NCBI GenBank assembly: GCA_002269645.1
Contig: NIVC01001523.1
Coordinates: forward strand, 62,001 to 126,000
Direction of reading: 5' to 3'
DNA length: 64,000 bases
Origin: Macrostomum lignano
Taxonomy: Eukaryota
Shown here: piece by piece, positions 1-64,000 of the stretch
How the letters are laid out: each line of letters begins with the position of its first letter
Position numbering within the stretch: position 1 is the stretch's first letter
Notes under the pieces: model-generated
Database searches by the model: none
What the model was told of the DNA's origin: nothing
Seen by the model: only the letters and a program-made list of their open reading frames with translations
Program-made: the position numbers and the translations under genes

Positions 1-166
1 ACTTTCAATGCATGAAGACTGAAATCTGTATAGTAAGGTGCAACATTAAGGATTAAGCTTGAAAATTTGCATGGTTCTATTTGTTTGATCCCATTTTTTG
101 CTTCTAGTGCATGTTGGTACAATAACGTTTGCTGTGTTATGCCATTTTTTAAACTAACATTTTTAG

Positions 167-817
167 AGCCTCTTGGATGACTACCTAATTAAGAATGCTC
201 CCAACTCGGAGTCGAAGGTTTTCTACTTCAAGATGAAGGGCGATTATTTCCGCTACCTAGCCGAGGTGGCCACCGGCGATGAGCGCAAGAACGTTGTCGA
301 CAGCTCCGAGGGCGCCTACAAGTCCGCCACTGACCACGCCGAAACTGAGCTGGCCACCACCCATCCCATCCGCCTTGGCCTGGCCCTCAATTATTCAGTG
401 TTCTTCTACGAGATCAAGAACGACCCGGAGCGGGCTTGCCAACTGGCCAAGAAGGTGGGCGATTTGTTTATTTCACGATGGCTTGCTGTAAATTTTACTG
501 GCCTTTTAAGCACTTGGATGATTTTAAAGTTCTCGTCGCACTTTTTTTATACAGGCCTTCGACAATGCGATTGCGGATCTCGACGATCTGGCCGAAGAGT
601 CCTACAAGGATTCCACTCTGATAATGCAGTTGCTGAGGGACAATCTGACTGTAAGTATATTAGCAAATTTATTAAATTCTGTCCAATAGATCAATTTCTT
701 TTCATTTAATAAAATTTATTACACTTTTCTGATTAATTTTTTCTCCAAACCCCTTCAAATTTGCAGCTCTGGACCTCCGAGCAGGGCGGCGACGATGGCG
801 AACAGCAGGACAACTGA
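167..817 (+). CDS. 14-3-3: 14-3-3 protein, 3' half (cassette A); 5' exons lie upstream of the window
   Basis: Exons 167-454 (after ttttag; SLLDDYLIK...[12 protein letters not shown]...[15 protein letters not shown]...LAKK), 555-650 (AFDNAIADL...[17 protein letters not shown]) and 767-817 ([16 protein letters not shown]). All introns are GT-AG phase 0. Diagnostic 14-3-3 motifs are intact. Confidence 0.95.
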
Positions 818-2630
818 AATTAATTTATTAATAATTAATCATAAATCATACTAAGCGCAAATGTTAAAATGTAGAACAGAAGCAACACCCGCTACACGAA
901 TCAAACCAGTTTATTCAATTAGTTACTGAAGTATTTGAGACCATTATTGAACACATTCAACACGGACTGGCATATTAATAATAACTAATATATGTATACA
1001 ATTTAATGTAATATACGCGTACTTGTTCTCTGCTAAGCATACAAGACTGACTAAAAGTACTAAATGCTAATCTTAGGCGTTGGTTTTGACCGCAACTGAG
1101 GCGTGTAAATCTTGCTGTGTTTCTTTTTAAAAACAAAGTCTGTCATTGGATTATAGAATAGCATAAATTGCTTCGCGCATTCTGCATATATATTTTTTAC
1201 AAATTCGGTATCTATATTTATAGATCTATATTAGCGTAAATAGTGGATTTCAAAAGAAAGGAGTTTTTTACGCTGAGAGAGATGGTTTTGCACAACAAGT
1301 CAAAGTAAAGAATGGACTTTACTATATATCTAGCCAGGCATAAAATTAGCAAAGAACTAGGCTTGTTATCTGTTGTCCGTGGCTAATATTATTCGTCAAA
1401 TAATCTTTGAGCATCGTATAAAGCTTATTTGAACTACTTTTTTTAGTTGGCGTGCTTTTCAATTTGTCCATCCGTAAGCTTTTCTGTTATCAACTTTATT
1501 AACCCTATATAAACTCGACCTCTCTTTTTTTCGGCCACCCTTTTTCTACTGTCTCGAATCAGTCAAATCTGCGTTTAGGCGAAAGAAAGCTTTGGTTGAG
1601 CTTTAATTATTTGGTTATTATTAGTTAAAAAATCTGCCGTTAGAGTCAATTCTATTCAGGTCAGAAACTAAGTAGTAATGCTAGAATTCGTTAATATATT
1701 TCAGAAACCGTAGTTGGTTTGTTAGTATTTTATATATAACTGTATGTGTAAGCAAAGCACCAAGTTGCATTCAAGTTATTATTATTATTCACAATAGGAA
1801 TTCGGTACGCCTCTGGCGAAACGGTGTTCTAAGATCTGTCGCTTTGTACTCAGTCTGCAGCGTCGTCAGTCTGTCCTTTTTGGCTTTTTGAGCTTGATCA
1901 ATAAAAATAAGCTTTCTTATCCAATTCAACACACCCAAATATATATTTGGCCTTGCTGCGCTTGACTTCAATCAATTACTAATTTCTGCTTTGAAAGCAT
2001 GTGCGTTGTTTTCTGTTGCATGAGCATGCAGAAGATTGGAATGTTTCATTATAATGTGTAGTGTGCTCTGCTCATTGTACCTGAGTAACAAAACCAATCA
2101 AATATCAATTATTACGCATTTCAGTGTCTTAAAATAGCACGTTGGGCTTAATCCACATCAGCCGCAGCAAATAGGGCTCCGCGTTCTCTAAAATTCCTGA
2201 AACCCTATTTTCAACCGGAAAAGCAACAACAGCCAAGTATAGAAGTGGCTCAGGTGTTTCATTCCTTTTGCCCTGCCCATATTTGGAGAATCTTTCACTG
2301 ATCTACGAGAGCGCATATTGCGTAAACAAGAAAAATCTCATCAAAAAGTAATAATTTCGTACACTCTGCCCTACTTTCAGTAATAAAGTGTGCTTTGTAT
2401 CGATTTTCAGTCAGTACAATAGAAAACCGAATAGTTCAGCGGATTAAACACTGTTTGGTAAGGTTTTTACAAGGCCCTTATTTTATGAAGCTTCTTATAG
2501 CCACGATCAAACTAAATAAATGAACAAAATTACATGTGCACTATGCAACACGCTTTTGGAACTGCTAAATTGCTATTTAAAAATCCCCGGCCAATATATT
2601 AATAAATTGATCTGTCTCACGAAATGCCAG

Positions 2631-6403
<3,773 letters not shown>

Positions 6404-7179
6404 GCAGAGAATGCGTTTCTATCCAATGCGCTGCATAGAGACAAGGTCACCCAAAATCAAATCATTATATCATCGTTGCTGCAGCCGCAGACAAGTAGAA
6501 GTACATCGCTTGCAGTCTGCACTTTATTTATAAATTTAGCGTCAGTTATTTTACAGACTTTATTTGACAAGAAATGCCTCTCCTACAGTATTTATGGCTA
6601 CTATAAATTTAATAGCAAGGTTTTAGTTCATATTTTTTTGGTCTTGCATGCCTAGTTGACTTTTGGCTATAAGCCGCTTACAATTATATTTATAAGATTG
6701 TTCACTGCCGTTTAAAGTGGACCTCAACTATCAAGTCGCATAAATTGTTGTTTACTGGACGCTTAGTAGATTAACCAAATTCAGCAATATCTCAATTATT
6801 TCTCTCGCAAACCAGCAAATATATCACCGGGATATCAGCTTTCCTATCCACCGAATGCTTTCCTTTGTTTAAGTATCTAATTTAAACGATTCTAATTTTG
6901 TTAAAATCTATTCGAAAAACTTTTGATTTAAAGTTATTGAAAAAAATTTAACGAAGCTCTACGCTAGTAAAAACAAGTACAAATTAAATTATTTTCTCTT
7001 TTGTTTAAGTTTCCCTAAAAAAATAAATATTTCGAATCTTTAAAGCCTGGAGCTTATATTGCTTTCGATTGTTGCCTTGCAGCAGCTGACTACTCCACGT
7101 TTTTCCTTTGCGTTCCTAAAGACTTTTTCTTCCATGCCATCTCTCATTTGCCTAACCGTCTCCTCCTCCTACTCACTTC

Positions 7180-10100
7180 TCTCTCTACTCTCTGCTCTCC
7201 CTACTCTGCTCTCCCTACTCTGCTCTCCCTACTCTGCTCTCCCTACTCTCTCCTCTCCCTACTCTGCTCTCCCTACTCTCTCCTCTCCCTACTCTGCTCT
7301 CCCTACTCTGCTCTCCCTACTCTGCTCTCCCTACTCTGCTCTCCCTACTCTGCTCTCCCTACTCTGCTCTCCCTACTCTCTCCTCTCCCTACTCTCCTCT
7401 CCCTAATCTGCTCTCCCTACTCTCTCCTCTCCCTACTCTCTCCTCTCCCTACTCTGCTCTCCCTACTCTGCTCTCCCTACTCTGCTCTCCCTACTCTCCT
7501 CTCCCTACTCTGCTCTCCCTACTCTCCTCTCCCTACTCTGCTCTCCCTACTCTCTCCTCTCCCTACTCTGCTCTCCCTACTCTCTCCTCTCCCTACTCTG
7601 CTCTCCCTACTCTCTCCTCTCCCTACTCTCTCCTCTCCCTACTCTCCTCTCCCTACTCTCCTCTCCCTACTCTGCTCTCCCTACTCTCTCCTCTCCCTAC
7701 TCTGCTCTCCCTACTCTCTCCTCTCCCTACTCTCTCCTCTCCCTACTCTCCTCTCCCTACTCTCCTCTCCCTACTCTGCTCTCCCTACTCTCTCCTCTCC
7801 CTACTCTGCTCTCCCTACTCTCTCCTCTCCCTACTCTCCTCTCCCTACTCTCTCCTCTCCCTACTCTCTCCTCTCCCTACTCTCCTCTCCCTACTCTCCT
7901 CTCCCTACTCTCCTCTCCCTACTCTGCTCTCCCTACTCTCTCCTCTCCCTACTCTGCTCTCCCTACTCTCTCCTCTCCCTACTCTCTCCTCTCCCTACTC
8001 TCCTCTCCCTACTCTCCTCTCCCTACTCTCCTCTCCCTACTCTGCTCTCCCTACTCTCTCCTCTCCCTACTCTGCTCTCCCTACTCTCTCCTCTCCCTAC
8101 TCTGCTCTCCCTACTCTCTCCTCTCCCTACTCTCTCCTCTCCCTAATCTCCTCTCCCTACTCTCCTCTCCCTACTCTGCTCTCCCTACTCTCTCCTCTCC
8201 CTACTCTGCTCTCCCTACTCTCTCCTCTCCCTACTCTCTCCTCTCCCTACTCTCCTCTCCCTACTCTCCTCTCCCTACTCTGCTCTCCCTACTCTCTCCT
8301 CTCCCTACTCTGCTCTCCCTACTCTCCTCTCCCTACTCTGCTCTCCCTACTCTCTCCTCTCCCTACTCTGCTCTCCCTACTCTGCTCTCCCTACTCTCTC
8401 CTCTCCCTACTCTGCTCTCCCTACTCTCCTCTCCCTACTCTGCTCTCCCTACTCTCTCCTCTCCCTACTCTGCTCTCCCTACTCTCTCCTCTCCCTACTC
8501 TCCTCTCCCTACTCTCCTCTCCCTACTCTCCTCTCCCTACTCTCCTCTCCCTACTCTCTCCTCTCCCTACTCTCTCCTCTCCCTACTCTCCTCTCCCTAC
8601 TCTCCTCTCCCTACTCTGCTCTCCCTACTCTCTCCTCTCCCTACTCTGCTCTCCCTACTCTCCTCTCCCTACTCTCCTCTCCCTACTCTGCTCTCCCTAC
8701 TCTCTCCTCTCCCTACTCTGCTCTCCCTACTCTCTCCTCTCCCTACTCTCTCCTCTCCCTACTCTCCTCTCCCTACTCTCCTCTCCCTACTCTGCTCTCC
8801 CTACTCTCTCCTCTCCCTACTCTCTCCTCTCTTTACTCTCCTCTCCCTACTCTCCTCTCCCTACTCTGCTCTCCCTACTCTCTCCTCTCCCTACTCTGCT
8901 CTCCCTACTCTCTCCTCTCCCTACTCTCTCCTCTCCCTACTCTCCTCTCCCTACTCTCCTCTCCCTACTCTGCTCTCCATACTCTCTCCTCTCCCTACTC
9001 TGCTCTCCCTACTCTCCTCTCCCTACTCTGCTCTCTCTACTCTCTCCTCTCCCTACTCTGCTCTCCCTACTCTGCTCTCCCTACTCTCTCCTCTCCCTAC
9101 TCTGCTCTCCCTACTCTCCTCTCCCTACTCTGCTCTCCCTACTCTCTCCTCTCCCTACTCTGCTCTCCCTACTCTCTCCTCTCCCTACTCTCTCCTCTCC
9201 CTACTCTCCTCTCCCTACTCTCCTCTCCCTACTCTGCTCTCCCTACTCTCTCCTCTCCCTACTCTGCTCTCCCTACTCTCTCCTCTCCCTACTCTCTCCT
9301 CTCCCTACTCTCCTCTCCCTACTCTCCTCTCCCTACTCTGCTCTCCCTACTCTCTCCTCTCCCTACTCTCCTCTCCCTACTCTCCTCTCCCTACTCTGCT
9401 CTCCCTACTCTCTCCTCTCCCTACTCTCCTCTCCCTACTCTCCTCTCCCTACTCTGCTCTCTCTACTCTCTCCTCTCCCTACTCTGCTCTCCCTACTCTG
9501 CTCTCCCTACTCTCTCCTCTCCCTACTCTCCTCTCCCTACTCTCCTCTCCCTACTCTGCTCTCCCTACTCTCTCCTCTCCCTACTCTGCTCTCCCTACTC
9601 TCTCCTCTCCCTACTCTGCTCTCCCTACTCTCTCCTCTCCCTACTCTGCTCTCCCTACTCTGCTCTCCCTACTCTCTCCTCTCCCTACTCTGCTCTCCCT
9701 ACTCTCTCCTCTCCCTACTCTGCTCTCCCTACTCTCTCCTCTCCCTACTCTCCTGTCCCTACTCTCTCCTCTCCCTACTCTCCTCTCCCTACTCTCTCCT
9801 CTCCCTACTCTCTCCTCTCCCTACTCTCCTCTCCCTACTCTCCTCTCCCTACTCTGCTCTCCCTACTCTCTCCTCTCCCTACTCTCCTCTCCCTACTCTC
9901 CTCTCCCTACTCTGCTCTCCCTACTCTCTCCTCTCCCTACTCTCCTCTCCCTACTCTCCTCTCCCTACTCTGCTCTCTCTACTCTCTCCTCTCCTTACTC
10001 TGCTCTCCCTACTCTGCTCTCCCTACTCTCTCCTCTCCCTACTCTCCTCTCCCTACTCTCCTCTCCCTACTCTGCTCTCCCTACTCTCTCCTCTCCCTAC

Positions 10101-11690
10101 TCTGCTCTCCCTACTCTCTCCTCTCCCTACTCTGCTCTCCCTACTCTCACCTCTCCCTACTCTGCTCTCCCTACTCTGCTCTCCCTACTCTCTCCTCTCC
10201 CTACTCTGCTCTCCCTACTCTCTCCTCTCCCTACTCTGCTCTCCCTACTCTCTCCTCTCCCTACTCTCCTCTCCCTACTCTCTCCTCTCCCTACTCTGCT
10301 CTCCCTACTCTCTCCTCTCCCTACTCTGCTCTCCCTACTCTGCTCTCCCTACTCTCTCCTCTCCCTACTCTCCTCTCCCTACTCTGCTCTCCCTACTCTC
10401 TCCTCTCCCTACTCTCCTCTCCCTACTCTGCTCTCCCTACTCTCTCCTCTCCCTACTCTCCTCTCCCTACTCTGCTCTCCCTACTCTCTCCTCTCCCTAC
10501 TCTCCTCTCCCTACTCTGCTCTCTCTACTCTGCTCTCCCTACTCTGCTCTCTCTACTCTCTCCTCTCCCCACTCTCCTCTCCCTACTCTCTCCTCTCCCT
10601 ACTCTCCTCTCCCTACTCTCCTCTCCCTACTCTGCTCTCTCTACTCTCTCCTCTCCCTACTCTGCTCTCTCTACTCTCTCCTCTCCCTACTCTGCTCTCT
10701 CTACTCTCTGCTCTCCCTACTCTGCTCTCCCTACTCTGCTCTCCCTACTCTGCTCTCCCTACTCTGCTCTCCCTACTCTGCTCTCCCTACTCTCATCTCC
10801 CTACTCTGCTCTCCCTACTCTGCTCTCCCTACTCTCCTCTCCCTACTCTGCTCTCCCTACTCTCTCCTCTCCCTACTCTCCTCTCCCTACTCTGCTCTCC
10901 CTACTCTGCTCTCCCTACTCTCTCCTCTCCCTACTCTCCTCTCCCTACTCTCCTCTCCCTACTCTCTCCTCTCCCTACTCTCCTCTCCCTACTCTGCTCT
11001 CCCTACTCTCTCCTCTCCCTACTCTCCTCTCCCTACTCTGCTTTCTCTACTCTGCTCTCCCTACTCTGCTCTCTCTACTCTCTCCTCTCCCTACTCTCCT
11101 CTCCCTACTCTCTCCTCTCCCTACTCTCCTCTCCCTACTCTCCTCTCCCTACTCTGCTCTCTCTACTCTCTCCTCTCCCTACTCTGCTTTCTCTACTCTC
11201 TCCTCTCCCTACTCTGCTCTCTCTACTCTCTCCTCTCCCTACTCTGCTCTCCCTACTCTTCTCTCCCTACTCTGCTCTCCCTACTCTGCTCTCCCTTCTC
11301 TCCTCTCCCTACTCTCCTCTCCCTACTCTGCTCTCCCTACTCTCCTCTCCCTACTCTGCTCTTCCTACTCTGCTCTCCCTACTCTGCTCTCCCTACTCTG
11401 CTCTCCCTACTCTCCTCTCCCTACTCTGCTCTCCCTACTCTCCTCTCTCTACTCCCTGCTCTCTCTACTCTCTCCTCTCTCTACTCTCTCCTCTCCCTAC
11501 TCTGCTCTCCCTACTCTCCTCTCCCTACTCTCCTCTCCCTACTCTCTCCTCTCCCTACTCTCCTCTCCCTACTCTCTCCTGTCCCTACTCTCCTCTCCCT
11601 ACTCTCTCCTCTCCCTAGTCTCCTCTCCCTACTCTCCTCTCTCTACTCCCTACTCTCTCTACTCTCTCCTCTCCCTCAACCCACTCTCTT
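7180..11690. repeat. 4.5-kb pyrimidine-rich minisatellite (CTCTCCCTACT core, 15-18 bp variants)
   Basis: Visible; almost only C/T on the plus strand. Confidence 0.97.
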
Positions 11691-12061
11691 TTTACACGCC
11701 TATTTTCCACATCCTGATGATGAAAACAATGAGTCGATTTGAATAATATCGGATTCTAAAATCGAATTTGAAGAACAGAACCAACTGATTATTGTCTCAG
11801 CAAAGATGATGAAAAGGAAAATTATCGAAATAGGAACTCATACTTCAGTGGTTATTTTATCCAGCTTGTTTACTCAATGACACAGATTGGTTTAAGCTTA
11901 TATGTAGCTGTCAGATTTATAATGTAGGCTGTAAATATTTTCATACATGTACTGTATCAAATATTGTATCAATAGCATGCACGTTTAGTTTTGAAAATTA
12001 AAAATATGATTTCAATACCAGTATGTCAGCTAAGATATCTTGTTCATCAAAACAGTGACTA

Positions 12062-12542
12062 TCAGTCCGAGTAGTCATTCTCATCAGCTTTCGCTTTGTT
12101 CGACTTCTTCTTCAAGGTCACCATTTTGCGCAGCGGCAAGCAGAGCAGTCCGGCGAGCAGAATCACTGCTCCGGCAAAGTAGAATGTGCTCACCACACTG
12201 CCCGTGATGTCTGCCAGGAAGCCTGCGGGTTTTAACACAGTGTGCCCAGGTGTGCGTTAAGTTGGTTGGCTTCATGCCAGATTGTGTAGCAATGACCCAA
12301 TTTCTTTCTAATGTGCTTTTCTATGTAAAAAATCTCCTCTCCTTCGCTCCTCTCCGTACTCTATCCTCTCCCCACTCTATCCTCTCCCTACTCTCTCCTC
12401 TCCCTACTCTCTCCTCTCCCTACTCTCTCCTCTCCCTACTCTCTCCTCTCCCTACTCTCTCCTCTCCCTACTCTCTCCTCTCCCTACTCTCTCCTCTCCC
12501 CACTCTCTCCTCTCCCTACTCTCTCCTCTCCCCACTCTCTCC

Positions 12543-12574
<32 letters not shown>

Positions 12575-13052
12575 TCCCTACTCTCTCCTCTCCCTACTCT
12601 CTCCTCTCCCTACTCTCTCCTCTCCCTACTCTCTCCTCTCCCTACTCTCTCCTCTCCCTACTCTCTCCTCTCCCTACTCTCTCCTCTCCCTACTCTCTCC
12701 TCTCCCTACTCTCTCCTCTCCCTACTCTCTCCTCTCCCTACTCTCTCCTCTCCCTACTCTCTCCTCTCCCTACTCTCTCCTCTCCCTACTCTCTCCTCTC
12801 CCCACTCTCTCCTCTCCCTACTCTCTCCTCTCCCTACTCTCTCCTCTCCCTACTCTCTCCTCTCCCCACTCTATCCTCTCCCTACTGTATCCTCTCCCTA
12901 CTCTCTCCTCTCCCTACTCTCTCCTCTCCCCACTCTCTCCTCTCCCTACTCTCTCCTCTCCCTACTCTCTCCTCTCCCTACTCTCTCCTCTCCCTACTCT
13001 CTCCTCTCCCTACTCTCTCCTCTCCCTACTCTCTCCTCTCCCCACTCTCTCC

Positions 13053-13084
<32 letters not shown>

Positions 13085-16000
13085 TCCCTACTCTCTCCTC
13101 TCCCCACTCTATCCTCTCCCTACTCTCTCCTCTCCCTACTCTCTCCTCTCCCTACTCTCTCCTCTCCCTACTCTCCTCTCCCTACTCTCCTCTCCCTACT
13201 CTCCTCTCCCTACTCTCCTCTCCCTACTCTCCTCTCCCTATACTTCTCTCCCTTCTCTCTCCTCTCCCTAATCTCATCTCCCTATTCTCATCTCCCTACT
13301 CTCATCTCCCTACTCTCCTCTCCCTACTCTCCTCTCCCTACTCTCCTCACCCTATTCTCCTCTCCATACTCTCTACTCTCTAGTAAGCATCAGCATCAGC
13401 CTATCAGAAAAATTGATATCTGAATTTTCTTGAAACTTGAAACTAAAGCTCACCAATCTCAGATGAGGAATTTGCACTTTGTTCGTTGGTTACGCAAGAT
13501 TGTCATTAATATTTACTATTTGTCAGCTACATTTGCACTCATGTAATACACTGCACACCCTGAAGTTACCTGCTAGTGGCGTGCCAATGAAAGCGGACAG
13601 GCCCTGGCATAAAATGATAAACCCGAACGCTTCTGACAAGTTGTCAATGCCGACCAGTTCAATGCCGATGATTGATCGAAGGGCAACGAAAATGGCTGAA
13701 ATTGGCAGCATATACTCATGGCATATTGACAGGCCTATCGTAGGATTGTAGCAAATTCTCAAGACCGTAGAGAATGATTGGTACGAGAGTGTCTTAGGAA
13801 GAATAGAACAGCGAGGATAGAACAAAGACCAAAATGAATTGAGGACAAAGTTAAAACCAAGAATAGTTAGAGGATACAAAGACCAGGAAGAGTTAGGTGG
13901 CACATAGACCAGGAAAAGAACGGAGGAAACAAAGACCAGGAAAAGAACGGAGGAAACAAAGACCAGGAAAAGAACGGAGGAAACAAAGACCAGGAAAAGA
14001 ACGGAGGAAAAAAAAGACCAGGAAAAGAACGGAGGAAACAAAGACCAGGAACAGAACGGAGGAAACAAAGACCAGGAAAAGAACGGAGGAAACAAAGACC
14101 AGGAAAAGAACGGAGGAAACAAAGATCAGGAAAAGAACGGAGGAAACAAAGACCAGGAAAAGAACGGAGGAAACAAAGACCAGGAAAAGAACGGAGGAAA
14201 CAAAGACCAGGAAAAGAACGGAGGAAAAAAAGACCAGGAAAAGAACGGAGGAAAAAAAGACCAGGAAAAGAACGGAGGAAACAAAGACCAGGAAAAGAAC
14301 GGAGGAAACAAAGACCAGGAAAAGAACGGAGGAAACAAAGACCAGGAAAAGAACGGAGGAAACAAAGACCAGGAAAAGAACGGAGGAAACAAAGACCAGG
14401 AAAAGAACGGAGGAAAAAAAAGACCAGGAAAAGAACGGAGGAAAAAAAGACCAGGAAAAGAACGGAGGAAACAAAGACCAGGAAAAGAACGGAGGAAAAA
14501 AAGACCAGGAAAAGAACGGAGGAAACAAAGACCAGGAAAAGAACGGAGGAAACAAAGACCAGGAAAAGAACGGAGGAAACAAAGACCAGGAAAAGAACGG
14601 AGGAAACAAAGACCAGGAAAAGAACGGAGGAAACAAAGACTAGGAAGAGAACGGAGGACACAAGGATCCGAAAGTGCTAGGGGACACAAAGACCCAGCAA
14701 GTGTTAGAAAACGCAAAGACCCAGCAAGTGTTAGAAAACACAAAGACAAGGAAGAGAGCGCTGGACACAAAACTAATCAATAAATTAAAAACGCAGAAAA
14801 AACAGGTGAGAATTTCCAATTGTCTGGTCGCCCCCTCAGACGCACCGATGCAGCTCCCAAACACCACACACGCCATCACCAGCAGAGCGAAGCTCCGATA
14901 CAGAACAAAAAATCCAGTAGCGATTCCACCAATAGTCAACGAGAAGCTGTTAATCAACAGACTGTCGGCCCAAGGTCGATCAGCCACCCAGCCAACAAGA
15001 AGGCGAGACACGAGGTTCACCCAGCCGGTGACGGAGATCAAGTCCTGCGGCGCCGAGTCTCTCAGCGACAGAGACTTAGCGTACACGGGTATGTAGGTGA
15101 ACGGAATGTAGAATCCTGTGGGATGCGGTAACGAACGAATGCAATAATTTTAAGAATTGAGTAGCAATCTGAAATTCATTTAGCATATCGCAAAGTACTA
15201 TCTGAAGCTAGGAATAGGAGTTTCTCGGAAGCCTCACCGGCCATGCAGAGGAAGCAGGCTGCTCCATAGATGGCCAAAGCTGGATTTCCTCGCAGCAGCC
15301 GGAGCAGTTTCAAAGCCTCCCGGCTCAGTCGTCGAAGTCGAGCTTTCAAGCTGTCATTCTCATCGTCGGCTGTTGAAGCCTGCGGCATCTCCTGCGAGGC
15401 CTCCAGTCGCAGAATTTCATCTCGAAGTACGTCTAGGTTAGTTGTAGAAGCGGCCGCCGCAGCCAACTGCCAGTCACTGCCACCGACTGAACGAAATTTC
15501 GGTCGAGAGATGTCGATCCGGTGTAGTCGACGTTGGCGATGCTGCTGAACGTTCGATGCACTACTCTGGGCGAGGCCTGTAAGGCTGCTGCGATTTGAGT
15601 AAGTATTTTATGCGATGTTTAAATTCTGAGAGGTGATTCGTGAGGTTCTCTACGTTGCTTTGCACGAAACTTAAAACCCTCCAGAGTGCTCATCTGGAAG
15701 TGATTCATGAGGTTCTCTACGTTGCTTCGCACGAAACCTAAAACCCCCCAGAGTGCTCATCTGGAAGTGATTCATGAGGTTCTCTACGTTGCTTCGCACG
15801 AAACCTAAAACCCCCCAGAGTGCTCATCTGGAAGTGATTCATGAGGTTCTCTACGTTGCTTCGCACGAAACCTAAAACCCCCCAGAGTGCTCATCTGGAA
15901 GTGATTCATGAGGTTCTCTACGTCGCTTTCCGCGAAACCTAAAACCCTCCAGAGTGCTCTGCATGATCTATTAGGCTCTCTACTGTTTTTTATCATGTCT

Positions 16001-18644
16001 GAAGCATAATTCCTAAGTGTTTTGAGCGATAATAGCACCTCTAAGTATTCTATGTGTCGATGTCAGTCTTCTCTTGAAGTTTCTAAACAAGTTCAGTGGT
16101 TGCTTTATCAAGCTAGGACGGCAATATTAAATGATCGGAACTAGCCATGAATAGCTAGAACAACCATACCTCGCTGCATCAGCCTGTTGCTGCTTCTGCT
16201 GCTGATTCTTTGTAGCCGGTGGCTGCTTCTGCGGCTGCGTATGAAGATTCAACAACAGCATTGGCTGCGAGCCAGTCGTGTCGCCGCCACCGGCGCCATG
16301 GACTGTCGGTAGGCGAAATCGATGCTGATGCTTGGCAGATGTTGACGTTGAAGAAATGCGCCAATCTGGTAGGCTGAGATAAAAAGCGTCGCTGTTGCTT
16401 CGAGTGTTGGCCTCGGCGTCAGCGGTCGGCTGTAGCTCTACAAGATCAGCTGTGTCCGCTGTGTCATCCGGGTCGGGGTTCACAATGATGGTGGCCTCGA
16501 GCGGTCGGAGAAGTGCCCCGAAGACAACTCCGTTTAGTGCGATGCCTGTATCATCGGATAAGGAGAAAAACTTATGGTAGTAGCAAGCATTAAATGTTCG
16601 GCATAGTTAAACTTGATCTGAGGCTCCCGAAGTCCTGGCTTTCTGTGATTTGAGGCTCCTGAAGTGCTGTTACCTGTGACCTGAGGCTCCCAAAGTGCTG
16701 ACAACTGTGATCTGAGGCTCCCGATGTGCTAACTAGCTGTGATCTGAGGCTCCCGAAGTGCATTGTGTAAGTATAGCTTTATCAGTGATTTGAGGACTTA
16801 AAAGCACATGGTACAATTTATTTTGTATTAAGCGGCTCTTGAAGTGCCTGACTATCTATCTGAGATTTTTATCTCCCTAATACTTAATTATGGTATTAGC
16901 AAGCATTCAGTGTTCGGCTCTCTCAGTTTTCAACACGTTTTACAACCCCATGAGGCCCTGTGGCATAGTTTAACTTGATCTGAGGGTCTCAAAGAGCTGA
17001 CTGACTGTGATCTGAGGCTCCCGATGTGCTGGCTTTCTGTGATTTGAGGCTCCCGAATTGCTGACTAACTGTGATCTGAGGCTCCCGAAGTGCATTGTGT
17101 AAATAGTTTTATCAGTGATTCGAGGCCTTAGAATCACATGGTACAATTTAATTTGCAATATGGGGCTCCCGAAGTGCCTGACTATCTATCTGTGATTTGT
17201 ATCTACCTATACCTAAACTTGCCATAGCTCAACAAATGACCGTCTCACCTGCCACAATAAGTGTGGCGCCTCTCCAGGTGAAAGTGTCAATGAGGAATTC
17301 TGCCAGGTAGGCGAAGACAAAAGCTCCGACTCCCGAGCCGCACACCGCAATGCCGGTTGCCAAGGCGCGGCGCTTGTCAAAATACTGGCCTACCATGACC
17401 AGAGCCGGCAGGTACATCATGCCGAAGCCAAATCCTGCAGCGAGTGTTTCGAAAGCAAGTCCGAGAGTTCATTTGAGGTCAGTGTGCAAATATCAAATCT
17501 GAATACAAATCAAATCATAATCGTCATAATATTTCAATTATAATCCCCAATGACCCAGCTGAGTCTCACCGCCCAGAAAACCGTAGGTGAGGATCAGCAG
17601 AGACACCGAGTTGGCCACCACAGCGCACACGCAGGCGCCGCAGGCGAGCAGGCCACCGAACATGGACACTTTGCGGCAGCCGAATCTGTCGCAGAGGAAA
17701 CTCACGAATGGGCCTGTCGAGGCGGATGTATGACAAAGATGTTGGTGTCTCGAGTATCCAGATGCAGTTCAGGGTATTCAAGCTGCTGGAACAAACTATT
17801 CAGGTATCCAGGGTAATTATCCAGGTATCCAGGGTAATTATTCAGGTATCTCTCGTAATTATTTAGGTATCCCGAGTAATTATTCAGGTATCATGGGTAA
17901 TTATTCAGGTATCCAGGGTAATTATTCAGGTATCGAGGGTAATTATTCAGTTATCGAGGGTAATTTTTCAGGTATCCAGGGTTTAATTATTCGTGCATCT
18001 AGAGTAGCTATCCAGGCATCCAGGGTTTAATTATTTATGCATCTAGAGTAGCTATCCAGGTATCCAGGGTAATTATTCAGGTATCCAGGGTAATCATTCA
18101 GGTATCCAGGGTAAAGTTTCAGGTATCCACGGTAATTATTCAGGTATCTAGGGTAATTATTCAGGTATCCAGGGTAATTATTCAGGTATCCAGGGTAATT
18201 ATCCAGGTATCCAGGGTAATTAATTATTCAGGTATTCAGGATAATTATTTAGATATCTTGGGTAATTATTCAGGTATCTAGGGTAATTATCCAGGTATCC
18301 ATTATTTAGGTATATAGCGTAATTTTTCGGGTATCCAAGGTAATTATTCAGGTATCCACGGTACTATTCAAGTGCCAAGATACTATTCAGACACTACACA
18401 GGTACAGCTAATAAAAGTACATCCACTGACCAATAAACATGTACATCCCATTGTACACGCTACCAATCCAAGCCGTCTTAGCCTTGGACTCTTGAAAGTA
18501 CTCCAAGAACTCGTTGTAGAACAGGCCAAATGAAAAGCTGATGCCGTCAAGAATGACGCCAACCATGAAGGCTGAAAATGTCACCACCCAGCCGTAGCCG
18601 CCATCGAGTGGGATTCGAACCACGGCCTCACCTGTAGACTGCAT
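12062..18644 (-). CDS. Monocarboxylate transporter family (SLC16/MCT, MFS) protein, 8 exons
   Basis: Exons (minus strand): 18644-18431 ([10 protein letters not shown]), 17713-17570 ([16 protein letters not shown]), 17434-17249 ([18 protein letters not shown]...WRGA), 16545-16170 ([15 protein letters not shown] plus loop), about 15577-15238 (5' boundary uncertain), 15115-14846 ([10 protein letters not shown]...[11 protein letters not shown]), 13695-13570 and 12222-12062 (GFLADITG...FYFAG...*). MCT-signature motifs, GT-AG boundaries. The start Met and the exon 4/5 junction are uncertain. Confidence 0.92.
12350..13380. repeat. Second array of the CTCTCCCTACT family (MCT last intron)
   Basis: Visible; same core as 7180-11690. 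Confidence 0.95.
13900..14660. repeat. 27-bp minisatellite AGACCAGGAAAAGAACGGAGGAAACAA
   Basis: Period 27 measured (13921, 13948, 13975). Confidence 0.95.
15620..15960. repeat. 67-bp tandem repeat, about 5 copies
   Basis: GAGTGCTC recurs at 15684, 15751, 15818, 15885 and 15952. Confidence 0.9.
16585..17200. repeat. Imperfect tandem duplication of about 320 bp, built of TGATCTGAGGCTCCCGA subunits
   Basis: AGCAAGCATT..TGTTCGGC near 16585 and 16899; CCTGACTATCTATCTG near 16848 and 17177. Confidence 0.8.
17790..18390. repeat. 21-bp minisatellite TAATTATTCAGGTATCCAGGG
   Basis: Period 21 at 18121, 18142 and 18163. Confidence 0.9.
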
Positions 18645-19009
18645 CTTTTGACTTACTTCAGTGCAGGATGAAGGAGAACTTTTTGAACAATTGTTAGTTC
18701 CAATTAATAATCTAAACTGACATGCAAACCACGGTCTGCATTGTAAAATAATAAAACACCTTTATCTGGAGTGTCAGGTGTCAAATTTACCGAATTCTTA
18801 TATTGCAATTGCCTTTATAGAAGCAACAGACTGAGGGGTGCAAAGGTTCCTGATAACAGTGAATGACTTGTGAGCAGCAAGTTTAGTGTTGAGTACCGCA
18901 CCGTTGCTCTTATCGGAATTAAACAATCAGGCTGCTTTGATCTTGCTTTACATTGTCCTAGTCAATTGTGACTCCGAGTTCACCGGAAAATGACATTATT
19001 CTGTATGTG

Positions 19010-21600
19010 GACACTAGAACAGACACTAGGACAGACACTAGGACAGACACTGGGACAGACACTGGGACAGACACTGGGACAGACACTGGGACAGACACTG
19101 GGACAGACACTGGGACAAACACTAAGACAGACACAGGGACAGACAGTAGGACAGACAGTAGGACAGACACTGGGACAGACACTGGGACAGACACCATGTT
19201 AACTAGATTTACTAGATTAACTAGATTAACACCATGTTAACTAGACAGACACTAGGACAGACACTGGGACAGACACTGGGACAGACACTGGGACAGACAC
19301 TAGGACAGACACTGGGACAGACACTGGGACAGACACTGGGACAGACACTAGGACAGACACTGGGACAGACACTGGGACAGACACTGGGACAGACAGTAGG
19401 ACAGACACTGGGACAGACACTGGGACAGACAGTAGGACAGACACTGGGACAGACACTGGGACAGACACTGGGACAGACACTGGGACAGACAGTAGGACAG
19501 ACAATAGGACAGACACTGGGACAGACACTGGGACAGACAGTAGGACAGACAGTAGGACAGACACTGGGACAGACAGTAGGACAGACAATAGGACAGACAC
19601 TGGGACAGACACTAGGACAGACAATAGGACAGACACTGGGACAGACACTGGGACAGACACTGGGACAGACAGTAGGACAGACACTGGGACAGACACTGGG
19701 ACAGACACTGGACAGACAGTAGGACAGACAATAGGACAGACACTGGGACAGACACTGGGACAGACAGTAGGACAGACAGTAGGACAGACACTGGGACAGA
19801 CAGTAGGACAGACAATAGGACAGACACTGGGACAGACACTAGGACAGACAATAGGACAGACACTGGGACAGACAGTAGGACAGACAGTAGGACAGACACT
19901 GGGACAGACAATAGGACAGACAATAGGACAGACACTGGGACAGACAATAGGACAGACAGTAGGACAGACACTGGGACAGACAGTAGGACAGACACTGGGA
20001 CAGACAGTAGGACAGACACTGGGACAGACACTGGGACAGACAGTAGGACAGACACTGGGACAGACACTGGGACAGACACTGGGACAGACACTGGGACAGA
20101 CACTGGGACAGACAGTAGGACAGACAATAGGACAGACACTGGGACAGACACTGGGACAGACAGTAGGACAGACAGTAGGACAGACACTGGGACAGACAGT
20201 AGGACAGACAATAGGACAGACACTGGGACAGACACTAGGACAGACAATAGGACAGACACTGGGACAGACACTGGGACAGACACTGGGACAGACAGTAGGA
20301 CAGACACTGGGACAGACACTGGGACAGACACTGGGACAGACAGTAGGACAGACAATAGGACAGACACTGGGACAGACACTGGGACAGACAGTAGGACAGA
20401 CAGTAGGACAGACACTGGGACAGACAGTAGGACAGACAATAGGACAGACACTGGGACAGACACTAGGACAGACAATAGGACAGACACTGGGACAGACAGT
20501 AGGACAGACAGTAGGACAGACACTGGGACAGACAATAGGACAGACAATAGGACAGACACTGGGACAGACAATAGGACAGACAGTAGGACAGACACTGGGA
20601 CAGACAGTAGGACAGACACTGGGACAGACACTAGGACAGACACTGGGACAGACACTGGGACAGACACTGGGACAGACACTGGGACAGACACTAGGACAGA
20701 CACTGGGACAGACACTAGGACAGACACTGGGACAGAGAATGGGACAGACAGTAGGACAGACACTGGGACAGACACTGGGACAGACACTAGGACAGACACA
20801 GGGACAGACACTGGGACAGACAGTAGGACAGACACTAGGACAGACACTAGGACAGACACTGGGACAGACACTGGGACAGACACTAGGACAGACACTGGGA
20901 CAGACACTGGGACAGACACTGGGACAGATACTAGGACAGACACTAGGACAGACACTGGGACAGACACTGGGACAGACACAGGGACAGACACTAGGACAGA
21001 CACAGGGACAGACACTGGGACAGACAATAGGACAGACACTGGGACAGACACTAGGACAGACACTAGGACAGACACTGGGACAGACACTGGGACAGACACT
21101 AGGACAGACACAGGGACAGACACTGGGACAGACAGTAGGACAGACACTGGGACAGACACTAGGACAGACACTAGGACAGACACTGGGACAGACACTGGGA
21201 CAGACACTAGGACAGACACTAGGACAGACACTGGGACAGACACAGGGACAGACACTAGGACAGACACTAGGACAGACACTGGGACAGACACTAGGACAGA
21301 CACTAGGACAGACACTGGGACAGACACTGGGACAGATACTAGGACAGACACTAGGACAGACACTGGGACAGACACTGGGACAGACACTAGGACAGACACT
21401 AGGACAGACACTAGGACAGACACTGGGACAGACACTAGGACAGACACTAGGACAGACACAGGGACAGACACTGGGACAGACACTAGGACAGACACAGGGA
21501 CAGACACTGGGACAGACACTAGGACAGACACTGGGACAGACACTAGGACAGACACTAGGACAGACACTGGGACAGACACTGGGACAGACACTAGCACAGA
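19010..21600 (+). repeat. 12-bp minisatellite GACAGACACTGG and variants
   Basis: Visible; produces the GQTL and SVPV ORF artefacts. Confidence 0.97.
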
Positions 21601-22139
21601 CACCATGTTAACTAGATTAGCAATCCATTCGATTCCTTCAGCAATATCCTGAACAGATTAGCGATCATAATCATGAACTGTGAGAGGCTGGTCATATCAA
21701 ATTTCCTTTCTAAACTGATAAAACCGAAAGCATTTCGCAGCTGAGCTGAGATTGCCAACACTCGCCACAACTTGCTGGTGGCTCCCGGAACAGAGATTTG
21801 CATTGTAAAAGTGCTTTTCCTCTCCTCTCCTGAAAGCGACTATCTGTTTGTCGAATTCACTCGCTGTCGACAGCTTCAGAGCTTTGCCTGTTACCCCCCT
21901 CCCTGCTCCAGCAGATCAGCCGTAGAGGCTCGCGCGGACGCACCGTCACGCAATTCAAACAGTTTTTTCCCCTAGAGGGGGAGAAAAAGGCTTGGCTTGG
22001 CCCGCGTGTCCTTGGGGTTGGCTGCGTGCTTCGCCAGCACCAAGTTTTTGCCGGCGCCTCGATCCCGCGGTTTGCGAAACGCAAGGAGAACGCGGAACCA
22101 GAAGCTGGATAAACTAATGGCTCTTCACAGAGTGGCGAC

Positions 22140-22475
22140 TTCACACCTAAACTTAACAAGACCTAAACTTTACAAGACCCAAACTTTATGAGACCTAAAC
22201 TTCCCAAGACCTAAACATCACAAGACCTAAACTTCACAAGACCTAAACTTCACAAGACCTAAACACTTCACAAGACCTAAACTTCACAAGACCTAAACTT
22301 AACAAGACCTAAACTTCACAAGACCCAAACTTTATGAGACCTAAACTTCACAAGACCTAAACATCACAAGACCTAAACTTCACAAGACCTAAACTTCACA
22401 AGACCTAAACACTTCACAAGACCTAAACTTCACAAGACCTAAACTTCACAAGTCCTAAACTTCACAAGACCTAAT
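22140..22475. repeat. 16-bp minisatellite CACAAGACCTAAACTT
   Basis: Visible tandem units. Confidence 0.9.
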
Positions 22476-22759
22476 AGTTAATGCAAGTTAAGATTTTCAT
22501 CGACATTATCAATGCTCAAAACAGGTGAAGTTTAGGCTCTTGTAAATTCTTAGAAATGCACTATAAGCTTATAAATTTTATGAAAATGTTAAGGCATTTG
22601 GGGGAAGGCCCTTGACTCCAAGTTGTAGTAATGGGTCTCTTTGGCCGTGGTCTCGCCGCGTGTTTTACTTTTACTATCAGGAAAATTAATTTTAACGCCA
22701 GGGTTAGGAGACAGAACTCCAGCTGGCTGCAAAGCGCGCTGTTTGAAACCAACTGCTCT

Positions 22760-23470
22760 CTTGTTGTCACTCTCTGTTGTCACTCTCCTACGAGTATTCT
22801 CACTCTCTTATGGTCACTCTCTGTCGTCACTCTCTGTTGTCACTCTGTTTTCAATCTCTGGTGTCACTCTCTCTTGTCACTCTCTGTTGTTACTCTCTGT
22901 TGTCACTCTCTGTTGTCACTCTCTTATGGTCACTCTCTGTTGTCACTCTCTGTTGTCACTCTCTGTTTTCAATCTCCGGTGTCACTCTCTATTGTCACTC
23001 TCTGTTGTCACTCTCTGTTTTTAATCTCCGGTGTCACTCTCTATTGTCACTCTCTGTTGTTACTCTCTGTTGTCACTCTCTGTTGTCACTCTCCTATTGT
23101 CACTCTCTGTCGTCACTCTCTGTTGTTACTCTCCGTTGTCACTCTCTTATAGTCCCAGTTTAGTATCACTCTTGTCACTCTCCTATTGTCACTCTCTGTC
23201 GTCACTCTCTGTTGTTACTCTCCGTTGTCACTCTCTTATAGTCCCAGTTTAGTATCACTCTTGTCACTCTCCTATTTTCACTCACAGTTATCACTCTCCT
23301 ATTGTCACTCTCTTATTGTCACTCTCTTGTTGTCACTCCCCTATTGTCACTCTCTTTTGTCACTCTCTTGTCGTCAGTCTCGTATTTTCAGTCTCGTATT
23401 TTCACTCTCCTATTGTCACTCTTCTATTTTCACTCTCTTATTGTCACTCTCTGTTGTCACTCTCCTATTT
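22760..23470. repeat. 13-bp minisatellite GTCACTCTCTGTT
   Basis: Visible tandem units. Confidence 0.9.
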
Positions 23471-24059
23471 GTCACTTCTCATTGTTCATCGTCATTTTAT
23501 CTGTCACACATGCAGTTCACATACAGTTCTGTATATTTAAATCCTACACATTGTCACACTACACTGTCATTCTATTGTCAAAAAGTTCAAATGTTCACTC
23601 TTCATTGGCACTAGCTCCAGTATCCATTAAGAACACTAAATACATGTATAAGAAAAAGTTTGAAGAAATCCTAGTGTGCAGCAGCTATTAGCAATAATTT
23701 TCCCACTTGCCCATAACTGGAGTGGCGCCACTCCAACCCCCCCCCTTTTGGTCCAGTTTCATATTTTTCTCTGCTCTCATCAAATTTCAATAGCTTGGCC
23801 AAATATCGCAGCAGCCAGGATCGACCGAGTTGACATCGGCTCCGTCCCGGTGATTAATCAAATCCTGTGCCCAGAGAGGCGACTCAGCGCCGCCACGCCG
23901 GCGAACTGCGCTGTGTGTGGTTTCCTGATATTGGCCTTTTAACAATGAACTGCTCCCGAGACCGGAGACTCTCAGGAAATACTGTGAGGTCCTGAGTCAT
24001 TTGTCTTTTACTCTCTACTGGATCCCATTGCTCACATCCTGTGCCACCGCCCCCTCATC

Positions 24060-24875
<816 letters not shown>

Positions 24876-25144
24876 ACAGATGCCTTTCATTTTTTCTTTG
24901 TTTGGTAATTACCGGAAAGGCAGCAGGCGCTGCATCAGGGAAAGTCTGTAAAGAATTCTTAAAAGCCAAAAATCAGATCAGATCCAACTTATTCAGTGCG
25001 TCTGCTTTTAGAAAATTGGAAAATTCAAAGGTAGAAGTCAATTGCGTAGAAAGGATAGGAACTGTTTACAACTCATCAACCACAAGGACTTCTATAGGGA
25101 TGGGATGCCCGAGTATTTATGGATTATATATGGATAGCATTTTC

Positions 25145-25425
25145 AGACAGACAGACAGACAAACAGTCACTAAGACAGGCAAACAGAATGGCAGACAGAC
25201 AGGCAAACAGAATGGCAGACAGACAGGCAAACGAATGACAGACAGACAGGCAAACGGAATGGCAGACAGACAGGCAAACAGAATGGGAGACAGACAGGCA
25301 AACAGAATGGCAGACAGACAGGCAAACAGAATGGCAGACAGACAGGCAAACAGAATGGCAGACAGACAGGCAAGCAGAATGGCAGACAGATATGCAAACA
25401 GAATGACAGACAGACAGGCAAACTA
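25145..25425. repeat. 24-bp minisatellite GCAGACAGACAGGCAAACAGAATG
   Basis: Visible. Confidence 0.9.
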
Positions 25426-25829
25426 AATGGCAGGCAATCAGAAAACAGTGCCAGATGCCCGGGCGGCTATCAGCTTTCAAAGGGTCAGTGCGGTTCGCTG
25501 CCAAAAAGGCGGACTTATAGCGTCGGGCCCGGAGCAGTCTTTATCTTAGCGTGAAATACGAGCCCTTTGCGGGCTCTGCACGGGGCATTTCGCGCATTCC
25601 CAATGCATGGAATATTAAAGAAGGCCAAGCAGTGCCTGCAACCCGAAGGGGAGGATGCGGTGTCGGGGATTAACGGCGGCAGGAAGGGGAATATTGCCCG
25701 ACAAAAATGCACATATTTTTAACCCCCAAACTGCGTACTGCACTGTATAAGCATACTCGCAGAGGGCCTTAGCGCTGAGCAGATCTATTCAGTGGAATGT
25801 CTGATGTACTAGTAAGTGTTTCTGGGTCC

Positions 25830-26155
25830 CTCTCGCTGCACCCTCCATCCCGCCTCTCTACCCTCTCGCTGCACCCTCCATCCCGCCTCTCTACCCTCTC
25901 GCTGCACCCTCCATCCCGCCTCTCTACCCTCTCGCTGCACCCTCCATCCTGCCTCTCTACCCTCTCGCTGCACCCTCCATCCCGCCTCTCTACCCTCTCG
26001 CTGCACCCTCCATCCCGCCTCTCTACCCTCTCGCTGCACCCTCCATCCCGCCTCTCTACCCTCTCGCTGCACCCTCCATCCCGCCTCTCTACCCTCTCGC
26101 TGCACCCTCCATCCTGCCTCTCTACCCTCTCGCTGCACCCTCCATCCCGCCTCTC
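25830..26155. repeat. 33-bp minisatellite CCCTCTCGCTGCACCCTCCATCCCGCCTCTCTA
   Basis: Visible, about 10 copies. Confidence 0.93.
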
Positions 26156-27019
26156 AGACACTGGGACAGACAGTAGGAAATTCACTAGGACACTGGGACA
26201 GACACTGGGACAGACACCAGGACACTAGGAAAACCACTGGGACACTGGATCAGACACCGGGACAGACACTGGGACACTGGGAAAGACACCAGGACACTGG
26301 GAAAGACACCAGGACACTGGGACAGACGGTGTCAGAACGGGCCATTCAAGCTAATCCATCTCCTACGCCTGAAAGCAATCGATTTGGAATTATGTTCCTA
26401 TCAGCCAATCAAAAGCCTTCAGCTGGCACATGGCAGTTTCCAGAAAATATTAAATTGTCCAGGATTTTGGCCCCCTGTTCCGCAGCTCATCGAACCAGCT
26501 TCAGTCGGCCGTCTGTGACCAGCAATTCTTAAATAAAAGCAAATTTTCGATTAGGAAGAAAATCGTCTTTGACTTACCTCGAAAATATCGATAATTAACA
26601 GGCAAGCAAATTCTTAATTACCATTGAGTGTCAAAATGAGTACTTATTAACACTTGGGTCATCTGCTTTTTTATAGTTCCACTCGACCCCATAGGCCAAC
26701 TTATGCAAATTTAATATGGTACCTATAACTGTACAGTGAGAATTGAGCATGCGAATGTACATGCGAGCATTCATACTTATCGTGCTGGATGATTTCAGCT
26801 GTACACATTAAACTAATTGCATTGACGTAGTAAGCTATGCTCTTTTTGTGAAAATCTAAACAAAAGAGGCTTGCTAAAACAATTACTATGCTTGTGAATA
26901 ATTGTACTTTTTATGTCTGTCTGTCCTAAGTTTTCTGGCTGACTGTCGCACTGTTTATATAATTACTTAGCACTAAACATCCATAATATCAGTTGCCCGT
27001 CTCAGTAGCTCCCCTATTA

Positions 27020-29520
27020 TTTCTTACTGCCTGTCCCAGTGTCTGTCTCAGTGTCTGTCCCAGTGTCTGACCCAGTGTCTGTCCCAGTGTCTGTCCCAGT
27101 GTCTGTCCCAGTGTCTGTCCCAGTGTCTGTCCCTGTGTCTGTCCCAGTGCCTGTCCCAGTGTCTGTCTCAGTGTCTGTCCCGGTGTCTGACCCAGTGTCT
27201 GTCCCATTGTCTGTCCCAGTGTCTGTCTCAGTGTCTGTCCCAGTGTCTGTCTCAGTGTCTGTCTCAGTGTCTGTCCTAGTGTCTGTCTCAGTGTCTGTCT
27301 CAGTGTCTGTCCCAGTGTCTGTCTCAGTGTCTGTCTCAGTGTCTGTCCTAGTGTCTGACCTAGTGTCTGACCCAGTGTCTGACCCAGTGTCTGACACAGT
27401 GTCTGTCCCAGTGTCTGTCTCAGTGTCTGTCTCAGTGTCTGTCCTAGTGTCTGACCTAGTGTCTGACCCAGTGTCTGACCCAGTGTCTGACACAGTGTCT
27501 GTCCCAGTGTCTGTCTCAGTGTCTGTCTCAGTGTCTGTCCTAGTGTCTGACCCAGTGTCTGACCCAGTGTCTGTCCCAGTGTCTGTCTCAGTGTCTGTCC
27601 CAGTGTCTGACCCAGTGTCTGTCCCAGTGTCTGTCCCAGTGTCTGTCTCAGTGTCTGTCTCAGTGTCTGTCCTAGTGTCTGACCTAGTGTCTGACCCAGT
27701 GTCTGACCCAGTGTCTGACACAGTGTCTGTCCCAGTGTCTGTCTCAGTGTCTGTCCCAGTGTCTGTCTCAGTGTCTGTCTCAGTGTCTGTCCTAGTGTCT
27801 GACCTAGTGTCTGACCCAGTGTCTGACCCAGTGTCTGACACAGTGTCTGTCCCAGTGTCTGTCTCAGTGTCTGTCTCAGTGTCTGTCCTAGTGTCTGACC
27901 CAGTGTCTGACCCAGTGTCTGTCCCAGTGTCTGTCTCAGTGTCTGTCCCAGTGTCTGACCCAGTGTCTGTCCCAGTGTCTATCCCAGTGTCTGTCTCAGT
28001 GTCTGTCTCAGTGTCTGTCCCAGTGTCTGTCCCAGTGTCTGTCCCTGTGTCTGTCCCAGTGCCTGTCCCAGTGTCTGTCTCAGTGTCTGTCCCGGTGTCT
28101 GACCCAGTGTCTGTCCCATTGTCTGTCCCAGTGTCTGTCTCAGTGTCTGTCCCAGTGTCTGTCTCAGTGTCTGTCTCAGTGTCTGTCCTAGTGTCTGTCC
28201 CAGTGTCTGTCTCAGTGTCTGTCTCAGTGTCTGTCTCAGTGTCTGTCTCAGTGTATGTCCTAGTGTCTGACCTAGTGTCTGACCCAGTGTCTGACCCAGT
28301 GTCTGACACAGTGTCTGTCCCAGTGTCTGTCTCAGTGTCTGTCTCAGTGTCTGTCCTAGTGTCTGACCTAGTGTCTGACCCAGTGTCTGACCCAGTGTCT
28401 GACACAGTGTCTGTCCCAGTGTCTGTCTCAGTGTCTGTCTCAGTGTCTGTCCTAGTGTCTGACCCAGTGTCTGACCCAGTGTCTGTCCCAGTGTCTGTCT
28501 CAGTGTCTGTCCCAGTGTCTGACCCAGTGTCTGTCCCAGTGTCTGTCCCAGTGTCTGTCTCAGTGTCTGTCTCAGTGTCTGTCCTAGTGTCTGACCTAGT
28601 GTCTGACCCAGTGTCTGACCCAGTGTCTGACACAGTGTCTGTCCCAGTGTCTGTCTCAGTGTCTGTCCCAGTGTCTGTCTCAGTGTCTGTCTCAGTGTCT
28701 GTCCTAGTGTCTGACCTAGTGTCTGACCCAGTGTCTGACCCAGTGTCTGACACAGTGTCTGTCCCAGTGTCTGTCTCAGTGTCTGTCTCAGTGTCTGTCC
28801 TAGTGTCTGACCCAGTGTCTGACCCAGTGTCTGTCCCAGTGTCTGTCTCAGTGTCTGTCCCAGTGTCTGACCCAGTGTCTGTCCCAGTGTCTATCCCAGT
28901 GTCTGTCTCAGTGTCTGTCTCAGTGTCTGTCCTAGTGTCTGACCTAGTGTCTGACCCAGTGTCTGACCCAGTGTCTGACACAGTGTCTGTCCCAGTGTCT
29001 GTCTCAGTGTCTGTCCCAGTGTCTGTCCCAGTGTCTGTCCCAGTGTTTGTCCCTGTGTCTGTCCCAGTGTCTGTCCCAGTGTCTGTCCCAGTGTCTGTCC
29101 CAGTGTCTGTCTCAGTGTCTGCCCCAGTGTCTGTCCCAGTGTCTGACCCAGTGTCTGTCCCAGCTAGTGTCTGTCCTAGTGTCTGTCCCAGTGTCTGTCC
29201 CAGTGTCTGTCCCAGTGTCCGTCCCAGTGTCTGTCCCAGTGTCTGTCTCAGTGTCTGCCCCAGTGTCTGTCCTAGTGTCTGTCCCAGTGTCTGTCCCAGC
29301 TAGTGTCTGGCTTAGTGTCTGTCTTAGTGTCTGTCCCAGTGTCTGTCCTAGTGTCTGTCCCAGTGTCTGTCCCAGTGTCTGTCCCAGTGTCTGTCCCAGT
29401 GTCTGTCCCAGTGTCTGTCCCAGTGTCTGTCCCAGTGTCTGTCCCTGTGTCTGTCCCAGTGTCTATCCAAGAGTCTGTCCTACTGTCTGTCCCTGTGTCT
29501 GTCTCAGTTAGTGTCTGTCT
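27020..29520 (-). repeat. 12-bp minisatellite CCAGTGTCTGTC (reverse complement of the 19010-21600 unit)
   Basis: Visible; contains a 912-bp higher-order duplication. Confidence 0.97.
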
Positions 29521-29876
29521 TATTCTCACTGTGCGCCTTAATACATATAAGCAAGACACCTCCTCATGAGCTGAGAACTCTCCTGTCCCAACGGAGTACA
29601 ATATTCATACGGCATCAAATTTATTTGTTAAATCCACCAGAGAAAGCTGCCACGGGACTGGCACACGGTTGCCTGTCTTCTGAATGAGTATTTCAAACCT
29701 AATGACATACAATAGCAGTCATAATCTCGCCGAGTTGTGTAAGCCCATTTCCATCAGCAGGTGCTGATTAAAGCAAGCAAATATTCTATTTGACAATATC
29801 CACTCCATGCCAATATTCAAAGCATTGTAGATACTGCATGGACTATCAATAAATCGGTCCTTGACGCTTTCAGGTC

Positions 29877-42710
<12,834 letters not shown>

Positions 42711-42849
42711 GGCCTTTTCGAGCAGAGCTTTCGCGAGTTCGAATAGCGATTGAGGGTTCGAAAATTTGTGGTTGGGAGATGATTGACATGTGTGGCAGTT
42801 GGTGTGGACACCGGTTCAATTTTGCAATGAGTACCTACAGTCAAGGGAA

Positions 42850-43745
42850 TAAGAAAGACAGGTAGATAAGAGAAGCAGACAAGTAGATAAGAGAAGCAGA
42901 CAGGTCGATAAGAGAAGCAGACAGGTAGATAAGAGAAGCAAACAGGTATGATAAGAGAAGCAGACAGGTAGATAAGAGAAGCAAACAGGTATGATAAGAG
43001 AAGCAGACAGGTAGATAAGAGAAGCAGACAGGTAGATAAGAGAAGCAAACAGATAGATAAGAGAAGCAAACAGGTATGATAAGAGAAGCAGACAGGTAGA
43101 TAAGAGAAGCAGACAGGTATGATAAGAGAAGCAGACAGGTAGATAAGAGAATCAGACAGGTAGATAAGAGAAGCAGACAGGTAGATAAGAGAAGCAAACA
43201 GATAGATAAGAGAAGCAAACAGGTAAGATAAGAGAAGCAGACAGGTAGATAAGAGAAGCAGACAGGTATGATAAGAGAAGCAGACAGGTAGATAAGAGAA
43301 GCAGACAGGTAGATAAGAGAAGCAGACATTTATGATAAGAGAAGCAGACAGGTAGATAAGAGAAGCAGACAGGTATGATAAGAGAAGCAAACAGATAGAT
43401 AAGAGAAGCAGACAGGTAAGATAAGAGAAGCAGACAGGTAGATAAGAGAAGCAGACAGGTAGATAAGAGAAGCAGATAGGTAGATAAGAGAAGCAGACAT
43501 TTATGATAAGAGAAGCAGACAGGTATGATAAGAGAAGCAAACAGATAGATAAGAGAAGCAGACAGGTAAGATAAGAGAAGCAGACAGGTAGATAAGAGAA
43601 GCAGACAGGTATGATAAGAGAAGCAAACAGGTAGATAAGAGAAGCAGATAGGTAGATAAGAGAAGCAGACATTTATGATAAGAGAAGCAGACAGGTAAAT
43701 AAGAGAAGCAGACAGGTAGATGAGAGAAGCAGACAGGTAGATAAG
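42850..43745. repeat. 21-bp minisatellite GATAAGAGAAGCAGACAGGTA
   Basis: Visible. Confidence 0.95.
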
Positions 43746-44944
43746 AGTAGCATATTGATAAGTAAAATGACACTATAAACATTGTATTAAATGACTGCTT
43801 GTATTACAGTTGCAAAAGCACAGACTAAATCTACTGAAGATGTGACGCTGCAATAAACTTTGTTTATTGTAAATTTTCTTTATTACAATCTATTTTTTGT
43901 ACTTCTCTAGGGAATCTTAAAGGAATATGATGGTTCCCACACCTATTACAATATCTATTACTCATTTTGTTGTGTTCCACTGAATATCTACAAAGTGTCT
44001 CCTTGAGAACCTCCCAGCTGTAATTGTTCTTCATCTCAATTCAAGCCTGGAGATCTACGCTATTAATTAACTATCTTGACCTGTTTCAAGCCATTTTTAT
44101 GGCTTTTTATATTTTTTCTACGGACATGTTGGAGCTTTGGACGCATGCAGACGAGGCTGATAGAGTCGTTCTAGCTACAGCAAAAAGAGAGCTACCTTTC
44201 TCAATTCCCGAAGGAATTACTTTCCCTAAATCAGAGCAACTGGGACTCGCTCCGTGCCTCCGGCAACTTGGCTTGTTTGCAATGTAGCAGCAGAGCTACG
44301 AGCTACCCTCTGGTTAGGGAAATCTATAATCACGATCTGCTTTTGGCAAGAAGTTGGCGGCAACAGAAAATCCTCAACTGTTTGATCCCTCCGGAGGCGT
44401 TCTTGGGGCCTTGAGGGCTTCCATCCTGCACCGCAGCAGTGTGTGGGGGGGGCAATGCAGCCAAGATTTATGGAGTAGCTTAACCTCGGAGAGTGGGAAA
44501 CCAAATCCCGCTTGCTTTCAAGGGGAAATTTGGGGGGAGAAAGATAAAAAAGGCCGTTCTAGCGTCTGCCTTTTTATCGGCCTTTTAAGTTTTCTACGAA
44601 CAGATATTGCTTATCTCCCAGTGTTGCATGCCTTGGCAAGTACCTACTTTAACTATTATTTTATACCTTCAAATTACTAGCCTGTTACGAGCTGCTTTAC
44701 TTCTTGCAATTCTTATCTCGTGTTAAAGAAACGAAACTCTGTATGCTTGAATAATACATGTACTAGTCCATGCAAAACTATGGCTATAATGCAATACAAA
44801 TGTACAATACCCTATTCTAATAACCAGCTTATTTGAATACCAAAACAATTTTGCTTTGCGTTCGTCAGCTCATTTCAGACTTCGCTTCCTCATTGGAAGG
44901 GTAGAAAACGCTAAATCCTTCTGTGTAAATTGAATATCTCTTAT

Positions 44945-45385
44945 CCATTTTCTTGTAGCTGATTGGCTGGAGCAAACCTCTCCCCTAACACTAGGGACGA
45001 GAAGTTCTGTAGGCACTGTACACCCAATTTATTGCCTTGTGCCCCTTGTAGCTGATTGGCTGCAGCAAATCTCTCCCCTAACACTAGGGACGAGAAGTTC
45101 TGTGGGCACTGTAAACCCAATTTATTGCCTTGTGCCCCTTGTAGCTGATTGGCTGCAGCAAATCTCTCCCCTAACACTAGGGACGAGAAGTTCTGTGGGC
45201 ACTGTACACCCAATTTATTGCTTTGTGCCCCTTGTAGCTGATTGGCTGCAGCAAATCTCTCCCTAACACTAGGGACGAGAAGTTCTGTAGCACTGTACAC
45301 CCAATTTATTGCCTTGTGCCCCTTGTAGCTGATTGGCTGCAGCAAATCTCTCCCCTAACACTAGGGACGAGAAGTTCTGTAGCAC
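44945..45385. repeat. 92-93 bp tandem repeat, about 5 copies
   Basis: GGGACGAGAAG at 44994, 45087, 45180, 45272 and 45364. Confidence 0.92.
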
Positions 45386-46049
45386 AGTACGCCCTATTTA
45401 TTGCCTTCTGCTACTTACTTGCAGTTGATTGGCTGGAGAAAACCTCTCCCCCACTTTAGTGACGAAAAGTTTATGCACACTGTAAATTCTGCTTATTATG
45501 GTAGAAAAGTTGAATGCACGTTAAGGCCATCAAGGAGGGTTACATGTACAAAATATCATATTGCTTTAATTACATTTTATTGCTCTGGGTCATTATCATT
45601 TTAACTAACATTGCTGTGCTCAGAAATCGGCAATCAACAATTCAAGTAATGCTTGTTAAGCAAACAGTAAGGACTGCGTAGTTGGTGCAGTCACTATGAG
45701 TTATTATCGCTATTTTCCTAAAAATGGGATCAAGTGCAAACAGTTGCAATTAAATAGCGCTGTGAATAATGATACTGCTTGCTCATAGTCAGCTCAATTT
45801 TGCTGGGTTAATTGTATTATATGTAAAGCGATCCATTTGAGCCATTTGAAATTTAACTGATTTGATCAGTTAATCAGGAAATTTGACACAATTATTAAAA
45901 ATATTTTGAGTCGGTAGTGAGGGTTCATGAATTGTTCAGTTTTAACTGCTTAAAGGTCCAATTGACTTAAAAGATCCATTGAGTCATGGGACTAAGAGAA
46001 ACATTGACTCAGGAATCCATTGGGCTCACGGACATGCACATTGACTCGG

Positions 46050-47235
46050 ACTCATTTAATCAGGGACATATTCACTCAGGGACACATTCACTCAGGGACA
46101 CATTCACTCAGGGACATATTCCCTTAGGGACACATTCACTCAGGGACACATTCACTCACGGACACATTCACTCAGGGACATATTCACTCAGGGACACATT
46201 CACTCAGGGACATATTCACTCAGGGACATATTCACTCAGGGACATATTCACTCAGGGACATATTCACTCAGGGACATATTCACTCAGGGACATATTCACT
46301 CAGGGACATATTCACTCAGGGACACATTCACTCAGGGACATATTCACTCAGGGACATATTCACTCAGGGACACATTCACTCAGGGACATATTCACTCAGG
46401 GACATATTCACTCAGGGACATATTCACTCAGGGACATATTCACTCAGGGACATATTCACTCAGGGACATATTCACTCAGGGACATATTCACTCAGGGACA
46501 TATTCACTCAGGGACACATTCACTCAGGGGCATATTCACTCAGGGACATATTCACTCAGGGACATATTCACTCAGGGACATATTCACTCAGGGACATATT
46601 CACTCAGGGGCATATTCACTCAGGGACATATTCACTCAGGGACACATTCACTCAGGGACATATTCACTCAGGGACATATTCACTCAGGGACACATTCACT
46701 CAGGGACATATTCACTCAGGGACATATTCACTCAGGGACATATTCACTCAGGGACATATTCACTCAGGGACATATTCACTCAGGGACATATTCACTCAGG
46801 GACATATTCACTCAGGGACATATTCACTCAGGGACACATTCACTCAGGGACATATTCACTCAGGGACATATTCACTCAGGGACATATTCACTCAGGGACA
46901 TATTCACTCAGGGACATATTCACTCAGGGACATATTCACTCAGGGACATATTCACTCAGGGACACATTCACTCAGGGACATATTCACTCAGGGACATATT
47001 CACTCAGGGACATATTCACTCAGGGACATATTCACTCAGGGACATATTCACTCAGGGACACATTCACTCAGGGACACATTCACTCAGGGACATATTCACT
47101 CAGGGACATATTCACTCAGGGACATATTCACTCAGGGACACATTCACTCAGGGACATATTCACTCAGGGACATATTCACTCAGGGACATATTCACTCAGG
47201 GACACATTCACTCAGGGACATATTCACTCAGGGAC
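46050..47235. repeat. 16-bp minisatellite CACTCAGGGACATATT
   Basis: Period 16 at 46441, 46457 and 46473; abuts the stop of the sirtuin-like ORF. Confidence 0.96.
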
Positions 47236-47248
47236 CCATTGGCTCAAT

Positions 47249-48373
47249 TCAGTCGATTCTCTTGGAGCGCCAACTCGTCTCTCCCGGCGCCACCGTGAGC
47301 GCCAGCCAAAACTCGCCGCGCCAGCCGTCAGCCGCCAGGCTGCACTCGAACGCTGGCGGCCTCCAGCCGTCGCCACGCCGCAGCGGCCGGAACAGCAGCC
47401 GCAAAGTCAGCGACATCGCCGACGCCGGTCTGAGCGGCCGGAGCTGCACGCAGCTCGCGTTCAACGGCACGTCGAATTCGAACGGCGGTCGTCGCCGCCA
47501 TTCTGCGTCGCTGCCGCCGCCGTAGCCAAGCCCGACTGCCGCCAGCATCGTGGTGATGAAGTCCTCGTCGGGGTCCTTCAGCAGCACAGACACCCGATCC
47601 GCGGTGGCACGAACGCACAGCCGACAGTGGACGATCCATCGAAGCGACTTTGGCGACTGCAGCGGAGCCAGCAGGCGGATCAGGAGCTTGGCTGGCGACG
47701 CGGCCACTCGCTCGTCTGCCTCGTCGTCCAGCGGGGATCGCGAAAGTCCGCAGACCACGAGACGGCGCCAACATTGGCGGCGCTGACGGCGCTCAGATCG
47801 GCGCCAATCGGCAACTCGGTAGTCGCGTCGAACAGTTCCAAGCAGCAGCAGCAGGTCCGCCGACTCGATTGTCGACGCAATGACGTCATCGTTCTTGATG
47901 ACGTCATTGCTACGAAGAGGCGCGGAGAGAGCTCCTCCGCAGGCGGGGCACAACCTGCCCGACGAATCGCCGTCGCTGTCAAAGTCCCAGTGAACTACGG
48001 TGCTTCGCCTGCGGCAGGCGTCGCTGCCTCGAAGGCGACATCGTCGAAAGTCCCGACTGCCGGCGGTCTGCAGCAGTTTGGCCGGCGGAAAACCGGCGCG
48101 ACGCAACCGGCCGTCCGAGGTGTCGACGATCGCGGCACTGACGAGGCCGGCGGCGGCCAGAGCAGCCAGAGCGAGGTGCCCGACTCCAGGCTCGTCGACG
48201 CCGAGGTCCGACTGGTTGTCAATGCCGCTGCCAACGATGGCAAGGACGCGGCCGTCAGGTGCCGACTTGGCCATCCAGGTGCCGATCTCAGCCGCCTGCC
48301 TGTCGGTTGTTGCTTCAGGAGCTTCTGACAGCGGCTGCAGAAATTTGTGATTGCCTTGGCGACGTCGGGGCAT
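47249..48373 (-). CDS. SIRT6-like (class IV sirtuin fold) protein with degenerate active site and a YEATS-like C-terminal region; 374 aa from the first ATG
   Basis: The ORF aligns by eye colinearly with SIRT6: VLAIVGSGID (~TGAGIS), GHLALAAL (~THMALVQL), IVDTSDGRLRRAGFPPAKLLQTAGS (~[25 protein letters not shown]), four Cys (RRC..AC..GRLCPAC), ADLLLLLGT (~ADLSITLGTS), RLVVCGL...DDEADERV (~RLVIVNL...DRHADLRI). GC-rich and CpG-rich like the other exons. Acceptor tctcag lies 2 nt before the ATG; a candidate upstream donor (gtaagt) is at 49426-49421. Confidence 0.82.
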   Translation of the reverse strand: MPRRRQGNHKFLQPLSEAPEATTDRQAAEIGTWMAKSAPDGRVLAIVGSGIDNQSDLGVDEPGVGHLALAALAAAGLVSAAIVDTSDGRLRRAGFPPAKLLQTAGSRDFRRCRLRGSDACRRRSTVVHWDFDSDGDSSGRLCPACGGALSAPLRSNDVIKNDDVIASTIESADLLLLLGTVRRDYRVADWRRSERRQRRQCWRRLVVCGLSRSPLDDEADERVAASPAKLLIRLLAPLQSPKSLRWIVHCRLCVRATADRVSVLLKDPDEDFITTMLAAVGLGYGGGSDAEWRRRPPFEFDVPLNASCVQLRPLRPASAMSLTLRLLFRPLRRGDGWRPPAFECSLAADGWRGEFWLALTVAPGETSWRSKRID

Positions 48374-48404
48374 TTCTGAGAATAGTGTTGAGCAATATGA
48401 CAAC

Positions 48405-49360
48405 TCAGAAACTCAGCAACTCAGTAATTCAACAACTCAGCAGCTCAGTAACTCTGCAACTCATCAACTCTGCAACTCATCAACTCAGCAACTCAGCAAC
48501 TCATCAACTCAGCAACTCATCAACTCAGCAACTCAGCAACTCATCAACTCAGCAACTCATCAACTCTGCAACTCATCAACTCAGCAACTCAGCAACTCAT
48601 CAACTTAACAAGTCATCAACTCATCAACTCTGCAACTCATCAACTCAGCAACTCAGCAACTCATCAACTCAGCAACTCATCAACTCATCAACTCAGCAAC
48701 TCAGCAACTCATCAACTCAGCAACTCAGCAACTCATCAACTCAGCAACTCAGCAACTCATCAACTTAACAAGTCATCAACTCATCAACTCTGCAACTCAT
48801 CAACTCAGCAACTCATCAACTCAGCAACTCAGCAACTCAGTAACTCAGCAACTCAGTAACTCAGTAACTCAGCAACTCAGCAACTCATCAACTCAGCAAC
48901 CCAGCAACTCAGCAACTCTGCAACTCATCAACTCAGCAACTCATCAACTCATCAACTCAGCAACTCAGCAACTCATCAACTCAGCAACTCATCAACTCAG
49001 CAACTCAGCAACTCAGCAACTCAGTAACTCAGTAACTCAGTAACTCAGCAACTCAGCAACTCAGCAACTCAGTAACTCAGCAACTCAGTAACTCAGCAAC
49101 TCAGCAACTCAGTAACTCAGCAACTCAGTAACTCAGCAACTCAGTAACTCAGCAAATCAGCAACTCAGCAACTCAGCAACTCAGCAACTCAGTAACTCAG
49201 TAACTCAGTAACTCAGTAACTCAGCAACTCAGCAACTCAGCAACTCAGCAACTCAGCAACTCAGCAACTCAGTAACTCAGTAACTCAGTAACTCAGCAAC
49301 TCAGCAACTCAGCAACTCAGCAACTCAGTAACTCAGTAACTCAGTAACTCAGAATCTCAT
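48405..49360. repeat. 8-bp repeat CAACTCAG/CAACTCAT/TAACTCAG
   Basis: Visible; probably intronic to the sirtuin-like gene. Confidence 0.95.
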
Positions 49361-49899
49361 CAACATTGGGAAATGACAACTTAGCAACTAAAAGATAAGC
49401 AAATAGTATTTTCAGAAAGAACTTACCGAATTCGCAGTCAGATTCCAATGTTTATTCGAAGAACGAGTTTCAACGCTCGAAGAAGTCGCGCAGTTGCTGC
49501 ATAGCAAGACAAAGTCGCTAAGACGCTTTGCGCGGATGCGGCTTCTTCATATATGGTAAAAAAAATTCTTCTCGTTTTACTGTTCTCAGCCGGCTTCATA
49601 AATAATTAATACCAAAAATAACTTGACAACCTAAGATGGGGGCAATTCTGCTGAGTGGAACCGTGGCAACAATGAATGAATTTTTCATAGCTTTTTGGCG
49701 AAATTAGGTTGCAAGTACGATGCGGTGTGTTAAGACATGTTTTTTATTGTTCTCTAGTGCTTAGGTTGACCGGATCTGCTGAGCTTCGTCACTAATTTTT
49801 ACATGATTCTCATAGGTGATTTTAGGATTTTTCGATCACTTTACGAGCGTATGATTCGGGAGAGACGTCATGATTTTTCTCTGCTTTCACTGCTCGTCA

Positions 49900-51535
49900 C
49901 TTGACTCGTCACTGATTCCATGAATAGTCACTGATTCCATTGATCGTCACTGATTCCATTGATCGTCACTGATTTCATTGATCGTCACTGATTCCATTGA
50001 TCGTCACTGATTCCATTGATCGTCACTGATTCCATTGATCGTCACTGATTCCATTGATCGTCACTGATTCCATTGATCATCACTGATTCCATTGATCGTC
50101 ACTGATTCCATCACTCGTCACTGATTTCATTGATCGTCACTGATTCCATTGATCATCACTGATTCCATTGATCGTCACTGATTCCAATGATCGTCACTGA
50201 TTCCATCACTCGTCACTGATTCCATTGATCGTCACTGATTCCATTGATCGTCACTGATTCCATCACTCGTCACTGATTCCATTGAACATCACTGATTCCA
50301 TTGATCGTCACTGATTCCATTGATCGTCACTGATTCCATTGATCGTCACTGATTTCATTGATCGTCACTGATTCCATTGATCATCACTGATTCCATTGAT
50401 CGTCACTGATTCCATTGATCGTCACTGATTCCATTGATCATCACTGATTCCATTGATCGTCACTGATTTCATTGATCGTCACTGATTCCATTGATCATCA
50501 CTGATTCCATTGATCGTCACTGATTCCAATGATCGTCACTGATTCCATCACTCGTCACTGATTCCATTGATCGTCACTGATTCCATTGATCGTCACTGAT
50601 TCCATCACTCGTCACTGATTCCATTGAACATCACTGATTCCATTGATCGTCACTGATTCCATTGATCGTCACTGATTTCATTGATCGTCACTGATTTCAT
50701 TGATCGTCACTGATTCCATTGATCATCACTGATTCCATTGATCGTCACTGATTCCATTGATCGTCACTGATTCCATTGATCATCACTGATTCCATTGATC
50801 GTCACTGATTTCATTGATCGTCACTGATTCCATTGATCATCACTGATTCCATTGATCGTCACTGATTTCATTGATCGTCACTGATTCCATTGATCGTCAC
50901 TGATTCCATTGATCATCACTGATTCCATTGATCGTCACTGATTTCATTGATCGTCACTGATTCCATTGATCGTCACTGATTCCATTGATCGTCACTGATT
51001 CCATTGATCGTCACTGATTCCATTGATCGTCACTGATTCCATTGATCATCACTGATTCCATTGATCGTCACTGATTCCATCACTCGTCACTGATTCCATT
51101 GATCGTCACTGATTCCATTGATCATCACTGATTCCATTGATCGTCACTGATTCCATTGATCGTCACTGATTCCATTGATCGTCACTGATTCCATTGATCG
51201 TCACTGATTCCATTGATCATCACTGATTCCATTGATCGTCACTGATTTCATTGATCGTCACTGATTCCATTGATCGTCACTGATTCCATTGATCGTCACT
51301 GATTCCATTGATCGTCACTGATTCCATTGATCGTCACTGATTCCATGACTCGTCACTGATTCCATTGATCGTCACTGATTCCATTGATCGTCACTGATTC
51401 CATTGATCGTCACTGATTCCATTGATCGTCACTGATTCCATTGATCGTCACTGATTCCATTGATCGTCACTGATTCCATTGATCATCACTGATTCCATCA
51501 CTCGTCACTGATTCCATTGATCATCACTGATTCGA
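49900..51535. repeat. 19-bp minisatellite GTCACTGATTCCATTGATC
   Basis: Visible. Confidence 0.96.
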
Positions 51536-52499
51536 TGACTACCTGTACAATCGTATGTACAGTTCCCCCCAGTGACATCGGAACTGAAACAAGAGACGTA
51601 TTTCTCATCCTTTTGAACGATTTGAAAAAGCATATTTACTTCTGCCTTCAATGCGTCAAATTACTGGCTTGAGTATCTATCCGTTTCCCTCGTCAATTGT
51701 TGCAGGCAGCAAAGGCAGGTGACTGGAGAAAGAAATTCCCGTCACGGGCTCACGCTAAAAGTACGATATTTCTTCGCAGCTGAGGCATGCCAGTTCTCAC
51801 ACCTCTCTTTCTTCATCTAATTCTGCTTATTCCTCCAGAGATGCTGAAGGCTGCAATACTAGCCTTAGTTAAAAAACTCATGCTCAATTGCCGCACCTCA
51901 ATGGAAGGGAGCTGTCTGTGGAAGGCTTTCTTTTCTAAAGTGGCTGCAGGCTCGGTCTTGTGCTTTCTTATCTTCCCTCTTTTCCCCTCTCCTCCGTGTG
52001 AGCTGGTTTCATCAATAATGGGACTGACTGCTGCAAGGCGTGGATTTGGGAGCAGGCAAATATCGATTAAAAAAGATAGTTCCAAGAAGAACTCGTGCAA
52101 TATTTCTGATGATTTTAGTTCTACCGCAATTTTCTATTGCTGCAAAATTCCCATGAAAATTCAAGAACAGACTGGCTTTTCAGCATTCTATTTTTATTGT
52201 AAGTCTCACAGACACAAAATTTCTGAGGACAAACATCGAAGTTGATGCGGACTGTTTGATGTACTTGACATTTTGATACTTCGGAGTGGCAGTCAAAGCT
52301 GCTGGTTTATATCGAGGCCGAACGTCGGTAATCCATCTTAGCGTCAGATATGTAGCGATTTATTCTGCGCCTTGGGGGCTGGCCCGATAAGCATTAGGCT
52401 AATATTCTCGCTTTTTTTAAATCAAAACCACGGAGATTACCTTTCCATGCCGAAGCCTGGAAATATAATAAACTGTTCCTGCCGTCACTGTCAATAGGG

Positions 52500-52940
52500 C
52501 TGGCCATAGACTATCGCTGCCATTTCAACACACTGCTGTGGGATCTGGCCATAGACTATCGCTGCCATTTCGACACACTGCTGTGAGGGCTGGCCATAGA
52601 CCATCGCTGCTATTTCGACACACTGCTGTGGGGTCTGGCCAAAGAATATCGCTGAAATTTCGACACACTGCTGTGAGGACTGGCCATAGACTATGGATTC
52701 CATTTCAACACACTGCTGTGGGATCTGGCCATAGACTATCGCTGCCATTTCAACACACTGCTGTGGGGTCTGGCCATAGAAAATCACTGAAATTTCAACA
52801 TACTGCTGTGAGGTCTGGCCATGGACTATGGATTCCATTTCAACACACTGATGTGGGGTCCGGCCAAAGACTATCATTGCCATTTCAACACACTGCTGTG
52901 GGGTCTGGCCATAGACTATCGCTGCCATTTCGACACTGCT
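52500..52940. repeat. 45-bp minisatellite
   Basis: TGGCCATAGA at 52501 and 52546, and onward. Confidence 0.9.
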
Positions 52941-53924
52941 GTGCAAAGAGAAAGGAGCACTTATTCCATACGAAGGCTTAGCTCTAGAATTGAATCCAAG
53001 AGGTTTCCAGTCCACACCTTCTCTTGAAGCTCATGGCCCGGGGTCGGGTGGGGTAGAAAGAGAAGATTAAATTGAGTATAGAGAGCACGATAGAAGACTA
53101 TCTGAGATACTATACAGATATGGGCAGGTAAAGGGTGCATGAGTTTTCAGGGGATTTTGTTGGTGAAGAATCTCTAGGTCCCAGAGCGCCCGTCAGAAAA
53201 TTGACGCAGAGTTGCACGAGCTGAGGAAGATCGGGCTGACTGAGTGTGTTTGCCCACTAGGTGGTGCCGGCTCATTTCGAGTGGGTGTCAAATTTCCTTC
53301 AAGACTGCGCCGCAGCGCTTCCTGTTTTTTGTTATTGCTGTGCAAATAATAATCAAGGGAAATTATTGATTATTAACAGTAAAATTTTTTTCTGACAGAA
53401 ATCTGATTAGTACAAGTTGAGGGTATTGACGGGGGTCACATTGACAGGTAGGGTTTTGAGTTCGCAATTGGATAGGTAGTTCAAATAAAAGTACACTGCA
53501 TTTATCATCTAGAACTGTTAAAAAGATCTCGAAGTACTATTAAAAAACTATAGCTACAAAGAAAACGAGAAAACAGAATGACAACAGATTGCGGAATTAT
53601 TTGCTAAGTTATAATCAATACTTATAACTACCATAGCGTAGGACGTGCATTTTCAATCGCAAGACAAAAACAAAAGAGTAACTCCAAGAGTAACTTCAAT
53701 GGCAAAGTCACCAGTTCGTGACAGAAAAATACACGGGGAGGAGGGAATTTTACATCATAGGAGTTTATTATCGGGTCTTCGAAAAGACAATTTTGCTTTG
53801 TGCATTACAACGTAACTCTTAGAAAAGACAGCGCTATCTTTGACAGTCGTGTCATTTTATTACAGTATGATCAATTTCAGGCTTTGTTTTCTAAATATAA
53901 ACAAAATACACAACGAAACAAGGT

Positions 53925-54780
53925 CACATGCTAAATGGCCACATAGTGATACAAGTCTCAAAGCACAGTGCTAAATGGTCACATAGTGATACAAGTCTCA
54001 AAGTACGGTGCTAAATGGTCACATAGTGACACAAGTCTCAAAGCACAGTGCTAAATGGTCACATAGTGACACAAGTCTCAAAGCACAGTGCTAAATGGTC
54101 ACATAGTGACACAAGTCTCAAAGCACAGTGCTAAATGGTCACATAGTGATACAAGTTTCAAAGCACAGTGCTAAATGGCCACATAGTGATACAAGTCTCA
54201 AAGTACGGTGCTCATTGGTCACATAGTGACACAAGTCTCAAAGCACAGTGCTAAATGGTCACATAGTGATACAAGTCTCAAAGTACGGTGCTCATTGGTC
54301 ACATAGTGACACAAGTCTCAAAGCACAGTTGCTAAATGGTCACATAGTGATACAAGTCTCAAAGCACAGTGCTAAATGGTCACATAGTGACACAAGTCTC
54401 AAAGTACGGTGCTCATTGGTCACATAGTGACACAAGTCTCAAAGCACAGTGCTAAATGGTCACATAGTGATACAAGTTTCAAAGCACAGTGCTAAATGGC
54501 CACATAGTGATACAAGTCTCAAAGCACAGTGCTAAATGGTCACATAGTGATACAAGTTTCAAAGCACAGTGCTAAATGGCCACATAGTGATACAAGTCTC
54601 AAAGTACGGTGCTCATTGGTCACATAGTGACACAAGTCTCAAAGCACAGTGCTAAATGGTCACATAGTGATACAAGTCTCAAAGCACAGTGCTTAATGGT
54701 CACACAGTGACACAAGTCTCAAATCAAAGTGCTAAATAGTCACGTAGTCACAAAGTCTCAAAGTACGGTGCTCATTGGTC
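53925..54780. repeat. 40-bp minisatellite GCTAAATGGTCACATAGTGATACAAGTCTCAAAGCACAGT
   Basis: Period 40 at 54011, 54051 and 54091; ends just past the GPCR stop. Confidence 0.95.
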
Positions 54781-54839
54781 AGAGCGTCAATTACAGTTCT
54801 GGTTGAAACCACACAGTGTCCGATTTCGTCAGTGCCAAA

Positions 54840-56171
54840 TCAGTCGTACAAGGAGTCGTGCGACTTGGCCAGCTTCTGTCCGTGCCCTTCAATGTGCTGC
54901 AACGATCCACAACCCGTGGCCGCGTCTCCGCTGCCGCCGGCGCTGGTCCCGTCGCCACCATTGTTGGCGTACAGGCATTTCAGGTGCACGGTCTCCAAGG
55001 CGTGCGAATCTGCGCCGGAGGTCATATCGGCTGTAGCGTCGGCATTGGCGGCCGCGGCTTCGGCCGCCCGACGGCAAACTCCGCAGACCAGCGGACGGGC
55101 CGCCAGACGGTAGACGTCGCTGCGAAATTTGGCGGAGCTGGCCGAGTATACGAAGAAATTTAACAGAGAATCGGTGACGGACAACACGTTGGTGATGGTG
55201 TCCGGGTGGATCGGCAGCGTGCCCTGCAAGCTTGGAGACACAATCAGCATCGTAGTGGACACGAAGGTTGGAAACTCGAGCACGGAGAACAGGATGGCCA
55301 GGCCGAGGACCATCTGGCTGGCTCTGCGCGAGCTCAGCGTCCGTTTCTGCTGACTGCGCCCGGCATTCTGACGGCAAGAGTGGCCGCACCGTTTCGCTGG
55401 CCGGCTGCGTCGAATCTTCACCCACATGATCACGGTGGGGATCGGGATGAGCACTGTTGGAATCAGCGACTGAAAAGCGTACAGAGCCCACTGGGCGCCT
55501 GACGAGTTCATGAGAGGCCGGATGACGACCAGGTCTGGCAGGTTGGTGCACAGCGCCCCCATGTGGCCGAGGTTGTTCAGGACGGCCAGCAGGAGGGCGA
55601 CGGCGATCACGGCGCAGAACATCCCGGCCAGGCGAGTCCGGCTGAACAGCAAGAAACGACGCGAAGCCAACGGCCGGGCGATGACTTCGCAACGGGCTGA
55701 ACTAATCAACAGTACGTTCCAGTTCCTGATGGACACCAGAGTGTTGATGCCGATGTGTACGCAGGTTGTCACCGTGTAGCTAGGCACAGTGTGCCAGTGC
55801 TCAAAGTCGCTACGAACGATGCCAGTCTCCACTAGCAGGATGCACTGCAGGCAGATCTCGGTGCACGAGATTGACAGCAGGGAGAAGCGGACAGCTCGAT
55901 TGTCGAATTTCTGCTTGGCGAAGATGAACAGCGAGAGCGAATTGGCAACCAGAGCCACGGCGGCGATGGGCAGAATGATGAGGCTGTTGAATTTTTCTGT
56001 CTCCACAAAGCCGTGTCCGTGATCTTTGAGGGTTTTATTGGGCTCGGATTCGTTGCACCAGTCTCTGATGTAGTATAGCATGGCTGCTGGAGCTGGGAAG
56101 CAAGTTGGGTAAGGGTTCAATTCGTTAGGCAATTTGGCTTTAATGCACTTGTCGATTTCAAGAAAAGTCAT
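54840..56171 (-). CDS. Intronless rhodopsin-class (class A) orphan GPCR, peptide-receptor-like, 443 aa
   Basis: ATG-initiated ORF with seven hydrophobic segments: TM1 ALVANSLSL, TM3 RNWNVLLISSARCEVIARPL, TM5 QSLIPTVLIP, TM6 FSVLEFP, TM7 DSLLNFFVY, helix 8 SAKFR. N-terminal sequons NES and NKT. Confidence 0.9.
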   Translation of the reverse strand: MTFLEIDKCIKAKLPNELNPYPTCFPAPAAMLYYIRDWCNESEPNKTLKDHGHGFVETEKFNSLIILPIAAVALVANSLSLFIFAKQKFDNRAVRFSLLSISCTEICLQCILLVETGIVRSDFEHWHTVPSYTVTTCVHIGINTLVSIRNWNVLLISSARCEVIARPLASRRFLLFSRTRLAGMFCAVIAVALLLAVLNNLGHMGALCTNLPDLVVIRPLMNSSGAQWALYAFQSLIPTVLIPIPTVIMWVKIRRSRPAKRCGHSCRQNAGRSQQKRTLSSRRASQMVLGLAILFSVLEFPTFVSTTMLIVSPSLQGTLPIHPDTITNVLSVTDSLLNFFVYSASSAKFRSDVYRLAARPLVCGVCRRAAEAAAANADATADMTSGADSHALETVHLKCLYANNGGDGTSAGGSGDAATGCGSLQHIEGHGQKLAKSHDSLYD

Positions 56172-57404
56172 AATCGTTTGGCATATTTAATGTGGTTCTG
56201 TCCCTGCCTAACCGGAAGACATCAGTTAGTATTAGGCGGCTAGTTTGTCACTGGCTCAGTTCTGCGACCTAATTTTGTTTTCCCATGCGTCCATGCGGTA
56301 AATGCTTCCTGAACCTAATCGTAATTGGAAAATTCCACATATTGTCTCACAAAATCCGCCTTTGTCTGGCAGCCAGGGGATTCAGCCTCAGATCGAATCA
56401 AGGGAGGGAGGTTTGATAAAAAACGTTCTTTCGAAAAAGTATTTCTGCCTTGTGAATTGTAGGTTTCTGTTGACACAAGCGTAACGATGATTTCTGGCTA
56501 AGAGGGCTCACGAGATAATAGCCTTCTATTATAGGGGCCGGTTCTGCAACGACCCTCGATTATATTTAGCATTGGGCTTTTGCACATCGGGAAACGTATT
56601 TGCTAATTCATTCCACTTAAATATTGCGGAAATAGAAGAATTAGAGTTTTTCTGCAATAGTTCTCCAGTTTTGACATTTCCGATACGTATTTCCTTAGCC
56701 CAGAAGATTAAGATTACCTACGCTCCTACGAATCATGAAAATAATAAGCAGCCTCAATTGAAGCACGAATACCGGTATCACGTGATTTTACTTAAGTAAC
56801 TTAATAAAATTAACCCTCAATTCGATATCTCTAATAGTAGCTCGAGTCTCATTTAGTTATAAATCCATCTGTCTTTGCTCATTTCTGCCGGAGCCAACGC
56901 CGCATGATCCGCCCGCGGATGCTGCTGCCTCCCTCATCTGTGAGTTTGCGCTGGGTCGTGTGGCTTCCTTGTTGACTGACTGGCTCTCTCTCTCTCTCTA
57001 TGTGGCAGCAGGATGCATCTTTCCGCGCGAATCTGCTTCCAGCCTCGCTCCCCAACCTGGGCATCCCTCCTTTGCCACCGGAAGCCTGAACTTATCAAAG
57101 GCCGAGCTGTCAGCGGGCCGCTAACTGCCGCATCGGCTCCAGCAAACAAACCGCAGGCAGAGAAGCTGAGCTGGCTTGGACTCTGCTTTTCTTTGTTCCC
57201 AGAGCTCGTTAAATGTTGATCAAGTCCCGACTGGAACGGACTGTGAATCATGCAGGCTTATCTGCTATTCTTCCAAGACGCTTTGGTAGACATTGGAGTT
57301 CACCCAAAATACTCGTATGTCGAAGAAGATTCAACTGCAAAATGCACAGAATAAATTCAAGAGACGACGTATCAGTCAAATTTTTATCTAGGACACAAAA
57401 TCAT

Positions 57405-58460
57405 CTACGATGCACACCAGACAGACACAGCATCTGCGATGCACACCAGACAGACACAACATCTGCGATGCACACCAGACTGACACAACATCTGCGATGC
57501 ACACCAGACAGACACAACATCTGCGATGCACACCAGACTGACACAACATCTGCGATGCACACCAGACAGACACAGCATCTGCGATGCACACCAGACAGAC
57601 ACAACATCTGCGATGCACACCAGACTGACACAACATCTGCGATGCACACCAGACAGACACAACATCTGCGATGCACACCAGACTGACACAACATCTGCGA
57701 TGCACACCAGACAGACACAACATCTAATGATGCACACCAGACAGACACAACATCTGCGATGCACACCAGACAGACACAACATCTAATGATGCACACCAGA
57801 CAGACACAAAATCTAATGATGCACACCAGACAGACACAACATCTGCGATGCACACCAGACAGACACAACATCTGCGATGCACACCAGACAGACACAACAT
57901 CTGCGATGCACACCAGACAGACACAACATCTAATGATGCACACCAGACAGACACAACATCTGCGATGCACACCAGACAGACACAACATCTGCGATGCACA
58001 CCAGACAGACACAACATCTGCGATGCACACCAGACAGACACAGCATCTGCGATGCACACCAGACAGACACAGCATCTGCGATGCACACCAGACAGACACA
58101 GCATCTGCGATGCACACCAGACAGACACAGCATCTGCGATGCACACCAGACAGGCACAACATCTGCGATGCACACCAGACAGACACAGCATCTGCGATGC
58201 ACACCAGACAGACACAACATCTGCGATGCACACCAGACAGACACAGCATCTGCGATGCACACCAGACAGACACAGCATCTGCGATGCACACCAGACAGAC
58301 ACAACATCTGCGATGCACACCAGACAGACACAGCATCTGCGATGCACACCAGACAGACACAGCATCTGCGATGCACACCAGACAGACACAACATCTGCGA
58401 TGCACACCAGACAGACACAACATCTAATGATGCACACCAGACAGACACAACATCTGCGAT
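57405..58460. repeat. 29-bp minisatellite GATGCACACCAGACAGACACAACATCTGC
   Basis: Visible. Confidence 0.95.
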
Positions 58461-59064
58461 ACACATTACACTCACACAGTGGCGCTGACACATCGATGCT
58501 TAGTTGATTTATGCCTGATGATCATCGTGCATCTTTTCCAGAATAACTTTGATCCTTTTAAGCAGAGTGTCCAGGCTAAAGAAATGGCTTCCAAGCCTTC
58601 TGGACATGATTTCCTTTTCATTTTTTCTGCAACATTCCATTTTCTAACCAATCTCGCTTCCTTTGAAGGCCATACATGCTCACTTTTCATTTCAGCTGAG
58701 TCCGCTTTCATCCGCTTCCTTGACCAATCTATCCAGGACTTCTCAAGGAGCCGGACATTCCCTCTTCCATGACTTCCTAAACCTCTATTCATTGAAAAGC
58801 AATGCCGCGCATATAGATTGGGAATAAAAATAAAAGGGAAATTTCCAGCGGACTCTCTCTCGACAATGGGATATTGGGGAGTAGTAGAGTTTGCAAAGCC
58901 CAGAGGAAGTTGGGTTGAAAAAGATCGCTTGATTAAATTTGACTTTTAATTAAAGCAAAGACTTCCTCTCGGTCCGACCGGAGGAGACAATCGCCATTTG
59001 CTCGAAGTGCTCGTAAAATAAAAAGGAAATGCTTTCTCGGAAACCCAGTCCGTGCTGCATCGAA

Positions 59065-60010
59065 CACTTGGGACATTTCCCCAACAGGGAACTTGGGACA
59101 TTTCCCCAACAGGGACACTTGGGACATTTCCCCAACAGGGAACTTGGGACATTTCCCCAACAGGGACACTTGGGACATTTCCCCAACAGGGACACTTGGG
59201 ACATTTCCCCAACAGGGAACTTGGGACATTTTCCCAACAGGGACACTTGGGACATTTCCCCAACAGGGAACTTGGGACATTTTCCCAACAGGGAACTTGG
59301 GACATTTCCCCAACAGGGAACTTGGGACATTTTCCCAACAGGGACACTTGGGACATTTCCCCAACAGGGACACTTGGGACATTCCCTAACACGGGCACTC
59401 CTGACATTTCCCCTCCACGGACACTGGGGACTTTTACCCAACACGGACACTTGGGACATTCCCTAACACGGGCACTCCTGACATTTCCCCTCCAGGACAC
59501 TTATGTTATGTCTTCTGCTTCAACAATGATTACAGCCTCAAGGCTATCATCGGACATAAAAGTCTAAGAAGCTTTGTCTAGAGTACCGCGGTTCACGGCT
59601 AATATTTGCCTCTAGCGAGTACACTCAGAACCTTGCTCTTTGCGCTACTGTATTATTCGGCTCCTAAGGAAATAAAAGTCCGGAAATTGCAGAGAGAAAT
59701 TAAAGTCCGTTTAGTCTTTTGTCTATACACAACAACTTATGACATTTACCCTACACGGACATTTGGACATTTCCCTAACACAAACACGAGACATCTCCCA
59801 ACATTGACACTTAGGGACATTTTCTCAACATAGACTTTTAAGACATTTCCCCAGCACGGGCACCTGATACATCTCCCCAACAAAAGTGTCAACGCTCGTA
59901 GACACTTGGGACATTTTCTGAACTTGGACACTTTGCCATCTTCCCAGCAGGACACTGGGACACTTCCCTAACACGGACACTTGGGACATTTCCAGAACAC
60001 GGACATTTTA
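59065..60010. repeat. About 28-bp minisatellite ACTTGGGACATTTCCCCAACAGGGAC in two blocks (59065-59480 and 59750-60010, the second decayed)
   Basis: Visible. Confidence 0.88.
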
Positions 60011-60954
60011 GACAGCCTCTACAGGAAAATTCGGAATGGCTCCTCCCATAAAAAACTGAACTATATTTATTCAACCAATTAAAAAACTTTTCAAAACGAA
60101 CGATTTATTCGAACAGCAACTGCCGCAAGAATTTAGTTATCTTAGAAAAAAATGTTTTATATCGGAAGTCTCTGAAACGACAGAAAGCTTCTCAGCAAAG
60201 ATAATTACTGCAAAGAAATTGGCAATTGACGGAATAATACGGAAGAAATGCTTGACTGGAAAAACATTATGGATTTATTGCTACTCTCGATGAGAACAGG
60301 AAGGCCATGAGGACTGTCTGGACTTGGAGGAAGAAAAGTGCTTGATGTCTTAGACTCATACTCAATCTTGCCGTCCGAAGTTGGTATAGGCTATATAGCT
60401 AGGCCCGATCCCACTTTACTTCCCTTCGCGGTCACCAATTGATCTGTCCAATAAATCAGACAACCGGACGAGCTAACAAGAGTCCTCGGGGTGGTCAAGA
60501 CGGAAAAAAACAAGCAGTAAGCCCAGTCTTATCAGCCGAGAACTATGCAAAGAGCATAAAAGAAGAAACTTCTAGAGGTATAAAGATTGAGAGTTGGAAA
60601 GATTTGTCACATCCCGCTGGCAAACTATATACCGGTAACATCTAGCTGGTAATCTGAGCTAATTCATCTTACTTTTTCTCCTGCCTTTGATGCCGGGGAC
60701 AAATAATTGGCCCGGGGCAGCTGTAGACTCTGAGCCGGCATGGGTGAGACAATGAAGAGAAAGCGAAAGCGAAAGCCAATAATAATATCTTATTAAGACG
60801 GAATAGCTAAATTTAAATACAGAAATTCCAGAAAAGCACAGCTTTTAGGTATTTTATAAATAGAATGAAGCGAAGTGAATGAGTTGTATTTATAAGCATT
60901 GACGGAGATAGTGCGTCATCAGTCAGACTATATGGAGAAGAAATAATATGGTTG

Positions 60955-61880
60955 TGAGGTGGGTTTCACTTGGGGTAGGAATGGAAAGGGACAGTAGGAT
61001 AGTTAAGTAAGGGAGTGAGGTGGGTGTCACTTGGGGTAGGAATGGAAGGGGACAGTAGGATAGTTAAGTCAGGGAGTGAGGTGGGTGTCACTTGGGGTAG
61101 GAATGGAAGGGGACAGTAGGATAGTTAAGCCAGGGAATGAGGTGGGTGTCACTTGGGGTAGGAATGGAAAGGGACAGTAGGATAGTTAAGTAAGGGAGTG
61201 AGGTGGGTGTCACTTGGAGTAGGAATGGAAAGGGACAGTAGAATAGTTAAGCCAGGGAATGAGGTGGGTGTCACTTGGGGTAGGAATGGAAAGGGACAGT
61301 AGTATAGTTAAGTAAGGGAGTGAGGTGGGTGTCACTTGGAGTAGGAATGGAAAGGGACAGTAGAATACTTAAGTCAGGGAGTGAGGTGGGTGTCACTTGG
61401 GGTAGGAATGGAAAGGGACAGTAGGATAGTTAAGTAAGGGAATGAGGTGGGTGTCACTTGGGGTAGGAATGGAAAGGGACAGTAGGATAATTAAATCAGG
61501 GAGTGAGGTGGGTGTCACTTGGGGTAGGAATGGAAAGGGACAGTAGGATAGTTAAGTAAGGGAATGAGGTGGGTGTCACTTGGGGTAGTAATAGAAAGGG
61601 ACAGTAGGATAATTAAATCAGGGAGTGAGGTGGGTGTCACTTGGGGTAGGAATGGAAAGGGACAGTAGGATAGTTAAGTAAGGGAATGAGGTGGGTGTCA
61701 CTTGGGGTAGTAATAGAAAGGGACAGTAGGATAGTTAAGTAAGGGAATGAGGTGGGTGTCACTTGGGGTAGGAATGGAAAGGGACAATAGGATAGTCAAT
61801 TCAGGGAATGAGGTGGGTGTCACTTGGAGTAGGAATGGAAAGGGACAATAGGATAGTCAATTCAGGGAGTGAGGTGGGTG
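60955..61880. repeat. 61-bp G-rich minisatellite
   Basis: TGGGTGTCAC at 61021 and 61082, and onward. Confidence 0.95.
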
Positions 61881-62799
61881 CTGGTTTGAATTTATTCTTT
61901 TGTGACAGTAATACATGTACACCTGTGAGTTGACTATCTTGATTCAATCCAACCCAAGAACTTTGTTATATTGCTAGAAATTATTCAGTTTAACAAGTAC
62001 TAAATAGAATAATACTGAAGCAACACATTTTCTGACATTAGGAAAACTAAAAGAGATGTCTCTAAAGGAAGTTGGTGCTATACAGAAGGTGCTAAAGAAT
62101 GTCTTCATTTTCTTACCTTCGATTTTATATTCAGTCTGTCAGTTCTGCCACAAAGTTATTGAACGTTACGATTCCGTTATTTTAAAGCTGTCTGGAAACT
62201 TCAACTCCAAAGTGATGCAGCAGTTTTTTACTTGGACTTCGGTTTTAGCAACAGAAGCTACTGAGAAAATGGAATGAATAATCATTTTAGCATTCACGCC
62301 AGAGCCAATGACAGCAAAGATACTGAGGCGCGCGACTGTTATTGGCGCTTGCTGAGCTGTGAGGCCGGCCTCTAGCTAGGTGCACTGCCAGGCACAGCTG
62401 ACTTACCAGGAAAGAAACTCTGCAGTCCGAGGAACATATAGTTTCATATTATAAGACCTAAATTTCACATTACATCACCTTTCATAACGCCAAAGCTTAC
62501 GCAATGCCTAAAATGATCAAAATGAATGGTTGGTTGAAAGTTTTTTTGGCATTATGAAGTTTAGGTCCTCAACTCGCTGAAGTTACAAGTGAACTAAACT
62601 AAAGTTCATTTATTTATATAAAAAATCCTGAAGCATTTATCAGTACATGTAAATCCTATTCAATATACTTTAATAATAACTTCTGCTTCTGTCTTTGTGA
62701 ATCACACCTTTCTTTTTGTTATTAATCTCTTTAATAGTAAAATCGCTGTTCTGTGAATGACCTTTTGTGTTATACATAATTAATAATAACAATAACTGA

Positions 62800-63047
62800 T
62801 TACACCTGACCTAATTGGGCAGATGTGCAACCGACAGCTCAGCCGAAGCCAAACAGCTCAGCCGTACGGCTGTTCTGTCCAAGGACTGGGAGGTCGCCAC
62901 ACACACCCTCAATGCTGGCACCTATTTTGAAGCAATGCTAATTCTAAGTGTCTTTCTCAAGAACACAAATTATTCCAGCGGGATCGGGAATCGAACCCCC
63001 GACCTTCAAGTCGAGAGTCCGACGCTCTAACCACTAAGCTAAAACCC
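62800..63047 (-). mobile_element. tRNA-derived SINE
   Basis: On the minus strand: Pol III A box TAGCTTAGTGG (63041-63031) and B box GGTTCGATTCC (62997-62987), without a pairing acceptor or anticodon stem. These are followed by TGTGTTCTTGAGAAAGACACTT (62967-62946), which resembles a conserved central SINE motif, and an AT-rich tail. The 3' boundary is approximate. Confidence 0.7.
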
Positions 63048-63826
63048 TCTTTACTCTTTGTTATACAATGTAGGTAAATAATGTAATCAACCTTTCCGTT
63101 GTGATCAATAATGCTTATGTGTGCCCATCTGAAAGGCTTCTAGTTTGCATCCCTATATTTTCAGAATAAATATTCCAATAAGCCTAATAATTTTATCAGT
63201 TGGCAACCTTCGCAAACCACCCGTAGTTATTCAGAGAATTTTAGTAATTAAATATAGAATTGAGTTTGATTACGCAATATGGGACTTGCTCGAAGGCCTT
63301 CCCTCAACCTTTACACACCGTTTCCTCTTCAAACCCCCTCTTCAAACCCCTGCGCAGAAGGACAGAGAAAGAGGACAGGGGAGAGAGAGGGTCAGAGAGT
63401 GGAAAGGACTGGAGGGGTGACGGGGCCTAGAACCAAGCCCCCCTTTCAAACCTCACCCCCTCTTCCTGTCCAAAAAGCCCTTGGGACTCCACACACACAG
63501 CACACCCACCACCAATGTGCGCGTACATCTACGCAATATCAATCATTTAGCGATGACATCATTCCCCCCTTAAAGTTGGTATATTGTATAGACTGGACTG
63601 GAGTCCCGTCCTGTACATTCCAACCCCCACAAACCTTAACTCCGTCCGATTCCTTCTTCGTTCGTCTGTAATAAATATAATGGCGAGGTAAAAGCAGAGG
63701 AGAGAGGCCAGTGTATCAACCACTCTCATCCTTAGGAGAATAAAGCCAGAAGAGAACACGGTTCTTACACGGTATAGAAATGTCGCAACATCACACAGAC
63801 TTGGCTAACTGTTCTCCACCGCTCAG

Positions 63827-64000
63827 CTCATCGGAGAGTCGTCCAGCCTCTTCCACGGCCTCATCAACCTGCTGCGGCTCGGAGCAGAGATCGACTACGA
63901 CACCGCTGCTCTGGGACAGCATCATCGAGGAGGAGGTGCTGCGGGATTTGAACTTGGCTTCACAGCTTCAGCAGCAGCATCGGCAGAGGCGGCGCGATCT
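63827..64000 (+). CDS. Probable internal coding exon of an unidentified gene, truncated by the window end
   Basis: Branch point, pyrimidine tract and acceptor (ctaactgttctccaccgctcag) are followed by an open, C-ending-codon-rich frame LIGESSSLFHGLINLLRLGAEIDYDT... A second open frame from ATG 63780 (MSQHHTD...) also exists. Confidence 0.5.

What the first reader, a model, noticed from the sequence alone, without database searches (positions are those of the whole stretch)
47660..48373. Intact SIRT6-like ORF that has lost its catalytic machinery: candidate pseudo-sirtuin
Seen in sequence: an uninterrupted, GC-rich ORF that follows the SIRT6 fold colinearly from N- to C-terminus. It differs at the catalytic positions. 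GAGIS reads GSGID (48232-48218). The whole cofactor-binding loop (SIRT6 TASGIPDFRGPHGVW...) is replaced by about 8 residues (NQSDLGVD) with no intron there. SQNVDG reads VDTSDG. The catalytic His of the HG motif reads Ala (TAGS, codon 48064-48062). The four Zn-module Cys and structural motifs (GFP..KL, ADL...LGT, RLV..L) are kept. Established: the HG histidine, the QN(I/V)D motif and the FRG loop are required for NAD-dependent deacylation by sirtuins. Inference: this is a folded but enzymatically dead sirtuin under selection, possibly a nucleosome or acyl-lysine binder, a scaffold, or a dominant-negative partner of true SIRT6. The supplied track shows it only as an anonymous ORF hidden under a longer repeat-driven antisense ORF.
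Basis: partly seen in the sequence, partly recalled or inferred. Interest (0 to 1): 0.8.

Follow-up and report, generated by a model that had tools for sequence, protein, structure and literature searches.

The report
Catalytically dead sirtuin-like gene
An intact single-exon gene in a repeat-packed animal genome is a very diverged relative of the SIRT6/SIRT7 enzymes that has lost nearly every residue needed to bind NAD and catalyse, so it is probably a non-enzymatic "pseudo-sirtuin", though a recently dead pseudogene is not excluded.

Summary
The minus-strand ORF 47249-48373 (374 codons) is a true but very remote homologue of class IV sirtuins. The best hit among 1.84 billion proteins has E=1.3e-10 at 30% identity, and a family HMM scores 87 bits in one frame only.

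All 50 nearest homologues keep GAGIS, FRG, QNxD, HG, four Cys, G[ST]S and NLQ. The window ORF has GSGIDN, a roughly 30-residue deletion of the cofactor loop, DTSD, AGS, GTV and GLS.

Two corrections:
- The gene runs 411 nt beyond the reported end and includes the C-terminal beta-domain typical of long-form class IV sirtuins.
- Only three Zn cysteines align; the fourth sits five residues downstream.

"Dead" is well supported. "Under selection" is supported only indirectly:
- There is no stop or frameshift, although near-invariant sites imply about 0.23 substitutions per site. Simulated chance of no stop is 0.5-1%.
- GC3 and codon usage match the host genes.
- Losses lean towards the NAD sites.

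Two tests for fold-level constraint were inconclusive. No orthologue, paralogue or expression data could be found, and the species is unidentified.

Best reading is a translated pseudo-sirtuin (about 0.55), against a still-open relic (about 0.3).

The parts
47249..48373 (-). Complete single-exon ORF of the sirtuin-like gene: 374 codons plus a TGA stop. It is colinear with full-length long-form class IV sirtuins, from the N-terminal 'HK' motif to the C-terminal Trp.
48218..48232 (-). GSGID, the degenerate form of the GAGIS dinucleotide-binding motif (A to S, S to D; the following T is N).
48194..48217 (-). NQSDLGVD, an 8-residue linker in place of the cofactor-binding loop of about 38 residues (STSAGIPDFRGPxGVW...). 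This is an in-frame deletion with no intervening DNA.
48110..48127 (-). VDTSDG in place of SQNxDG. The Gln and the invariant Asn are lost; the Asp and Gly are kept.
48062..48064 (-). Ala104 codon at the position of the invariant catalytic His (HGN reads AGS).
47939..48040 (-). Zn-module remnant. C112, C142 and C145 are at the family positions. The second family Cys position is Arg115 (48029-48031), with a Cys at 120 (48014-48016), giving Cx7C...CxxC instead of CxxC...CxxC.
47741..47860 (-). Retained Rossmann strands ADLLLLLGT and RLVVCGL, with the GTS Ser changed to Val and NLQ changed to GLS. Between them lies an Arg-rich, low-confidence segment (RRDYRVADWRRSERRQRRQCWR).
47252..47659 (-). C-terminal beta-rich domain (residues 239-374), homologous to the uncharacterised C-terminal domain of long-form class IV sirtuins. 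The family motifs RRRLxV, EPF, LxLxF, xEPxL and Wx read HCRLCV, PPF, LTLRLLF, RPPAF and SW here.
45986..48328 (+). The 780-aa antisense ORF. It is in the same codon register as the gene and runs on into the 16-mer array. It is a by-product of the absence of TTA and CTA codons and the single TCA codon, not a gene.
46060..47235 (.). 16-bp tandem array (73 copies) that begins 13 nt after the stop codon.
48401..49364 (.). 8-bp tandem array (120 copies) that ends 27 nt upstream of the ATG. The unique 27 nt end in ttctcag|aaATG, which looks like a splice acceptor.

Best explanation
This is a protein-coding, catalytically dead paralogue of a class IV (SIRT6/SIRT7-type, long-form) sirtuin, i.e. a pseudo-sirtuin.

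Shown:
- It is homologous over its full length to active class IV sirtuins.
- It has lost the NAD-binding loop, the catalytic His and most other ligand-contacting motifs.
- Its reading frame, start and stop are intact and sit at the family's boundaries.
- Its synonymous-site composition matches host genes.

Inferred:
- The gene arose by duplication, possibly by retroposition, since it is intronless in an intron-rich genome.
- It lost NAD chemistry and has since evolved fast under weak constraint and GC pressure, while still being translated.

Most likely mode of action (inference only): a non-enzymatic binding protein. It would use what remains of the Rossmann/Zn scaffold and the C-terminal beta-domain to occupy partners of its active ancestor. 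It is strongly basic (pI 9.6, 13% Arg), which would suit chromatin or nucleic-acid contact. It would act as a competitor or adaptor rather than as a deacylase or an acyl-lysine reader.
For: Homology:
- Exhaustive phmmer, 50 hits, best E=1.3e-10; the ten best were scanned and all are Pfam SIR2 proteins.
- Family HMM 87 bits, one domain, one frame, covering model positions 91-382 of 404.
- C-terminal domain significant on its own, 0 of 1000 shuffles reaching its score.
- SIRT6 is the best PDB match by sequence and by predicted fold.

Deadness: every one of 50 homologues keeps GAGIS, FRG, QNxD, HG, G[ST]S and NLQ. The ORF has GSGIDN, a deleted loop, DTSD, AGS, GTV and GLS.

Maintenance of the frame:
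- Near-invariant positions are kept at only 16 of 27, implying about 0.23 nucleotide substitutions per site if they were free.
- At 0.20-0.26 substitutions per site, simulated neutral drift leaves no in-frame stop in only 1.1-0.5% of runs.
- Under an assumed indel-to-substitution ratio of 0.05, the chance of no frameshift is about 1e-5.
- None of 2000 shuffles is open over 384 codons.

Coding signature:
- GC3 is 0.74, against 0.75, 0.78 and 0.67 in the window's GPCR, 14-3-3 and P2X exons, while unique DNA overall is 45% GC.
- RSCU correlation with host genes is r=0.77.

Losses lean towards ligand sites. NAD/catalytic near-invariant positions are kept at 4 of 11, others at 12 of 16. Fisher p=0.06, or 0.005 if the deleted loop is counted as lost.
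Against: - No orthologue or paralogue exists in about 15 billion predicted proteins or in metagenome contigs, so no conservation or dN/dS evidence is available.
- Divergence looks fairly uniform. Only 27 of 58 columns with at least 80% consensus are kept; the lowest active member keeps 62%.
- The runs test for clustering of retained positions gives p=0.11.
- Hydrophobic positions are kept at 0.80, against 0.72 +/- 0.07 in neutral simulations that forbid stops; 12% of simulations do as well.
- One Zn cysteine is displaced, and Arg-rich low-confidence stretches are present.
- Pfam SIR2 does not recognise the ORF.
- The confident AlphaFold model depends on the homologues' alignment; the single-sequence model has pLDDT 35.
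- Tandem arrays abut both ends, so no promoter or UTR is recognisable.
- There are no expression data.
- The indel ratio used for the frameshift argument is an assumption.
Confidence: 0.55

Rival explanations
1. It is a non-functional relic: a duplicated or retroposed class IV sirtuin copy, or a family member on its way to loss. On this view it is no longer under protein-level selection and its frame merely happens still to be open, helped by GC-rich composition.
For: - Conserved structural and catalytic residues are degraded fairly uniformly.
- The replacement pattern cannot be told apart from neutral codon drift of about 0.37 substitutions per site from an active homologue.
- One Zn ligand is lost and Arg/Ala-rich composition drift is evident: GC1 0.69 and GC2 0.56, against 0.54 and 0.46 in the GPCR.
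- The ORF is an orphan, with no relatives.
- It is intronless in an intron-rich genome.
- It is embedded between tandem arrays.
- Class IV sirtuin families are known to be lost repeatedly in animal lineages (PMC9486876).
Against: - There is no stop in 374 codons and no frameshift over 1.1 kb. Simulated P(no stop) is 0.005-0.011 at the divergence implied by near-invariant sites, and frameshift-free survival is far smaller under usual indel rates.
- The start and stop codons still sit at the family's boundaries.
- GC3 has stayed at host-exon level rather than decaying towards the 40-45% GC of surrounding unique DNA.
- A version in which the gene died only very recently, after a long life as a pseudo-sirtuin, cannot be separated from the best explanation with these data.
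Confidence: 0.3
2. It is foreign or misplaced DNA: a horizontal transfer, a contaminant or a mis-assembly from a GC-rich protist or fungus. The best hits come from such organisms.
For: - At 65% GC it is the most GC-rich unique segment of the window.
- The named best hits are Amoebozoa, Preaxostyla, euglenid, haptophyte and fungi rather than animals.
Against: - Identities are only 25-33%, with no taxonomic signal.
- GC3 and codon usage match the window's own genes. The excess GC lies in codon positions 1 and 2.
- The segment is joined on both sides, within 13 and 27 nt, to tandem arrays of the kind that make up 53% of this window.
- A contaminant would be expected to carry an intact enzyme.
Confidence: 0.04
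3. It is still an enzyme, binding NAD or another nucleotide in an unconventional way or catalysing a different reaction.
For: The Rossmann glycines G48 and G50, Asp87 of QNxD and G179 are retained.
Against: - The catalytic His, the invariant Asn, the Ser/Thr of GAGIST, the Ser of GTS and the N and Q of NLQ are all replaced.
- The entire cofactor-binding loop is deleted.
- None of the 50 homologues tolerates any of these changes.
Confidence: 0.03

Closest known systems
Long-form class IV sirtuins with a C-terminal beta-domain (e.g. Balamuthia mandrillaris KAL6073944.1, Paratrimastix pyriformis KAJ4461701.1, Xylaria longipes KAI8951282.1 'sirtuin-7')
   Same: - Colinear over the whole length: N-terminal 'HK' motif, Rossmann strands, PTxTHMAL helix, GxPxxKL, GRxCxxCGG Zn knuckle, ADLxLxLG, KLVIxNL.
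- Shares the extra C-terminal domain (RRRLxV, EPF, LxLxF, GHYxEP, LxYxPxxGxW).
- 22-33% identity, E down to 1.3e-10.
   Different: - All of them keep every catalytic and NAD motif; the window ORF keeps almost none.
- It lacks about 30 residues of the cofactor loop.
- It has the longest terminal branch, 1.17 against a median of 0.41.
Human SIRT6 (PDB 3K35, 3PKI, 8F86 and others) and SIRT7 (9GMK)
   Same: Best solved-structure match by sequence (E=0.013, residues 62-236) and by predicted fold (Foldseek E=5e-13, TM about 0.6 on the target).
   Different: - SIRT6 has GAGIS, FRG, QNVD, HG and CxxC...CxxC and no C-terminal beta-domain.
- The SIRT6-specific Zn-module loop that anchors to the nucleosome has no visible counterpart here. 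That this loop anchors SIRT6 to the nucleosome is from my own knowledge.
- Human SIRT6 is a multi-exon gene (own knowledge); this ORF is intronless.
Animal class IV expansions SIR8 and SIR9 (Gold and Sinclair 2022, PMC9486876)
   Same: These are extra class IV paralogues present in early-branching animals and some lophotrochozoans, and lost repeatedly. That gives a plausible source for an extra, decaying or repurposed class IV copy in an animal genome.
   Different: - SIR8 and SIR9 are predicted to be active NAD-binding enzymes.
- Their diagnostic motif and insertion could not be compared, because no reference sequences were in hand.
Pseudoenzymes of other deacylase families (class IIa HDACs with the catalytic Tyr replaced by His)
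   Same: A catalytic residue is replaced while the fold is kept for scaffolding or reader roles (PMC12383505, listed, abstract only).
   Different: - Class IIa HDACs change one residue, are deeply conserved and are demonstrably expressed.
- This ORF has lost a dozen functional positions, is an orphan, and has no expression evidence.
Processed (retro)pseudogenes and retrogenes
   Same: It is intronless, while the neighbouring 14-3-3 and P2X genes are split into exons of about 60-100 codons. It is also fast-evolving.
   Different: - No poly(A) remnant or target-site duplication is visible, because arrays abut both ends.
- There are no disabling mutations.
- The parent gene is unknown.

Membership tests
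Sir2/sirtuin superfamily (homology) | Statistically significant sequence similarity to SIR2-domain proteins | tested here: met
   - 50 hits at E<=1e-3 in 1.84e9 proteins, best 1.3e-10.
- The top 10 hits were scanned and all are Pfam SIR2 proteins.
- Family HMM 87 bits in one frame only.
Sir2/sirtuin superfamily (homology) | Match to Pfam SIR2 (PF02146) at or above the gathering score | tested here: not met
   No Pfam family is reported even at E<=10. NCBIfam CobB scores only 14.9 bits against a cut-off of 320.
Sir2/sirtuin superfamily (homology) | Rossmann fold plus a small Zn-binding module | tested here: inconclusive
   - AlphaFold2 with the homologue alignment gives pLDDT 80.5 and pTM 0.79, and Foldseek ranks SIRT6 best at E=5e-13.
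- That model is driven by the active homologues.
- The single-sequence model has pLDDT 35.
NAD-dependent protein deacylases (active sirtuins) | Catalytic His of the HG motif | tested here: not met
   The ORF has Ala104. All 50 homologues have His.
NAD-dependent protein deacylases (active sirtuins) | GAGxS(T) motif and the cofactor-binding loop (GIPDFRG...W) | tested here: not met
   The motif reads GSGIDN, and the loop is deleted (about 30 residues) and replaced by NQSDLGVD.
NAD-dependent protein deacylases (active sirtuins) | QNxD, G[ST]S and N(L)Q nucleotide-contact motifs | tested here: not met
   They read DTSD, GTV and GLS. Only the Asp, the Gly-Thr and the Leu remain.
NAD-dependent protein deacylases (active sirtuins) | Four Zn-binding cysteines (CxxC...CxxC) | tested here: inconclusive
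   C112, C142 and C145 align. The second position is Arg115, with a Cys five residues later at 120. Whether Zn binds was not testable.
NAD-dependent protein deacylases (active sirtuins) | NAD-dependent deacylase or ADP-ribosyltransferase activity | not testable with these tools
   This needs recombinant protein assays.
Class IV sirtuins (SIRT6/7 type), long form | Closest to SIRT6/SIRT7-type sequences rather than classes I-III | tested here: met
   - The PDB ranking puts SIRT6 (E=0.013) well ahead of Sir2Tm and SIRT3 (E>0.6).
- Foldseek ranks SIRT6 and then SIRT7 first.
- Named hits are annotated sirtuin 6 or 7.
Class IV sirtuins (SIRT6/7 type), long form | C-terminal beta-domain with EPF ... 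GHYxEP ... W motifs | tested here: met
   - Domain-only HMM scores 12.3 bits, against a shuffle maximum of 4.2 (0 of 1000), colinear over model positions 8-128.
- The phmmer alignments reach residue 313.
- The motifs themselves are degenerate.
Class IV sirtuins (SIRT6/7 type), long form | Assignment to SIR6, SIR7, SIR8 or SIR9 | not tested
   - No reference sequences of SIR7-9 were in hand.
- In the NJ tree the ORF joins another long branch (P0047), which is not informative.
Functional pseudoenzyme | Reading frame maintained despite loss of catalytic residues | tested here: met
   - 374 codons, no stop, no frameshift.
- Simulated P(no stop) is 0.005-0.011 at the implied divergence.
Functional pseudoenzyme | Conserved in other species with the same substitutions and dN/dS below 1 | not testable with these tools
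   No relative closer than 33% identity was found in any collection. The source species is unidentified.
Functional pseudoenzyme | Expressed as RNA and protein | not testable with these tools
   No transcript data are available. No matching transcriptome-derived protein exists in the searched collections.
Processed pseudogene | Intronless copy with a poly(A) remnant or target-site duplications, and disabling mutations | tested here: not met
   The copy is intronless, but no poly(A) remnant or duplication is present, tandem arrays start 13 nt after the stop, and there is no disabling mutation.

The most novel reading that the evidence does not exclude
This is a genuine, translated and selected pseudo-sirtuin. 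It would be the first natural eukaryotic class IV sirtuin paralogue described that has shed NAD chemistry altogether: cofactor loop deleted, catalytic His lost. It would be retained as a non-catalytic, basic binding protein that competes with or adapts the partners of active SIRT6/7-type enzymes. The literature search in the held library found no such case.
Probability: 0.4. Interest if true: 0.65.

Novelty: new variant of a known kind. Interest (0 to 1): 0.45.

Why it matters
Sirtuins are studied almost wholly as NAD-dependent enzymes. Whether their non-catalytic, scaffolding functions matter is usually probed with engineered His mutants.

A naturally evolved sirtuin that has discarded the cofactor loop and catalytic residues but is kept as a protein would be a natural experiment on those non-enzymatic roles. 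It would also add sirtuins to the enzyme families with pseudoenzyme members.

It fits the picture of repeated birth and loss of class IV sirtuin paralogues in animals (PMC9486876). It could capture a paralogue either being repurposed or caught just before loss.

As it stands it is a single orphan locus in an unidentified species. It is a lead, not a result.

Tried and rejected
Searches that found nothing or gave a weak result:
- Pfam on the ORF found nothing. NCBIfam gave only a sub-threshold CobB match.
- The word-indexed search of 5.8e9 proteins found no hits.
- The exact-protein look-up of the ORF and of the neighbouring GPCR found neither on record.
- The metagenome contig scan with six peptide patterns produced 358 candidate stretches, none confirmed.
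- Single-sequence AlphaFold2 gave pLDDT 35 and was uninformative.
- Species identification failed. The GPCR ORF has no relatives, and the 14-3-3 exon reaches only 72% identity at best, with no taxonomic resolution.
- tblastn and blastn of the ORF and of 16 sirtuins against the window found no second copy and no active sirtuin exon.
- Pfam found nothing on the C-terminal domain of the ORF or of two homologues.
- Literature searches for natural sirtuin pseudoenzymes found nothing relevant.

Hypotheses tested and rejected:
- Compensated frameshifts. Translating all six frames against the family HMM gave no alternative-frame match.
- The long antisense ORF as a gene. It is codon-aligned and explained by the absence of TTA, CTA and TCA codons.
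- Foreign origin. Codon usage and GC3 are host-like.

Tests for fold-level purifying selection that were inconclusive:
- Hydrophobic-pattern retention against neutral codon simulations: 12% of simulations did at least as well.
- Runs test for clustering of retained consensus residues: p=0.11.

Full report
**What is there**

The minus strand carries an uninterrupted ORF from the first ATG at 48373 to a TGA at 47249-47251, 374 codons.
- It fills almost exactly a 1165-nt unique segment of 65% GC (47236-48400).
- That segment lies between a 16-bp tandem array (46060-47235) and an 8-bp tandem array (48401-49364).

**Genomic setting**

The window is from an intron-bearing eukaryote, most likely an animal.
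- It holds 14-3-3 exons, several P2X-receptor exons, transporter-like exons and a single-exon rhodopsin-type GPCR ORF.
- 53% of it is made of 40 minisatellite arrays.
- The species could not be identified. The GPCR has no relatives in the protein collection, and the 14-3-3 exon reaches only 72% identity. The lineage is therefore poorly sampled and probably fast-evolving.

**Is the sirtuin similarity real?**

Yes, but it is remote.
- Pfam SIR2 does not hit the ORF.
- phmmer against PDB sequences places SIRT6 first, E=0.013, colinear over residues 62-236. Sir2Tm and SIRT3 follow far behind.
- An exhaustive phmmer of 1.84 billion representatives gives 50 proteins at E<=1e-3, best 1.3e-10 at 30% identity.
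- The ten best are all Pfam SIR2 proteins.
- Named hits come from Amoebozoa, Preaxostyla, euglenids, haptophytes, fungi and a nematode, and are annotated Sir2, sirtuin 6 or sirtuin 7.
- An HMM built from those 50 plus human SIRT6 scores 87 bits on the ORF frame as one domain (model positions 91-382 of 404). It scores nothing in the other five frames.

**The gene is longer than reported**

- The alignment is colinear from the N-terminal 'HK' motif, a few residues after the Met, to a conserved Trp six residues before the stop.
- The last 136 residues match the uncharacterised C-terminal beta-domain of long-form class IV sirtuins.
- That domain is significant on its own: 12.3 bits against a maximum of 4.2 in 1000 shuffles.
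- Pfam has no family for this domain.
- The gene is therefore 47249-48373, not 47660-48373.

**Loss of the catalytic machinery**

I checked 26 landmark positions of human SIRT6 against the 50 homologues. All 50 keep the catalytic His, the Asn and Asp of QNxD and three of the four Zn Cys positions (P0011 has Pro at the fourth). The full-length ones nearly all keep GAGxS and an F/Y-R-G loop motif. The window ORF differs as follows.

| Family motif | Window ORF |
|---|---|
| GAGIST | GSGIDN |
| Cofactor-binding loop | about 30 residues deleted in frame; 8 unrelated residues remain |
| QNxD | DTSD |
| HGN | AGS |
| GTS | GTV |
| NLQ | GLS |
| Second Zn Cys | Arg115, with a Cys five residues later |

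The FGExLP segment that staples the acyl-lysine substrate is also unrecognisable. That role of the segment is from my own knowledge of sirtuin structures. Its loss argues against an acyl-lysine reader role. NAD-dependent catalysis is effectively excluded by sequence.

**Gene or relic? Evidence for continued coding**

1. The frame is open and unshifted.
   - None of 2000 shuffles of the segment gives 384 open codons in any frame.
   - Positions that are at least 94% invariant in active homologues are kept at only 16 of 27. If those positions were free, that implies about 0.23 nucleotide substitutions per site.
   - Starting from the ORF and drifting with its own composition, only 1.1% of simulations (d=0.20) to 0.5% (d=0.26) stay free of in-frame stops.
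   - With an assumed indel-to-substitution ratio of 0.05, frameshift-free survival is about 1e-5. The ratio is an assumption.
2. The start and stop lie at the family's own boundaries.
3. Third-position GC is host-like.
   - GC3 is 0.74, as in the host's GPCR (0.75), 14-3-3 (0.78) and P2X (0.67) exons. Surrounding unique DNA is about 45% GC.
   - Relative synonymous codon usage correlates with host genes at r=0.77.
   - The extra GC lies in codon positions 1 and 2. The amino-acid sequence has drifted towards Arg, Ala, Gly and Pro (13% Arg, pI 9.6).
4. Losses lean towards ligand sites. They are kept at 4 of 11, against 12 of 16 for other near-invariant sites: p=0.06, or 0.005 counting the deleted loop. 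I assigned the site classes from memory of sirtuin structures and after seeing the data.

**Evidence against continued coding**

- Divergence is heavy and fairly even. The ORF keeps 27 of 58 columns with at least 80% consensus, against 62% for the lowest active member. Its terminal branch is 1.17 against a median of 0.41.
- Retained positions are not significantly clustered, p=0.11.
- Hydrophobic positions are kept no better than in neutral codon simulations that merely forbid stops: 0.80 against 0.72 +/- 0.07.
- The confident AlphaFold model (pLDDT 80.5; Foldseek SIRT6 E=5e-13) rests on the homologues' alignment. The single-sequence model is poor.
- No orthologue, paralogue or transcript-derived protein exists in any collection searched.
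- Tandem arrays leave only 27 nt upstream and 13 nt downstream. The upstream 27 nt end in a good splice-acceptor-like ttctcag two bases before the ATG. The array upstream could therefore be intronic.

**Verdict**

The sequence evolved for a long time without NAD chemistry while its reading frame was protected. That is what a translated pseudoenzyme under weak, non-catalytic constraint looks like.
- I put this at about 0.55.
- A relic that is still open, or one that died very recently, is at about 0.3.
- Foreign or misassembled DNA is at about 0.04. It is disfavoured by host-like codon usage and by the junctions with host-type arrays.
- A still-active unconventional enzyme is at about 0.03.

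The gene being intronless among intron-rich neighbours suggests a retrocopy origin. No poly(A) remnant or target-site duplication survives to prove it.

**Mechanism (inference only)**

It would be a basic, non-catalytic binding protein. It would use the residual Rossmann/Zn scaffold and the C-terminal domain to occupy partners of its active ancestor.

**Comparison with what is known**

- It works like a pseudoenzyme, and the analogy to class IIa HDACs is loose.
- By homology it belongs to the class IV sirtuins of the long form.
- It fails every defining feature of an active sirtuin that could be tested, and it fails Pfam's own threshold.
- Animal class IV sirtuins include extra families (SIR8, SIR9) that have been lost many times (PMC9486876). 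That gives a natural source for such a copy.
- Three literature searches found no described natural eukaryotic pseudo-sirtuin. The library is not exhaustive.

**Scores**

- Novelty: new variant of a known kind, if functional.
- Interest: moderate, 0.45. It is a clean and unusual lead, but it rests on one orphan locus without expression or comparative data.

Noticed in passing
window 47872-47915: The only two TGACGTCA (CRE-like) octamers in the 64 kb both lie inside the ORF, 18 bp apart. They sit in the arms of a 19-nt inverted repeat that is 89% complementary with a 6-nt spacer. The repeat encodes SNDVIKNDDVIAS, a locally AT-richer patch where the family has DTIINFGExLP. Thirteen of 100 shuffles give at least two octamers anywhere in the window, but their pairing in one palindrome is unexplained.
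   Followed up: partly
window 48374-48400: The 27 unique bases between the 8-mer array and the ATG end in ttctcag|aaATG, which looks like a splice acceptor. The start codon may lie just inside an exon, with the upstream array being intronic.
   Followed up: no
window 1-64000: 53% of the window consists of 40 separate minisatellite arrays with units of 4-146 bp. They fill introns and intergenic space right up to exon and ORF ends. For example, an array starts 59 nt after the GPCR stop and another 13 nt after the sirtuin-like stop.
   Followed up: partly
window 173-460, about 2520-2700 and about 4560-4800 (+): There are three separate 14-3-3 exon copies, suggesting tandem paralogues. The first reaches only 72% identity to anything in the protein collection.
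   Followed up: partly
window 35887-39005 (+): A P2X receptor gene is split into short exons at 35887-36111, about 37650-37880, 38505-38681 and 38685-39005, with introns full of tandem arrays. Pfam P2X_receptor matches the second exon at E=5e-21.
   Followed up: partly
window 54840-56171 (-): A single-exon 443-aa ORF has weak rhodopsin-family GPCR matches (7tm_1 E=1.2e-5, below its gathering score; Srw E=1.3e-5, above its gathering score). It has no relatives in the word-indexed protein search and is an orphan like the sirtuin-like ORF.
   Followed up: partly
window 14748-15149 and 17232-17768 (-): Open frames with GC3 excess look by eye like monocarboxylate/MFS transporter exons (e.g. [33 protein letters not shown]). 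They were not scanned against Pfam.
   Followed up: no
window 42307-42855: This is the second most GC-rich unique segment (62.5% GC, CpG observed/expected 1.21), between two arrays. The ORF list shows no recognisable coding sequence. It may be a CpG island or a diverged exon.
   Followed up: no
window 62978-63048 (-): A tRNA match to Rfam RF00005 scores 29 bits, exactly at the gathering score.
   Followed up: no
homologues P0004, P0009, P0037: Several long-form class IV sirtuins of Amoebozoa carry a C-terminal zf-UBP domain after the beta-domain (Pfam-confirmed for P0004 and P0009; read from the alignment for the unnamed P0037). The beta-domain itself has no Pfam family. Both are family-level features that seem little described.
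   Followed up: partly
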